A DNA stretch of 64,000 nucleotides from a plasmid. Under the pieces are notes generated by a model. That model was not told the origin of the DNA and searched no databases. It was given only the letters and a program-made list of their open reading frames with translations. The stretch lies in sequence record NZ_CP099764.1; one strand, written 5' to 3'. This document shows positions 1 to 64,000 of this stretch, piece after piece (position 1 is the first letter of the stretch; every line of letters starts with the position of its first letter). A program made the position numbers and the translations under genes.

Positions 1-55
1 CATTTCTGTCTATTCTATTTCAATTCTTTAATAGAAAAATAAGGTTAGATAATAT

Positions 56-328
56 ATGACTCCCTCCCCCTATCCAAGAAATAACTTTAATACAGAGCTA
101 ATTCAATCATGTATGAATGGAGAACACTTTTCACTTTTAATTGAAATATCACCAATCAGAAGTAAAAAAAACATCATGGCTCTTAAGGAGTATTTGGTTG
201 ATGGTTATTCAAAGCAAGAAAGTTGTGAAAGGAACAATGTTTCCATTAGTTATTTTTGCCTATGCCTAAAAAAACTAAACTATGCACACAGTATTGTTAG
301 TGCTCTTAAATATTTCTACCGTGAGTAA
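56..328 (+). CDS. hypothetical 90-aa protein in AT-rich accessory DNA; C-terminal part weakly resembles a LuxR/GerE-type HTH
   Basis: ORF in ~30% GC region; weak motif resemblance only. Confidence 0.2.
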   Translation: MTPSPYPRNNFNTELIQSCMNGEHFSLLIEISPIRSKKNIMALKEYLVDGYSKQESCERNNVSISYFCLCLKKLNYAHSIVSALKYFYRE

Positions 329-844
329 ACTGTAACTGAAGTCTTGATTCTTACGCTTAGACACTGCTAAGCCGTTATGGCATAGCTGATAATTTATATT
401 GCACTATGTCAGCTACTGTAAGATAATATAAGCTATTTTAAAGAAAACTCTGTCATTCATCATTTTGTTTAATGATAGGTTTTGTTATTAATATAAAAGA
501 ACATGCTCATTCATTAAAATAAAAACAAGATGTTCTTTTATTATTTTCATTCCCTATGAGGTTAGTCCTTGATTCATTTTCAGTATCTTCTAACTCATTC
601 ATTTGCCGATTACTTTAATTCACAGTCTTGTTTTTTATCCTGCCTATTAGAGATAAAAGTGGTATCGATGGATGCCGAGTGTGTTGCACATGCTGTATTC
701 TCAGGAATAAGAACTGTCACTTCCAAAACACGCGATATATGATTGAATCTCTGTGGGGGGATAAAAACTTGCCTTTTTCCGCAGTCTGAAAACAGGATGG
801 GGGCGACGGATGGTTACGCAGGCAAGGGCGAGGTTCGGAAATAA

Positions 845-1096
<252 letters not shown>

Positions 1097-1419
1097 TAGC
1101 CAAGTCAAGTTCATCTTGCCATCACTATTTTTCCATACCGCATTACTATCTAATACAGTCGCACGAGCGGCCTTCTAATTTGAGGGTTTCGAGCCCTGAA
1201 GAGGCATATCCCATCGTTTTACAGATATTGCAGAAATTGGTACGCAATATGCTGCTTCTTCCTGGAGTTTCTTCCTGGTATTTGTATCGAAGTCTACATT
1301 AAGCAGGTCGAACTTCCAGCTTTCCCGATAAAACCTTATAATATCCTTGGGACAAAGGAGAATAAACTGGTTTGTCGTAAACATAGAAACAGCCTGCACA
1401 GAGTAATATTCCCCCGGTT

Positions 1420-2343
1420 TTATATTTTTTTACCCCATACTGCATTGGAAAAAAACTCCTCCGGATATTCACTTGTTTTAATAATGTAGCTATGTATTTT
1501 GAAGTCACTTATACCTGAGAGCTTAATAACTGAATGGGTAAAAATTACTGGTAATACGGTTATTTGAGTCGATATAACTAATAATATCATCAAGGATGCG
1601 ACAAATGCAGAACTAATTCTTTTAGAAAGTTTATGCTGTGGATTCATTTTTAGATAAATGAGGCCGGGAAGTATTGTCAGAATAAAAATAAAATATGACA
1701 TGAAAGCCAGTTCAGCTATCACTTTGAAATTAATACTCTTATCTGAAGTTTCAATATTCCTAAAAACCATCTCCAGTGGAATTACCTGAAGATGCACCAG
1801 TAAAGCAATAGACAACGGAATGACAAGATAGATCTGAACACGTCTCAACAGTTTCATTCTATTATTTTTAAACGATAAGTCATATTCAAGATACCTCGTG
1901 TTTATTATGGCTGAAATAACAACTATTAGTACTCCTATACTTAAAATAGATAACCAGCCAGAGTTATCTTTAACACTCTGGTCAAAATCAAATGCACAGT
2001 ATAACACGTATATAAAGGCCATGGGGAAGAGGCCAGATAACATCATTACAGATAAAAAATTACCCTGAATCTTATTGTAAGCAGGAAGATTTTTTATATC
2101 ATAAGGAATAACTATTGGTATAAAAAAAGATGTTATAAAAAAAATAAAAATGATCATAATCAATGATAGAATAGTTGTACAACAAACCAATACCAAGATG
2201 CTTTTAATATTCATCACATCAAAGAAAATATCAAGTCGATCCAGACGACTGAAATATCCCCAGAGAACTATCAACGCAATCCCTGATATAATACTTGATG
2301 GTGTTAATACTGAAACTATTAGCGTCTTCCACTTCTGATTCAT
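1420..2343 (-). CDS. polytopic inner-membrane protein (~10 predicted TM helices; Wzy/EpsG-like O-antigen-polymerase-type architecture suspected)
   Basis: 307-aa ORF, extremely hydrophobic with periodic TM-like segments, very AT-rich codon usage typical of horizontally acquired polysaccharide loci. Confidence 0.4.
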   Translation of the reverse strand: MNQKWKTLIVSVLTPSSIISGIALIVLWGYFSRLDRLDIFFDVMNIKSILVLVCCTTILSLIMIIFIFFITSFFIPIVIPYDIKNLPAYNKIQGNFLSVMMLSGLFPMAFIYVLYCAFDFDQSVKDNSGWLSILSIGVLIVVISAIINTRYLEYDLSFKNNRMKLLRRVQIYLVIPLSIALLVHLQVIPLEMVFRNIETSDKSINFKVIAELAFMSYFIFILTILPGLIYLKMNPQHKLSKRISSAFVASLMILLVISTQITVLPVIFTHSVIKLSGISDFKIHSYIIKTSEYPEEFFSNAVWGKKI

Positions 2344-3018
2344 TTTAACTTCCTGGTTTTGCTATAAAGAGAGCATAAAAAAGACTGAATAAGTTATTAC
2401 ACTTCATTGTTTGACTCCTCGCAGTAACCTTTCAGGAAGGTTGTCGGATATTTTTGATAAATTATGTCATAAACATATTATTGTAAGTAATGATTTCACT
2501 AAATTTATTTGATCGTCGTCATAATATTTTTAATCTGAATATAGAAGATGATTGTGTCATATGCAGTATGATATAAAACGTTAAAAGTGACTGAATAGAT
2601 AACAGTTCATGCATGAACAAGACCATAACATAACATAATAAAATATGCTTATTATGCATAACCTTATGTTGTGACTAAGCCGCCTTAAAACTGAGAAGTA
2701 GCTAAGAATATGGCGTCAGACACCTTCAGTTGTCGTAGAAGGTTATCTGCAGGATTTTTCTCCGTATCTGCCTGTTCCTGGCATTACCCCAATTCTCCCA
2801 AAAACGGCAAACCAGTCCTCAGCCCGCACCATGACTGGCTTAAGACAGGATCCCTGCGGCAAAACGCGCCTTTACGTATTTGGTTTTACCCGCAATAATG
2901 CGTGATAAGCAAACAAAAGGATCCGCGCGCTGCGATTTATTGTCGTGGAAGGATCCGGGCGTTCAGGTCAGAATACCTGTATCCATAAACAGTGCGTGTG
3001 CTACGTGAAAAATAACTC

Positions 3019-3759
3019 ATGAACAATGTCATTCCCCTGCAGAATTCACCAGAACGCGTCTCCCTGTTACCCATTGCGCCGGGGGTGGATTTTGCAACAG
3101 CGCTCTCCCTGAGAAGAATGGCCACTTCCACAGGGGCCACACCGGCCTACCTGCTGGCCCCGGAAGTGAGTGCCCTTCTTTTCTATATGCCGGATCAGCG
3201 TCACCATATGCTGTTCGCCACCCTCTGGAATACCGGAATGCGTATTGGCGAAGCCCGGATGCTGACACCGGAATCATTTGACCTGGATGGAGTAAGACCG
3301 TTTGTGCGGATCCTGTCCGAAAAAGTGCGTGCGCGACGCGGACGCCCGCCAAAAGATGAAGTCCGCCTGGTTCCGCTGACGGATATAAGCTATGTCAGGC
3401 AGATGGAAAGCTGGATGATCACCACCCGGCCCCGTCGTCGTGAACCATTATGGGCCGTGACCGACGAAACCATGCGCAACTGGCTGAAGCAGGCTGTCAG
3501 ACGGGCCGAAGCTGACGGAGTACACTTTTCGATTCCGGTCACACCACACACCTTCCGGCACAGCTATATCATGCACATGCTCTATCACCGCCAGCCCCGG
3601 AAAGTCATCCAGGCACTGGCTGGTCACAGGGATCCACGTTCTATGGAGGTTTATACCAGAGTGTTTGCACTGGATATGGCAGCCACGCTGGCAGTGCCTT
3701 TCACAGGTGACGGGCGGGATGCTGCGGAGATCCTGCGTACACTGCCTCCCCTGAAGTAA
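3019..3759 (+). CDS. tyrosine-type site-specific recombinase/integrase associated with IS91-family element
   Basis: C-terminal catalytic region ...[12 protein letters not shown]...[15 protein letters not shown] (R/H-x-x-R/Y tyrosine recombinase motifs); lies immediately upstream of the IS91-family transposase. Confidence 0.8.
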
Positions 3760-3978
3760 CGGCACCTCCTTATATAAGCAGTGGTCAGCAGAACAGACAT
3801 AACATAAGCTGGAGCAGGTAGATAAGCTGTAGTGAGTAAACCATGTTTTATGAAGGGAGCAATGCCTCAGCATCAGGTTACGGGGTGACTCACGTAAGGA
3901 ACCACGGCAGCCTGGCGGCTGCAAATCGTGGTGTGGCAGAATATGAGCTTTCAGAGTAACCATCCAGAATGAGTTCCC

Positions 3979-4251
3979 ATGTCACACAACCTGGAGCACC
4001 AGAAAGTCCACACCAGAATGGTGAAAGAGGTTCTGAAAGCCGTCGCCAGGGCCAATAATCACCCTTATCAGTCTGTATTTACAGACTTTATCGCCGGTCA
4101 TCCCTCCTGTACGGTCTGTTTCTGGGAAACCTTCCACAAAATGTACCCGGATTCACCGTACGAATACGTCACGTTCTGCCATACCTGCCGTCGTTTTGAT
4201 TTATACGAAACTGAAGCGGAGATGAAGGCGGATGACCCGAAGTGGTGGTGA
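3979..4251 (+). CDS. small Cys/His-rich ORF preceding and overlapping the IS91-family tnpA start (ORF121-like accessory ORF?)
   Basis: 90-aa ORF overlapping tnpA start by 20 nt in another frame; C/H-rich (CTVCF...FCHTCRRF). Confidence 0.3.
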   Translation: MSHNLEHQKVHTRMVKEVLKAVARANNHPYQSVFTDFIAGHPSCTVCFWETFHKMYPDSPYEYVTFCHTCRRFDLYETEAEMKADDPKWW

Positions 4252-5440
4252 TTTTCAGCCCCGACCGCTGAAACGCCTGTTCACAGCCAACCAGTGCTGG
4301 ACATCCTTCCTGGATGCGGGCGGCCTGCGCGATATCGAGGTTGAGGCTGTCACAAAAATGCTGGCCTGCGGCACGCGGATACTGGGTGTGAAGGAATACA
4401 ACTGCGATAAACCTGAGTGCCCCCACGTCAGATACGTCACTAACTCATGTGGCAGCCGTGCCTGCCCGTCCTGCGGAAAAAAGGCCACAGACCTGTGGAT
4501 AGCGACACAGCTGAATCGTCTTCCTGACTGCGACTGGGTGCACCTGGTCTTCACCCTGCCGGACACGCTGTGGCCGGTGTTCGAAAGCAACCGCTGGCTG
4601 CTGAATGACGTGTGCCGTCTGGCGGTGGAGAATCTGCTGTATGCAGCCCGGAAACGGGGTCTGGAACCCGGTATCTTCTGCGCCATCCATACGTATGGCC
4701 GTCGTCTCAACTGGCATCCGCATGTGCATGTGTCAGTGACCTGCGGAGGTCTGAATAAACACGGACACTGGAAAAAGCTGAGCTTCCTGAAAGACGCGAT
4801 GCGTTCGCGGTGGATGTGGAATATGCGGCAGCTGCTTCTGAAAGCGTGGTCAGAAGGTCTGGCGATGCCGGAATCGTTGTCACATATCACGACGGAATCA
4901 CAGTGGAGAAGCCTGGTGCTGAAAGCCGGCGGAAAATACTGGCATGTGTACATGTCGAAGAAGACAGCCGGAGGGCGGAATACGGCACGCTACCTGGGTC
5001 GTTATCTGAAGAAGCCACCAATAGCGGCTTCCCGGCTGGCGCATTACAACGGAGGAGCGAGTCTGAGCTTCCGTTACCTGGACCACAAAACGGGAGAAAC
5101 GGCGACGGAAACGCTGACACAGCGGGAGCTGGTCGCGAGGCTGAAACAGCACATCCCGGAGAAGTTTTTTAAGATGGTGAGATACTTCGGGTTCCTTGCC
5201 AACCGGGTGTGTGGAGAGAAGCTGCCGCAGGTGTACCGTGCTCTGGGGATGGATAAGCCGGAACCAGTGGCGAAAGTGTGCTATGCACAAATGGTGAAAC
5301 AGTTCCTGAGTCGTGACCCGTTCGAATGCGTGCTGTGTGGCGGCCGGATGGTATACCGCCGGGCCATTGCGGGGCTGAATGTATCAGGGCTGAAGAAAAA
5401 CGCGCGGGATATCAGTCTGCTGAGGTATATGCCGGCCTGA
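4232..5440 (+). CDS. tnpA: IS91-family (IS1294-like) rolling-circle HUH transposase
   Basis: 402 aa; N-terminal Zn-ribbon (NCDKPECPHV...CGSRACPSCG) and HUH-type motif HPHVHVSVTCGGL; length matches IS1294 TnpA as I remember it. Confidence 0.9.
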   Translation: MTRSGGDFQPRPLKRLFTANQCWTSFLDAGGLRDIEVEAVTKMLACGTRILGVKEYNCDKPECPHVRYVTNSCGSRACPSCGKKATDLWIATQLNRLPDCDWVHLVFTLPDTLWPVFESNRWLLNDVCRLAVENLLYAARKRGLEPGIFCAIHTYGRRLNWHPHVHVSVTCGGLNKHGHWKKLSFLKDAMRSRWMWNMRQLLLKAWSEGLAMPESLSHITTESQWRSLVLKAGGKYWHVYMSKKTAGGRNTARYLGRYLKKPPIAASRLAHYNGGASLSFRYLDHKTGETATETLTQRELVARLKQHIPEKFFKMVRYFGFLANRVCGEKLPQVYRALGMDKPEPVAKVCYAQMVKQFLSRDPFECVLCGGRMVYRRAIAGLNVSGLKKNARDISLLRYMPA

Positions 5441-5554
5441 CACAGGCTAAGTGTGCCCGGGAATCGGTGCAGGTATAAAAAACAGCCTGTTACGGTATAA
5501 AAATCGACCATGCAGAGAGAGAAACCACCGGAGTGGAGGGAAAAGCAGAAAGGC

Positions 5555-6034
5555 TCACGTGGCATAAGGCGTGGACAGCGGTATCGTCTGGTTTTTCAAT
5601 TTCCTATACGTCGAGCCGATGGCCTCCATCTTATCGGTAAGCACCGAAATCATGCCTGAGATACGCTCCAGTTCACCGAAGGTTCGTGCGCGCTGCACGG
5701 CAACAAACACGGCCAGCCTGTAGCGTTCATCATCTGTCAGCCTGCGAATATCCCTGTGCGCCAGCAGGGCTGCAATTACCGGTGCCGCGTGGTGCTCGTA
5801 AATCCCCAGCAGTGGTTCAAGACTCAGACGGTCCGGGTGATTATCGAGGTTGTAGAACGTGTTGCGGACGGTCGCGTCATCCGGCGTGGTGGCATAGGCG
5901 CGCCCGGCAGCCTTGTCAAAGGCGTATAAGCGCTGCCGCTTACCCTTTCCCGGCGTACTGAAATGCTTCAGTAAAAAACGGGGAACCGTATGCTGCCTGA
6001 CCACATCGGTCTGCAGATTGAATGGATCGGCCAT
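5555..6034 (-). pseudogene. DUF4238-family protein, C-terminally truncated (probably by the IS91-family insertion)
   Basis: N-terminus carries HTVPRFLLKHF, matching the H-x-VPxFYL-F signature of DUF4238; only ~160 aa (family members are typically ~300 aa, from memory); the ORF ends against the IS unit. Confidence 0.5.
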
Positions 6035-6385
6035 AACTTTATCTCCCTGAAAAGCCACGCAAGCGCATCGGTGCATCTGTATTGACGGCATGGGCAGCTG
6101 GTTTGCAGCTTAGCATTAGAAAACAGAACCGTTCGATAATACCTGTGTTTAACGCCCTGTCAGTACCGATGGAATTTAAATCTCCGGAACCGCCGGAAAC
6201 CGGATCTGCACGACGGGAAACGGGCAACTGATATGATAATTTAGCAATACACATAAAATCATATCAGATATGATTTTCATCATTATAAATGAAACAATAT
6301 CTGATATTATCAGAAACTAAGAATACATAAATCATACATGACATGATTTTTACCTGTCAGAACATTATCAGATGGAGCGTGCAGG

Positions 6386-6640
6386 ATGGATGAAGAAAGG
6401 GTGTTTTCACTCAGCTATGAGCAACTAACCCGAATAGCGGAAAAAAATATCCGTGAATGTGGGCTGGACAACCAGAGCGCCAGGTGTATTAGTGAATTGA
6501 AGGCCTCAGCTCTGCTGTGGTTGTGGTATGAACTGGCCATTCATGGTGCGCCACAGAACAATCACGCACAGGCCCGGGAACGCATCGATACCGATTATCA
6601 GCGCCTCAAAAAACTCATCTGGTCGGAGGGTGACAGTTAA
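6386..6640 (+). CDS. hypothetical 84-aa protein, translationally coupled to downstream gene
   Basis: ORF; stop/start overlap TTAATG with next ORF. Confidence 0.45.
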   Translation: MDEERVFSLSYEQLTRIAEKNIRECGLDNQSARCISELKASALLWLWYELAIHGAPQNNHAQARERIDTDYQRLKKLIWSEGDS

Positions 6641-7230
6641 TGACTCAGAGCCGCCGACCGTCGCCACTGCAGCGGAGAGTGCTGATTGTGCTGGCTGCCC
6701 TTGATGAAAAACGGCCGGGACCCGTGCTGACGCGGGACATAGAACGGGTGCTGGAGCGAAGCGGGGAAGCCCCGGTCTACGGGCCAAACCTGCGCGCCTC
6801 CTGCCGTCGTCTGGAGGATGCCGGCTGGCTTCGTACCCTGCGCGCTCCGAACCTGCAGCTGGCAGTGGAGCTGACGGACGCCGGCCGGGCCGTGGCACAG
6901 CCTCTGCTGCTGGCAGAACAGGACCGCCTCCGGGCAGAACAGCGTGCGGCAGAAGTCGTCGTACTGCCGCTGGTCCCGGCAGCAGGTCTGCCCGCAGACG
7001 GCACTTCTGCCACTGATCTGGCGGTAGAGCTGAACGGCATAACGTATCAGGCCTGCCGTGGGGATTTTGTGGTGCGTCTCGACGGCAGCACCTGTCTGCA
7101 GTTATGGAATAAAGAAGGCAGGGTGGTATGCCTGGAGGGCGATCCGCTGGAAGTGGCGCAGTGGCTGCAGGCCTGTCATGACGCAGGAATAGAGGTTCGC
7201 GTACAGATAAATGAAAGTAGCGTCCCGTAA
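6640..7230 (+). CDS. hypothetical 196-aa protein, N-terminal winged-helix-like segment; unusually GC-rich
   Basis: ORF with A/L/R-rich composition; RRVLIVLAALDEK...LTRDIERVLE resembles the wHTH of MarR/PadR-type proteins; ATG overlaps the upstream stop. Confidence 0.5.
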   Translation: MTQSRRPSPLQRRVLIVLAALDEKRPGPVLTRDIERVLERSGEAPVYGPNLRASCRRLEDAGWLRTLRAPNLQLAVELTDAGRAVAQPLLLAEQDRLRAEQRAAEVVVLPLVPAAGLPADGTSATDLAVELNGITYQACRGDFVVRLDGSTCLQLWNKEGRVVCLEGDPLEVAQWLQACHDAGIEVRVQINESSVP

Positions 7231-7247
7231 AAACATGCCTGCATGGT

Positions 7248-7595
7248 TTACACGTCATCCCATGGTGGCAGCCGGTTAACTTTCCTGCGCCACCAGTGGA
7301 AAGAGGCCGTGAGCAGTCCGAACAAAAAACCACCCGTGATACTTATAATAATGGCCTCACCTGCCACCATTCCTGACGGCCCCCAGTAGATAAACCACAT
7401 TGCACATCCCCAGGAAGTGCCCCATAAGCCCCCCGTCAGCACCGCGACCTGCCAGAACGGCATAAAGGGTAATGGCGGAAGCCGGATACCCAGCCGCCAG
7501 AGAATACGCAGAAGAGGAGGGGCATAATTGCTCCGCCACATCTTTTTGCTGTCCATCAGGGCAATGGCCCGGGCTTTTTTCTGCTCAAAGGGCAC
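7248..7595 (-). CDS. small inner-membrane protein (2-3 TM), unknown function
   Basis: 115-aa hydrophobic ORF. Confidence 0.45.
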   Translation of the reverse strand: MPFEQKKARAIALMDSKKMWRSNYAPPLLRILWRLGIRLPPLPFMPFWQVAVLTGGLWGTSWGCAMWFIYWGPSGMVAGEAIIISITGGFLFGLLTASFHWWRRKVNRLPPWDDV

Positions 7596-7679
7596 AGGAG
7601 CACCTCCGTTCCATGATGTAAACGTGACACAGCTTATTGTTATTGATTATTATCATGCTGTGATATCCGGACAGCCCCT

Positions 7680-7961
7680 CTATGGCCACTTCTGTGCAGT
7701 ATGCAATACTCGCAGGATATACACTTTTCCCCACTGGCTGTCGACCTCATAAACCAGAACAAAATGTGGGTGAATAACCAGTTCCCGGGTACCTTCCACA
7801 CGACCGTTGCGGCCTTTATACGGCTGCCCGGCCAGGCTGCTGGCTGAATAACCAATCCGTTCGTCCAGTTCAATGGCGGCCATCAGGTTCTGCTCCGCAA
7901 TGTACTCACGAATGCGCTTCCTGTCCTGGCTGGCCAGCATGGTCCAGAATATCTCCATCAT
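7680..7961 (-). CDS. relE: RelE/ParE-family toxin
   Basis: 93 aa; 4-nt overlap with upstream antitoxin gene; typical size and operon arrangement. Confidence 0.75.
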   Translation of the reverse strand: MMEIFWTMLASQDRKRIREYIAEQNLMAAIELDERIGYSASSLAGQPYKGRNGRVEGTRELVIHPHFVLVYEVDSQWGKVYILRVLHTAQKWP

Positions 7962-8227
7962 TTACCGGCGACCTTCCTGCTCATTTCATCCCTCCATGCT
8001 GCAGCAGATGATTCGACCATGTCATGGGGAAGCACATCGCCGTGCTCGAGTTGCTGACGTCCTGCCGCAACCTGGTCGCGGAACCAGGTATTATGCTGCC
8101 GTTCAACGGTCTGGCGCATAAAATCCCGGATTAACTGAGAGCCATTACGATCCATGCTTTTTGCAGCGGCCATAAAAGCATCCTTCAGTTCAGCGTCGAT
8201 TCTTAAACTCATATTAACCTGTGCCAT
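7958..8227 (-). CDS. relB: RelB/DinJ-family antitoxin
   Basis: 89 aa beginning MAQVNMSLRIDAELK (ribbon-helix-helix antitoxin signature); overlaps the toxin start. Confidence 0.8.
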   Translation of the reverse strand: MAQVNMSLRIDAELKDAFMAAAKSMDRNGSQLIRDFMRQTVERQHNTWFRDQVAAGRQQLEHGDVLPHDMVESSAAAWRDEMSRKVAGK

Positions 8228-8899
8228 TTATCACCTCGTCATTACTACGTATATACACAGTATATAACGATTCAGATATCGTCACCAGGATATGCCGCGT
8301 CAGCGGCATGGAAGGCGGCACTCCATTGTTGCATATGATACCGGAGTAAAACCGCCGAAGCCCGGCGTAAGCCGGTACTGATTGATAGATTTCACCTGTC
8401 CCATCCCCGCCCTGCTAAGCCATACCCGCTTTCAGCCATGATAGCGCTTCTGTGCGCGGTCGGAGTGGTCCCGACGAGGGTTTACCCGAAGTCGGGGCGT
8501 ATCTCCGCGTTAGCGGGCCGTCAGGGCCGCTTACGAGCGTGTACTCGATACTTCCAGCGAGAAGACTGACAGCGATGGAAATGCTTAGTTACAACATTCA
8601 TAATTAAAAGCGACTCTGTTCCGGCCCTTTGGGCCGGGGCGGGGCCGCTTTTCAGTTATGAGGGGGGGCTTTGCGGTTTCAGTTCTGCGCGGGACCGGGT
8701 TTTTTTTGGTGGTTGTATCTGAGTGTTGTAACTAAAGTGGCTCCGGTCGGGGCCCGCCGCTTGCGGTGGGAGGTGCATATCTGTCTGTCCACAGGACAGA
8801 CAGTGAACAGGTTTTCTTTTTAAATGAATGTAGTTAAGTAGTTTAAAGGAGATATAAACAGGTGTTTAAAAGATACATTGCATCCTGTAAGGCTGGCGG

Positions 8900-9140
8900 A
8901 TGGCGCTTTATGACATGAACGGTTGTAACCTTATGGGGAAGTCCCTTGCAGCTAAATGTGGATAAGCAAAATTCCTCGTCTGTGAGGCGTGTTTTGTATC
9001 AAAAACAGGAGGGACCGGATGCACCTGAAGGTGGATGATGAGGTTGTTTTTTGTATGCGGTGCTGTTTTTTTGTTCGCCGACAGGCTTCAGGCGTGCAGA
9101 TGCCTCCGGTGCGGGCCGGATTATTCAGAGGAGGTCACTT
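8900..9140. promoter_or_regulatory. oriR: RepFIIA oriR region downstream of repA1, with DnaA box
   Basis: TTATCCACA (DnaA box) on the minus strand at ~8951-8959, AT-rich stretch, position immediately 3' of repA1 as in R1/R100. Confidence 0.45.
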
Positions 9141-9998
9141 TCAGGGGGAAGCTGTGGCCAGCCGGCTGTAATTGCGGTTACGTGACAGAATCATGCGCTC
9201 CTTCACACGACGTTCCACTTCGCGTTTTATCGCCTCACGATTGGCAGTGAAGCGCCCTTCCGAGATTTCACGCGTCAGCTGCCGTTTCACCAGGGTGACG
9301 ATATCCTGACGTTCCCTGTTCGCATCACGACGCGCACGGGCACGTTTTATTCCACGGGACTTAAGCTCTGTCTGGTAACTGCGGAAACGCTCACGCACAA
9401 AACGCCAGGCTTTCGCTATCAGTTCATCCATACCCAGTGCATCCAGTCCCTGCTTCTTGCGCTGTCTGTTTTCCCATTCCACACGACTGCGGCGTGCGGA
9501 AGCCACCGCCACCTCAGACACATCGAGAGCGGCAAACAGTGCCGGTGTGAACGTGATGTCGGTCGGAATGTAGCACCCGATAAGCGGGTCATATTCCGTC
9601 TGGTAGGTAATCAACCCCAGCTCTGACAGGAACGTCAGGGCACGGGTGGCACGAGTGATGGAGAGTTTTCCTGCACCGGACTCTGTCGCCAGTCCGCACT
9701 CAATGGCCAGCGTGGTGATGGAGCACTGGACGCGGTTGGCCAGCGGATCATAGTGAAAACAGAGCCCCTGCAGCAGCGCATCAATGGCCCGGCGACGCAG
9801 TACCGGTGGCATGCGCCGACGCAGACCACGCGAACGGGCATGCGCCACATGAATGGCGAAATCAAAACGGGAGGTGAAGCCCACCGCCTTTTCCATCAGT
9901 TTTTCGCAGAACTTCAGCGTTCCGGCACCTTTACGGGGTGTAAACACCGGATTCGGGTTCTTTACCTGGCGGTAATACGTTTGTTGAAGATCAGTCAC
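9141..9998 (-). CDS. repA1: RepFIIA replication initiator RepA1
   Basis: Protein ...[52 protein letters not shown]... matches R1/R100 RepA1 as I remember it; probable GTG start giving 285 aa. Confidence 0.9.
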
Positions 9999-10084
9999 AC
10001 CATCCTGCACTTACAATGCGCAGAAGGAGTGAGCACAGAAAGAAGTCTTGAACTTTTCCGGGCATATAGCTATACTCCCCGCAT

Positions 10085-10177
10085 AGCTGAATTGCTGGCT
10101 ATACGGTTTTTAGATGGCCCCGGTAATCTTTCTGTACTCGCCAAAGTTAAAGAAGATTATCGGGGTTTTTGCTTTTC
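10085..10177 (+). ncRNA. copA: CopA antisense RNA (copy-number control), approximate ends
   Basis: Antisense to the repA leader between copB and repA1; stem-loop ggccccggtaatc...gattatcgggg followed by tttttgcttttc terminator on the + strand, closely matching R1 CopA stem-loop II as recalled. Confidence 0.55.
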
Positions 10178-10311
10178 TGGCTCCTGTACATCCACATCAG
10201 AACCAGTTCCTTGCCACCTTATGGCGTGGCCAGCCATAAAATTCCTTAAACGATCAGCAATCTATCACGCACACCAGAAACAGGCAAGAATGTGATGTCG
10301 CTACATTTCAG

Positions 10312-10560
10312 TTAGCTAAAAGCACTCTTCTGCCTTATCAGTTCGGCAATCATCTCAGCCTGAGTAACACCCTCAGCTTCACACATCTCCTGCAATTGCG
10401 CTTTTAACGCAGCAGGAATAAACACTCTGAGTTCTTTATGTGTGGCTCGTTTTCTTGCCAGGGATGCCTGCTGACGTTCTGCAAGCGTCAGAGGATTATC
10501 TTTTCTATATGCTCGCTTTGTACCTGATGAGGAAGTCACTGCATTTTCTGTCTGCGACAT
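10312..10560 (-). CDS. copB: CopB/RepA2 replication repressor
   Basis: 82-aa basic protein [24 protein letters not shown]... in the canonical position upstream of copA/repA1. Confidence 0.85.
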
Positions 10561-10843
10561 CTCGCCTCCTCAATTCTCAAACAGGGATCGTTTCGCAGAG
10601 GATACTACAGTTTTTTGAAATCAGCGACTTGAAAGTTGTGACGATGATCTGTGTTGGCGCACAAATCATGTCTGATTACGACCGTTTAATGTGATTTTGA
10701 TAATGAAATGACTGAAAAGATGGAAATGCCTTAACCTGTGTGCCGGCCCCGGGCGGGACCGGCTGTTTCTGGCATGTCGGGTGTCTGCCCCTGAAATACC
10801 TCACACTTCCGGAAAGCGGGGACTTCCGTCCCCGCCCGGCAGC

Positions 10844-10993
10844 TTACTTCCGTGCTTCGTAGGCCAGAGTTACCTGCACCACTGTATTTCCCCTGTGAAT
10901 ATTCAGCTCACATAACCGTTCCCTGAATATCAGTAAAAAACACAACACCGTGGCGCACACGGCGAGCACCCCGATAAGGGCATATTTCGTCAT
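10844..10993 (-). CDS. srnB: Hok/Gef-family toxin (SrnB/PndA-type)
   Basis: MTKYALIGVLAVCATVLCFLLIFRERLCELNIHRGNTVVQVTLAYEARK, ~50-aa single-TM peptide essentially identical to SrnB/PndA as recalled. Confidence 0.8.
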   Translation of the reverse strand: MTKYALIGVLAVCATVLCFLLIFRERLCELNIHRGNTVVQVTLAYEARK

Positions 10994-11254
10994 AAACTTT
11001 GACCTCTCTGCAAGGAAGAGGCTACAATCAGTAGTGTTAAGGTACTTCATGCAGGCCTCACGAGTTAATGGATTAACAAGTGGGGTCTTCGCATTTCTGG
11101 TACCTGCGTCTTGCCTGAACCAGAAAGGCTCAGACACCCGCCGCGATAATACCACATTCCCTGTTACTGACCATTCCCTCCATTTCCCGCTTTTCACTAC
11201 AGAAACGCCAGGGGCGGGGAAAACTTGCTTTTTCCCGTCCCCGGGGTTGGACAA
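10844..11254 (-). CDS. overlapping regulatory reading frame of the srn/pnd locus (mok-equivalent, pndC/srnC-like)
   Basis: 136-aa frame overlapping and ending with the toxin ORF, as in hok/mok. Confidence 0.4.
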   Translation of the reverse strand: MSNPGDGKKQVFPAPGVSVVKSGKWREWSVTGNVVLSRRVSEPFWFRQDAGTRNAKTPLVNPLTREACMKYLNTTDCSLFLAERSKFMTKYALIGVLAVCATVLCFLLIFRERLCELNIHRGNTVVQVTLAYEARK

Positions 11255-11272
11255 CTGAGCAACGCGAAGGCG

Positions 11273-11655
11273 TCAGTGGATTTTTATGATCCTTCCAAAC
11301 TCTGCTTCCATTTTTTTCATATCCTGTTCTCTTACTGCGACTATCAGTTGTTTTCCTGATTTTCGTGCCACTCTGGCAAACTGCATGACGGCAGATTCAT
11401 TATTCAAATCAGACCATCCTGTACAATTAAAAATAATAATATGCTCACTGGCGTTCAGCGCATTCCTGATAAAAATAACAGCATAATCATTTAATGTTCT
11501 GTCAGAACAACTGTAAATCTGGCTGAAATCATAATACTTATAATCAGTGATATTCAGTTTATTTAAAAAGCTATCAACTTCGAAGCTGATTCCCCCACTA
11601 TAAGAACATTATGATTAGACGATGTGATTAATTCTGATACTGCCTGATAGTTCAT
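11273..11655 (-). pseudogene. frameshifted ~125-aa ORF of unknown function
   Basis: Minus-strand ATG at 11655 with AAGGTG Shine-Dalgarno (SD) reads 32 codons to a stop at a T5 run (~11565); a second frame continues ~95 aa (…VIFIRNALNASEHIIIFNCTGWSD…) to a stop at 11273. Confidence 0.3.
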
Positions 11656-11757
11656 TTGTTCACCTTTCATTAACAGAGAAATAAGTTAATAATGTAATAT
11701 GCTTCATGCTTTTAAATATCGCATTTCAATGAGAACTCAATAGCCACAGAAATATCA

Positions 11758-12219
11758 TTATTTCCGTGAGCGCCATACCCAGGGCGGAACAGGAGCGCTG
11801 TCTGCCCACAGACCACGTTTCTGCTGTCGTACTTCTCCCTGCAGGACAGGAAGAACAGGATCGGTGTTGTACTGCTCATAAACCCATGCATCGCCTGCAC
11901 GGACCATAAACTGATTAACATTCATTCCGTCTGGTGCATAAACCTGCCCGAGAATACGACCATAATGATCTCGCTGAAAATATGTGACAGTAACCGTTTT
12001 TCCCGCAACCAGAGATTTCATTATTTTTTCAGACCACCGTCCATATTCCTGTTTCTTTTCAGGTGCATCAATATTAACAAGACGGACACGCACCGGATGC
12101 TGAGATAACATGACGTCAATGGTATTGCCATCCAGAACACGCACGCCCCGTCCATGAATATCAGCAGAAAATACCTGACATGAAAAAACAAATAATACCA
12201 CTGGTATATATTTCTTCAT
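11758..12219 (-). CDS. nuc: secreted thermonuclease (SNase/micrococcal nuclease-like)
   Basis: Signal peptide then SNase-like region ...VRLVNIDAPE...; IncF plasmids commonly carry such an endonuclease near finO. Confidence 0.8.
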   Translation of the reverse strand: MKKYIPVVLFVFSCQVFSADIHGRGVRVLDGNTIDVMLSQHPVRVRLVNIDAPEKKQEYGRWSEKIMKSLVAGKTVTVTYFQRDHYGRILGQVYAPDGMNVNQFMVRAGDAWVYEQYNTDPVLPVLQGEVRQQKRGLWADSAPVPPWVWRSRK

Positions 12220-13319
12220 TTTACTCTCCGTCACTGATTACTTTTCGTGATTGCATGAATTCCATGCCGGGATGAATAATGGCTCACGTATCACGCAAAA
12301 AATAAACCGTTGAGTTGTGATCAATTCAACAAAATAAGATGAGGTGACTTAATACACATATGGCTATGTGTTACTAAAAACGCTGGTCAGCCAGCCTGAC
12401 CAGACACATAAGAAACAACGTCTCATGCATTATTCAGCCTCCTGATACCTGGAGTAACGGAGGCTGCTTTTTCTGTCACATATTTCCCGTGAAGGCGTTA
12501 CCGGTTTCCGTGGGTAACATGTGACGGAGATTATATTTTTAATCTCCGTGTATTCATCATACCTGCTCTTGCTGACAGGATAACTGTGTTATATCGCAGG
12601 CTACCGGATGTGGCGCTGAATATAACGGTCATAGATAAGTCATACATGCCCTGCTCAGGGGATTAGCGATAAGACGGACCGGGAGAGTCATCTCCCGGTT
12701 TTTCTTTATCCTGCCGCGAATACAGCCCGGCTGTCTGTCAGATTCACCGGATAACCCTACTGTTATGCATGCCACTGTCACCTCCTGCTTCTTGAAATTC
12801 ATCACATTTTTTATCCCTGCTGGCTTACCCGGGATGTGAAATATGTTAATTCTGTGATGTCCGTTTGAAAGACAGGGCAACTCCTTCTTACACCACTATA
12901 ATAATAATAACGATCTGCCATATAAGTCTGATCCCCCGGAGCTCCGCGACGGGGGTTATTTTTATCGGCACTTACACCGACATGCAGATGCCCTCTTCAG
13001 AGCAAAATCCCGCCATGCTTCACAGGGTGCCAGCCGGGCCGCATTCTGCCAGACCTCTGCCGCTTCCCTGAAAAAGCCACGAATCTCCTGACGGACGGCA
13101 TGACGCCCCTCGCGCTGATAGCGATAAATACTGCTGTGTTCAGATAATCCACTGGATACAGCCATTTTTTATCCCTCCTCTTGACCCGACACCCGGATTA
13201 TGTCAGAAACATTATGAAACATCCCTGAACGGTTGGATGTTTTTCTCCATCAAAACTCTGGATGTCTGTTTTCCCGATTTTTTTCGCTGTTGCCCTCTGT
13301 CATACAGAGGGCGCTTTTA

Positions 13320-13877
13320 TTATTCTGCCAGGATCGCCCGCAGCTCATCCTTGATCCGGTTCTGTCTGCGCACCTTTTCCAGGCGCGCCTGCGCATACTG
13401 TTCTTCTTCCTGTGTGATATGTTCTGTCACATAGCCTTCTGTATCATAGCGGCAGGCACCGGCTTTCATGGCGCCAAGATAGCTTTCTGAACGGGTGATG
13501 GCCTTCAGTGCCCTGCGCAGTTTTTTATGAGAGAGCGGGATATTCCGCTGAGACACCTCATCCAGTAAAACTTCCCGGATACCACAGGCAAGAAGCCGGG
13601 GCGTGTTACCGTCAAACAATCCCGGCCACCAGGGTTTCAGAGTGTTCACCGCCTCATCCAGCGAGGGCAGCGTCAGATAAATGGACAGCGCCTGTCTGGC
13701 CTGTGCTTTCTTCGCCGCCAGCTCTGCTTCCCGGGCAGCCTTCTCCGCCAGTTTCTGCTTTTTCACCTTCCATTTTGGTGGCGTGGTGACATTGATGATG
13801 GTTTTCCGGCTCCGGATCGGTGTTTCCCCTTCCGTTTTCCGTTTCAGTGTCAGTACCGGTCGTTTCTGCTCTGTCAT
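13320..13877 (-). CDS. finO: fertility inhibition protein FinO (RNA chaperone)
   Basis: 185 aa [20 protein letters not shown]...[18 protein letters not shown]... matches F/R100 FinO as recalled. Confidence 0.9.
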
Positions 13878-13979
13878 GATTGCCCTGACCTTTGTGAAAA
13901 TATGTCCTCCAGGTCGTTGAAACTACTCACTATGATATTAAGCTGACCTCAACGACCTCTGACATATTAATACCGACAA

Positions 13980-14840
13980 TTAAAGATGTTTTTTAAACCA
14001 TTGCGTCTGTACTGCCGCCACACGTTCAAAAAACGCGCCTTCATAAATATCATAATGGCATGCGTCAGCTTCCTCGTATAATTCCTTAGTACCAGAAGCA
14101 ACAGCATCATATAAGGCTCTTCCCTGTTCTGGTGGATTAACACTATCCTGGCCGGCAATAACAACCAAAACTGGGCACTGTACTTTGGCTGCGCTCTCTG
14201 CCGGTTTATATTGCAACGTCTCCATAACCGTAAGGAAAGGTATTTTTATATCCATTTCAGGATACTGACCTTTTACCTTCTCGAAGAATACCTTTGATTC
14301 ATTATCACTCAGTACCCGGGTAACCCCCACAAACATCTCTTTCCCGGTATTTTTCTTCTTTTCTGCCATTTTATTCAGCGTGGACAGAAAAGAAGCTTTC
14401 TCCAGTTCATTCATTTCTCCGGTAACCAGAACCTCACCGTCAGCAAAAGCCAGCTGGCTGACAATACTTTTCACTCTTTTATCCTGCGCAGCTGCATTGA
14501 ATACATGACACCCACCCAGCGATGTTCCCCATAATCCTATACGTTGATTATCAATACATACCTGCTTTTCTGCCCAGTTGATAACTGAAATAATATCTTC
14601 GGTCTGCATTGCCGGAACCAGACGACCTCGTTCCCCTTCACTCTCACCGAATCCACGATAATCAAAAGTAATCGTTGCAAACCCGGCTTCTGTAAACGCA
14701 TTCGCAAAGGAAGGCAGCAGAACATTCCGGATACCGCAAAATCCATGGCATAAGAGAATCAAAGGATGTTTTATATTTCCTTCCGGGACACGAAATGTCA
14801 GGGCAATACCTTCAGGGAGTTTGTGATCCGTAATTTTCAT
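13980..14840 (-). CDS. alpha/beta-fold hydrolase (dienelactone-hydrolase-like)
   Basis: 286 aa with HGFCG and GTSLGG (nucleophile elbow G-x-S-x-G) motifs; sits between traX and finO. Confidence 0.8.
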   Translation of the reverse strand: MKITDHKLPEGIALTFRVPEGNIKHPLILLCHGFCGIRNVLLPSFANAFTEAGFATITFDYRGFGESEGERGRLVPAMQTEDIISVINWAEKQVCIDNQRIGLWGTSLGGCHVFNAAAQDKRVKSIVSQLAFADGEVLVTGEMNELEKASFLSTLNKMAEKKKNTGKEMFVGVTRVLSDNESKVFFEKVKGQYPEMDIKIPFLTVMETLQYKPAESAAKVQCPVLVVIAGQDSVNPPEQGRALYDAVASGTKELYEEADACHYDIYEGAFFERVAAVQTQWFKKHL

Positions 14841-14898
14841 AAATATCCTGTGTTATGTTGTTTATTAATAAGCAGAATCAGCGCCAGCATCATACCAG

Positions 14899-15645
14899 TC
14901 ACACAGCCAGAACGCCCAGCACAGTAAGATGACAGGCATAGAACGTCGGGAAAAAATCCCCGTACCAGAAACGGGGTAGTGATTTCCCTGTACAGGACAC
15001 CAGACCAACAGTCAGCACCGTCATCACAAGGCCGGCCACCGCCGCTGCATCACTGGTGGCAAGGTTAAGCGCCGGAATAACAGCCAGCAGGCAGGCGACC
15101 AGCGCCAGACGTTCCATTCTGTCTTCCGCCCGGTACAGCCTGTGGCTGACTGCCAGCATCAGCAGCCCGGCAATGCCGTAACTGGTGCCGGAGAAAGGCA
15201 ACCACATTGCCAGAAGCAACATGGCCTCTGCGGAACGCCACCAGGTGCGCGTTTCACACCATGTCAGCACCTGTGCCGCAACTGCAAAGGCAAACAGGAT
15301 ATTCCCCTCATACCAGGGAAAGCCGGCCAGATAATATGCGAACTGGGCAATCACCGCCCATCCCCACAGCCGGTTAATGGCCTCCTGCCGGATATGCGTA
15401 TGACGGGACAGATTCAGCCCCCACACCAGGGCAAACAGCGGAAAGGCCCCACGCCCGACCAGAAACATCCACGACTGGTCCAGATGCAGAATGCGGTTTG
15501 CATGGTCCAGAACCATCAGCACCAGTGCCACCGTTTTGATGATATCCCGCTGTCCGGGTGACCAGACCAGCAACGACTGCAACCAGGTATCGGTCCGGGC
15601 AGCCAGTGAATCATTACGTGTTGTGTTCGTGTTATCCGTTGTCAT
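14899..15645 (-). CDS. traX: TraX, F-pilin N-acetylase (polytopic membrane protein)
   Basis: 248 aa, hydrophobic; the last gene of the tra operon after traI. Confidence 0.9.
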   Translation of the reverse strand: MTTDNTNTTRNDSLAARTDTWLQSLLVWSPGQRDIIKTVALVLMVLDHANRILHLDQSWMFLVGRGAFPLFALVWGLNLSRHTHIRQEAINRLWGWAVIAQFAYYLAGFPWYEGNILFAFAVAAQVLTWCETRTWWRSAEAMLLLAMWLPFSGTSYGIAGLLMLAVSHRLYRAEDRMERLALVACLLAVIPALNLATSDAAAVAGLVMTVLTVGLVSCTGKSLPRFWYGDFFPTFYACHLTVLGVLAV

Positions 15646-15664
15646 CAGCGTTTATCTTCCTGTG

Positions 15665-18600
15665 TCAGTCTCCGCCCAGGGTTTTCTCTTTCTGCAGGTC
15701 ACGAACCATATCCCGCTCCATCTGCTGCAGTCGCTCCTGCAGCAGATTTTCCCGGGCAACCTCCCGGACCGCTTCCCGCACCCGTTGTGGTTCACGCAGT
15801 ACACTCTCCGGCAGCGCAGCTTCCCGTTCAGATATGGCAGACCTGTCACGCTCCAGCCCGGCAATATCCCTGACAGCCTGCTCTGTTTTGCCGTCCGGCA
15901 GGTCAGGTTTGTTCTCTGCCATTTTACGGACAATTTCATCCGCACGGCGTTCCGTTTCACGGCGGATGGCCTCTTCAGCCTGCCGCTGTGCCAGTACCTC
16001 TGCCGTGACCGGTTCGCCATTTCCGGCTCCCGGCTGAACGCTGTTGTCCGGGATATCCCCCCACACGCGACCACCGGTGATGGTACCGGGATTCCACGGA
16101 CGACCTTCACCGGCGATTCTTACCACCACACCGCTGTCAGGATTATCACGGGCAATCTGGACACCATCCTGCATATTATCAGCCAGCAGGCTCTCTCCGT
16201 TACGGCTGCCCTGCAGGGCCACGAACTGCGCATCCCCGCTGCCTTTCACCCGGCCTTCACCACTGAAGCCCCGCAGCCCGTTTCCGTCATCCGTGGTCAG
16301 CGGGTTCAGCCAGATACCAGCTGACTTGCCGTTACGGTCAAAAGCCGGCAGTGCCACATACGGCTGCGGATATTTGCGCCCGGGTGCAATAAACCGTGCA
16401 GGACTGTCTCCCCCGGCCAGCCCTGCCTGACGGAGAACGGCACGGCCGGCCACCACGTCCCGCAGCTCCCGCGCCGTACTGAACAGCCGCTCTGCATTCA
16501 TGACCTCCCGGTCCGATTTCGGCTCTAGCACATCGTGGGCAGTTCCTTTCTGTACGGCATTGTTAATGGCATCCGTCCAGCCCTGACGGTTATCGGTATA
16601 CACCTGCACATGCTGCTTCATACGCGACAGGGCCACGTAGGCTGACTCAAAACCGGCCATCTGTTTCCGGTTACCTTCCGTGCCTTCAAGCGCAATGGCA
16701 AAGGTTTCACTTGCCCCCTGCGCACCGTGGGCGGTGATGGCATAGGCCAGGTCAATATGTTGCTCTGCCCGCTCCTGACCGGGGCGAATCACCCGGGTCT
16801 GCTGTCCGTCCGACAGCGTGACACTGTCACCGGAAACCGCTGTCACCGTCCAGACGCTGTTGGCCACATAACCGCGCTCCCGGTCACTCTTCGTGAAGCG
16901 CATCCGGTCACCGGTTCCCACCCGGATGGTGTCCGGAGTGTACAGTGTGACGCCTTCAGCCACCGCCTCCCGGGGCGAAATCAGCCGCGTGTTACCTTCC
17001 GCATCCTGCAAGGTTATCAGCCCGTCATCCTTGCTGATACCGGCAATCCGGTGATACACATTATCCACCAGGGCAAGTGCGTCCCGATGTGTCTCCCAGG
17101 TGGAGAGACGACGCAACTCCCCGTCGCGTATATTCGCTGTGTTCAGGACAGGCGCCATGACCTGCTCTTTTCCCAGCTCACCGGCCTTTTCCCGTGCATC
17201 ATGAATCATGCTGTTCAGTACGCGCCGGTCCTCATTCAGATGCGTGACAATCAGCGTCTGCTCCCGTGCTTCCGGCGTCCTGCCGGTATAATCGCGGACA
17301 ATGGCTTCATACAGTGTCATGGGAATATCCGGAAAAGCCTCACCTTTCAGCATCGCCTTCTGCTGCGCTTCTGCCAGTTTCGCTTCCTGGCTGTGACTGA
17401 ACTCCGTCACGGAGTGCTCCGGTACCCATGCGCCCTCCTGACGTGGCACCTGAGACGGTTTCACACTCTCAAGCCCGGACAGTGCCCTTTCCACATCCCG
17501 GTTAATCAGGCTGTATACCGCCTCCCGCAGCTCCGGCGTCTGGCGCACAATCTCCTTCATGATGGCCACATCGGCAGCACTGCGCGTCTGCTGGAGACGG
17601 AAAGGCTGACCGGGCGCGATGGCCTGCAACTGGTCCGTGTCACCACTGGCCACGGCACGACCGCCACCGGCCGCAATCAGGGCGTATGCCCGTGCCATGT
17701 CGGTATTGCCCACCATAGAGCTCTCATCGAGCAGGAACAGCGTGTTGCTGAAATTCGGCGTTTCTCCGCTGCGCTGCAGCAGCTGCGTGTCATGCAGAAA
17801 GGACGCCAGCGTCTGTGCATCCACGCCGGCGCTGCGCATCTCACCGACCGCACGGTGCGTGGGCCCCAGCCCCACGACACGGGGACGTTCACTCTCCGGC
17901 AGCATGTTCACGGCTGACATCACCGCCCGGAACTGTGTGGTCTTACCCACACCGGCATAGCCCTGCACCACCGTGAAACGGTCGGACGTTTCCAGTATCA
18001 TGCGGGTAGCGGCACGCTGTCCTGATGTCAGTTTCTCCATGAGTTCGCCAGGTACTCTCTCCATCAGTGGCGTGACCGCCTCCTTACCTTCGAGAATATG
18101 GCGAAGAATGCTCTTTTCTGCCTCATACGACGCACGGGAAACCAGCAGGCCTGTGCCATAGCCTTTTGCCACATCCACATACAGTAAATCACCGCGTTTT
18201 ATCTGCGCATTGATTTCCCCTCCCAGTTCAGTAAAACTGGTTCCTTCTGCAGCAAACGACTTCGCCTCTGTCAGCAGGTCCACCATGCTGAAGGCCAGGT
18301 TTTTACTTTCCACCACAGGAAGCGCCAGATGAATAGCCTGCTGTGCCGGCGTGTGAAGCCCGGTTTTCTGCAGACTGATAGCGGTTTCCAGCAATGTCTC
18401 ACCGGCACGTGCCTTTATCTGCTCAGAAACCACCGTAAAGGAGGGATGGCGGGCAAGTTTTTCCGCAGTACGGGTTTCATCCAGTGAGGAATACAGCCGG
18501 ACATCACGACCGCTGCGGGCCAGACCGTTCAGGGTGGCGTTGTCCATTGCCATCTGTGTGACGGAGGCAAAAACCTTCGCACTGTCGCTGACGGAATGCC

Positions 18601-20935
18601 CAGGCGTTTCCACCCAGCCGTTCTCCAGCTTCAGTGCCATGAATGGTGAATCGCTCACAGGCAGGGTGGCCGGTTCAGCCCGCCCCGGCACAACAACCGT
18701 CATCGCATCTTCACTGACGGATGCCACCTGCAGGCGGTCACCGCCGGAGACGCGGAGTCCGGGAATTTTCCCTGTCACCCTCAGTCGCTCGCCGTCTGCC
18801 ACTGGCATTTTTTCCGGCCGGAACAGCGACCAGCTGCTGTCCAGGGAGGAAATACGCACCACCTGCGTTTCACCCTGCGCATCCCGCAGGGTCAGGCTGT
18901 TACTCTGCGCCGTCACCCGGTCGATAACATAGCGGTCATGACTGCGTGTCTCCGGGTTCCACTGCTCCATCACCATCCCCGGACGGTACATATCCCGCAG
19001 ATAACGGCTCCGGCTGTCCAGCCAGACCGGCGACAGGGCGGTCATGGTTACCTCCGGGCGTCCGAGCACGCCCTGTGTTTTCAGCTCACTGCGAATGGCC
19101 TGTGTCAGTATGGCCTGTTCCCGTACCCCGCTGACCTGTGCCACGCTCTCTTCTCCGGCTTTCACGCTGGCAGCAAAATCTCCTGCCAGCCGGGCATAGC
19201 GGACATTACGGTCCGGTTCACTGATGATGGTGGCCGGCCGCTGTTCTCCCCCCTGCCAGCGATATGTGTTCACCCCGGCATCTTTCATGGCCATCAGTGC
19301 ACTGCCTGTACCGGTTCGCTGCCCGCTGTCGGTTATCAGGACCTGTACGTTATGACGTGCGGCACCGTCCAGCAGGGTTAACGTCTCTTTCAGGGAGAGT
19401 TTTTCGCCCTGGTCAACGATAACAGTATTGCCCGGCGTGAAGGCCATGCCCTCCTGCAGCTGACGACGTCCGGTTATCAGCTCACCGGACAGCCGTTCAT
19501 CCTGCTTCAGGTTCATCTGCGAGCGACGGTCAGCGGCGATAATCTGCACCTCCCGCCCCTGCTCCCGGGCCATCATGACCAGCTCCGCCACCCGCTCACG
19601 CTGCCCGGCTGCACCGCCCTGCCCGGACACAATAGCCAGCGACGGGCGATCCTGTGCCAGAACACTGACCGCATCGCTGTAACCGGCCGTCCGGGGGACA
19701 CTTTTCTCCGGATGTACGGTCACCCGGTTCTGTTTCATGATGTCACGACTGAGTGCCCGGACTGACAGCTCATCGAGCACATGAATCCCGGACGTGAACA
19801 GCCCCTTCTCACGATCGAGGGGGATAAGCTGCTCACGGCTGATGGCCTCATCGATACCGGCGCGTGCCCGTTCAATCACACCATTTTCCGGCGGCAGTAT
19901 GCCGACCGTTCTGGCCAGCACGTCAGTGTACGTAAACTGCACTTTGCGTTCACTTAATCCGGCAATGGCCTGTGTCACCGCCTGCTGCACATCCGGCCCG
20001 TCCTGTGAAGCGGGTCCGGGCGTCTGCGTGCGGGTCTCCGCCCGTTGGTCCGCCGCGTCACGATACGCCCGGATGTCGAACCCGGTTTCCTTCAGCGTCT
20101 GCATCCATTCAGCCATTCTGACTTCAGGATCGACGTGCTGTTTGGATTTTCGCGTATCCAGTGCCGCCACATCCCGGGATTTCAGCGAGGCGTCTTCCCC
20201 GACGGCCTCCCGGATAGCCTGTGAGCGTCCGGAGAAGGCCTCCACCGGTACGCCCGGCATCTCCCACATACCGTGCTTACCAACCACTTCCGTTTCATAG
20301 CCCAGCGCCTCAACCTGCTCTTTCAGTTTTTCCCGGTAGAGCCTGCCGAAGGCAATCTGATTAGCGTACACATTCTCAATGAACCCCGTTTTCCCCACTT
20401 TGTCACTGCTCAGTGTCTTCCACTCGCCGTTATGCTGCGTGACATTGGCCACTACCGCATGTGTGTGTAACTGTGGTTCCTGATCGCGACTGGTGTCGTG
20501 GTTAAACAGTGCCATCACCAGATTACCGGTCAGCACCGTTTCTGACTGTCCGTCCGTCATAACCCGTGTGGAAGCCAGCGCCTCCACCTGACGGACAGCA
20601 AAATCCACGGCCTGGTTATGTGCATCAATAAGACGTTTATCACCGCCTAACATGGCCATCACGGAGACACTTTTGGGGGCGGAGAAGGTCAGGTCGTAGC
20701 CGGGACGATGCTTATTACTGCCATCCTGCATGCGGCTTAAATCCGCTCCGTCCGGCAGCTTCCCCTCCAGAAGACGGGTAAAAACATCCTTATCGACGCT
20801 GCCCTGCAGCCCCAGCTGTTCAGCCCCCCTGCCGGCCCAGCGTTCTCCCATGCTGCCCAGCACATAGTAATTATCCTTGTCGGTATAATAGTTACCGGCA
20901 CTTCCGGCCGATCTGACCTGCGCGATACTCATCAT
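15665..20935 (-). CDS. traI: TraI relaxase/helicase
   Basis: ~1756 aa from MMSIAQVRSAGSAGNYYTDKDNYY (F TraI N-terminus); contains helicase Walker motifs. Confidence 0.95.
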   Translation of the reverse strand: MMSIAQVRSAGSAGNYYTDKDNYYVLGSMGERWAGRGAEQLGLQGSVDKDVFTRLLEGKLPDGADLSRMQDGSNKHRPGYDLTFSAPKSVSVMAMLGGDKRLIDAHNQAVDFAVRQVEALASTRVMTDGQSETVLTGNLVMALFNHDTSRDQEPQLHTHAVVANVTQHNGEWKTLSSDKVGKTGFIENVYANQIAFGRLYREKLKEQVEALGYETEVVGKHGMWEMPGVPVEAFSGRSQAIREAVGEDASLKSRDVAALDTRKSKQHVDPEVRMAEWMQTLKETGFDIRAYRDAADQRAETRTQTPGPASQDGPDVQQAVTQAIAGLSERKVQFTYTDVLARTVGILPPENGVIERARAGIDEAISREQLIPLDREKGLFTSGIHVLDELSVRALSRDIMKQNRVTVHPEKSVPRTAGYSDAVSVLAQDRPSLAIVSGQGGAAGQRERVAELVMMAREQGREVQIIAADRRSQMNLKQDERLSGELITGRRQLQEGMAFTPGNTVIVDQGEKLSLKETLTLLDGAARHNVQVLITDSGQRTGTGSALMAMKDAGVNTYRWQGGEQRPATIISEPDRNVRYARLAGDFAASVKAGEESVAQVSGVREQAILTQAIRSELKTQGVLGRPEVTMTALSPVWLDSRSRYLRDMYRPGMVMEQWNPETRSHDRYVIDRVTAQSNSLTLRDAQGETQVVRISSLDSSWSLFRPEKMPVADGERLRVTGKIPGLRVSGGDRLQVASVSEDAMTVVVPGRAEPATLPVSDSPFMALKLENGWVETPGHSVSDSAKVFASVTQMAMDNATLNGLARSGRDVRLYSSLDETRTAEKLARHPSFTVVSEQIKARAGETLLETAISLQKTGLHTPAQQAIHLALPVVESKNLAFSMVDLLTEAKSFAAEGTSFTELGGEINAQIKRGDLLYVDVAKGYGTGLLVSRASYEAEKSILRHILEGKEAVTPLMERVPGELMEKLTSGQRAATRMILETSDRFTVVQGYAGVGKTTQFRAVMSAVNMLPESERPRVVGLGPTHRAVGEMRSAGVDAQTLASFLHDTQLLQRSGETPNFSNTLFLLDESSMVGNTDMARAYALIAAGGGRAVASGDTDQLQAIAPGQPFRLQQTRSAADVAIMKEIVRQTPELREAVYSLINRDVERALSGLESVKPSQVPRQEGAWVPEHSVTEFSHSQEAKLAEAQQKAMLKGEAFPDIPMTLYEAIVRDYTGRTPEAREQTLIVTHLNEDRRVLNSMIHDAREKAGELGKEQVMAPVLNTANIRDGELRRLSTWETHRDALALVDNVYHRIAGISKDDGLITLQDAEGNTRLISPREAVAEGVTLYTPDTIRVGTGDRMRFTKSDRERGYVANSVWTVTAVSGDSVTLSDGQQTRVIRPGQERAEQHIDLAYAITAHGAQGASETFAIALEGTEGNRKQMAGFESAYVALSRMKQHVQVYTDNRQGWTDAINNAVQKGTAHDVLEPKSDREVMNAERLFSTARELRDVVAGRAVLRQAGLAGGDSPARFIAPGRKYPQPYVALPAFDRNGKSAGIWLNPLTTDDGNGLRGFSGEGRVKGSGDAQFVALQGSRNGESLLADNMQDGVQIARDNPDSGVVVRIAGEGRPWNPGTITGGRVWGDIPDNSVQPGAGNGEPVTAEVLAQRQAEEAIRRETERRADEIVRKMAENKPDLPDGKTEQAVRDIAGLERDRSAISEREAALPESVLREPQRVREAVREVARENLLQERLQQMERDMVRDLQKEKTLGGD

Positions 20936-21016
20936 AAACGTATATCCCTTTGACATATCCCGGTATCAATCCCACAATGGATATACACAAGACATATCCA
21001 CATAAGGAGGCAAATA

Positions 21017-21244
21017 ATGGAAACCACCGTATTTTTCAGCAACCGCAGCCAGGCGGTCAGACTGCCAAAAGCGGTTGCATTGCCGGAAAACGTAAAACGC
21101 GTTGAAGTGATTGCTGTCGGACGAACCAGAATCATTACGCCAGCCGGAGAGACATGGGACGAATGGTTCGACGGACACAACGTCAGCGCCGATTTTATGG
21201 ATAACAGGGAACAGCCCGGCATGCAGGAAAGGGAGTCATTCTGA
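21017..21244 (+). CDS. vapB: VapB/MvpA-type antitoxin (AbrB/SpoVT fold)
   Basis: 75 aa METTVFFSNRSQAVRLPKAV...; stop/start overlap with the PIN gene. Confidence 0.8.
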   Translation: METTVFFSNRSQAVRLPKAVALPENVKRVEVIAVGRTRIITPAGETWDEWFDGHNVSADFMDNREQPGMQERESF

Positions 21245-21642
21245 TGCTGAAGTTTATGCTCGATACCAACATCTGCATTTTCACGATAAAGAACAAACCC
21301 GCCAGCGTCAGGGAGCGTTTTAACCTGAACCAGGGGAGAATGTGTATCAGTTCGGTCACCCTGATGGAGCTGATATATGGTGCAGAAAAAAGCCAGATGC
21401 CTGAACGTAATCTCGCTGTGATCGAGGGATTTGTTTCCCGCATTGATGTTCTGGATTACGACGCTGCCGCAGCCACACACAGCGGCCAGATAAGAGCAGA
21501 ACTTGCCCGTCAGGGACGCCCTGTCGGGCCATTTGATCAAATGATCGCAGGTCATGCCCGCAGTCGGGGACTGATTATTGTGACTAATAACACCCGGGAA
21601 TTTGAACGTGTGGACGGTCTGAGAATTGAAGACTGGAGCTGA
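21244..21642 (+). CDS. vapC: VapC/MvpT PIN-domain toxin
   Basis: 132 aa MLKFMLDTNICIF... carrying PIN acidic residues. Confidence 0.85.
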   Translation: MLKFMLDTNICIFTIKNKPASVRERFNLNQGRMCISSVTLMELIYGAEKSQMPERNLAVIEGFVSRIDVLDYDAAAATHSGQIRAELARQGRPVGPFDQMIAGHARSRGLIIVTNNTREFERVDGLRIEDWS

Positions 21643-21650
21643 CCTGTTCA

Positions 21651-23804
21651 TCAGAAATCATCTCCCGGCTCAACATCCTCCCCGCGCTCCCGGTGCACAT
21701 TGATGTTCACCTCTTCACGACGCTGCATCTTCTGCTGGATATCCGGATTCTGCTCCCGTTGCCATGCCTCATAAACGGCCATATCCACCACTTCACCGGA
21801 TTCACTGATCCCGGGTGGCAGTTGCTGTTCCATCTCTTCTTCCGGTTTCATTTTCAGCTCCTGCTCGATCCCCCCTGCCGGAACATTCACACCTGCATCT
21901 GACTTCTTATCGTTGATGGCAGGAGACACCGGCTGTTGCGGCTGTTCAGCCTGAGTCACGTCTTCTCCGGAAACAACCTCCGGGACATCCGGTTCGAAGA
22001 GGCTGGCCATCTGACGACCTTCTGCTTCCCTTGCGGCAAGTACGGCACTCAGACGGTTCTCCATTTCCGGGTTGATGTCACGCGGAATAAACTCCGGAGC
22101 GACCTTCGGTCGTGTCTGATATTTCAGGGAGAGTTTTACTGCCGGATACGGTCCGGGCAGGGTGACATAACAGGTCAGATCCGGCAGAGACTGAATGTCG
22201 GAATAACTGACCAGCGTCTGACGCTCCATATCCTTACCGGTCGATACCCCGTCACGTACCGGATCAGCACCGTAGGAATACTGCTCGCTGGCTTTCAGGT
22301 GCTCTTTCTCACCAATTTCACCGGCAGCGAACTCTGCAATCTTATGGCTGGGAGAACGGAAAAAGGCACGGGTGTTCATGACGTCAAACAGCGTGGCAGC
22401 CGCTTTCTCACCGTAGATATCTTCCAGCTGGGCATAGGACTGGATACCAAACACATAACAGCCACCGAACTTACGGGCTTCCGGCAGGATCTCCACCAGG
22501 TCCGGCAGTTTGTGTAACGTGGGTAACTCGTCACAGAAAAACCACACACGACGGTTACGGTTTTCTCCCATTGCCAGCAGACCACGAATAGCAATGGACA
22601 GCCACATGGAGATCACCGGCTTCAGGGAGGCATGGGTGTCGGCGTTCGACGAAATAAACAGCCAGCCGTTTTTCTGATCTTCCCGGACACCACGCATCCA
22701 GTCACGGATGGTGAAGGGCTCACCGTTATGCTCAATCCCCTGCAGGTAACGGATGGCTTTCACGTAGTTGGTCAGCACAGCACGGATGGATATGGCCGTT
22801 TTCTCGATTTTCTCTTCCACCAGGTTGGCCGCCGGTGAATTACGCAGGAAGGTACGCAGCTTTTCAATTTTGATGGAAAGCAGTGTGTCCACCAGTTTGC
22901 TGTAGCTGCGGTTGGGGTCATTACGCATCAGGTATGCCGCTTCCGCAAAAATGGTACGTCCTGAACCCTGCCAGAACGGGTCCTCTTTTGTCCCCATCGG
23001 GATCAGAGTATTTGCGGTATTATCAAAATCTGGCTGTGTCAGGCACTCCTTCCACAAATCCCAGGCAGCACAGCGTGCATCCAGCGGATTCAGGATTTTA
23101 TCGATGGAGGGATCATAGTAACTTTTAACAAATTCCCCCGAACGGTCATAAATCACCACCATATCACCACGCTGACGGGCGTAGTTGGCCAGACGACGGA
23201 TAACCTCCGACTTACCGGCCCCGACAGTGCCGTGCAGACAGAAGTTCTGGATTTCAGAATCCCGGATAATCGGCAGATCGCCAATCCGGATATCGGAATC
23301 CTTGCCATCTTTTTTCAGCATCCTGGCCACCTCTTTCGGATTGTCAGTCAGCTGACGACCACCTGTGATTTCATTTTCGCTCTGTTGTTTACCCTGACGC
23401 CCCAGAATCCAGGAGACAACAAAGAAGGTGATCAGGCAGATAACCAGGGCCACGACAGACGCCAGAACGAATGCCGACCATAACTGCTCACCGCACCAGA
23501 TCATATATTTATCATGCAGTACCTGAGCCGCGTTCATCCGGAAGGTTTTGCCGTAATACTGGATCTCATAGACCGGCTGGGACCTGATTAAATCCCGCAT
23601 GCCTTCCAGCGTGGTGCACCACCAGTAAATGCAGCCATTCACAAACGTCTGCCAGCTTATTTTTACCCATAAAACCAGACCAACTAGGATCCAGAAAAAA
23701 ATAAACAGGCAGTAAAGTATGATATTGGCGATCTGACTGAACATGCGGATACGCATGGACGCAATCTGACCGCCCTGGGTCATATCCTTTGCGTTAAAAC
23801 TCAT
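21651..23804 (-). CDS. traD: TraD type IV coupling protein
   Basis: 717 aa; N-terminal TM segments; Walker A GTVGAGKS; Q/P-rich C-terminal tail; F order traT-traD-traI. Confidence 0.95.
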
Positions 23805-24056
23805 GATGATATTCTGAAGAAAGAAAGTCAGTCGGACTGATTATTAATGATGAAAAGATTAATAACCGTTAAATTCCGGCTTCGCCGGCAACACTTCACG
23901 GTCGCACAAAGAATTTGCACAACCGCTCAGTGTTTTCATATTTATTTCGGAAACGCCGGGGAGAAATAAAATTTATTTTATTTCTCCCCGGGGTTGGACA
24001 ACGAGCAAAGCGAGGCGTCAGTCAGGAGGCCGGTCAGACCAGCCTCCGGAAGATAA

Positions 24057-24788
24057 TCAGAGAATATTTGCGATTGATTTGGCCAGCTGGTCTTCGAGAA
24101 CAGGCTTCGCCTCTTCAAATTTCAGGTTAACCTTGTTCGCATTTGAGACCACACGGGTCTGGTATTTATGCTGGTTACCTGTTTCAGTACTGGTCTGAAT
24201 TTTCGCACCTGATGTGCCCTGACGCAGGGCGGCAACATTATCCGTTGTCACCGTTGCCTTAGTACGCTCTGCAATCTGCACATCCGTGATCATGGTATAG
24301 TTCACATCTTCCACCATCGCATCTGCAGCCATACCCACCAGACCGGCAGCAAGGCCCACACCGAGTGTGGCACCGGCAGAATTGGAATTATATCCGGTGA
24401 TACCGGCACCTAACGCTGCACCAACTGCTGCGCCTTCATAACCACGGTTCAGCCATCCCTGAGACTCCCGCAGATCCATCTTATCGGCCTTCAGCACATT
24501 CGCCTGAATCCAGTAGTAGGCTTTATCCGGAGAAGTCACCACCTGATACCCTTTTGCTTTCACAGCATCAGCAATTTTGCCCTGCAGCCCACTCATGTCT
24601 TTATCAGACGTGTTTTTGATCTGCAGAAATACCGTGCGTTCGCTGGCGGGTTCAAGCCAGATGGTCTCACTCATCTGAGTCTTCACCTCAAGGTTACGCT
24701 TCTTGATTGCTGTGCTCATCGCACCACACCCTGAAAGGGCCAGAGTGGAACTGACCAGTGTAACCATCATCAATTTTTTTGTTTTCAT
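24057..24788 (-). CDS. traT: TraT surface-exclusion lipoprotein
   Basis: Start at [21 protein letters not shown] (lipobox); 243 aa. Confidence 0.9.
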
Positions 24789-24819
24789 CAAATTACCTTT
24801 TTTACAAACTACAGTTTTC

Positions 24820-25317
24820 TTATTGCCTGTCATAATAGTCCTGCCAACGAGTCCCAAAAGTATTTCCCGCTGAATCAAAGCCTCCATGCATAGGATATCC
24901 GGTTGAAGGGTTATAGTAGATCGTTGGGGTCTGTTCAATGCCCCCGAAGTCTAACTTTTCACTCCCATCATATTGGTCTTTGAGTTGATTTTGCCCCCAT
25001 TTTTTTATGCTTATGCAACCACTAACTCGCCTTAATTCGTATAGTGTACCAATGATAAAAACCATCAGGCTTAATAACGGAGAGAGTAAGGAAGATACTG
25101 GCATCGTTATATACCAAACGCCTTTACTAAACTTAAACTCATCCGACACATCCCGTTTTTTTCGTATTTGAGAGAACAACCAGATAAACAGTCCCTGCCA
25201 TAGCACTATGAAGAACAGCATAAAAACTGTTTCGGCATTCCCCCAATCAGCCAGATAACAGGCGATAAACTGTATCACTGTTACCAGAGCAATATGGGCT
25301 AAACATCTCATTATCAT
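24820..25317 (-). CDS. traS: TraS entry-exclusion inner-membrane protein (assigned by position)
   Basis: 165-aa hydrophobic ORF between traG and traT; TraS is poorly conserved, so the call rests on synteny. Confidence 0.55.
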
Positions 25318-25332
25318 CTCCCAAACACAGTA

Positions 25333-28155
25333 TTATTGCTTATACTTATCCTGATACTCCTTTGCCCTTTTCATCAGTTCCTGTGGACTGTCAGCTCCGG
25401 GCATTCTTTCCTGAGCCGACTTTTCTTCATTATATTTATTATTCTGAGATAATGACTCTGTTTTATGGTGATTCTGCAGTTCAGAATACTGTCCTCTTAC
25501 AATATTTTCCTCGCCACGTATGCTGTTCTGAGTATCACCTATATTCCCTTTATATTCTGTGACCATATTATCAACCTGATGTTTTACATCATTACGGATA
25601 TTACTGTCCTGCGTTCTTTGCTCAATAATGGCCTGATGTCCCTGATGGTCAGCAATAATATCCTGACTGCCTCCACCCGAAGGTACGCTCTCCATTCCTT
25701 TACCAATATCGCCACGGGATTCCCGCCAGGCATTATCAACACCAGGCTGTATCTGTTCCTGCACAAAAGACCAGGCCATTGCCCGACGGCGTTCTGCAAT
25801 CTCCGGCGAACTGGTATTTGTCAGAATAGCTTCGGCATCCTGCGGTGCGTGTTTCATCACATACTGTGCAAACTGTTGCGACAAATCTTCGCTCATCTGC
25901 CCACTCATGCTTTCAGTACGGGATGCCATTTCAGCATATTCATGGCTGCGGGTCATATTCGTCGTGTACTGGTCGTAACTCTGTTTCGCTGAATTCAGGG
26001 CTGCAGACAGTTGATCCACCCGGGAATCAGCATTATTGTCAGTATGGCTGCCGGATTCACTGACTTTGCGACTGGTAAAGTAATCGCTGGCCTCTTTAAA
26101 GTCCTTACTGGCTTTAGCGTCAATATCATGACGAGCATCATAGCTGGCCCGTGAACCACTGCTGGCCTGATGCGCATCATCATCACTCCAGTCAATGCCA
26201 GCCCGACCACCACCTCTAACGCCTAATCCTCCACCAACACCAAGAATTTTAGGTTTAACCCCCCATTCAGCATGAGCATCTCCATACATCCCGGCAGAAG
26301 CTCTCGTACTTCTGGATGCCAGTTCCTGAGTCGCCTGCTCATTACTGATATTATGCGCCTTCGCATAGCTTTCCACTGCACTGCGCATACGGCTGGCCAT
26401 CATGGAGTCCTGTGCACTCATCGTACTGTCAGCACCACTGGTGACAGAGTCACTGCTCCCCCGGTTAGAACCAAACTGACTGAGCGTGTTCCAGGCACTG
26501 GCAATACTGCTGCTGAAACCATGCAGGGCACTTTCTGCTCTGTTCGACGCCTCCCGGGCCATTTCCTGTTGTGCCGCTGCAATCTGACGCGTTGCATTGA
26601 TACCGACCGGTAAACGGGACATCGCTCCGCTTGCATCCATCACCATATTACCGTCACGGGTCTGTGTGGCGGTTGCGCCACTGCCGGTCTGGTACATCAT
26701 CTGACCAAACGACGTGGTGCTGTTGGTGCTCCAGCTGAAGCCGTTCACGTTTTCCGTCTGCATGTTACCGTAGGAGTAATTACCGTCAACCACACTACCT
26801 GCCGCACTGGCAGTCGGGCTGATAGCAGAGGAAGCGAAATGGCTGTACACACTGGAAAATCCGGCCCCAAGCCCCCTGACCATCATCCAGGATAATGGCG
26901 GGATCATCATGGAAAGATACCCGGCAGTGGAAGCCAGATCGGAGTATTTCAGTTGTATCTGTGAAATTTCAGAGAGCAACACCGGCGCACCATTCTGTTT
27001 CGCATAAAATGTCATGGCACTGTTCAGAATGGCGTACAAGAGTGGCCATGACTGCAGCCACATCAGGGCAAACACATAACCTTTCAGGACAGACAGCGTC
27101 AGTTTGTTGAATACAGCCGCCAGTACCAGGAGCGGGAAAATACCGATGGCGATCCCCGTCAGGATGGTCTGCGTCATGGGCAGTGTCCGCATCGCCACAT
27201 GACCGATGGAGACATGTGCCAGACGTTGTTTCTCCATCGATGACGTGGTGGCCAGATTCACCAGGCTGGCCGAATCACCATTACGTGCGGCATAACTGGT
27301 GATCCCCTCCTTCAGCGCATTGATGGTGACATTCTGGCGGATGATCTGGCTGGCTGATTTACTTGAGCCATAGAAGTAACTGTAACTGTCGCCAATCAGC
27401 GTACTGAACAGCAGGTTAGGATCAGGGCGTCCACCAAATAGCTGCTGGGCATAATAATGCCAGGTTTTTCCGCCACTCTGTGTGTCCAGATTCAGCTTGT
27501 CTTTCAGCGAAACCGACGCGTCCTTACAGGTTACGAAATTATTATTGCTGTCATAAACGCCCCGCAGCGGGCTGGGGCGGGAAAAAATCAGCGTGTAGGG
27601 ATCAGCGGAGGCCATCAGCTCCTCCAGCGTGTATTTGTGGTTCAGGTAAATATCCCCCATCACACAGTTCTGCACATAATCCTGGAAAAGATTGGCGATT
27701 TCCGGATTGCGGGACAAAAAGTCGGTGCTTTTTGATACCAGTTCTGCGCCAAACAGCATCCCCGTTTTGCTGTAGGTGACACTGTCCGGTTGCGTGAAGA
27801 TCATCTCGTAACTGGCCACCATTGCATGCCCGATACGGGTCGTCAGTGAAAGTGGCATCGCCAGTCCGACCGGCACATTATCCACCCGGTGAACTTTGAC
27901 CAGGTCACTGTTATCAATAATCTGCACCGATGTGCGGACATTAACCAGCAGGCTGATAAGCACAAATACGGCCACCCAGCCCAGCAAATCCATCACGTTG
28001 TGCCGCTGTACCCACATTACGGCCACCGCGAGAACAGACAATGTGAGCGCAATTTTTTCAATGGAATCCCACGTCCTGGTTCCCATAAAGGCGGCAATGG
28101 CGTTCAGGTTATTCCGCAACCACTCACCACCGGCAATCACATAAACTTCATTCAC
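25333..28155 (-). CDS. traG: TraG, mating-pair stabilisation/entry exclusion
   Basis: 940 aa with N-terminal polytopic domain and large periplasmic C-terminal domain; position after traH. Confidence 0.9.
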   Translation of the reverse strand: MNEVYVIAGGEWLRNNLNAIAAFMGTRTWDSIEKIALTLSVLAVAVMWVQRHNVMDLLGWVAVFVLISLLVNVRTSVQIIDNSDLVKVHRVDNVPVGLAMPLSLTTRIGHAMVASYEMIFTQPDSVTYSKTGMLFGAELVSKSTDFLSRNPEIANLFQDYVQNCVMGDIYLNHKYTLEELMASADPYTLIFSRPSPLRGVYDSNNNFVTCKDASVSLKDKLNLDTQSGGKTWHYYAQQLFGGRPDPNLLFSTLIGDSYSYFYGSSKSASQIIRQNVTINALKEGITSYAARNGDSASLVNLATTSSMEKQRLAHVSIGHVAMRTLPMTQTILTGIAIGIFPLLVLAAVFNKLTLSVLKGYVFALMWLQSWPLLYAILNSAMTFYAKQNGAPVLLSEISQIQLKYSDLASTAGYLSMMIPPLSWMMVRGLGAGFSSVYSHFASSAISPTASAAGSVVDGNYSYGNMQTENVNGFSWSTNSTTSFGQMMYQTGSGATATQTRDGNMVMDASGAMSRLPVGINATRQIAAAQQEMAREASNRAESALHGFSSSIASAWNTLSQFGSNRGSSDSVTSGADSTMSAQDSMMASRMRSAVESYAKAHNISNEQATQELASRSTRASAGMYGDAHAEWGVKPKILGVGGGLGVRGGGRAGIDWSDDDAHQASSGSRASYDARHDIDAKASKDFKEASDYFTSRKVSESGSHTDNNADSRVDQLSAALNSAKQSYDQYTTNMTRSHEYAEMASRTESMSGQMSEDLSQQFAQYVMKHAPQDAEAILTNTSSPEIAERRRAMAWSFVQEQIQPGVDNAWRESRGDIGKGMESVPSGGGSQDIIADHQGHQAIIEQRTQDSNIRNDVKHQVDNMVTEYKGNIGDTQNSIRGEENIVRGQYSELQNHHKTESLSQNNKYNEEKSAQERMPGADSPQELMKRAKEYQDKYKQ

Positions 28156-29528
28156 CGCGTGCTCCCTCCGAAGTGATAGTTGTTCTGGTAACGACTGAGC
28201 ATGCGGGCGGAAAGCTGCTGACGCATGTAGCTCATCTGACGATCGACAACCAGCAACGCATCCTGCTGTACCTGCACCTGTGACTGAAACGCCGCAATCT
28301 GCCGGGTGGCATCATTCATGTTGTCGTTAATATGTCCGATAACCGCTTCGTCATAATTTCCCGTGGCCACCATCGCCCGGGCCTGCTGTATCAGCTCCTG
28401 AATGTACTGCAGCAGGATGTCGTAACCGATATAGTCCGTCAGCTGGTAAATCATGCTGTTGGAAACTCCGAGCATCTGCGGGTCAACCAGGTATTTGAAG
28501 ACGGGGATGGTGGTACTGGAAATAAAGCCTTTTTCCTTGTCATCCAGAGGCGTGTCACTGACCGCCTTGTTCTGAATGCTGGCCAGAAGTTTAGTAATCT
28601 GAGACTTCAGTGCATTATCCCGGCTGATAGTCACCGGTGTGTCTGCCACCACTTTCAGGCATTTATCAGAATCGTTGCAGTGATAAATTTTTGCTGTGCC
28701 GCCTTCCATCATGGCCCGGATAATTGAGCGGTCAGTGGTTCTGGCTGACAGCGGTGTGATTTCGCCGTTGGGACCAAACACCAGTGAGCCGGTCAGCGTC
28801 ATCACAAATTCTTTCAGCTCTTTGTTGCCGTCAAACATTCTGTTTTTGGAAAGCGCATTCCACATGATGTTGATGTTTTTGGTCACCCGCTCCTTATCCT
28901 TGTCGCTGGCTTTATCCCTGACACTGTCAGATTTCCCGCCAACGGTACATCCCTGCCGGGAAGCCGCCCAGTCAGCAAAAATATTGCTCTCACCGGCAAT
29001 GTCCTGACAGACTTTCTGCTGGGACACCTGCGTCCGGGGGAAAAGCCCGCCGATAATCCCCTGTGCAGCCTGGCAGGAACTGAGGTTCATACTGTTAATG
29101 TCGCTTGCCATTTTCTGCACGAAGTCTTTTGCGGTTTTTATTTCCGGCACCGTTGTCTGCAGGGCAAGGTCAAAAAAGTAACCGGCAGCATTGCTCATAA
29201 TCTGCTTAACAAAACGCTGCAACTGCTCACCATTAATAAAACTGAACGAGCCGAGATAGGCGTCGATGCCGCCACATCCAGCATTGATATCCGGCAGCGT
29301 CATGGAAATTAGCTGAACATTTTTGACCTGAGTACGGGCATACAGGGAGCCACCGTAAGCATAGCCGGCGGCCTGCCCCTGCCAGACGCCCGGCTGTGTG
29401 GTATTGGAAGCAAATCCCAGCTTATTAAAGAACTGATTCATGTCGCTGTTCACATCCGCTGACGCTGCAGGCGTCACCGTCAGTAAGGCGGCACAAAGAA
29501 CCAGAAGAGGTTTAATGCGTGGCATCAT
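28152..29528 (-). CDS. traH: TraH pilus assembly protein
   Basis: 458 aa, signal peptide, synteny. Confidence 0.9.
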   Translation of the reverse strand: MMPRIKPLLVLCAALLTVTPAASADVNSDMNQFFNKLGFASNTTQPGVWQGQAAGYAYGGSLYARTQVKNVQLISMTLPDINAGCGGIDAYLGSFSFINGEQLQRFVKQIMSNAAGYFFDLALQTTVPEIKTAKDFVQKMASDINSMNLSSCQAAQGIIGGLFPRTQVSQQKVCQDIAGESNIFADWAASRQGCTVGGKSDSVRDKASDKDKERVTKNINIMWNALSKNRMFDGNKELKEFVMTLTGSLVFGPNGEITPLSARTTDRSIIRAMMEGGTAKIYHCNDSDKCLKVVADTPVTISRDNALKSQITKLLASIQNKAVSDTPLDDKEKGFISSTTIPVFKYLVDPQMLGVSNSMIYQLTDYIGYDILLQYIQELIQQARAMVATGNYDEAVIGHINDNMNDATRQIAAFQSQVQVQQDALLVVDRQMSYMRQQLSARMLSRYQNNYHFGGSTR

Positions 29529-29938
29529 TCTTGCCCTCCCTTAATGTGTTCTCCCGGTGCATACGACATTTCAGCAGGAATATCTCGATATTTCCGTATA
29601 TTAATTCGCACATTGGGGACAGAAAAAAATGTAACAAGAAACCCGGCTGCAAGCGCATATAACGTATACGGAATGGCATATATCAGGATATTCCACATAT
29701 AACTCGAATTATTTAATTCCGGGTCCGCTTTCCACGAATCAATACAGGCATCAAAAATAATATCCATAACTGTCCATAAAACAATTCCGGCAGTCAGGAA
29801 TACCAGAGACAACCCAGCATACCTGCCAGTAATTCTGGAAATGTATTTATAATCTCGTTCTGTACTTCTGATTTTGAGCTCAGGATTACTTTTATTTTCT
29901 CTCATTATAAGTTCCCTCTGATATTTCCGATGATTCAT
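29525..29938 (-). CDS. trbF: TrbF (true start may be internal, MRENK…)
   Basis: Small membrane protein upstream of traH; synteny. Confidence 0.7.
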   Translation of the reverse strand: MNHRKYQRELIMRENKSNPELKIRSTERDYKYISRITGRYAGLSLVFLTAGIVLWTVMDIIFDACIDSWKADPELNNSSYMWNILIYAIPYTLYALAAGFLVTFFSVPNVRINIRKYRDIPAEMSYAPGEHIKGGQE

Positions 29939-30173
29939 TCAGACCGGTCATGCGGCTGTAATATATTTCAGACACCGAAATCCATCCCACAATTGCCCCC
30001 ACAAAAAACACAACAGAAACAGAAAAGGTAAGACTCAGCGAAACGACAATTTCTACAGGGCTGGCGGGATAAAAAAGCCCCTGACGGATAAAGGGGATAT
30101 TCAGGCTGACGATTATTCCCGTCACGATGCCGGATATTCCGGCAATGAGTAACACCACCTGCTTATTTCGCAC
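29892..30173 (-). CDS. trbJ: TrbJ (probable GTG start, ~93 aa)
   Basis: Small membrane protein between trbB and trbF; F TrbJ is ~93 aa as recalled. Confidence 0.6.
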   Translation of the reverse strand: MRNKQVVLLIAGISGIVTGIIVSLNIPFIRQGLFYPASPVEIVVSLSLTFSVSVVFFVGAIVGWISVSEIYYSRMTGLNESSEISEGTYNERK

Positions 30174-30708
30174 CTTTTTTTCCTCCGTACATCTGCAAAA
30201 CGGTATCCACCCGCGCCATAAAACCGGCGGCATCCGTTGCCCCCTGTAAAAGCGGTAATGCCTCAAGCGTGTTGACGTTGACCAGGAAGGTGGTCGGTGT
30301 GGCCACCGGGATATTCGGGAAGAAGGTCTGCATCACCTCCGGTGGCACCGGTAATGCTTCAGGAAAGGCCGTATCCCCCTGACCATCCAGGGTGTAGGAA
30401 AAAACGGAAAAGCCGTACTGCTGTGCCAGCTGTTTCAGTACCGGGTCAAACTGGTGACAGTAAGGGCAATGCCCCTGCATAAACAGCACCACCTTCCAGT
30501 CGGCCAGGTTAACCTGCCTGCCATTACTGAGGCGGAACCAGCGGGGAGCCGGCTTTGCTGTCCTGGCTGACGTGCCTGCTGCCGGTTGTGCAGGCTGCGT
30601 AGCCATACCCTGCGGATTCCAGAGTCGCTCTATTTCATCCCGGGTGGAGGCCTGCACAGCAGCGGCGCTCAGCAACAGGGTGAACAGCAGTGATTTAGTG
30701 AGAGACAT
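30163..30708 (-). CDS. trbB: TrbB periplasmic thioredoxin-like disulfide isomerase
   Basis: 181 aa, signal peptide, CPYC thioredoxin motif. Confidence 0.85.
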   Translation of the reverse strand: MSLTKSLLFTLLLSAAAVQASTRDEIERLWNPQGMATQPAQPAAGTSARTAKPAPRWFRLSNGRQVNLADWKVVLFMQGHCPYCHQFDPVLKQLAQQYGFSVFSYTLDGQGDTAFPEALPVPPEVMQTFFPNIPVATPTTFLVNVNTLEALPLLQGATDAAGFMARVDTVLQMYGGKKGAK

Positions 30709-30979
30709 GTCCGCCCTCCTGCTGCCCTTCCATCATGGCCTGTTGCCTGGCTTCCAGTGCCTCACGCTCTTCCCGGCTGACACGGGCAATCCATGCATCC
30801 AGCACCTGGTATGCGCCGAACAGTACGAGAATGGCCGCAATCAGCTCCGCCAGAAAAAAAGCCATCCAGGGTTTGCTGTAAACAAGACGGGCGACGATAT
30901 GAAACCAGACACCCAGGGAAAATACCCACATTCCCGTAATATCAAGCCGGGGTAAAGAGAATCTGCGTTTACTTATCAT
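30695..30979 (-). CDS. traQ: TraQ pilin chaperone
   Basis: 94-aa membrane protein; synteny. Confidence 0.8.
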   Translation of the reverse strand: MISKRRFSLPRLDITGMWVFSLGVWFHIVARLVYSKPWMAFFLAELIAAILVLFGAYQVLDAWIARVSREEREALEARQQAMMEGQQEGGHVSH

Positions 30980-31059
30980 GTTAAACTCCGGTTATTATTT
31001 ACATGAGAGTATTCATGTCTGTAATATTCGCGTTTGTGTGATATTAATCAGAGGTACAA

Positions 31060-31374
31060 ATGGAAAAGCGATCTTTTAAAGAAAAACTGGAAATAATCAG
31101 AAACATAATAAGAGAGTCGTTACTGGGAAATGCGGCAATTATTGCGCTGATATATGCAGCATCACATTCATTACCGGTCAATGCCTTCCCTGACTATCTT
31201 GTAATAAGTTTATTAAGTATCGCAGCAGGCATCGTTGTATTATGGTTATTTTCAATTATCTATATTTATTTTTGTGAGCTATTCAGAAGCCACTGGATTG
31301 CGGTATGGTTTATCATATGGTCTTCAGTAATCAACCTCATTATTTTGTATGGTTTTTATGACCGTTTTATATGA
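31060..31374 (+). CDS. artA: ArtA (anti-sense-oriented small membrane protein inside the tra operon)
   Basis: 104-aa ORF on the opposite strand between traQ and trbA, exactly as artA in F. Confidence 0.7.
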   Translation: MEKRSFKEKLEIIRNIIRESLLGNAAIIALIYAASHSLPVNAFPDYLVISLLSIAAGIVVLWLFSIIYIYFCELFRSHWIAVWFIIWSSVINLIILYGFYDRFI

Positions 31375-31375
31375 C

Positions 31376-31723
31376 TTAGCCTGTCATAAGCCCCCTTATA
31401 AAAAACCACATCACTCCGGACCATACCGATGACAACACAATACAGATAAATATTCTTCTGAACCTGTCGAAGCTCGTAACGTCCGGTAATGCGGCCGCAA
31501 CTATTGAAACAACCAGTGCTGCGCCCTGACTCATAATTGCACCACACAGAAACCAGAGACTGGCGGTAAGCACATATAAACACGCGATATTAATAACAAG
31601 GAAAACCAGTGAGCTCAGGAGAAACATTTTCCTGTCATTACGCTCAGAAAAGAAATAACCGGCAATAATGACAAATATTAACAGAACAACACCTGTAAAC
31701 ATTTTCAAATAATCTTCACTCAT
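31376..31723 (-). CDS. trbA: TrbA
   Basis: 115-aa membrane protein; synteny. Confidence 0.75.
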   Translation of the reverse strand: MSEDYLKMFTGVVLLIFVIIAGYFFSERNDRKMFLLSSLVFLVINIACLYVLTASLWFLCGAIMSQGAALVVSIVAAALPDVTSFDRFRRIFICIVLSSVWSGVMWFFIRGLMTG

Positions 31724-31738
31724 AAATCAAATCCGCGA

Positions 31739-32512
31739 TTAAAAATTGGGTTTAAAATCTTCAGAAACGTTCAGGAACTGTTTTGCCAGGTCGTCCTGCG
31801 AAATAAAGCCGTATGATAACGGGCGAACACTGCCCTGTTTCGGGTCAACCAGCATCATGGCCGGGAAATATTTCACGCCGAGGCGCTGCGCCTGCCCCTG
31901 GTCAGTCCGGGAATCCGGCAACAGCGGATTAATCACGCCATCCACGGAAACGGGAATAACACTCAGACCATACGTATCCCGGAAGCCATTAATGACCTGC
32001 GCCAGTTGCCCGTCGATGGGGTCCTGCCCCCGGTAAAAAAACATGATGCCGTAGTGTTCAGCCAGTTTCGCAATGGCCTGTCGCTGCTGCGCCTGGTCTG
32101 CTGCCAGCTGGTTCCGTACCGTGCCGTTGTAATGGCTGTACTGCAGGTTATAGTCCAGTTCAGGATGTGCCAGCATGGCCTTTCTGGCGCTCATGGTGAA
32201 AAGCCCGGCCTGCTGAGTCCAGTAATTTTGCAGCCGGAAATATTTCACAAAATTATCCACGCCGGGATACAGAATGGCTTCGTACAGCGCCCGCTTTGTT
32301 GCCGTCTGCAGTGCGGCCAGTTTCTGCATAATATCCGGTTCCTGACGGGGGGCTGCAGGTACAGGTTTATTTTCTTTTTCCTTCGGATTTATTTTCTCGT
32401 TATACCACTGCCAGCCTGCATCTTTTCCTGACGCCGGAAAAATAAAGCAGCAGAGTAACAGTGGCAGTAATGCTTTATTCATCTTCATTCCTTTCATCAC
32501 TTTTTCTTTCAT
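31739..32512 (-). CDS. traF: TraF periplasmic thioredoxin-fold pilus assembly protein
   Basis: 257 aa with signal peptide; synteny. Confidence 0.9.
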   Translation of the reverse strand: MKEKVMKGMKMNKALLPLLLCCFIFPASGKDAGWQWYNEKINPKEKENKPVPAAPRQEPDIMQKLAALQTATKRALYEAILYPGVDNFVKYFRLQNYWTQQAGLFTMSARKAMLAHPELDYNLQYSHYNGTVRNQLAADQAQQRQAIAKLAEHYGIMFFYRGQDPIDGQLAQVINGFRDTYGLSVIPVSVDGVINPLLPDSRTDQGQAQRLGVKYFPAMMLVDPKQGSVRPLSYGFISQDDLAKQFLNVSEDFKPNF

Positions 32513-32735
32513 CAGGTTTCTGCAGGTCAGTCAGGGCAGAAAAACAAAAATACAGAATAAACAGGAGCACACCGGAGTAAAGGATAACGAAAGCAGCGGC
32601 AAGCATCCCGTCTGCCGTGGTTTCTTTTACCGTATCCCACGACCAGATAATTACCGGAGAAATGACAATCGCTGTAATCAAAAGCCGGATAAGAAAATCA
32701 ATAAAACGGTTCGACGTGAATATGACTTTCATCAT
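32475..32735 (-). CDS. trbE: TrbE
   Basis: 86-aa membrane protein; synteny. Confidence 0.7.
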   Translation of the reverse strand: MMKVIFTSNRFIDFLIRLLITAIVISPVIIWSWDTVKETTADGMLAAAFVILYSGVLLFILYFCFSALTDLQKPDERKSDERNEDE

Positions 32736-32758
32736 TTCCCCCGGTTATTTCCCATACC

Positions 32759-34567
32759 TTACTGTCCTGCCTGTTTCAGCTGGTCAGCAATCTGCTCTTT
32801 CACTTTCTGCGTCAGAACGCCACTGTCCGGGATTTTCTGGTTATTCATCAGGTCTTCGTAGAAGTTAGTGAAATCCAGTCTGTTGAACTGAATTTTCTGC
32901 AGCTCATCAACCGTAATCCCCCGACAGTCAGGATGCTTCGCACTACCAAAACTGATACGCAACTGACCGTTGCGCCCCTGCTGCTGGACTATCTGCGCCA
33001 GCTTCGAATCAAACTGACAGTAGCTGCGTTTTTTCTCCAGACAGACACCCAGCACTTTCTTCGAACAGAACTCCCCGACGCTGACGGTCAGTTTGTTTGA
33101 TTTTGCTTTAGCCAGGGCCTTTTCATCACTGCTGCATTTGGCCAGCCCGATATCCTGTCCCCAGCCGCTGTCCTTACAGCAGTTGCTGTATCCGGCTGCA
33201 GCCTTCTTACAAAATTTCGCCTGACCGGTGAAAGCACGGACATCCACCCCGTTCAGCGCCGCAACATCCTTACCTGCTGCGGCCAGTGCCGCCAGCTGAG
33301 AAACGGCTTCGGCAAAATCATTACTCTGCCCGCTCTGAGCCTTATCGCATTCGCCATCGAGACAGAAGACGTCTCCCCCACAGACCATCACTTTCCCGGA
33401 TGTTTTTGACTCACAGGAGTACGTGGCATATTCATGCAGACAGGCACCTTCTTCGGAGTAAAAGGCACACTGGTGTGACACCAGGGTACAGGCAGGATTG
33501 TCGGTGTAGGTCTGACAGGTTCCCTTGTCTGCTGACTGCGTGACATACGTGTCCCGGTATGCCCAGCAGCTCTGGTACATGCTGTATGACTGACCGTCTT
33601 TCACCAGCGTCCTGTTCCCGCCAGCCTCCGTACATTCTGTTTTTGTCAGTTTCCCCAGCTCCTTGCTGAACGGGCAGCTTTCAGACCAGACAACATACGG
33701 GGTGTACGAGGCTTTTTTTACCCTGACAACCAGACGCAGCTTCATTGCCGTATGACGTTTGAATTTTGTATTCCCGACCCGGACGGGGTGAGATGACGTA
33801 AAAGCCACACCGGCAGTCAGTGTTTTCTGTACTGGTGTAAATGAGGCATCTGCTGAGTATTTGGCATTCCAGCTCAGTGGGGTTCCCAGTACTGTAATTG
33901 TCATAGGTACACTCTTCTGCAGGTAAGTACGACTCCAGCTGTAATGCGCATCGACAATTTCACCGGTAACGGGAGAGGTAATGGAGACAACATACTGACC
34001 ATTCACTTCACGTGCAGGTAGCTGACTCATTTCATACTCCAGCGTCCGGGTTTCCCATGTGGTACTCCCCTGCAGCTCCATACGGGCAGTTCGTGTGCAG
34101 TACTGCTCCACCTGTAAATCCCGCTCACAGGTGTAATTCGTGTATTCACTCCGGCTAATCTCCTGCGCACTGCACTGCTGCCCGGTGTTTCCCACAATGC
34201 TGTCAGCCCGGTTCACCACATCCCTGCCGGTCTGGATAAACGGTGCATCCGGTGAAAGAATGTCTTTCGGCTTGTTCATGAATGACTCTGTAATGGTTTT
34301 TCCGGTTTCACCGGTCGCCCATTCCGTGGTGCCGTCATTTTTCAGGCCGCCATCCCCGCCGGCAGTCACGCCACCGTAATATTTTGTCTCGTCCGGATTC
34401 GCGTTATAGCCGGGGATACTCTCCTGTGGCTTAAAGCCCTGAATACTGCTGCTTCCCTGTCCTTTGATCTGGTGAGCAAAATCAGAGCCGGCCCGGTAAT
34501 CACTGTTGCTGTCAGCCTGTGCCATGCCGGCAACCAGAGCCAGTATCAGAGGTAAAATACGTTTCAT
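32759..34567 (-). CDS. traN: TraN outer-membrane mating-pair stabilisation protein
   Basis: 602 aa, signal peptide, Cys-rich C-terminal half. Confidence 0.9.
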   Translation of the reverse strand: MKRILPLILALVAGMAQADSNSDYRAGSDFAHQIKGQGSSSIQGFKPQESIPGYNANPDETKYYGGVTAGGDGGLKNDGTTEWATGETGKTITESFMNKPKDILSPDAPFIQTGRDVVNRADSIVGNTGQQCSAQEISRSEYTNYTCERDLQVEQYCTRTARMELQGSTTWETRTLEYEMSQLPAREVNGQYVVSITSPVTGEIVDAHYSWSRTYLQKSVPMTITVLGTPLSWNAKYSADASFTPVQKTLTAGVAFTSSHPVRVGNTKFKRHTAMKLRLVVRVKKASYTPYVVWSESCPFSKELGKLTKTECTEAGGNRTLVKDGQSYSMYQSCWAYRDTYVTQSADKGTCQTYTDNPACTLVSHQCAFYSEEGACLHEYATYSCESKTSGKVMVCGGDVFCLDGECDKAQSGQSNDFAEAVSQLAALAAAGKDVAALNGVDVRAFTGQAKFCKKAAAGYSNCCKDSGWGQDIGLAKCSSDEKALAKAKSNKLTVSVGEFCSKKVLGVCLEKKRSYCQFDSKLAQIVQQQGRNGQLRISFGSAKHPDCRGITVDELQKIQFNRLDFTNFYEDLMNNQKIPDSGVLTQKVKEQIADQLKQAGQ

Positions 34568-35205
34568 TTCCCGGAATCTCCTTTCCCTGCCAGTAAATCA
34601 TGAGCCACCTGCCGGCAGTCACCCGTGGCGGCCACTTTCTCCAGCGCCTGGCCGACCCGCAGGTTTCCCCGGATGATGTCGTATCCCTGACGGCAGAACA
34701 CCACCAGTGCCGGTACACTGCGAATGCCGTACTGTGAAAACAGCGTCGGGTCGATCTGAACACCATCAGTTGCGCCGTCTTTCACCAGGGACAACACGGC
34801 TTCAGCGGTGGTCTTCAGGTCATTATTCACCATGCCCCGCAGTGTGGCCGGAATACCGTAGTGCCGGGTTTCGCCCAGCATCCGTTTCAGCCCCTCTTCG
34901 GGAATGGAAAACGACACAAAATACAGGGCACCCTGCCGGGGTTTCCCGTCCTGTGAAGCCTGCTGTTTACGAACCAGCTCATCCAGGAAATGGTTATCTG
35001 AACGCTGAAGGGGGTTTTCCAGCACCTGCTTCTCCGCCCAGGCTTTCAGCTGATGGTCAGGTTTTTCACGCAGTTGTCTGCTTAAATTTTCCTGCTGCTT
35101 CAGGAACTGGCGGTTTTCAGGTGTGTTCACATTTTCTGACGCCATAACCGCCCCGTTCAGCATCATCAGCAGTGCTGCCAGAGATTTCATACTCAGCTTC
35201 ATCAT
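34564..35205 (-). CDS. trbC: TrbC
   Basis: 213 aa, signal peptide; synteny. Confidence 0.85.
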   Translation of the reverse strand: MMKLSMKSLAALLMMLNGAVMASENVNTPENRQFLKQQENLSRQLREKPDHQLKAWAEKQVLENPLQRSDNHFLDELVRKQQASQDGKPRQGALYFVSFSIPEEGLKRMLGETRHYGIPATLRGMVNNDLKTTAEAVLSLVKDGATDGVQIDPTLFSQYGIRSVPALVVFCRQGYDIIRGNLRVGQALEKVAATGDCRQVAHDLLAGKGDSGK

Positions 35206-35210
35206 TCACC

Positions 35211-36203
35211 TCACAGGAAGACACAGTTACGTTTACGCCACATCAGGTAGCCGAAGTTTTTCTTTGTGTTGGGCGGATTTTTCCCGGTTTCCCAGCGGGT
35301 CACGCTGCGCCCGAACGGGTGGCACTGCCCGCTGTCCGGATACATATTCACCATCTGGTAACGCCAGCGTTCTTTGGGCAGGATTGGGGACGGATATTCA
35401 TTACAGACGGCGTTATTTTTCCCGATGGTTTCCATAATCATGCCCTGACGGTGCAGCTTGAACGCCATGCGTTCACTGACCAGCAGGGAGGACTGCAACG
35501 GACTGGACTCATTACTCACCCAGCCATTGAACGGGTACATACTTCCCTGCGAACCGGCACACCAGAACAGAGTATCGATGGGCATGTTAAAGGCGCTGGC
35601 AATGGCATCTGCAGCACAGGCCCCCTGTGCTATCGGATTGGCAAAAATGACGGCTTCCGGATTGAGAATGGTGGTCAGGCTGCTGTCCGTCCAGGTGGGG
35701 TCGATTTCAGAAAGATAAGCGATATCCAGGTCACCACCTTCCAGGCAGCCCAGCGATGTGATGATGTTAAGCCAGTACGTCAGCGGGTATTTGTACCAGT
35801 GAACGTGATAGAACGCTCCGTTCACCTGCTTCTCATCTTTTTTCGCCGTTCCCTGTGCCGTTTTACCAAAAGCCGGCAGGCTGAAGCCCAGGTTCACCAT
35901 ACATCCCGGTGACCGGGTGACGTCCGTCAGCGCCATCGGCTCCCAGTAACCAATGGCCAGTCCGATACGCCTGAACAGCGGCGGCGGTGCCGGACAAATC
36001 TGAATGGGCATCGACGGGTTCGCCGTGTCGGGGACCTTACCCTGACTGACTTTGATACTGCCCAGCGAGAGCGGGAAAATACAGCTCCAGCAGATATCCG
36101 TGATCGGGTTTACAAAACGCCCCTCACAGGCAGAATCCGCAGACGCCGCAGGGACATGACCGGCGAGAAGGAATAACATCAGCAGCCACAGGCTTCGCTT
36201 CAT
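35211..36203 (-). CDS. traU: TraU
   Basis: 330 aa, signal peptide; synteny. Confidence 0.9.
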   Translation of the reverse strand: MKRSLWLLMLFLLAGHVPAASADSACEGRFVNPITDICWSCIFPLSLGSIKVSQGKVPDTANPSMPIQICPAPPPLFRRIGLAIGYWEPMALTDVTRSPGCMVNLGFSLPAFGKTAQGTAKKDEKQVNGAFYHVHWYKYPLTYWLNIITSLGCLEGGDLDIAYLSEIDPTWTDSSLTTILNPEAVIFANPIAQGACAADAIASAFNMPIDTLFWCAGSQGSMYPFNGWVSNESSPLQSSLLVSERMAFKLHRQGMIMETIGKNNAVCNEYPSPILPKERWRYQMVNMYPDSGQCHPFGRSVTRWETGKNPPNTKKNFGYLMWRKRNCVFL

Positions 36204-36832
36204 TTTCTGCCCTCCTCTGCCGGAATAAATTCCACCTTCAGGAAGCGATTGCCGGGAACGGCGCTCACCCGTGCCGGTACCTGATCGATGCCGAGGCGCT
36301 GGCAGAGCACACCGTTCTGGTCAAAGTAAACACGGCTGTCCAGTGCTTTCTGCATCTCCGGGATACTGCCCTGCACCAGGATAATTTTGCTCTCCAGTGT
36401 GGGCGGCGTCTGGCGTTTCATCCAGGCAACCTGCGCCGGATCATCGCCATTGATGAAATACAGCGTCTGGTTAAAAGGAACATACTGCAGCGGATTCATC
36501 ACTTCACCCTGGCGGGCAAACACCCGCCCTTCGTTATCCCGGATATCCGCAGCCAGTCTGACGGACGGGTCAAACAACCGGCTGCCGTATTTCTCCGTGC
36601 GTCCGATACCGGGCACGGCAGGGGGCCGCAGACTGTTGCGGATCACCCGCTCCTTAAAGGCATCCATTTTCCGGCCCATCTCACCGGACTGCTCCAGTAC
36701 CGTCAGGCGCTGCATGATCACCGTCAGCATGTCCGGCTCCTTTACCGGCCACAGATCGCCCCAGGTGCCAAGATCGGCGGCGGCCACACTCTGCCCCCAT
36801 ACCAGCAGGGCAATCAGCCCCCGACATCTCAT
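36200..36832 (-). CDS. traW: TraW
   Basis: Start at MRCRGLIALLVWGQSVAA (signal peptide), 210 aa. Confidence 0.85.
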   Translation of the reverse strand: MRCRGLIALLVWGQSVAAADLGTWGDLWPVKEPDMLTVIMQRLTVLEQSGEMGRKMDAFKERVIRNSLRPPAVPGIGRTEKYGSRLFDPSVRLAADIRDNEGRVFARQGEVMNPLQYVPFNQTLYFINGDDPAQVAWMKRQTPPTLESKIILVQGSIPEMQKALDSRVYFDQNGVLCQRLGIDQVPARVSAVPGNRFLKVEFIPAEEGRK

Positions 36833-37215
36833 GGTTCTGCCCTCATTCGCCGGGCAATATCCTGCTGGATTTCCCGGGTGATATCCGGTGCCCCCTGTAC
36901 CACAGCAGGCGACACCAGAATGACCGCGTGGTGTTTCTGCTGCCACGCCTGCAGGCTGGCTTCCAGTGCCGTGTTAAAACGCGCTGAAAGGGCTTTTGAC
37001 TGTACTTCTGACAGTTGTTTCTGACTGGCGCTGTCAAAAAACGCATCTACGGTCTGTTTCATGTTGAAGGCGACAGTCACCGGTGCGTTCAGTCTGACAA
37101 TGCCGTAACTGACAGCTGCGTTCAGTAACACCATTGCCAGACAACCTGGCACCGTCCACCACCAGTGGCTGCGTCGTTCTGCCGTGACGTCGGCGGGTTT
37201 CTGCGTTGAACTCAT
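36829..37215 (-). CDS. trbI: TrbI
   Basis: 128 aa; synteny. Confidence 0.8.
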   Translation of the reverse strand: MSSTQKPADVTAERRSHWWWTVPGCLAMVLLNAAVSYGIVRLNAPVTVAFNMKQTVDAFFDSASQKQLSEVQSKALSARFNTALEASLQAWQQKHHAVILVSPAVVQGAPDITREIQQDIARRMRAEP

Positions 37216-39839
37216 GCAACACTCCTGTATTTCTCATGTTCTTCCAGCCAGGCTTCCAGCGAAGCCATCTCCGGCCCTGACTTCTTCCACGCCAGCTGCC
37301 ACACCGCCTCATGAATACTCAGCCCCTCTTTACGTTTCTGCTGCACAAACTCAAAATCCGGGCCGTCAGAGCTGTACATGGCGCGGCTTAACGGGTCCAC
37401 AAACAGGCGGTGCCAGGAGGAATGGTTTTCCACCTGCAGCAGGAAGGAACTGAACCACTGATCTTTGGCCGCACCGAACTTACCAATCATGTCACGCTGC
37501 AGTGGCAGGAACTGGTCCGGATACAGCTGGTTGTATTTCGCGAACTCCTTCGCACTCTGTTTGAGGATAATTTTGTAGGAGGAGTTACCCCATGCCGCGC
37601 GGGCAGCACTGGAGGCCTTGTCAGAGTCAAAGTCGACGATGTTCTGTGTGATGGTGATATAGGCACCGGTATGACGGCGGGCGGTACGGTAACCTTTCTC
37701 AATAAACTCACCGACCTTGTGATTTTTGAAGTCCAGCAGACGCCATCCCTCATCAATGACGTTCAGTTTTTTGAGGTTACGCGGCGTGCGGTACATCCTG
37801 TTCTCGATGTAAATAATGAGGCTGAACATCACCGCAACCAGCAGTGACGGACGGTCTTCCAGTCCGCCCAGCTCCAGCACCACCATTTTCGCATCATCCC
37901 GCAGGGACGGCTCATCAGAGTTAAAATACCGGCCGTAAGTGCCGCCGGCGGTATATTGATCCAGCAGGACAATCATTTCATCCAGACGGCTGCGGATGGT
38001 CGGTGACTCGACATACTGGTCGTTATCACGGGCGTTTTTCAGGAAATCCACCACATCATCGATGCGCGCCCTGTTCTTTTTAGCCAGCCAGGAGGCCCTG
38101 ACCGCCTGCAGCAGCAGACCTTCATGCACTTCATCCAGGTTACCGTTGGGGCTGGCCATCACCGACAACTGGTCACGGACACGCTCCGCTGACTGGTCAA
38201 TATCGGTGATGTTCGCAAACGGGTTAAAACGCAGGGTTTCACCGTCCAGATACACCCCGCCCATGTTCTCACACAGGGACTTATATCCATCCCCCATGTC
38301 AAACACCACGGCAAAGCCCCCGGAGTCCAGCACGCTGCGGATAAGGGGCTGTATCAGTCCGGTTTTACCGGCCCCGGAGGTGCCACAGACCGCCATGTTG
38401 TAGTTGGTGTTATTCATCCCCCGGAAGAAAATATCGATAAACGCCAGCTGGTTACGGTAGGTGGGTGCCAGCAGACCTGCCGGTGTCAGGGGGTTATCCG
38501 CCACTAACGGCATCAGGTTGGCCACATTAAAGCTCTCTGCGCGCTGAACCACACCGGCCTCTTTCAGCTGTTTAAACAGCCCTTTCCCGGCCATAAAGGG
38601 AAGGCAGGTCAGGAAATTACGCATGTGGTTAAAGCGCGGTGAAATCAGCTCAAAACCGTTTTTACGGAAGCTGTTCAGGATGTCCTGCTCCACTTCCAGC
38701 GCCGTTTCATTATTGTCCTTGCAGAATGCTGTGATGTTGAGGAAGTAGGACACGACAGAGGACTGACCGGAGCCCAGCCGCTGACGCAGTTCCCCCCACT
38801 CCTTCGCCTCTTTCTCCACGGACGGAAACCATTTGGCATAGGAGGTCTTCGACTTTTTCTCCAGGTCCATGTACTTCAGGTTGGCTTCGCTGTGGGTTTT
38901 CACCTGGTCTTCCACCACCAGAGTCAGCGTCAGGATGAACGGACAGGAGATGGACAGTTCCGGGTTCAGCAGGTTGCTGTAGTTGTCGGCCATGTTCCAC
39001 AGGAAGGCGATTTCCGGGTTACGGGCCAGATGGAAATTCAGGATGCGGGCCGTGCTGTTCCTGCCCTTCTCACGCAGGCCCAGCGTCAGGTAATCCGCCC
39101 GGACTTTCAGGTCAAAACTGTCCTCCACACACTGATAATTCAGATCAGAATACGGGTCCAGCTGACGTCTTTTCGGATACAGGGAGTCCGGGTTATGGTT
39201 AATCATCTCCCCGACAATATCGATAAAGGCCTGTGCATCCACCGCCTGTGTGGTGATACTGGCCCCCTGTAACGACGCCCGGATGATTTTCACCAGGTTT
39301 TCCATTTCCAGAATATCAGCCCGGCTTTTTTTCTTCGAGGGAGAACAGTACGAGAAGAATACCCGGTAATGGCGCAGGGTCAGGGGCAGATTCATCCCCT
39401 CCGGCAGCGGAAACTGTGTCGCTGCCGCGTTCATATAATAGGCACGGGTAATGGCGTTAAACCGTTCAGCCTGTTCACCCGACCAGGAGAACTCACGCAG
39501 CCCGTATTCAATCCTGTCACCAACCAGCTGACTGGACATCAGATGGATGCAGAACGGCACCCCGCGCGGCAGTTTGGTGCGCAGCATGTGATCGAGGGCC
39601 TCCACAATGGACTCATTCGCCCCATTGATGGGAATGGCTTCCAGCATAAAGCCCATCGTGGTGTCATTCATGAACAGACCGGATTCCTGGTTGTAATCAC
39701 GGTACGGCAGCAGACGACTGAACTGCGGGAAGCTCATTTCGCCCAGAACTTCATTGGCCTTTGCGGATTCGTCAGGCAGTTTCAGTGCTGTGACGAGGGA
39801 GTTAACCGCCTGAGTGACGGCCTCAAGTGGATTATTCAC
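37212..39839 (-). CDS. traC: TraC, VirB4-family ATPase
   Basis: 875 aa; Walker A GTSGAGKT. Confidence 0.95.
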   Translation of the reverse strand: MNNPLEAVTQAVNSLVTALKLPDESAKANEVLGEMSFPQFSRLLPYRDYNQESGLFMNDTTMGFMLEAIPINGANESIVEALDHMLRTKLPRGVPFCIHLMSSQLVGDRIEYGLREFSWSGEQAERFNAITRAYYMNAAATQFPLPEGMNLPLTLRHYRVFFSYCSPSKKKSRADILEMENLVKIIRASLQGASITTQAVDAQAFIDIVGEMINHNPDSLYPKRRQLDPYSDLNYQCVEDSFDLKVRADYLTLGLREKGRNSTARILNFHLARNPEIAFLWNMADNYSNLLNPELSISCPFILTLTLVVEDQVKTHSEANLKYMDLEKKSKTSYAKWFPSVEKEAKEWGELRQRLGSGQSSVVSYFLNITAFCKDNNETALEVEQDILNSFRKNGFELISPRFNHMRNFLTCLPFMAGKGLFKQLKEAGVVQRAESFNVANLMPLVADNPLTPAGLLAPTYRNQLAFIDIFFRGMNNTNYNMAVCGTSGAGKTGLIQPLIRSVLDSGGFAVVFDMGDGYKSLCENMGGVYLDGETLRFNPFANITDIDQSAERVRDQLSVMASPNGNLDEVHEGLLLQAVRASWLAKKNRARIDDVVDFLKNARDNDQYVESPTIRSRLDEMIVLLDQYTAGGTYGRYFNSDEPSLRDDAKMVVLELGGLEDRPSLLVAVMFSLIIYIENRMYRTPRNLKKLNVIDEGWRLLDFKNHKVGEFIEKGYRTARRHTGAYITITQNIVDFDSDKASSAARAAWGNSSYKIILKQSAKEFAKYNQLYPDQFLPLQRDMIGKFGAAKDQWFSSFLLQVENHSSWHRLFVDPLSRAMYSSDGPDFEFVQQKRKEGLSIHEAVWQLAWKKSGPEMASLEAWLEEHEKYRSVA

Positions 39840-39998
39840 ATGAATTCCTTAGTTGAAAAATAAAGCGAGAAATGCGGTAGCCATGAAGGGAATACCTGTA
39901 ATTAACGCGCCATTTCCCGGCACATATACAAAGATTTCTGTTTTCTGAATATCCACTCATGTTCATCCGGAATTAAATCACTATGTTCTGCGACTGAC

Positions 39999-40220
39999 TT
40001 ATGCATAATGTTTTCTCTGTCTTTCCTGATACGCCTGACATTCAACGCACAACGTCACACCGGGAAATATTTTCCGCCGGGCTTCCGGAGCAGGATTCCC
40101 GCATGCTTCACAGAGATAAACAGGAATACCATGAGCATTTATTTTCTGGCGTATCCGGTTTATTCCTGTCATGGTCAGTTGTTCTGTCACTGAATATGCT
40201 TCATCGGCTTCATCACTCAC
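39999..40220 (-). CDS. traR: TraR (DksA/TraR C4 zinc-finger family)
   Basis: 73 aa with CEACG...CVEC. Confidence 0.85.
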   Translation of the reverse strand: MSDEADEAYSVTEQLTMTGINRIRQKINAHGIPVYLCEACGNPAPEARRKIFPGVTLCVECQAYQERQRKHYA

Positions 40221-40354
40221 GGAATATTCCTCCCGACATGTTCTGACACGCTACCGCCCATCCCTTTTCACGCACAGGGCACTCGTTTTACAGGCAGATT
40301 TTGAATACAGAAAGCCTGCCGGCATTGCCGGCTGATATACAACTTCAGGGCCAG

Positions 40355-40870
40355 TTAATTAATACGTGGTTTTCCCCACGCAGACGGTTTAATAACAAAA
40401 AACACGCTGGATGGCTGATGATAAACATCCTGATTATCAATATAAGGCGCTATCCATAATGCAGCCGTCTGCTCACCCGTTCTTAGCGGACGAGGAGGTG
40501 TTACCGGCGCAACTGAACTGACCGGAACAATCGTTTTCACTTCCCGGGCAGCGGTAAACAGCGGGCGTGGTGCCAGCAGTTTCTGCTCCGGATGTGCTGT
40601 CACCGCAGGTCTGCTGCCGGACGGAGTGGCCGCGGTGACGGTCTGCACCGGCATTGTCCGGAAGTTCCCTTCACCCAGGCGCGGCAGTGATGCCGCAACC
40701 GGCTTTGCTTCTGAGGACTGCTCCAGTTTTTTGGCCTTCTCATTGGCCTGCTCCATCGTCATACAGGTATCGGATGTGGTGGCGTTACACTCAAATTCCG
40801 TATTAGTTCCGGCACAGCCGGAAAGTAATAAGGTCCCCAGCAGAGGAATAAATAAAGAAATCTGTTTCAT
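40355..40870 (-). CDS. traV: TraV outer-membrane lipoprotein
   Basis: Lipobox LLSGCAG; 171 aa. Confidence 0.85.
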   Translation of the reverse strand: MKQISLFIPLLGTLLLSGCAGTNTEFECNATTSDTCMTMEQANEKAKKLEQSSEAKPVAASLPRLGEGNFRTMPVQTVTAATPSGSRPAVTAHPEQKLLAPRPLFTAAREVKTIVPVSSVAPVTPPRPLRTGEQTAALWIAPYIDNQDVYHQPSSVFFVIKPSAWGKPRIN

Positions 40871-41118
40871 TGTCCCTCACCTTTCTCATCGCAGTTCACA
40901 AAATCATTCTTCAAATCCCTGACCGTACAGGTTTTTACAATGTCAGGATTTTCAAAAACCGTATTCCGTGATGATTTATAAACATATGCCACAATGCGTT
41001 TCCCCCCCGCATCAGGTTCTGGCACACTGACTTCACATAACGGAGGGGTTATTCCGGATTCATACAGCACCGGATACTTTATTTTTTTGACGCTGCCATC
41101 AGAAACCAGCTTATTCAT
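40867..41118 (-). CDS. trbG: TrbG
   Basis: 83 aa; synteny. Confidence 0.65.
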   Translation of the reverse strand: MNKLVSDGSVKKIKYPVLYESGITPPLCEVSVPEPDAGGKRIVAYVYKSSRNTVFENPDIVKTCTVRDLKNDFVNCDEKGEGQ

Positions 41119-41431
41119 CGAAGGGTTCCTTATATTTCTGAATAATTCTGTCGATTAGTTCTTTCACCGGAACAGATTTTCCGCTACCGGATTGTCCGGC
41201 AACCACAATATGCCCCGGAGAAGAAAATAAGCTCATCGACATACCCTTCTTCATCACACCGACAGCAGCCATATTAAAATTGTGCGGCAATGATTCAGAA
41301 CTGAATTCCTTCGGTGCAGGAAGTACGATTCTTGTGGTGCAGTTACTGAGAACAGCATGCATAAGATCATCTGATACGCTTTTATCCGGTACAGAGCGGG
41401 CAGTAATAACATTAATATTACGCATGTTCAT
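41111..41431 (-). CDS. trbD: TrbD-position ORF (start uncertain); contains a P-loop-like GQSGSGKS
   Basis: ORF between traP and trbG; the ORF-track N-terminus overlaps traP, so an internal start is likely. Confidence 0.4.
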   Translation of the reverse strand: MNMRNINVITARSVPDKSVSDDLMHAVLSNCTTRIVLPAPKEFSSESLPHNFNMAAVGVMKKGMSMSLFSSPGHIVVAGQSGSGKSVPVKELIDRIIQKYKEPFDE

Positions 41432-41999
41432 TTTTATCTCCGTTGTTTCTGATTGTTCTGTCATCAGGGAAATAAACATGGCACTCCCTGATTTTTCCCG
41501 GCAGGGAAGTGTCTTCTGCAAGAACTTCCTTCAGACGCTCATCTGCTGTTGCCACACGGACACATTTCATTTTTCCGGGTCGCACCGGATATTTCCCGGT
41601 GCCTGCCGCAAACGACATATACATAAGTGCCAGCGTTGCCCAGAATGCGGTGACCAGTTGCATCAGTGACCGGTCAGTCTCCCTGACATAATCTGCAGCA
41701 TCAGCAGCACGGTAACGGCAGATTTTCTCTTCTGCTCCTGGAAGATCATGCAGAGAAGGCAAACATTCTCTTACAGGAAACTGCCCGGCAGGGGCTGTTT
41801 GTCTTACGAAGTCAATTTCCTGAACCAGTAATTTTCCTGGTGTGGTGTTGTCCTTCCATAAAACAAACAGAGCCATCAGGGCCATTGTGGCCAGTGGCCA
41901 GATAACCACAAACCTGACGACCCACAGCAGCCAGCGAACGACAAACGCCACACGGAATGTCAGTGCATCACCCGCCATTTCCGCCCTCCTTGCCGGCAT
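41418..41999 (-). CDS. traP: TraP
   Basis: 193-aa membrane protein; synteny. Confidence 0.8.
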   Translation of the reverse strand: MPARRAEMAGDALTFRVAFVVRWLLWVVRFVVIWPLATMALMALFVLWKDNTTPGKLLVQEIDFVRQTAPAGQFPVRECLPSLHDLPGAEEKICRYRAADAADYVRETDRSLMQLVTAFWATLALMYMSFAAGTGKYPVRPGKMKCVRVATADERLKEVLAEDTSLPGKIRECHVYFPDDRTIRNNGDKNEHA

Positions 42000-43419
42000 C
42001 CCCGCCCAGCGGGTTCTTGTCTCCGGACATAAACTGCTGCGGATTCAGATTGCCCAGCTGTTTCAGCATCTGGTCGGTGTTAAAACCGTTCAGGTGGCTT
42101 TCTGCCGAGGGAGGATTCGGCACCGGGCTTTCCGGGTTACCCTCTTCCGCTGTACTCTGTGACTGCTCCAGCGCCATTTCCTCCACGGTTTTCAGCTGGA
42201 AGCCGTCCTGGAACACCACGGTCACTTCGTTGCCCGCACCAATCGGTATCACCGGGTGATACTGTTCGGCACGTTTGATGTAGTAGTCACTGAGCGTCTG
42301 TGCGGCTTTCGATGCGCCGCCACCGATACCCATTTTCAGGACATCACCAGCCCCGTAAGCGGCTGTGGCACCCAGCCCGACAGCCGGCTGGGAGGCGCGC
42401 TCCATTCCCTGACCGATACCGTCAACAAATCCCGCGCCCCATGCCCAGCCGAGGATTTTGCCGTTACGCATCACCACTTCGCCCTTGATACCGTTTTTAC
42501 CCCGGAAGCTGACATGCCCCTTAATCGGCATATCAATGGTTTTGCCGTCCTTCAGGCAGCTGATATTGCGGGTACGTACAATGGCACGCTCACTGGAGAC
42601 ATCCCCCCAGGCTTCCAGCCCCACAAAACATCCCGTTGCGTCATACGTTTTGCTGTTCGGCATTTCCACCAGGCCGGTGATACGCAGCTGCATCGGCACC
42701 GTGGATTCATTACCGGTGACTGAGGCATTGGCATCCGCCCCTTCAATCAGCATGGCTTTCGCAAAACTTCCTGACGGAATGTACGGCAGTGATGGTCCCT
42801 GTTTTCCCTCATTACGGGTAAACACCTTACGCTGTATCCGGTTAGGCACCGGCACAGACTGGTACGTCACCTGTGGTGGTGGCGTGACACCATTCCCGGG
42901 ATAAAACGCCGTCGGCGGTGGAACAGCAACGCTGCCCTGCGGCGGGAAGGATACGGGGGTGTTTCCTGGCTGTGGTTCGCCTTCCGGCCCGGGCGGTGAG
43001 GCTGGCGTCTGCGGTACAGGCTCACCGGTCGCGGTGACGGGATTTGCACCCAGGGCTTTCACCTGCTCTGCCAGTGCAGCATTGTCCTGTCCCAGCTTTT
43101 CAATACGACGCTGGTCATAACCGCGCTGTTTGTTCAGGACATCCAGTTCACGACGGATTTCCTCATACTGCTTCTGCATCTGTGCCGCCGTCACCTGCAT
43201 CTCTGTAGTAGCATGCTGACGCACCTTGTCATCAAAGGTCGTATCCACCACACCGGTCATATCCGGCACAGGCTCCTGTTCAGCCACGGTTTCACCGTTA
43301 CCGGACATGTCCACATCAGACAGATACAGCGCACCACCAATCGCGGAGGCTGCACCGACAACCACAATCCCCAGCCACAGGTACTGCTTGCGTTTCACAA
43401 TGGTATTGATACTGGCCAT
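41968..43419 (-). CDS. traB: TraB (VirB10-like)
   Basis: 483 aa; N-terminal TM segment, proline-rich region. Confidence 0.9.
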   Translation of the reverse strand: MASINTIVKRKQYLWLGIVVVGAASAIGGALYLSDVDMSGNGETVAEQEPVPDMTGVVDTTFDDKVRQHATTEMQVTAAQMQKQYEEIRRELDVLNKQRGYDQRRIEKLGQDNAALAEQVKALGANPVTATGEPVPQTPASPPGPEGEPQPGNTPVSFPPQGSVAVPPPTAFYPGNGVTPPPQVTYQSVPVPNRIQRKVFTRNEGKQGPSLPYIPSGSFAKAMLIEGADANASVTGNESTVPMQLRITGLVEMPNSKTYDATGCFVGLEAWGDVSSERAIVRTRNISCLKDGKTIDMPIKGHVSFRGKNGIKGEVVMRNGKILGWAWGAGFVDGIGQGMERASQPAVGLGATAAYGAGDVLKMGIGGGASKAAQTLSDYYIKRAEQYHPVIPIGAGNEVTVVFQDGFQLKTVEEMALEQSQSTAEEGNPESPVPNPPSAESHLNGFNTDQMLKQLGNLNPQQFMSGDKNPLGGDAGKEGGNGG

Positions 43420-44147
43420 CAGTTGCCCTCCCCGTCACGGATGACATACACATCCATGCGCGCACCTGCCAGTAACTGGCTGGCAGGCTGGCTGAACATC
43501 ACGGCACGGGTTCCCGGCTGCCAGAAGTCACTTTCCCGGATACTCAGAGCAGACAGAGTTTTATTTTCCACGGCAAAGCGGACCATCTTCAGGTGATTCC
43601 CCGTCCATACGGCATCTGCCACTGAAGACAGACCCGCCGGGGCCTGCAGGGTTTCCTTTGTCACCGGGACCTGATACCAGCCTGCGGGTAATTTTCCGCC
43701 ACGGACGGCCTGGCTGATGGTCACAAGCAGGGATTCGTAAGGCGTGGACGTTTCCCACGCACCGGCTTCTTCTCCGGTTCCGCGCAGGTCACTGACAAGC
43801 TGAATGGTACGCCCCGCGCCTTCACGGGGAACGGCCTGAATGGAAAGATTCAGACCACGTTCTGTTTCCAGAATGAACGTAAAGGGCTTTTTGTTGACGG
43901 TGGCCACCACCACACTGCCGGAGGCGGTCTGCTCATTATTGGTCAGGGCACCATCCAGACTGTTCACGGCGATAATCCGGTCACCGGGAACGGTAAACAG
44001 ATTCGGGCTGGTATTGCTGATGGCAATACTGGCCTGACCACCGTTCACCATTGGCACCACGGTGGGGGCCAGCGTACCGTTTGCGGCCATCACGCTGCAG
44101 GAAAAAAACAGGCTGCCGAATATTATTGCCGTATTATTTTTTCTCAT
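43419..44147 (-). CDS. traK: TraK (secretin-like)
   Basis: 242 aa with signal peptide; synteny. Confidence 0.9.
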
Positions 44148-44700
44148 CGTCTGTTTCCCCGAAATTATCCAGCCAGGTCACCCCGTTTTCCCGCTTCAGA
44201 ATAAGGATGTAATGTTTGATATCAGTGAAAGGTTTTGAATCACCAATCCAGGTTTTAAGCACACCACGAATTTCCACACGGCCATACTGAGGCCAGACAC
44301 GAACACTGGTCTGGAAAAAGGCTGAGTTCACGTTATCGTTTTTAATACGCTTCGCTTCTTCAGCCAGAATAACTTTCATCTGGTTCTGTGCGCCCGGGCG
44401 GATATATTGCAGAAGCGCCTGATGTGAGGCATCGACGGTTTCTGATGAAACATTCAGACGGAGGGCAATAAATGACAGCGCCATCTGCTGTAAATAAGAG
44501 GCGTCGGCACTGTTCTGTGACACGGCAAAGGGGGCATTAAATGCCATTGGCGTCACGGCAGTGCGTTGCTCATTCTGAAGACGGTAGTTATTCACTCCCT
44601 GAATGACGTTAACAGAGAGGCTGAGAACAATAAGCACTGACATAAATATAAAGGCGATGGCCATTACACGACTGGTACTTAAACGGGCACCGTGTTCCAT
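44134..44700 (-). CDS. traE: TraE
   Basis: 188 aa with N-terminal TM segment; synteny. Confidence 0.9.
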
Positions 44701-44721
44701 ATAACAATCCTGGTATCAGTT

Positions 44722-45033
44722 CTATTTAATCCACTGCCGGAAACACGAATCGGGAACATTATGAAAAATACCGCGCAACAGGGCTGTTGGCATATACCAG
44801 TAAATCAGGTCACGTAACCAGGAACTGCCCCGCCCTTTTTTCAGTTTTTTAATCCCGAAATAAACCAGAACCGCTGCACCAATACCGAACAGATATTTCG
44901 ATGTTGTGATACCCCAGCCAATACAGATTGCTGCGGGGATCAGTTCATCCAGTGGCAGGCCAAACCAGCGGCTCTGGTTGGTCAGTGTTTCCGGGAAACG
45001 ATATTTCTTAAGTTTATTCTCGTCTCCCGACAT
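44722..45033 (-). CDS. traL: TraL
   Basis: 103-aa membrane protein; synteny. Confidence 0.85.
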
Positions 45034-45037
45034 CGTT

Positions 45038-45400
45038 TTATTTCAGGCCAACGACGGCCATACCCACAGCAATAAATACAGAGATGATGGCAAAACCGGC
45101 CAGGAACTTGACGTTTTTGGTCATCATGTACATGACAGCACCGACCAGAACTTCAGCCAGAACAACCCATTTAACAACACTGGAGTCCTTACCGAAGGTC
45201 GCCTTAACCGTGGAGTTACCACTTGCCATCAGGTCCTGACTACCGGAAGCCATCGCCAGTTGCGGGAAGAACATCATCAGAACAGCAGCCGGGAGCACAG
45301 CGCGTACCAGGCGAAGCATATTCAGACGAGTGAATTTAGAAAAAAACGACTTCTTTTTGACGGGCGCAGAAGCACCCTGAACACTTAAAACAGCATTCAT
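45038..45400 (-). CDS. traA: TraA F-propilin
   Basis: [31 protein letters not shown]...[20 protein letters not shown], near-identical to F propilin as recalled. Confidence 0.95.
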
Positions 45401-45432
45401 AAGTTACCTCAATTTCGGATAAATGAATAAAA

Positions 45433-45834
45433 CTAGAGTGTATTAAATGTTATATCTTCCTCTTTATCTGCCTCCCTGAATATCTCCGAGTTATAAAAAT
45501 CAGGAAACTTGATCAAATGATCAATAACTCTGTCTGCAGCCTCATCTGTTTTACACCATCCACTACGATTTTTGGCTGCAATAAGTAGCTGGTTAGTTTC
45601 ATCATCCAGACGCATTGTCAGATACTTAACCAGCGACTTACCATAGATATTCCCTGCCCTGTTAAACTTTGGATAGCGGTGAAGATGATCTTTAAGTCTT
45701 ATTACTGCCTCAAACGATCGACTTCTTCCGCTTCTGTTACTTGCCTCAATTAATAGACTTTCCACATCTAAAGGTAATTTTAGTTTTACCATCTTACCTG
45801 TTGCAGAACGTGTACCAAATCTTTTCAATAACAC
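45433..45834 (-). CDS. traY: TraY (ribbon-helix-helix oriT-binding protein)
   Basis: 133 aa with duplicated RHH; synteny. Confidence 0.9.
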   Translation of the reverse strand: MLLKRFGTRSATGKMVKLKLPLDVESLLIEASNRSGRSRSFEAVIRLKDHLHRYPKFNRAGNIYGKSLVKYLTMRLDDETNQLLIAAKNRSGWCKTDEAADRVIDHLIKFPDFYNSEIFREADKEEDITFNTL

Positions 45835-45926
45835 CTCCCGCTGTTTATCTTCTGGTTACCACTTATGTTTGCAGAATAATCAGAAAAGGTAAATAGACGG
45901 AAAGTCTATATTTTATTAACACTTTA

Positions 45927-46616
45927 TTAACGCGTATTTATGATACACATAGCCTTCTCGTACAAATAATGAATAAACTTTTTATTGTAGAGTAAGATGA
46001 TTAACTCATCTTTATTAGGAACAGAGAAGTAGTCGCATATCAGAGACGCGTGTTTCTTTGATGTGGAGATGGATATGTTTAATATTCTTGCTATAGCATT
46101 ATGACTGATTCCGGTGCTATATAAGTAAAAGACATCATTTACATATGATGATACAGAAGAATCATCACTCATTCTTCTGATTATATTTCTGATATCATCA
46201 CTGACAATCGTTTTTTGATTATAACTGTCTTTATGACGAACATGAGCAGCATCATAAAATTGCCACAGAATAATATTTCTGTGTCCATTAAGAAATGACT
46301 GGACAGAAATTGTCCAGAATCTGTTCTGAATAAAAACATCCTCTACAAGATTAAGATGCGTATGCTCATTCCTATATGCTTCCATCTCTGTGACAGAGAT
46401 CAATTCACAAAAATCTCTCTGCGACAGAAGCCATTTTTCAGCACTTTGATCTTGTGTAAGAAATGACTCATGAAACAGCGTATTGCAAAAAATAAATTTT
46501 CCAGTTTCGTCCCTGATACAGGCTGGATTTGGATAATCCTGAATAACTGCCGTCAGATTTTCCAGCAGATCTATTTGACGAGCATGTTTTTGTTGAATAC
46601 GATCCATCGGATACAT
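45927..46616 (-). CDS. traJ: TraJ transfer activator
   Basis: Start MYPMDRIQQK..., 229 aa; AT-rich codon usage typical of traJ. Confidence 0.9.
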   Translation of the reverse strand: MYPMDRIQQKHARQIDLLENLTAVIQDYPNPACIRDETGKFIFCNTLFHESFLTQDQSAEKWLLSQRDFCELISVTEMEAYRNEHTHLNLVEDVFIQNRFWTISVQSFLNGHRNIILWQFYDAAHVRHKDSYNQKTIVSDDIRNIIRRMSDDSSVSSYVNDVFYLYSTGISHNAIARILNISISTSKKHASLICDYFSVPNKDELIILLYNKKFIHYLYEKAMCIINTR

Positions 46617-46688
46617 AGGAACCTCCTCACAAAGGATTCTATGGACAGTCGATGCAGGGAGTTCACGTCTCCCTGCATCGGCGATTTT
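46610..46688 (+). ncRNA. finP: FinP antisense RNA
   Basis: Antisense to the traJ RBS/start; two stem-loops (catag...ctatg and tgcagggag...ctccctgca) followed by GAUUUUC on the + strand. Confidence 0.6.
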
Positions 46689-46802
46689 CAATTTCAAATT
46701 TTAACGTGGCATTAACCACGTAATTAATATACTAATTATCTTTCGTACTGTCACCTTTTTAAATCATAAAAACTCTGATATTTGAACGAAGTCAATTTTC
46801 TT

Positions 46803-47186
46803 TTATTCATCATCATTTTTTGGAAAAAATCGTTCCATCTCAGATGATACCTTCTCCCTGATATCTTCAACCATATTGGCATATTCAAACTTTGGATTTC
46901 CGGAGACATGAGGACTGAGAGACTCAATACCCAAAATTTTCGCTACTGATGATTGTGTTTTTACAACGTATTCAAGAAGCAATTTATTAAACTCAGTCTG
47001 ATTAAATGCAGACTCTTTACGCTCCATCTGAGCCTCATGTACACGAAGCCCCAGTTCAAGAAGCATTGAAGCTGTTGCTGAAAAACTGACATCTTTTTCC
47101 CTTGCCCCTTCCTGTCGACGCTTCTCAATAATCGCATTTATTTTTTCATAGGCATCATTGCTGATATACAGGTTCACCTTAGCCAT
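46803..47186 (-). CDS. traM: TraM
   Basis: 127 aa MAKVNLYISNDAYEKINAIIEKRRQEGAREKDVSFSATASMLLELGLRVHE... Confidence 0.95.
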   Translation of the reverse strand: MAKVNLYISNDAYEKINAIIEKRRQEGAREKDVSFSATASMLLELGLRVHEAQMERKESAFNQTEFNKLLLEYVVKTQSSVAKILGIESLSPHVSGNPKFEYANMVEDIREKVSSEMERFFPKNDDE

Positions 47187-47189
47187 TAG

Positions 47190-47520
47190 AGATTACCTTT
47201 TTTGAACATAAAATAAAGTTAATTTCGAAACACTAAAATTCATAATGCAAACAGGGACGCACCGCTAGCAGCGCCCCCGGCGGTATCCTATAAAAAAACA
47301 CACCGCGCCGCTAGCAGCACCCCTAATATAAGATGATGTTTTTTATGAAAATAGTCAGTACCACCCCTAAAAAGCGGTGTCGGCGCGGTGTTGTAGCTGC
47401 GCCGACACCGCTTTTTTAAATATCACAAAGAGAGCAAGAAGAACTAATTTGTCATAACTCTCTATTTATAAAGAAAAATCAGCAAAAACTTGTTTTTGCG
47501 TGGGGTGTGGTGCTTTTGGT
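47190..47520. promoter_or_regulatory. oriT: oriT with F-type nic site (GTGGGGTGT|GGTGCTTTT; nick between 47508 and 47509 on the + strand); TraM-binding direct repeats CCGCTAGCAGC at ~47258 and ~47300
   Basis: Sequence tttgcgtggggtgtggtgcttttggtggtgagaaccaccaacc matches the F nic region; repeated gc(a/c)ccgctagcagc(g/a)cccc motifs; location between traM and orf169. Confidence 0.8.
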
Positions 47521-47599
47521 GGTGAGAACCACCAACCTGTTGAGCCTTTTTGTGGAGTGGGTTAAATTATTTACGGATAAAGTCACCAGAGGTGGAAAA

Positions 47600-48109
47600 A
47601 TGAAAAAATGGATGTTAGCCATCTGCCTGATGTTTATAAATGAGATCTGCCAGGCCACTGATTGCTTTGATCTTGCAGGCCGGGATTACAAAATAGATCC
47701 TGATTTACTGAGAGCAATATCATGGAAAGAATCCCGTTACCGAGTTAATGCCATCGGTATTAATCCGGTAACGGGATATGGCAGCGGACTGATGCAGGTA
47801 GATTCCCAGCATTTTAACGAACTGGCCCGCTACGGAATTAAGCCAGAACATCTGACAACAGATCCCTGCATGAACATTTATACCGGTGCTTATTATCTGG
47901 CAATAGCATTTAAAAAATGGGGCGTCACCTGGGAGGCCGTTGGTGCATACAATGCCGGATTCAGGAAAACCGAACGCCAGAACCAGAGACGTCTTGCCTA
48001 CGCATCAGATGTTTACCGGATTTATACTGGGATAAAAAGCAGTAAAGGTATCCGGCTTCCGGCCACGAAGAAATCACTTCCGGAAATTAACAGCGTGCAG
48101 AACAATTAA
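47600..48109 (+). CDS. orf169/geneX lytic transglycosylase (P19-like)
   Basis: 169 aa from [47 protein letters not shown] (SLT-domain catalytic ES motif). Confidence 0.85.
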
Positions 48110-48405
48110 TCTTACAGACATTGTCAGATACCGGTTATGCCGCAAAAGCGGCATGGAAGGCCACACACAAAAATATCATATGAGTGACAATACTGACTGG
48201 CCGAAGCCCCGCGAAGCGGGAACCCATCTTATATATACCCGGTAACTGCGCAGCCTCCTGCCAGACCATCTTTCGCGGGCACAATATTTACAGACAACCG
48301 GAAAGCCGGTTGATGAAATTGAGGTATATCAGACGACACAGCAATGCCGAAAAATGATAATATAAGTAAAGCCCCGAAAATTTTTCCGGGGCTTTACTTA
48401 TATTA

Positions 48406-49227
48406 TCATGACTTCCACTTTCTGAACTGTTCGGCAATCACCCATAACGCCTTGTTGATTCTTATATCACCATCAATACCTGTAATGGCTCTTGTCCTAG
48501 TATTTTTCCCGGAGGCACTTCGCCCCGATAATCCACCTTTTATCATATTCTCCTGAACCCGCTGCCAGGTTGTCCAGAGATCGTTCTGTTTGTCTTCCCG
48601 ACGACGGGGAGTAATTATCTGTTCAGGTGTCACTGGCGTTTTATTTTCATCTTCATACCTGACCATCAGTGCAGCTCTGCCAAATAAATGTTGCTCGTCA
48701 CTGTTAAGATGAATTTCTTTCATCGCCTCCATATTATCAGTGACCTTATCAAAGACACCGAGCACTTCATACGCTCCCTCGATAACCTGCCCGACAATAT
48801 CACCTTTATGTGGAGCGCGGATTTCGCCAAAATTATTTCCGCACACCAGGCCATTTGTGCAGACAAAACGAAAAATTCCGGGGATCATCTGATAACTGGA
48901 TGAACCATCATGTGAATTAAGCAGGATAATTTCAGGAACTTCCTGTCCGTTAATATGCCCTTCCCTGCGAAGACGTAACATATGTTTACTGTATTCGCGA
49001 CGTCCCAAATCACGAACCCGACTCTGATAGGCAAAGAATGGCTGGAAACCTTCATCACGTAACTTATTGATGATATTGATTGTTGGAATATACGTATAAT
49101 GTTCACTCCGGGACTCATGTTTATCACCGGAAAATACCGAAGGCACGAACTGCATTAATTCATCATCCGTTAAAGGACTTTCACGGCGGATGGAATTATA
49201 CCGACCAAAACGGGAAGCTAATCGCAT
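48406..49227 (-). CDS. DUF932-family leading-region protein (F orf273-like)
   Basis: 273 aa, the same length and position as orf273 of the F leading region. Confidence 0.7.
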   Translation of the reverse strand: MRLASRFGRYNSIRRESPLTDDELMQFVPSVFSGDKHESRSEHYTYIPTINIINKLRDEGFQPFFAYQSRVRDLGRREYSKHMLRLRREGHINGQEVPEIILLNSHDGSSSYQMIPGIFRFVCTNGLVCGNNFGEIRAPHKGDIVGQVIEGAYEVLGVFDKVTDNMEAMKEIHLNSDEQHLFGRAALMVRYEDENKTPVTPEQIITPRRREDKQNDLWTTWQRVQENMIKGGLSGRSASGKNTRTRAITGIDGDIRINKALWVIAEQFRKWKS

Positions 49228-49353
49228 AACAGCTACTCCTTTATGAAAGAATAAATTTAATAAAAAATTTTTCCGCTTAATATCATCCCCCCCCGATCTC
49301 TATTAACAAGATTGCAACAATCAGGAGGGATATTCATCACATCCGGTCAGCAG

Positions 49354-49640
49354 ATCGCCCGGATATCGAGGCCGGCACGCTTAATCTGACGCAGGAACTG
49401 TTTGAAGTGATCGGCTTCCGCAATGTTGATATGGCGGAACTGCTTATCCACACCCTGACTGAGCGCGTAGCTATAACTGAAGGCCATCTTTTCCGGGTGG
49501 CTTTTGCGATATTTTTTCAGCTCAGTCAGGCTGCTGAATTCCAGGACGTCCCACTCTTCCCCGGTGTTTTTTTCTTCCCGGCAACAAGAAGCGTGTACGA
49601 CGCGGTGTTAACGTGGATATTTCGGGTACTCATCCTGCTT
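49354..49640 (-). pseudogene. small leading-region gene interrupted by a frameshift at an A7 tract
   Basis: ATG at 49640 with GAGGAGA SD reads MSTRNIHVNTASYTLLVAGKKK then stops after 35 aa; a second frame continues ...EEWDVLEFSSLTELKKYRKSHPEKMAFSYSYALSQGVDKQFRHINIAEADHFKQFLRQIKRAGLDIRAIC to 49354. Confidence 0.4.
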
Positions 49641-49654
49641 TCTCCTCTATCTGG

Positions 49655-50283
49655 TTTTCAGCCCCCATCATCTGTTGAGTTTCGGGAGCCGCGGTTTTGA
49701 CGTTTTGCGGGGACCTGCCTTTTGTTCCCTCCGGTATTCACCATCACCTGTTTGAGAACCTTCGCCGCATGGGGCATCACTGCCACGGCCGGAAACGACT
49801 GTCCGGGGGCAGACCGCAAAAGTTTTTGCCTGCTTCTGGGCAAAAACTTTTGCGGGATGTGCATTTCACCCCTGGACTGGCGGAGACGGTTGTGGCTGTC
49901 TATGCCCCCGGCGACAGGGGCTTAAACAGGTGAATGGCACCGGACACAACAACGGGCAGGGACCCGCCGCAACGACGTGAAGCGCGGTTTGCGAAACGGC
50001 GTTGCGCCTTACATCCCGGCGGCCTTTTGCCGGGATGCCAGGAGCGCAGGCCACGGCGCGACAGAGGCGGCGCGACCGGAACGGTCGCTGCAAGCCCGGG
50101 GTTTTCACGCATCGGACCGTAGCGACAGCCCGAAACCGCGCCAGCGGGTTCGGCGGAGACTGGCAGGTGCGCCAGCAGCTGCCTGTCGGAGTCGGGCCTG
50201 ACGACCGGATGCCGCCAGGCAGCCGGGAGCCGAAGGTGCGCCGGCAGACAGGACAACACTGCAGTAGTCAGAATCAGAGCAGG
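49655..50283 (+). repeat. leading-region repeat copy A (Frpo/ssi-like element with long palindrome)
   Basis: ~630 bp near-identical to 56431-57063 and, in its 3' half, to 60050-60385; contains the inverted repeat ccgcaaaagtttttgcc...ggcaaaaacttttgcgg. Confidence 0.6.
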
Positions 50284-50553
50284 AAGAAAAAGAGAATAAT
50301 CACAGGGAAGGTGATGTGATTTCTGACAAGCCATAACCAGAGAAGGCGGGGGAAAAGAACGGGCGCCGCAGGCGCGCGTTCATCCCCGTTCCTGAAGGGA
50401 AACGACCTTCCTGAAGTCAGGTTGTTCATGCCCGTACAACATCAGCAAGGAGAAAGGGGCTACCGGCGAACCAGCAGCCCCTTTATAAAGGCGCTTCAGT
50501 AGTCAGACCAGCATCAGTCCTGAAAAGGCGGGCCTGCGCCCGCCTCCAGGTTG

Positions 50554-50712
50554 CTACTTACCGGATTCGTAAGCCATGAAAGCCGCCACCTCCCTGTGTC
50601 CGTCTCTGTAACGAATCTCGCACAGCGATTTTCGTGTCAGATAAGTGAATATCAACAGTGTGAGACACACGATCAACACACACCAGACAAGGGAACTTCG
50701 TGGTAGTTTCAT
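50554..50712 (-). CDS. hok: Hok toxin (FlmA-like)
   Basis: [52 protein letters not shown] matches Hok of R1/F as recalled. Confidence 0.85.
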
Positions 50713-50770
50713 GGCCTTCTTCTCCTTGCGCAAAGCGCGGTAAGAGGCTATCCTGATGTGGACTAGACAT
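50558..50770 (-). CDS. mok: Mok (modulator of killing) overlapping reading frame
   Basis: 70-aa frame [26 protein letters not shown]... overlapping hok. Confidence 0.6.
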
Positions 50771-50811
50771 AGGGATGCCTCGTGGTGTACTGACCCCAAA
50801 AAGTTGGACAG

Positions 50812-51663
50812 TTAAACACGAGGCATATAGGTCTGATTCCGATATTCAATTGGAGTCAGACCTTTTAATTTCAGGCTAATTCTTCTGCTGTTGTAGTATT
50901 CAATATATTCCGTAACAGCATCCTTCAGTTCGCTTATATTACTGAACTCATCAAGATAAAAACACTCCGACTTTAAGGTTCCAAAGAAACACTCCACCAC
51001 AGCATTATCCAGACAATTGCCTTTTCTGGACATGCTTTGTTTAATACCATGTTCTTTAAGGATATTTTGATATCTTCTCATACGATACTGCCATCCCTGG
51101 TCAGAGTGCAGAACAGGATGCTCGTGAGGATTAAGCTTTTTGAATGCCTGATCGAGCATATTCTCAACCATGTTCATCACTGGTCTTTCCGAAAGGCTGT
51201 AAGAAATAACTTCGTTGTTGAAGAGATCTATTACTGGAGACAAATACAGCTTGCGCCCATTGACTGCAAATTCAGTAACATCGGTAACCCACTTCTCGTT
51301 TGGCCGCGTAGCCTTGAAATCTCTTTGGAGAACATTAGGGGCGGTTTGCCCTACCTCTCCTCTGTAAGAGCGGTATCGCTTGACCTTAATCGCTGCTTTA
51401 AGTGAGAGGGTTCCCATCAGGCGCTGAACAGCTTTATGGTTAATCTGTTTCCCTTCTCGATGAAGAGACAGCGTTACCCTACGGTATCCGTATCGGCCTC
51501 TATTCTCGTGATAAATCTCACTAATACGCTTTTTAACGTCCGCATACTTGTCAGGCTTGCTGAGAGCCTTTAGATGATAATAAAACGTACTGCGCGGTAT
51601 CTCCGCAGCCCTGAGAAGCTCATCAAGAGGATAAAACTGCCTTAGCTCGTTGAGTACTTTCAC
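50812..51663 (-). CDS. insK: IS150 OrfB (DDE transposase/integrase domain)
   Basis: 283 aa; matches IS150 InsK as recalled. Confidence 0.9.
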
Positions 51664-52181
51664 TTTTTCGTGGGATGAGCTAAGGCTTTCAGCTTTTTTA
51701 GATACATAAGCCGCGTTTCAAGAAATCGAACTTGCCTTTCAAGATCCTCAATGCGTCGGTCTTTTGACAGCTCCAATGCTGATGCCGCTTTTTCTGGATC
51801 AACTGATATTGCAATGTTTCTTTTGGTGCCAATCTTGAGCGCGCGTAAACCAGCTTCTCCGCGCTCTTCATAGACCTTCAGCCACCTGGCTACAGAACCA
51901 CTACCAGCAAGCATAAAGTGAGCAGCAGCCTGATTAAGGGACATGTGCTGCTCGATCACAGCTTTCACGACCTTAATACGCAACTCTGGATCAGCACTAA
52001 CGCCTTTAGGTTTGGGAATTAAACCTTTTTCTCCATGTTTTTCATAGAGGGCAACCCATGTCCTGACCTGGGTTCGGGGGACACCAAAACGTGCCGAGAT
52101 GATCCTGTAACCATCATCAGTTGTGAAGTAGTGATTCACGACTTCAAGGCGCTTTTCAAAAGGGTATTTTGGCTTTGACAT
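51660..52181 (-). CDS. insJ: IS150 OrfA (HTH)
   Basis: 173 aa MSKPKYPFEKRLEVVNHYFTTDDGYRIISARFGVPRTQVRTW...; 4-nt overlap with orfB, typical of the IS3-family frameshift window. Confidence 0.9.
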   Translation of the reverse strand: MSKPKYPFEKRLEVVNHYFTTDDGYRIISARFGVPRTQVRTWVALYEKHGEKGLIPKPKGVSADPELRIKVVKAVIEQHMSLNQAAAHFMLAGSGSVARWLKVYEERGEAGLRALKIGTKRNIAISVDPEKAASALELSKDRRIEDLERQVRFLETRLMYLKKLKALAHPTKK

Positions 52182-52228
52182 ATTAGGGGCTATTCCATTT
52201 CATCGTCCAACAAAATGGGTGCAGTACA

Positions 52229-52365
52229 TAATGAAAATTAACTTACTACGGGGCTATCTTCTTTCTGCCACACAACACGGCAACAAACCACCTTCACGTC
52301 ATGAGGCAGAAAGCCTCAAGCGCCGGGCACATCATAGCCCATATACCTGCACGCTGACCACACTC
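52229..52365 (-). promoter_or_regulatory. displaced hok promoter and 5' mRNA leader (tac/ucb region), separated from mok/hok by IS150
   Basis: Minus-strand sequence ggcgcttgaggctttctgcctcatgacgtgaaggtggtttgttgccgtgttgtgtggcagaaagaagatagccccgtagtaagttaattttcatta matches the 5' end of hok mRNA as recalled, ending exactly at the IS150 junction. Confidence 0.6.
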
Positions 52366-52430
52366 ACTTTCCCTGAAAATAATCCGCTCATTCAGACCGT
52401 TCACGGGAAATCCGTGTGATTGTTGCCGCA

Positions 52431-53150
52431 TCACGCTGCCTCCCGGAGTTTGTTCGGCACCATCCACCGCTCCATCTCACGAACAGCATGACCGACCACC
52501 CTTGCCGCCATACCAGCCTCTGCGATGACCTGCCAGAATGGCATATCCTGCCACTGCCAGCGTTCCATTCCGGCCAGTGACGGAAAACGCTCGCCCCACT
52601 GCCAGAACAGGGTTTCCAGGTCATGCTCTGCCACCCGGTCACTCCAGCGTGCATGCCAGCTTCCGACTGTTTCCGGCGAATGGAATGCCAGTTCGATTTC
52701 AGCCTGAGCGACCAGCGCCTGGTACGCACGGGCTTTCTGCTCTGCCTCCCTCGCCTGCTGGCGGCTGTACTTCTGCATGACCAGCGCGGATTTATGGCGA
52801 CTGCGTTCCCTGACACGAAACCGCACCGACGGGAACAAGCGCTCTGCTGCATCACCGGGAAGGGGAAGGAGGCAGACCTCGCCCTGTGTTTCAATCAGCA
52901 CATCGATGGCATACAGCCACTGAAGACGGTTGCCGTGCAGTTCTTCTGCGGTCAGGGACGGCATGAAAAATCGCAGGTCAGACAGCGATATCCTGCGGCT
53001 TCCGTTCAGACAGCGGAAAAACGCCCCCGCATACGGATATTCAGCCAGCGTGTTACCCTGATGGCGGCGTTTTTCGGTCTCCGCCACCGCCCGCCATGCG
53101 GCCTGTTGCTCTGTGCTGAGAGGAACCAGTGCCTGTGAACGTGCGCTCAT
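52431..53150 (-). CDS. psiA: PsiA
   Basis: 239 aa immediately downstream of psiB with a 4-nt overlap; synteny with the F leading region. Confidence 0.8.
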
Positions 53151-53584
53151 GCCTGACCTCCTTCCGCCATCAGGATATGGATGATGTCACTGACGCTGTA
53201 CCCCTGCGCGTCCAGTGACGCTGCCAGTGCCAGTGAATGGCTGACGGCTTCCGGTGCAAACCGCCGCTGCACCTGAACCACCGCAAACGGCTCACCACCG
53301 GCATTCACCAGAACCAGCACCCAGACCTGAGAGACATCGCCCGGTGAACATAACGCCAGGTGAAAACGTTCGTGGGCAGGCGTGAAACGGACCTGGACGG
53401 GGAAAAAGCCGCCAAACTCGCTGCCGTACTCGCCGTTCATCGTCCAGTTATCCGGCACATCCAGCTCCCGCATCACGGCGTGAGTCAGTTCACGGCGTTC
53501 ATCACTTCCGGCAGCCCGGATATCTTCATATTCCTGTGCGTTCATGGTCTGCAGGACATTCAGGGTCAGTTCAGTTTTCATCAC
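53147..53584 (-). CDS. psiB: PsiB (plasmid SOS inhibition)
   Basis: 145 aa [66 protein letters not shown]... matches PsiB as recalled. Confidence 0.9.
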
Positions 53585-53635
53585 GGTATCTCCCTTGCTG
53601 CCGCCCCGTCTCCGGCGGGGCGGTGTGGTTTTTCA

Positions 53636-54259
53636 TCAGGCGGCATCAGCCAGGTTATCGGTGCGTTCAGTGGCATCCGTCTGTGGGCGTGGTGCACACA
53701 TCCAGCCAGGCACCCAGCGGTTGTCTTTCATGTGGAACTCTGCATGTTCAGCCGCATCGCCTTTCTTCATCTTCTCCGCGTCCCGTGCAGCACCGGACAG
53801 GCCGGCCTCATTCAGAGCTGCGATAATCTGCGGCTTTTTCAGGTGTCCGAAGAAGTTTGCTTTTGTCGGCTGCCACCAGTCGCGCATGTGGAATCCGATA
53901 GCGGTTTCCAGCGGGTCAAGCGGACTGCGTGACGAGTGACCACACTCGCGGGTCTGAACGCCGTGGATGCTGCACGCAGTGCAGAAACTGAGCAGGGATA
54001 ACAGCACCTCCTGGCTGAGTGACAGGAACGTCGTCATGTCCCGTGACCATCCCTCCGGTAACAGGGCTGCAAGACGGGCTTTTTCTGCCATCAGCGCCAT
54101 GAATGCGGCACCTTCCTTCCCCGATGGCGCATCGCTGGTCAGCGCATAATGCTCACATTCCAGACGAATTTTTGCGGGATTGCTGTACGCCCCGCTACCA
54201 AACACATTCAGGCAGAGCGTCCATGCCAGCAGTGCCAGAGATTTGTCCGGCTGTTGCAT
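53636..54259 (-). CDS. conserved leading-region protein of unknown function
   Basis: 207-aa ORF between the parB-like gene and psiB. Confidence 0.55.
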   Translation of the reverse strand: MQQPDKSLALLAWTLCLNVFGSGAYSNPAKIRLECEHYALTSDAPSGKEGAAFMALMAEKARLAALLPEGWSRDMTTFLSLSQEVLLSLLSFCTACSIHGVQTRECGHSSRSPLDPLETAIGFHMRDWWQPTKANFFGHLKKPQIIAALNEAGLSGAARDAEKMKKGDAAEHAEFHMKDNRWVPGWMCAPRPQTDATERTDNLADAA

Positions 54260-54268
54260 AAGCGCCGC

Positions 54269-55594
54269 CTAGACTGCCAGCGTGCGCTCTGAGGACATTT
54301 TCGTCAGCAGTGGCAGACTGATTTCCTCCACTGACGCTTTCTCCTGCACCTGTTCCGTGCGGTCACCATCGTCAGCCGCATCATCCTCACTGCGCAACTG
54401 CACACCACGCTGGACACACACATTACCGTAACGCCAGGACACCACCACACCGCTTCCGGCACGCATCTCCGGCGTCCACGCTCTGACCTTCGCTATGCAG
54501 CGCATCAGCTTCATTTCTGCTTCCAGCAGGTCGGATTCCTCACACTGGTTTTCCAGCGCGTCGTAACGTGCCATCAGTTCGTTCAGGCATTCTTCTTCCG
54601 CCTCCGTCAGCACCTCTTCCGGCTCCGGCAGACTGCGGTATGCCCGGGCATCTTCACGGCACTCACCGACAGGTTCCATGCGTCCGGCGCACCATCCCCA
54701 GCCTTCGGCTTCCCGAAGGAACTCTGCGACGGCCTGGAGTTTTTCCAGCAGGGCGGCATCGAGCGCAACACAGTCCACATAGCCACCCTCGTCGTCGCTG
54801 AACAAATCGGTGCGCAGTTCATCTGGCGAGAAGGCATCAGCCCCCACGAAGTGGAATTTACCGTTCCCCGCCACCGCCACTTCACTTTCGGTCACCAGAC
54901 GACGAATGGTCTGTACTTCCGGTTTTCCTCCCCATCCCGACTGACAGGCAGCTTCAAACACCTGCACCTGACGCGCGGTGTCGTTCTCCAGCGCCAGCGC
55001 CTGACAGTGTTCGGTGGTGATGCGGTCTTCTGCCAGCGCATCGAGGATGACAGGCGCAAGGTCTGCCAGTTTCAGCATTCGCTGAACGTGGCGGGGCGAA
55101 TAACCCAGCAAATCACCGATTTGTGCAGGTGTTTTGCCTTCCTGCGCCATTGCGCGGAAGCCGGCAATCTGTTCGGCAGGGTGCATATCCCGACGATGAC
55201 CGTTTTCAGTCATTGATGCGGCTGTCGCCAGCTCCTGCGGAATAATTTTCACACGGACAGGCCAGTCAGCCGGAATGATGTCACGCTCTGCCAGCATGTT
55301 GAGTGCTGCCAGTCGGCGACCACCTGCGGCGACACCGTAACGGTCACCTGGCAGGGCATGAACAACCAGATTCTGTAACAGGCCGACACCTTTAATGGAG
55401 TCCGCCAGTTCGCTGACGGACTCCGCAAAATACGGCACCGTGCGCACATTCAGCGGTGACTTAATCAGCGAGGCCAGCGGCACGCTCACTTCCTCCGTCT
55501 GCGCCAGCAGGGTAGACAGGACTGTTTCCTGCGTTTTTGCAGGTTTACGGCTGGATTTACGCTCCGTTTTTGCCTTAGACTCTGTAACTGACAT
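54269..55594 (-). CDS. ParB-like nuclease-domain protein of the leading region
   Basis: ParB/Srx N-terminal motif region (…VRTVPYFAESVSELADSIKGVGLLQNLVVH…GGRRL…) and large size; probable start at MSVTESKAK. Confidence 0.75.
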   Translation of the reverse strand: MSVTESKAKTERKSSRKPAKTQETVLSTLLAQTEEVSVPLASLIKSPLNVRTVPYFAESVSELADSIKGVGLLQNLVVHALPGDRYGVAAGGRRLAALNMLAERDIIPADWPVRVKIIPQELATAASMTENGHRRDMHPAEQIAGFRAMAQEGKTPAQIGDLLGYSPRHVQRMLKLADLAPVILDALAEDRITTEHCQALALENDTARQVQVFEAACQSGWGGKPEVQTIRRLVTESEVAVAGNGKFHFVGADAFSPDELRTDLFSDDEGGYVDCVALDAALLEKLQAVAEFLREAEGWGWCAGRMEPVGECREDARAYRSLPEPEEVLTEAEEECLNELMARYDALENQCEESDLLEAEMKLMRCIAKVRAWTPEMRAGSGVVVSWRYGNVCVQRGVQLRSEDDAADDGDRTEQVQEKASVEEISLPLLTKMSSERTLAV

Positions 55595-55659
55595 AGTTAG
55601 TACCTCCCAAAACGGTAATAATGATTGTCTGCCGGACGTGTCCCCGTCCGGCACCTCTC

Positions 55660-56408
<749 letters not shown>

Positions 56409-56430
56409 GATGTGCCTCCTTCTGTTGATG

Positions 56431-57125
56431 TTTTCAGCCCCCATCATCTTTTGAGTTTCGGGAGCCGCGGTTTTGACGTTTTGCGGGGACCTGCCTTTTG
56501 TTCCCTCCGGTATTCACCATCACCTTTTTGAGAACCTTCGCCGCAAGGGGCATCACTGCCACGGACGGAAACGACTGTCCGGGGGCAGACCGCAAAAGTT
56601 TTTGCCTGCTTTTGGGCAAAAACTTTTGCGGGATGTACATTTCACCCCTGGACTGGCGGAGACGGTTGTGGCTGTCTTTGCCCCCGGCGACAGGGGCTTA
56701 AACAGGTGAATGGCACCGGACAGAACAACGGGCAGGGACCCGCCGCAACGACGTGAAGCGCGGTTTGCGAAACGGCGTTGCCCCTTACATCCCGGCGGCC
56801 TTTTGCCGGGATGCCAGGAGCGCAGGCCACGGCGCGACAGAGGCGGCGCGACCGGAACGGTCGCTGCAAGCCCGGGGTTTTCACGCATCGGACCGTAGCG
56901 ACAGCCCGAAACCGCGCCAGCGGGTTCGGCGGAGACTGGCAGGTGCGCCAGCAGCTGCCTGTCGGAGTCGGGCCTGACGACCGGATGCCGCCAGGCAGCC
57001 GGGAGCCGAAGGTGCGCCCGGCAGACAGGACAACACTGCAGTAGTCAGAATCAGAGCAGCAGGAAAAAGAAGAACAGTAGCAGTAGCAGTAGCAGTAGCA
57101 GTAGCAGGAACAACAACATCATCAG
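56431..57125 (+). repeat. leading-region repeat copy B (Frpo/ssi-like), immediately upstream of ssb; carries a (CAGTAG)5 microsatellite at 57068-57100
   Basis: Near-identical to copy A over ~630 bp; the same long palindrome at ~56583-56630. Confidence 0.6.
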
Positions 57126-57285
57126 TAACAGACAAATGACAGGCATGAAGAAACAGAAGCCCCCATCAGAACGTCCGCGTAATGAAAGGGGCGGCGCGTG
57201 AGCGCGGCCCCTTTCAGCGCCACCGGCGCGCGTTTTTTCCCGGCGCGGGCTGACAGGCATTTATCCTCCCGCCGGCCCTGTGTCA

Positions 57286-57849
57286 TCAGGCACGCAGACG
57301 AATAATCATCGTCGGGACATCGGTATAAGCAAACGTGCCGCGCGGCAGCTCCTCGCGGACGTCAGAAAACGGTAACAGCTTCTCCTGCTGGCGTGGTCCG
57401 TTGAGACAGACGGCGACCAGCACTCCACCCGGACGCAACAGGGAAAAGGCCCGCAGGATATGCCGGATATCCTGCCCGTGGCTGAACGGCGGATTCATGA
57501 TAACCCGGCTGTAATACTGCACTGGCTGCCATTCCATGAAGTCGCCACACTGAACCCTGACACCGTTAAAATTTTCCCGCAGATACCGGACCAGCCCGCT
57601 GTTGATTTCCACCGCATCACACATGGCCCCCGGCGCGGTATCCCGAATCGCCCGCAGTATGGCCCCGGTGCCGGCAGAGGGTTCCAGAATGTGATCACGG
57701 TTGCTGATCTCCGCCAGCATCACCAGGCGATCACAGACCGGGGCAGGAGTCACAAAAAGCTGAGATTCAGCCCGGATTTCAGCAACCGGCGCGGCGTTAT
57801 CCAGCCTTGCGCGCATCAGCCGGATACGTTCTCTTAACTGACTGTGCAT
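57286..57849 (-). CDS. orphan SAM-dependent DNA methyltransferase (N6-adenine type, NPPF motif)
   Basis: 187 aa with SAM-binding EPSAGTGAI and catalytic IMNPPF motifs. Confidence 0.75.
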   Translation of the reverse strand: MHSQLRERIRLMRARLDNAAPVAEIRAESQLFVTPAPVCDRLVMLAEISNRDHILEPSAGTGAILRAIRDTAPGAMCDAVEINSGLVRYLRENFNGVRVQCGDFMEWQPVQYYSRVIMNPPFSHGQDIRHILRAFSLLRPGGVLVAVCLNGPRQQEKLLPFSDVREELPRGTFAYTDVPTMIIRLRA

Positions 57850-57896
57850 ATCATTATCTCCGTCATCCCCCGGGGATTTTCCCGGGGGGATATACC

Positions 57897-59258
57897 TTAT
57901 TTCTGTGGGATTTCCGTGATTTTCATGTCGGTGATATACACATTCACCAGGCGGAAATTATTGTCCATTGTGCGGCGGTACCGGTATGCCCCGTGGTCTT
58001 CTGCTTCTGCCACACTGCGCACGGCCTTACAGTCCCGGGGCAGGGCGGCCCACTGTGCCTTTGTCATTTCCCGGAAACCTTCCCCCGGATAGTTGACTAC
58101 CGGCGGACGCTTCGCGGCCTGACTAGCGACGGCAGCCTCTTCTGCCGATGGTGCTTTGTAGTCCGTGATGCGATCGGGCGTCACTTTCATCGTGCCGCTG
58201 TACCCGAGAAAACTGTAATTTGGCGTTGTGACTGAACTCACCGCCCCGTTGCTTTTGTTCACACGGATGATGGTCAGCCACTCGCCCCGGCTGAAAACCT
58301 GTCCGCCCGGCTCAAAATCCTGTGTCCGGGTAACCACGCCGCCGCTTTCGTCCAGCATGGCACGCTCATAGATCAGGCGGTTCTGATAGTGGTTAACCCA
58401 GCGTTGTTGATGCTGAATCTGCCGTTCATGACAGCGGATCGCAATTTCGCGGGCCTGCTCCGTGGTGATGATGTCATCATCCAGGGCCGACCATAACGAT
58501 CGACTTCCTTCATACTGGCTTTTTTCTGCCGGGCGCGGATACGTATCCAGCGGGAAACAGGCGCTGATATGGTCATGACTGCTGATGAGTTTTGCCATAT
58601 TCAGATCCAGCGATTCAGCCCGCCACATCGTCAGATATTTCTGCGACTGCGCGATGGTCTTTTCAGCCTTGCGCAAATCAGCTTCGATTTTTTTGATACG
58701 ACGCCAGCGAACGTCCGGACGTTCTTTATACTTCGCGTGAAGCAGTGCCGACCGCGCCCGCTCTTCCCAGTATTCCGCACGTTCAAAGAGCATCACGGCT
58801 CGTTTCATGCCGTTTTCAATACGCTGCGCATCACGACGGGCGCGGCGTTCGCTGTGATGCCCCACAAGAATGGGCTGACCGGGCGGGATCATCGCGGCCA
58901 GTCTTTCCACTTCATCAAGTGCCTGTGCGGATTCACTGGCCCGCTTTCCGCTGTATCCGGTAAACCGCTCCGCCCGTGCTTCCTGACGTTCAGCGAGCGT
59001 GCTGTCTTCATCCTCAATCTCTCCGGCAAGTGAGAGGAGCACGTCTTCCCGGCCCGGTGTCCATGCTGGCGCGACAAACAGCGCCTGTTTTGGTGCCCAG
59101 CGGAAACCGGCATCATGCACTTTTTTATACGTCTCCGAGTCAAGACGTGACACGGCATACAGGCGCAGTTTGTTGTCATCCGGTGAGTAGGTCGCGCGGT
59201 ACATCTGCACAGGGCTGGCGGCTTCCGGGGCGGTCATGGTGATTGCTGCTAATGTCAT
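57897..59258 (-). CDS. large conserved leading-region protein of unknown function (charged/coiled-coil middle region)
   Basis: 453-aa ORF with good coding statistics. Confidence 0.6.
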   Translation of the reverse strand: MTLAAITMTAPEAASPVQMYRATYSPDDNKLRLYAVSRLDSETYKKVHDAGFRWAPKQALFVAPAWTPGREDVLLSLAGEIEDEDSTLAERQEARAERFTGYSGKRASESAQALDEVERLAAMIPPGQPILVGHHSERRARRDAQRIENGMKRAVMLFERAEYWEERARSALLHAKYKERPDVRWRRIKKIEADLRKAEKTIAQSQKYLTMWRAESLDLNMAKLISSHDHISACFPLDTYPRPAEKSQYEGSRSLWSALDDDIITTEQAREIAIRCHERQIQHQQRWVNHYQNRLIYERAMLDESGGVVTRTQDFEPGGQVFSRGEWLTIIRVNKSNGAVSSVTTPNYSFLGYSGTMKVTPDRITDYKAPSAEEAAVASQAAKRPPVVNYPGEGFREMTKAQWAALPRDCKAVRSVAEAEDHGAYRYRRTMDNNFRLVNVYITDMKITEIPQK

Positions 59259-59309
59259 AAAATGTTCTCCTTCCGTCTGTTGCCGCCCCTCGCGGGGCGG
59301 CTCACCTCA

Positions 59310-59540
59310 TCAGTTAAAAGCGCGTTTCAGTTCGAGTGTGCGGAGCACCTGCCCGAAGGCCGTGTTTTTCATGGCGGGGATGTGTACACCACGCCCCCGG
59401 TGAAAACTCCGGGCAATGTGTCGCCCGAAGGCTTTCAGCACGGGGTCAATTTCCGGCGCGGGGATGTCTTCGCGTCTGAAACGGGGATGACGGCGGGGCT
59501 TTACAGCCGCTGCGGAAGGTGAAACAATACTTACTGTCAT
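59310..59540 (-). CDS. small basic leading-region protein
   Basis: 76-aa ORF with strong SD (AAGAGG, 7 nt upstream). Confidence 0.45.
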   Translation of the reverse strand: MTVSIVSPSAAAVKPRRHPRFRREDIPAPEIDPVLKAFGRHIARSFHRGRGVHIPAMKNTAFGQVLRTLELKRAFN

Positions 59541-59770
59541 AATTTAGCCTCTTATGACGTTAATTAATGAAACCGTAAAGACTGTTCGTGCAGTCTCTGC
59601 GGTGTGGATTAAGCAGGTCCCTGACCTGCTTTTTTCATATCTGCGTCTGACGTTCTCCGGTGTTTTCCTCCTTCTGTTCCTGCGTTCTCATTACCTGCCA
59701 GCCGGATGACTGACAGAACACATAAATGCGTATTGCCGGAGCCTGAAATAAATCCTGATTTTTAAAGAAC

Positions 59771-60415
59771 ATCACCCGTTGAGTTTCGGGAGCCGCGGTT
59801 TTGACGTTTCGCGGGAACCTGCTGCTGTATTCCCTGTGGTATGAACTTCACCCGTTTGAGAACCTTCGCCGCAAGGGGCATCACTGCCACGGCCTGACGC
59901 ACCTGTCCTGGGCAGAACGCAAAATTTTTTACCGGGTTTTGGGTAAAAAATTTTGTGGGCTGTTCATTTACCCTGGACAGTCAGTGCGGCAGGTTGTGGC
60001 TGTATCAGCCCCCGGCGACAGGGACTCATACGGGTGTGTAGCACCGGCAGGCAATGAGCAGGGACCCGCCGCAACGACGGAGAGCGCGTGCGCGAAACGG
60101 CGTTGCCCCTTACATCCCGGCGGCCTTTTGCCGGGATGTCGGGAGCGCAGGCCACGGCGCGACAGAGGCGGCGCGACCGGAACGGTCGCTGCAAGCCCGG
60201 GGTTTTCACGCATCGGACCGTAGCGACAGCCCGAAACCGCGCCAGCGGGTTCGGCGGAGACTGGCGGGTGCGCCAGCAGCTGCCTGTCGGAGTCGGGCCT
60301 GACGACCGGATGCCGCCAGGCAGCCGGGAGCCGAAGGTGCGCCCGGCAGACAGAACAACACTGCAGTAGTCAGAATCAGAGCAGCAGATAAAGGAACAAC
60401 AACATCAGGAACAGT
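59771..60415 (+). repeat. leading-region repeat copy C (Frpo/ssi-like; 5' half diverged, 3' half near-identical to A and B)
   Basis: Shares gttgagtttcgggagccgcggttttgacgtt... and the 3' ~330 bp; the palindrome arm is diverged (ccgggttttgggtaaaaaattttgtggg). Confidence 0.55.
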
Positions 60416-60574
60416 TCCATAACATAAGAAAGAAACACTCCTGAGTCAGACACATCACAGACGGGAAGGGTAACGGGCGACGCGTCAGCGTGGCCCGCTT
60501 CCCTTCCGGCAGGCGTCAGCCTGCCAGGGGTTTTCGCGCGGACTGACAGGCGGCCTCCACCGCCTGCCCCTGTA

Positions 60575-60766
60575 TCACCTGTTTCTGCTACCCTGTAAGA
60601 TGTAGTGACCGCCCAGGAAAACCGCCTGCTGATTCACCACAAAATCGCAGATTTCATCAACAATCTGCGCGGTGGTGAGCGGTTTCTGCCCCATTTCACG
60701 ACGCCGCGCATTAATCACGGCCCTGTAATTACGCAGAATTTCGCGGGTTTCTGTGCTGATATTCAT
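60575..60766 (-). CDS. small hypothetical protein
   Basis: 63-aa ORF with stop/start overlap with the upstream gene. Confidence 0.4.
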   Translation of the reverse strand: MNISTETREILRNYRAVINARRREMGQKPLTTAQIVDEICDFVVNQQAVFLGGHYILQGSRNR

Positions 60767-61185
60767 GACATCGTCTCCCCGTCCAGCGCCTTTAACACAA
60801 CGTCCATTGCTTCGCGTTCCTCCCTGACGAATGCGTCACCGTCGCCCCCGTTCTCACTCCCGACGGCATACAGGCGCTTCATTTCACTGCCTGCCAGCGC
60901 CATCACTTTTTCCAGCATCACCGCCGGGACTGTCACCTGACGGCTGGCGCGCTTTTCTTCCATCAGTTCACGAACAACGCCGTGAACAACGCTGACATCC
61001 GCACCATATTCAAAGGCATCGTCCAGCCGCTGCATGACGGTTTCCAGCTCATCGTCTGTCAGACTCCAGTCCTGGGCTATGTGACGCACATCCCCACGGG
61101 TCAGCACTACGGCAAAAACGCATTCACTGTCCGGCACGTCTGTATCCAGCACTTCGCGGATAATTTCTTTAACAGTACAGTACAT
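60763..61185 (-). CDS. leading-region hypothetical protein (paralogous to 62889-63356)
   Basis: 140 aa; shares the RQVTVPA...L motif and acidic character with the 155-aa ORF. Confidence 0.55.
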   Translation of the reverse strand: MYCTVKEIIREVLDTDVPDSECVFAVVLTRGDVRHIAQDWSLTDDELETVMQRLDDAFEYGADVSVVHGVVRELMEEKRASRQVTVPAVMLEKVMALAGSEMKRLYAVGSENGGDGDAFVREEREAMDVVLKALDGETMS

Positions 61186-61231
61186 GTTCTCGTCTCCTTT
61201 ACAGGGGCGGCATTGCCGCCCCGTCCGTTAA

Positions 61232-61657
61232 TCAGTCCAGAGCCGCGTAAATCGCGTTGCATTCGAGGTGAAATTCGATGTGACGCCACAACTGCGCATC
61301 GCGCATCCGGTAAAGCTGGGTCAGTCCTGCATCCCCGCTGTCGTGGTACAGCCACAACTGGCGGTTAATCACAAGGGAGGTCAGGATGATGCCTGCGGCA
61401 TCAGCACTCACGGTACGGTCAAACCAGTTTGCACCGTTCACCATGTGGAAACGGTCGCCATCCGGCATCATGTAACCGCCACCGTCCGGCAGGCGGATGA
61501 AGTGCCAGAAGCCTCCCTGATATTCCGGCATCATTTTTTGCGCCAGCGCGTACACATACGCCTCGGCATACAGAAAATCGTTGCCAAACAGATACGGCAG
61601 AAAGGAGAGACGGTCGCACTCTTCAACATTCAGAGTGACAGGTTTCGCATATTGCAT
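61232..61657 (-). CDS. ardB: ArdB/KlcA-family antirestriction protein
   Basis: 141 aa; motifs [10 protein letters not shown]..., [17 protein letters not shown] parallel RK2 KlcA (RLDFLP.YFG, SADAAGIV, AIYRAID) as recalled. Confidence 0.8.
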
Positions 61658-62073
61658 GATGTTTTCCTCCGTTGTTCACATATTCTGCGACACCGGGCGG
61701 TGCCGTGCCTCCATAAAAGCCGGGCGAACAGGCGGGGATGCAGGGGCGCAAGGGAAGCCGCAGCCTGACGCACACGGCTGACGGGAGTTGCAGGGTGAGA
61801 CCGCGAAATCTGAGCGGGTGAACGACCGGAAAATCACGGCAGACGGGAAGGAGGGACCGGGTGACCGCAGCGGCGAAGCGTACCCTTGCATCAACGCCAG
61901 CCCGGCTAAGATGGAGGCACGGCACAGCCCGCACACGACGCTGAGGCCACATAACTGAAAAACCACAAGGCCATGCCCTGCATGGCCGGGTAAAGCGGAG
62001 CCGGCGGCGACTTCCTTTGTGCTCTGTCCGGGGACCGGCAGGAAAAAGGCGGGGATTTACCCTGCCAACGTCA

Positions 62074-62844
62074 TCATTTCCGGATTTTTGCCAGGGCATC
62101 CGCCATGCTGCGGATTTCGGCCCGGGCTTTCCGGACCACCTCCCGCAGAACACCACGGTCAAACCAGCGGCGGGGCGGTTCATCCGGTATACGCAGCACA
62201 TCGCAGGCCAGCCCACTGGACAGGATATGCTCAATACAATCGCTGACCAGGTACATTTCCACCGACGAAAAACGTGCTCCCCGGTTCACGATGGCATCGA
62301 GCACCACGGGCAGGTTTTCGTCATCTTCATCGAGCCAGCAGGGGTGATCGCTTTCCTTCACAACCAGACGAAAGCGGCGCGTCTGGCGGGTCAGCAACGT
62401 CTGACCGGTGGTGGTCAGCGCCGCCCGGATACGCCGCGCATCGTCTGCCACCTGGTAACAGATGCTTCGTATTGCATCGCGCACCGCCGCAAGTACAGCC
62501 CTGATTTCGTCTTCTGCCAGCCACTCACCGGCATACGGGAAAGACACCTGCGTTCCGTCTGCCGGAAGTACCGGCAGCGACTGCCACTGACTGCCGGACA
62601 GAACAAGTTCCGCCCCGGTTCCGGTCAGTTTCTGAATGGCAGAGGCCAGGTGCGGCGGCAGTACGCCGCCGTGACGGTTGATAAGTAACGTCGCCAGCCG
62701 GGGCGCATCCAGCCGCACGTAAATGCTGATCCAGCCCGGATGGTTCGGATTTCGCTGGTCAACATCCGTCTCTTCCGGCCAGCCCTGCGCCAGCAGCAGG
62801 TTACGGGCGTGGCGACAAATCAGTGCATTCAGCGTTTCGTTCAT
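62074..62844 (-). CDS. conserved leading-region protein of unknown function
   Basis: 256-aa ORF. Confidence 0.55.
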
Positions 62845-62888
62845 GATTCATGGTCTCCCTGAATCGCCGCCCGCAGGCGGCGATAACA

Positions 62889-63356
62889 TCAGTCGTTTTC
62901 GCGTGTGTTGTTTTTCAGCAGGGTGCGGGCCTGATTAATCACCGCCTGACGGCGGGTGACGCATTCCGGGACGGCGAGGCCATGATCCCGGGCGGCCCAT
63001 TCACGTTTCCACAATGCCTGTTCAGCGGTCTGAATCAGGGACGCCAGCAGTTCAGCAGGGACGGTCACCTGGCGGTTTTCGCTCACGTTATTGATGATCT
63101 CCATCGCCACGCCGGAAGAAATACCGGATTCAGTCCGCTGGTCTTCCGGGATGTCCTCCAGGCGCGCCAGGACGGTTCTGATTTCATGATCGGACAGGGA
63201 AATATCCATTCCGTCAGCGAGGGCCTGAATCTCTTCCGGGGACCAGATAACCAGCATCAGCGGCATGTCTCCCGGATACTTTACTGCCAGCTCCCGGCAT
63301 AGCGTTTCGCATGTTCCGTACATTCTCGTCTCCTTCTCAATCTTTAAAGCACGCAT
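62889..63356 (-). CDS. leading-region hypothetical protein (paralog of 60763-61185)
   Basis: 155 aa; shared RQVTVPAELL motif. Confidence 0.55.
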   Translation of the reverse strand: MRALKIEKETRMYGTCETLCRELAVKYPGDMPLMLVIWSPEEIQALADGMDISLSDHEIRTVLARLEDIPEDQRTESGISSGVAMEIINNVSENRQVTVPAELLASLIQTAEQALWKREWAARDHGLAVPECVTRRQAVINQARTLLKNNTREND

Positions 63357-63558
63357 CCAGTTCCAGAATTTCGGTATATGCCTCCATCAGGAGGCGGTTT
63401 GCGCGAAACAGCGTCTGACGCACCAGACGTTCCGGCAGGGTGTCGGCATTAAAGCTGTACCGCTGCTCCATCTCATTCATGGTTGTACGCAGGTCGCACA
63501 TGGCATTGGCCACCTCCGCCACTTCGGCGCGCAGTTTTTCGTGTCCGGCATAGTTCAT
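63337..63558 (-). CDS. small hypothetical protein
   Basis: 73-aa ORF tightly packed between neighbouring genes. Confidence 0.35.
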   Translation of the reverse strand: MNYAGHEKLRAEVAEVANAMCDLRTTMNEMEQRYSFNADTLPERLVRQTLFRANRLLMEAYTEILELDACFKD

Positions 63559-64000
63559 TTACGCAGCCTCCGGCATAAACCAGTCATCATTCGCGGCCCC
63601 CTGCTGCATGGCCCGTTGCACGGCGGCAAGGCGTTGCTGCCCGGCACGGTGATACTGCTCAAGCAGCTCGATACCGATATACCGGCGTCCGGACTGGAGG
63701 GCGGCGACGCAGGTTGAGCCGCTGCCTGCAAACGGGTCCAGCACAATTGCGTTCGGGTGTGTGAAGCTCTCAATCAGCGGTTGCAGGCTGGTAACGGGCT
63801 TTTCCGTCGGGTGATGACGATTGCCCGAATATTTCCAGCCCAGCACGTCCGGCAGCGGGTTTGGTGGCAGACGTGGACGGCCTTTTGCCAGGATGTAGGC
63901 GCATTCGTGGCGATAGCCCACATATGCGGCCTTCGATGTGTAGTTTTTGGTGAAGACCAGGTGACCAACAACGCTGAATCCCGCATTTTTCCAGGCGGCC
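63559..64000 (-). CDS. DNA methyltransferase (N4/N6 beta-class), C-terminal part; N-terminus lies beyond the window end
   Basis: HPTEKPVTSLQPLIE and VLDPFAGSGSTCVAA motifs; the reading frame stays open to position 64000. Confidence 0.75.
   Translation of the reverse strand, partial: AAWKNAGFSVVGHLVFTKNYTSKAAYVGYRHECAYILAKGRPRLPPNPLPDVLGWKYSGNRHHPTEKPVTSLQPLIESFTHPNAIVLDPFAGSGSTCVAALQSGRRYIGIELLEQYHRAGQQRLAAVQRAMQQGAANDDWFMPEAA

Follow-up and report, generated by a model that had tools for sequence, protein, structure and literature searches.

A natural IS150 insertion in the Sok hairpin splits both genes of a hok/sok locus on an IncF plasmid

The plasmid stretch analysed here (64,000 nucleotides of sequence record NZ_CP099764.1, referred to as the window) carries a hok/sok killer locus that is interrupted by a complete IS150 element, and this insertion splits both genes of the module. 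The hok and mok frames are left without their promoter, tac and ucb elements, and sok is left without its hairpin and terminator. Taken as a whole, the explanation that we regard as probable is that an IncF flmA-type hok/sok locus was split by IS150 within the Sok hairpin, that the present allele derives from a widespread insertion allele (referred to as allele E) through a loss of 7 bp, and that the killer is silent. Insertion of IS150 into hok/sok is a common and already recognised disabling route, and the locus is ordinary in kind. Its only unusual detail is the missing target duplication, which is explained by the later 7-bp loss.

Both protein-coding frames of the locus were found to be intact, as an earlier note on this DNA had claimed. 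The Hok ORF (52 aa; 50554-50712, minus strand) matches Pfam HOK_GEF with 76.5 bits (cut-off 22), and the overlapping Mok ORF (70 aa; 50558-50770, minus strand) matches DUF5431 (Mok) with 140 bits over its full length (positions 1-70 of 70); in hok/sok systems, translation of hok is coupled to a leader frame of this kind. Because the neighbouring genes include psiA, psiB, ssb, the tra operon, FinP/traJ and CopA, the locus can be placed in the leading region of an IncF conjugative plasmid. A second Hok-family locus, of the srnB type (10844-11139, minus strand), had been proposed to be intact as well, and it indeed yielded a full-length match to Rfam RF01794 (hok leader) at 10983-11139 (99 bits). 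Related plasmids carry ccdAB and vapBC, and the plasmid's own srnB locus is still present.

The hok mRNA leader of the interrupted locus is organised differently from that of the srnB-type locus. RF01794 gave two half-matches (52325-52229 and 50785-50710) that flank IS150, and instead of a contiguous 5′ leader that holds tac, ucb and the mok Shine-Dalgarno sequence (SD) behind its own promoter, the window contains a leader that is cut at nt 96/101. Position 1 of the hok mRNA was set at the G of GGCGCTT, a numbering that reproduces the published positions G4, C5, T6, G105 and A106 (PMC9841398). The –10 element of the hok promoter ends 7 nt before this +1 (52324), and the promoter now lies 1.5 kb upstream of mok and hok. 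The displacement by 1.44 kb of the promoter and the 5′ ~100 nt of the hok mRNA, which the earlier note had described, was thus mapped to the first 96 nt of the transcript, including tac and ucb. Weak Rfam matches to MIR8622, mir-15 and Betaproteobacteria-1 fell far under their gathering scores and were ignored. The coordinates of all features are given in the table.

Table. Features of the interrupted hok/sok locus and of its IS150, in window coordinates
Feature	Position	Strand	Remarks
hok mRNA nt 101-~398	50488..50785	-	mok SD, mok, hok and 3′ UTR with fbi; by mapping to the intact locus; second half of RF01794
fbi	50490-50499	-	in the hok 3′ UTR
hok start codon	ATG at 50712	-	
mok start codon	ATG at 50770	-	
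sok promoter and Sok nt 1-26	50726..50785	+	–35 TTGCGC (50726-31), –10 TATCCT (50749-54); reads into the IRR end of IS150
Junction inverted repeat	50775..50826	.	arms 50775-95 and 50806-26; strongest inverted repeat in 50650-52400
mok SD	50778-50781	-	hok mRNA nt 105-108
IS150, complete	50786..52228	-	1443 bp; IS3 family, IS150 group; transposase genes co-directional with hok
IS150 IRR	50786-50807		begins TGTACTGACCCC
insB (OrfB)	50812..51663	-	DDE integrase core; Pfam rve, 101.7 bits
Terminator-like hairpin	50829..50863	+	15 bp followed by TTTTAATTT; inside IS150
insA (OrfA)	51660..52181	-	173 aa; HTH DNA-binding; Pfam HTH_28, 81.5 bits
A6G frameshift motif AAAAAAG	51693-51699	-	IS150 nt 530; –1 frameshift giving the InsAB fusion
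IS150 IRL	52207-52228		begins TGTACTGCACCC...; element ends ...GGGTGCAGTACA at 52228
hok mRNA nt 1-96	52229..52324	-	tac element, metastable hairpins, ucb/anti-SD; identical to intact pAPEC-1; first half of RF01794
Orphaned 3′ part of sok, Sok nt ~31-66	52229..52264	+	3′ arm of the hairpin and U-tail; by fold and coordinate mapping
hok promoter	52331..52360	-	–35 TGGTCA, 18-nt spacer, –10 TATGAT; by consensus scan

The insertion point was defined by aligning the flanks of IS150 to an intact locus, a comparison that the earlier note had asked for. In the intact locus of pAPEC-1 the sequence runs ...CCTCGTGG-TGGT-TAATGAAAA..., and since both flanks of the window are contiguous there with only TGGT between them, the 1.44 kb present in the window is an insertion; a native 1.4-kb spacer was not seen in the intact locus. 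Intact plasmids likewise read CCTCGTGG-TGGT-TAATG across the site, and when the joined flanks were compared to PLSDB, thousands of contiguous loci were retrieved whose sole difference was the four extra bases, the hok/mok flanks being identical to intact loci except for this 4-bp gap. IS150 consequently sits between nt 96 and 101 of the hok mRNA, 4 nt upstream of the mok SD, and nt 97-100 of the native transcript (ACCA) are absent from the window. The junction therefore lacks four native bases, and the bases that border the element (TGG and TAA) do not form a duplication, which agrees with the earlier reading that no clean 3-bp duplication is visible.

The inserted element itself is a canonical IS150. 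It is identical to the copy of E. coli K-12 MG1655 at 1443 of 1443 positions, its ends lie exactly at 50786 and 52228, as had been noted before, and it is the only IS150 copy in the window. Its termini are imperfect inverted repeats with a TG start and a CA end, and it has the two overlapping ORFs (HTH OrfA and DDE OrfB) and the –1 frameshift motif of the IS150 group. Moreover, an IS150 annotation is present in hundreds of matching database records. A target duplication of 3-4 bp is lacking in the window but present in the sister alleles described below; its absence is secondary and no argument against assignment to IS150.

With regard to the antitoxin, we take the sok promoter and start (~50760) to be those known for hok/sok of R1, as transferred to the geometry of this locus with an accuracy of ~2 nt. 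The intact Sok RNA (~65 nt) is predicted to fold into a free 5′ tail, a hairpin spanning nt 14-61 with a GAAA loop at nt 35-38, and a U-tail (z = –6.1). The element is inserted behind Sok nt 26, which belongs to the 5′ arm of this only hairpin, Sok nt 27-30 are deleted, and the Sok 3′ end comes to lie at ~52264. The earlier note had put the insertion near the Sok 3′ end or terminator, and in this respect it was mistaken, as that end is found on the other side of IS150, ~36 nt from the element. Because the element instead lies after nt 26 and within the 5′ arm of the hairpin, the antitoxin gene too is disrupted, and the locus has to be read differently in functional terms. The window thus holds no intact cis-encoded antisense Sok that combines promoter, 5′ tail, hairpin and terminator.

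IS150 has entered hok/sok loci repeatedly. In PLSDB, ~1062 records have IS150 joined to a hok/sok locus in the same orientation as in the window, and at least seven independent insertions could be recognised, six of which fall within ~13 bp at the apex of the Sok hairpin. These alleles were told apart by junction-specific queries. Allele A, present on many ST131-type plasmids, is located at hok nt 3-6 with a clean AGCG duplication. Alleles B to G share the ~13-bp target GTGG(T)GGTTAATGAAAA at the hairpin apex, and all have clean duplications: TAA in allele B, GAA in allele C, TTA in allele D, and TGG in allele E (CCTCG TGG-IS150-TGG TGGTTAATG), with alleles F (duplication GGT) and G being inserted into variant loci in truly opposite orientation. 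A query with the inverted IS retrieved seven records, five of which proved to be allele C rearranged by IS26 and the remaining two alleles F and G; given these two genuine opposite-orientation insertions, a strict orientation rule was rejected. A whole-locus megablast appeared to return hundreds of alleles identical to that of the window, a result that was rejected because the matches were allele A, in which separate pieces had been joined into a 100% match. A 100-bp query of the left junction was uninformative, separate pieces being joined in the same manner.

Beyond plasmids, experimental evolution of E. coli B yielded IS150 insertions in the leader of hokC, at positions 16,972 and 16,989 (PMC5419217). 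Alignment of hokC to the leader of the window places both positions in the homologous hairpin, shortly before the mok SD. The hokB and hokE sites of IS150 listed in the table of the same paper were dropped, as their coordinates correspond to chaB and cusA in NC_012967.1. In a large survey, hok/sok has been reported as a hotspot for mobile-element insertion (bioRxiv 10.1101/527788).

The sister alleles also clarify why the window has no target duplication. On its left side the window has exactly the junction of allele E, an allele seen in up to 279 records, and on its right side exactly the junction of allele B. The closest backbone, NZ_CP062867.1, carries allele E and is 99.9% identical over 16 kb; from 49180 to 58000 its sole difference from the window consists of 7 bp (TGGTGGT), which are absent here at 52228/52229, beside the IRL. 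As the closest relatives have a clean TGG duplication and differ by these 7 bp only, the missing duplication is a secondary trait, and by sequence comparison the window allele is an allele E from which the right-hand TGG and four native bases beside the IRL were subsequently removed. The earlier suggestion that a small deletion had accompanied the insertion was therefore right in that a few bases (four of them native) have been lost, but not in its timing, since the relatives retain the duplication.

The TGG and TAA flanks and the four missing native bp would also be expected if IS150 had, in one step, inserted without a duplication and removed 4 bp at once, and duplication-less IS movements have indeed been proposed (PMC11708052). 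However, such an independent event would have had to recreate the left junction of allele E base for base, a junction shared by up to 279 records, and to do so on a backbone whose closest relatives carry allele E and differ by 7 bp only, which renders it extremely improbable. The exact correspondence of the left junction to allele E and of the right junction to allele B might alternatively point to an inter-plasmid recombinant with a crossover inside the shared IS150, an element that is identical in many allele-E plasmids and some allele-B plasmids. The right flank speaks against this, as the 5.7 kb to the right of IS150 are identical to the allele-E relative, whereas in the allele-B plasmid CP088650.1 this flank deviates from the window at many positions and IS150 at four sites. 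A second crossover within ~200 bp of the IS would hence be needed, and among the records examined no allele-B plasmid had a right flank closer to the window than that of the allele-E relatives. We consider such recombination very improbable.

For the later loss of 7 bp from allele E, two routes can be envisaged. In the first, a second IS150 would have inserted in the same orientation at the TAA hotspot 7 bp away, after which the two copies would have recombined. This route would give the observed junction exactly and would account for its coincidence with allele B; the tandem intermediate that it predicts (IS150-TGGTGGTTAA-IS150) was found in 0 PLSDB records. In the second, a plain IS-adjacent deletion would have removed the 7 bp, with ~3 out of 20 short deletion lengths reaching a known junction by chance. 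Target duplications are often lost via either IS-IS recombination or adjacent deletion (PMC11708052). In PLSDB and the complete RefSeq E. coli genomes, the exact junction of the window occurs in one other record, pYLMB31a, which stems from poultry in Cuba. The backbone of this plasmid differs from that of the window (98.5% identity), and its only difference from its own allele-E relative is the same 7 bp, indicating either that the 7-bp loss happened more than once or that allele-E plasmids exchanged a short patch.

With both genes split, the killer locus is most likely silenced, as judged from the viability of its carriers and from RNA folding. A single chromosomal copy of hok is enough to kill the cell when Sok is lacking, and Sok RNAs encoded on the chromosome do not prevent this (PMC9841398). 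Yet ~1000 plasmids carry a split sok next to an intact hok ORF, so the insertion would have to silence hok as well. Three features would contribute to this silencing. The promoter is displaced, being 1.5 kb from mok and hok, the tac stem for translation activation is gone from the mok/hok transcript, and the native ucb/tac switch can no longer form. Single tac mutations are known to abolish Hok translation, tac being needed to open the mok SD (PMC9841398). In addition, any transcript that reads through is predicted to have its mok SD trapped in a 10-bp stem formed with IS150. Specifically, the stem joins the flank sequence ATGCCTCGTG (50775-84), complementary to the mok SD region, to CACGAGGCAT (50816-25) of IS150, and in the sense RNA both the MFE and the centroid folds predict a perfect 10-bp stem over the mok SD (z = –3.0 to –3.4).

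The same inverted repeat gives a predicted Sok′-IS150 stem in the antisense RNA, and the terminator-like hairpin inside IS150 would end a chimeric Sok′-IS150 transcript of ~110 nt. On the hok strand no intrinsic terminator was found inside IS150, so read-through from Phok or from the IS150 promoter into mok and hok is possible. Moreover, the hok and mok ORFs have undergone no decay, which would fit either a recent insertion or continued function. These features might together amount to a rewired but working toxin-antitoxin system, in which hok would be expressed by such read-through and the chimeric RNA would repress mok. The sok promoter is intact, as are Sok nt 1-26 with their complementarity to the SD and start codon of mok, and the chimeric RNA (50760-50875) is predicted to fold with a ~14-nt free 5′ tail like that of native Sok and to end in the 15-bp hairpin with its U-rich tail (z = –6.2); the undamaged ORFs and the lack of a detected terminator on the hok strand would agree with this as well. 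However, opening of the mok SD requires the tac element (PMC9841398), which now lies at a distance of 1.5 kb; this SD is moreover predicted to be locked in a stem, and alleles F and G, which occupy the same hairpin in opposite orientation, have no such arrangement of hairpin and terminator. Rewiring thus appears unlikely, and silencing remains our preferred reading of the locus.

The recurrent hits raise a further and rather doubtful proposition, namely that IS150 may prefer the apex of the Sok/hok-leader hairpin, in a structure- or sequence-directed manner, and may at the same time safely disarm the module, its common orientation providing a perfect IRR-proximal anti-SD for mok and a hairpin terminator for the truncated Sok′. 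If this were true, a cell could live through an insertion that, without these features, would set off killing by Hok, and the combination of apex preference and safe disarming would explain both the repeated insertions within ~13 bp and the 1062 versus ~2 plasmid records per orientation. We make no claim of homology-guided targeting through the 10-mer common to the mok SD flank and IS150, as shuffle tests were non-significant when the flank was compared to the whole IS (142 of 300 shuffles reached the score) and marginal when it was compared to the terminal 60 nt (51 of 1000 shuffles).

These findings bear on how such loci are annotated, because pipelines list a 'Hok family toxin' and surveys count an addiction system where, in this and ~1000 other plasmids, the module is split and probably inactive. 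The clustered IS150 hits in plasmids, the K-12 chromosome and evolution experiments mark a natural insertion hotspot at an RNA-regulatory hairpin, which could be used for studying target choice by IS150 and cell survival after loss of an antitoxin. The duplication-less junction, in turn, adds to the record one modest instance in which a target duplication was lost secondarily, on two different backbones.

In comparison with known systems, the locus belongs with hok/sok (parB) of R1 and flmA/flmB of F, type I toxin-antitoxin modules that act in post-segregational killing. It has the same Hok and Mok ORFs, and its leader, promoters, tac, ucb, mok SD, fbi and Sok hairpin are of the same sequence; outside the insertion point it is identical to intact IncF loci such as that of pAPEC-1. 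Unlike in R1, however, 1443 bp of IS150 interrupt the leader at nt 96/101, 4 nt are lost and sok is split, so that the published regulatory folding of R1 is no longer attainable in its described form. Plasmids with allele E (for example NZ_CP062867.1, NZ_CP024860.1 and pSH696_117 of S. Heidelberg) share with the window the same IS150, its orientation and left junction, and a backbone identity of 99.9%, but the window is without the TGGTGGT beside the IRL and accordingly has no duplication and four native bases fewer.

Two chromosomal cases offer parallels for the element itself. In K-12, an example of chromosomal hok loci being inactivated by IS elements, the genome's single IS150, of the same sequence, splits the hok-family locus hokA/sokA, also without a visible duplication, and leaves an annotated sokA remnant and a mokA pseudogene. 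This case differs from the window in being chromosomal, in the opposite orientation of the IS and in the position of the latter inside mokA, closer to hokA. The hokC insertions of E. coli B involve the same element and the homologous hairpin upstream of the mok SD, and were interpreted by their authors as inactivation of a dispensable toxin-antitoxin system (PMC5419217). Those insertions are chromosomal and arose de novo in the laboratory, whereas the locus described here is natural, plasmid-borne and widely disseminated.

The IS150 junction lacking a target duplication was found on two different backbones of allele E, the allele in which IS150 in hok/sok is flanked by a TGG duplication (window 50786-52228, compared with pYLMB31a, L011, and the allele-E locus L008). 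On both the window and the pYLMB31a backbone, the 7-bp loss beside the left inverted repeat (IRL) was the sole difference from the respective relative, and the shared junction could reflect either recurrence or short-patch transfer. Elsewhere in the window, 12 SNPs were clustered within 175 bp (47278-47451) relative to the otherwise near-identical NZ_CP062867.1, which suggests, from the sequence comparison, a recombination patch. The leading region also carried three copies of a ~640-bp repeat (see table), and a small cluster of leading-region genes was located downstream of each of them (3/3).

Features located in the window in and around the interrupted hok/sok locus
Feature	Window coordinates	Strand	Description
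15-bp hairpin, then TTTTAATTT	50829-50863	+	inside IS150, reading inward from the right inverted repeat (IRR)
66-aa ORF	52219-52419	+	starts within the IS150 IRL, then runs antisense through the hok leader
~640-bp repeat, three copies	49654-50296, 56430-57074, 59770-60401		leading region; 88-97% identity (blast)

The hairpin inside IS150 would end transcripts coming into the element from outside, in this case from the sok promoter. Next to it, the sequence flanking the Shine-Dalgarno (SD) of mok and the IRR-proximal part of IS150 formed an inverted repeat (50775-50826; 10 bp perfect, 81% over 21 nt), of which the IS150 arm encodes the final insB codons (MPRV). In the sense RNA, the two arms are predicted to pair and thereby sequester the mok SD. 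The 10-mer common to the mok-SD flank and IS150 was only marginally unusual when tested against the IS ends, its score being reached in 51 of 1000 shuffles, and the match was not significant against the whole IS.

With regard to annotation, equivalents of the 66-aa ORF were labelled 'hypothetical protein', 'protein sok' or 'sok protein' in public records; since Sok is an RNA, this annotation is probably artefactual. Rfam model RF01794, titled 'sok antitoxin', matched the hok-sense strand from the leader to the hok ATG, both at 10983-11139 and at 52152-52325 (-), and yielded no match to the antisense Sok strand at these loci. The Hok toxin CDS in public annotation (RefSeq L001, L002 and others) spanned 126 nt (41 aa), versus 52 aa for the ATG-initiated ORF (window 50554-50712).

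IS150 insertions have also been listed at the chromosomal sites trg/mokB (1,272,468) and insA-7/hokE (582,237) (PMC5419217, table). In the REL606 genome (NC_012967.1; L018, L019), these coordinates fell in chaB and cusA, respectively, and the rows or the coordinate system of that table appear to be shifted. In K-12 MG1655, the IS150 copy at hokA/sokA (L010, 3720633-3722075) likewise lacked a target duplication, with GTT and TAC as flanks, and its orientation relative to hok was opposite to that in the window.
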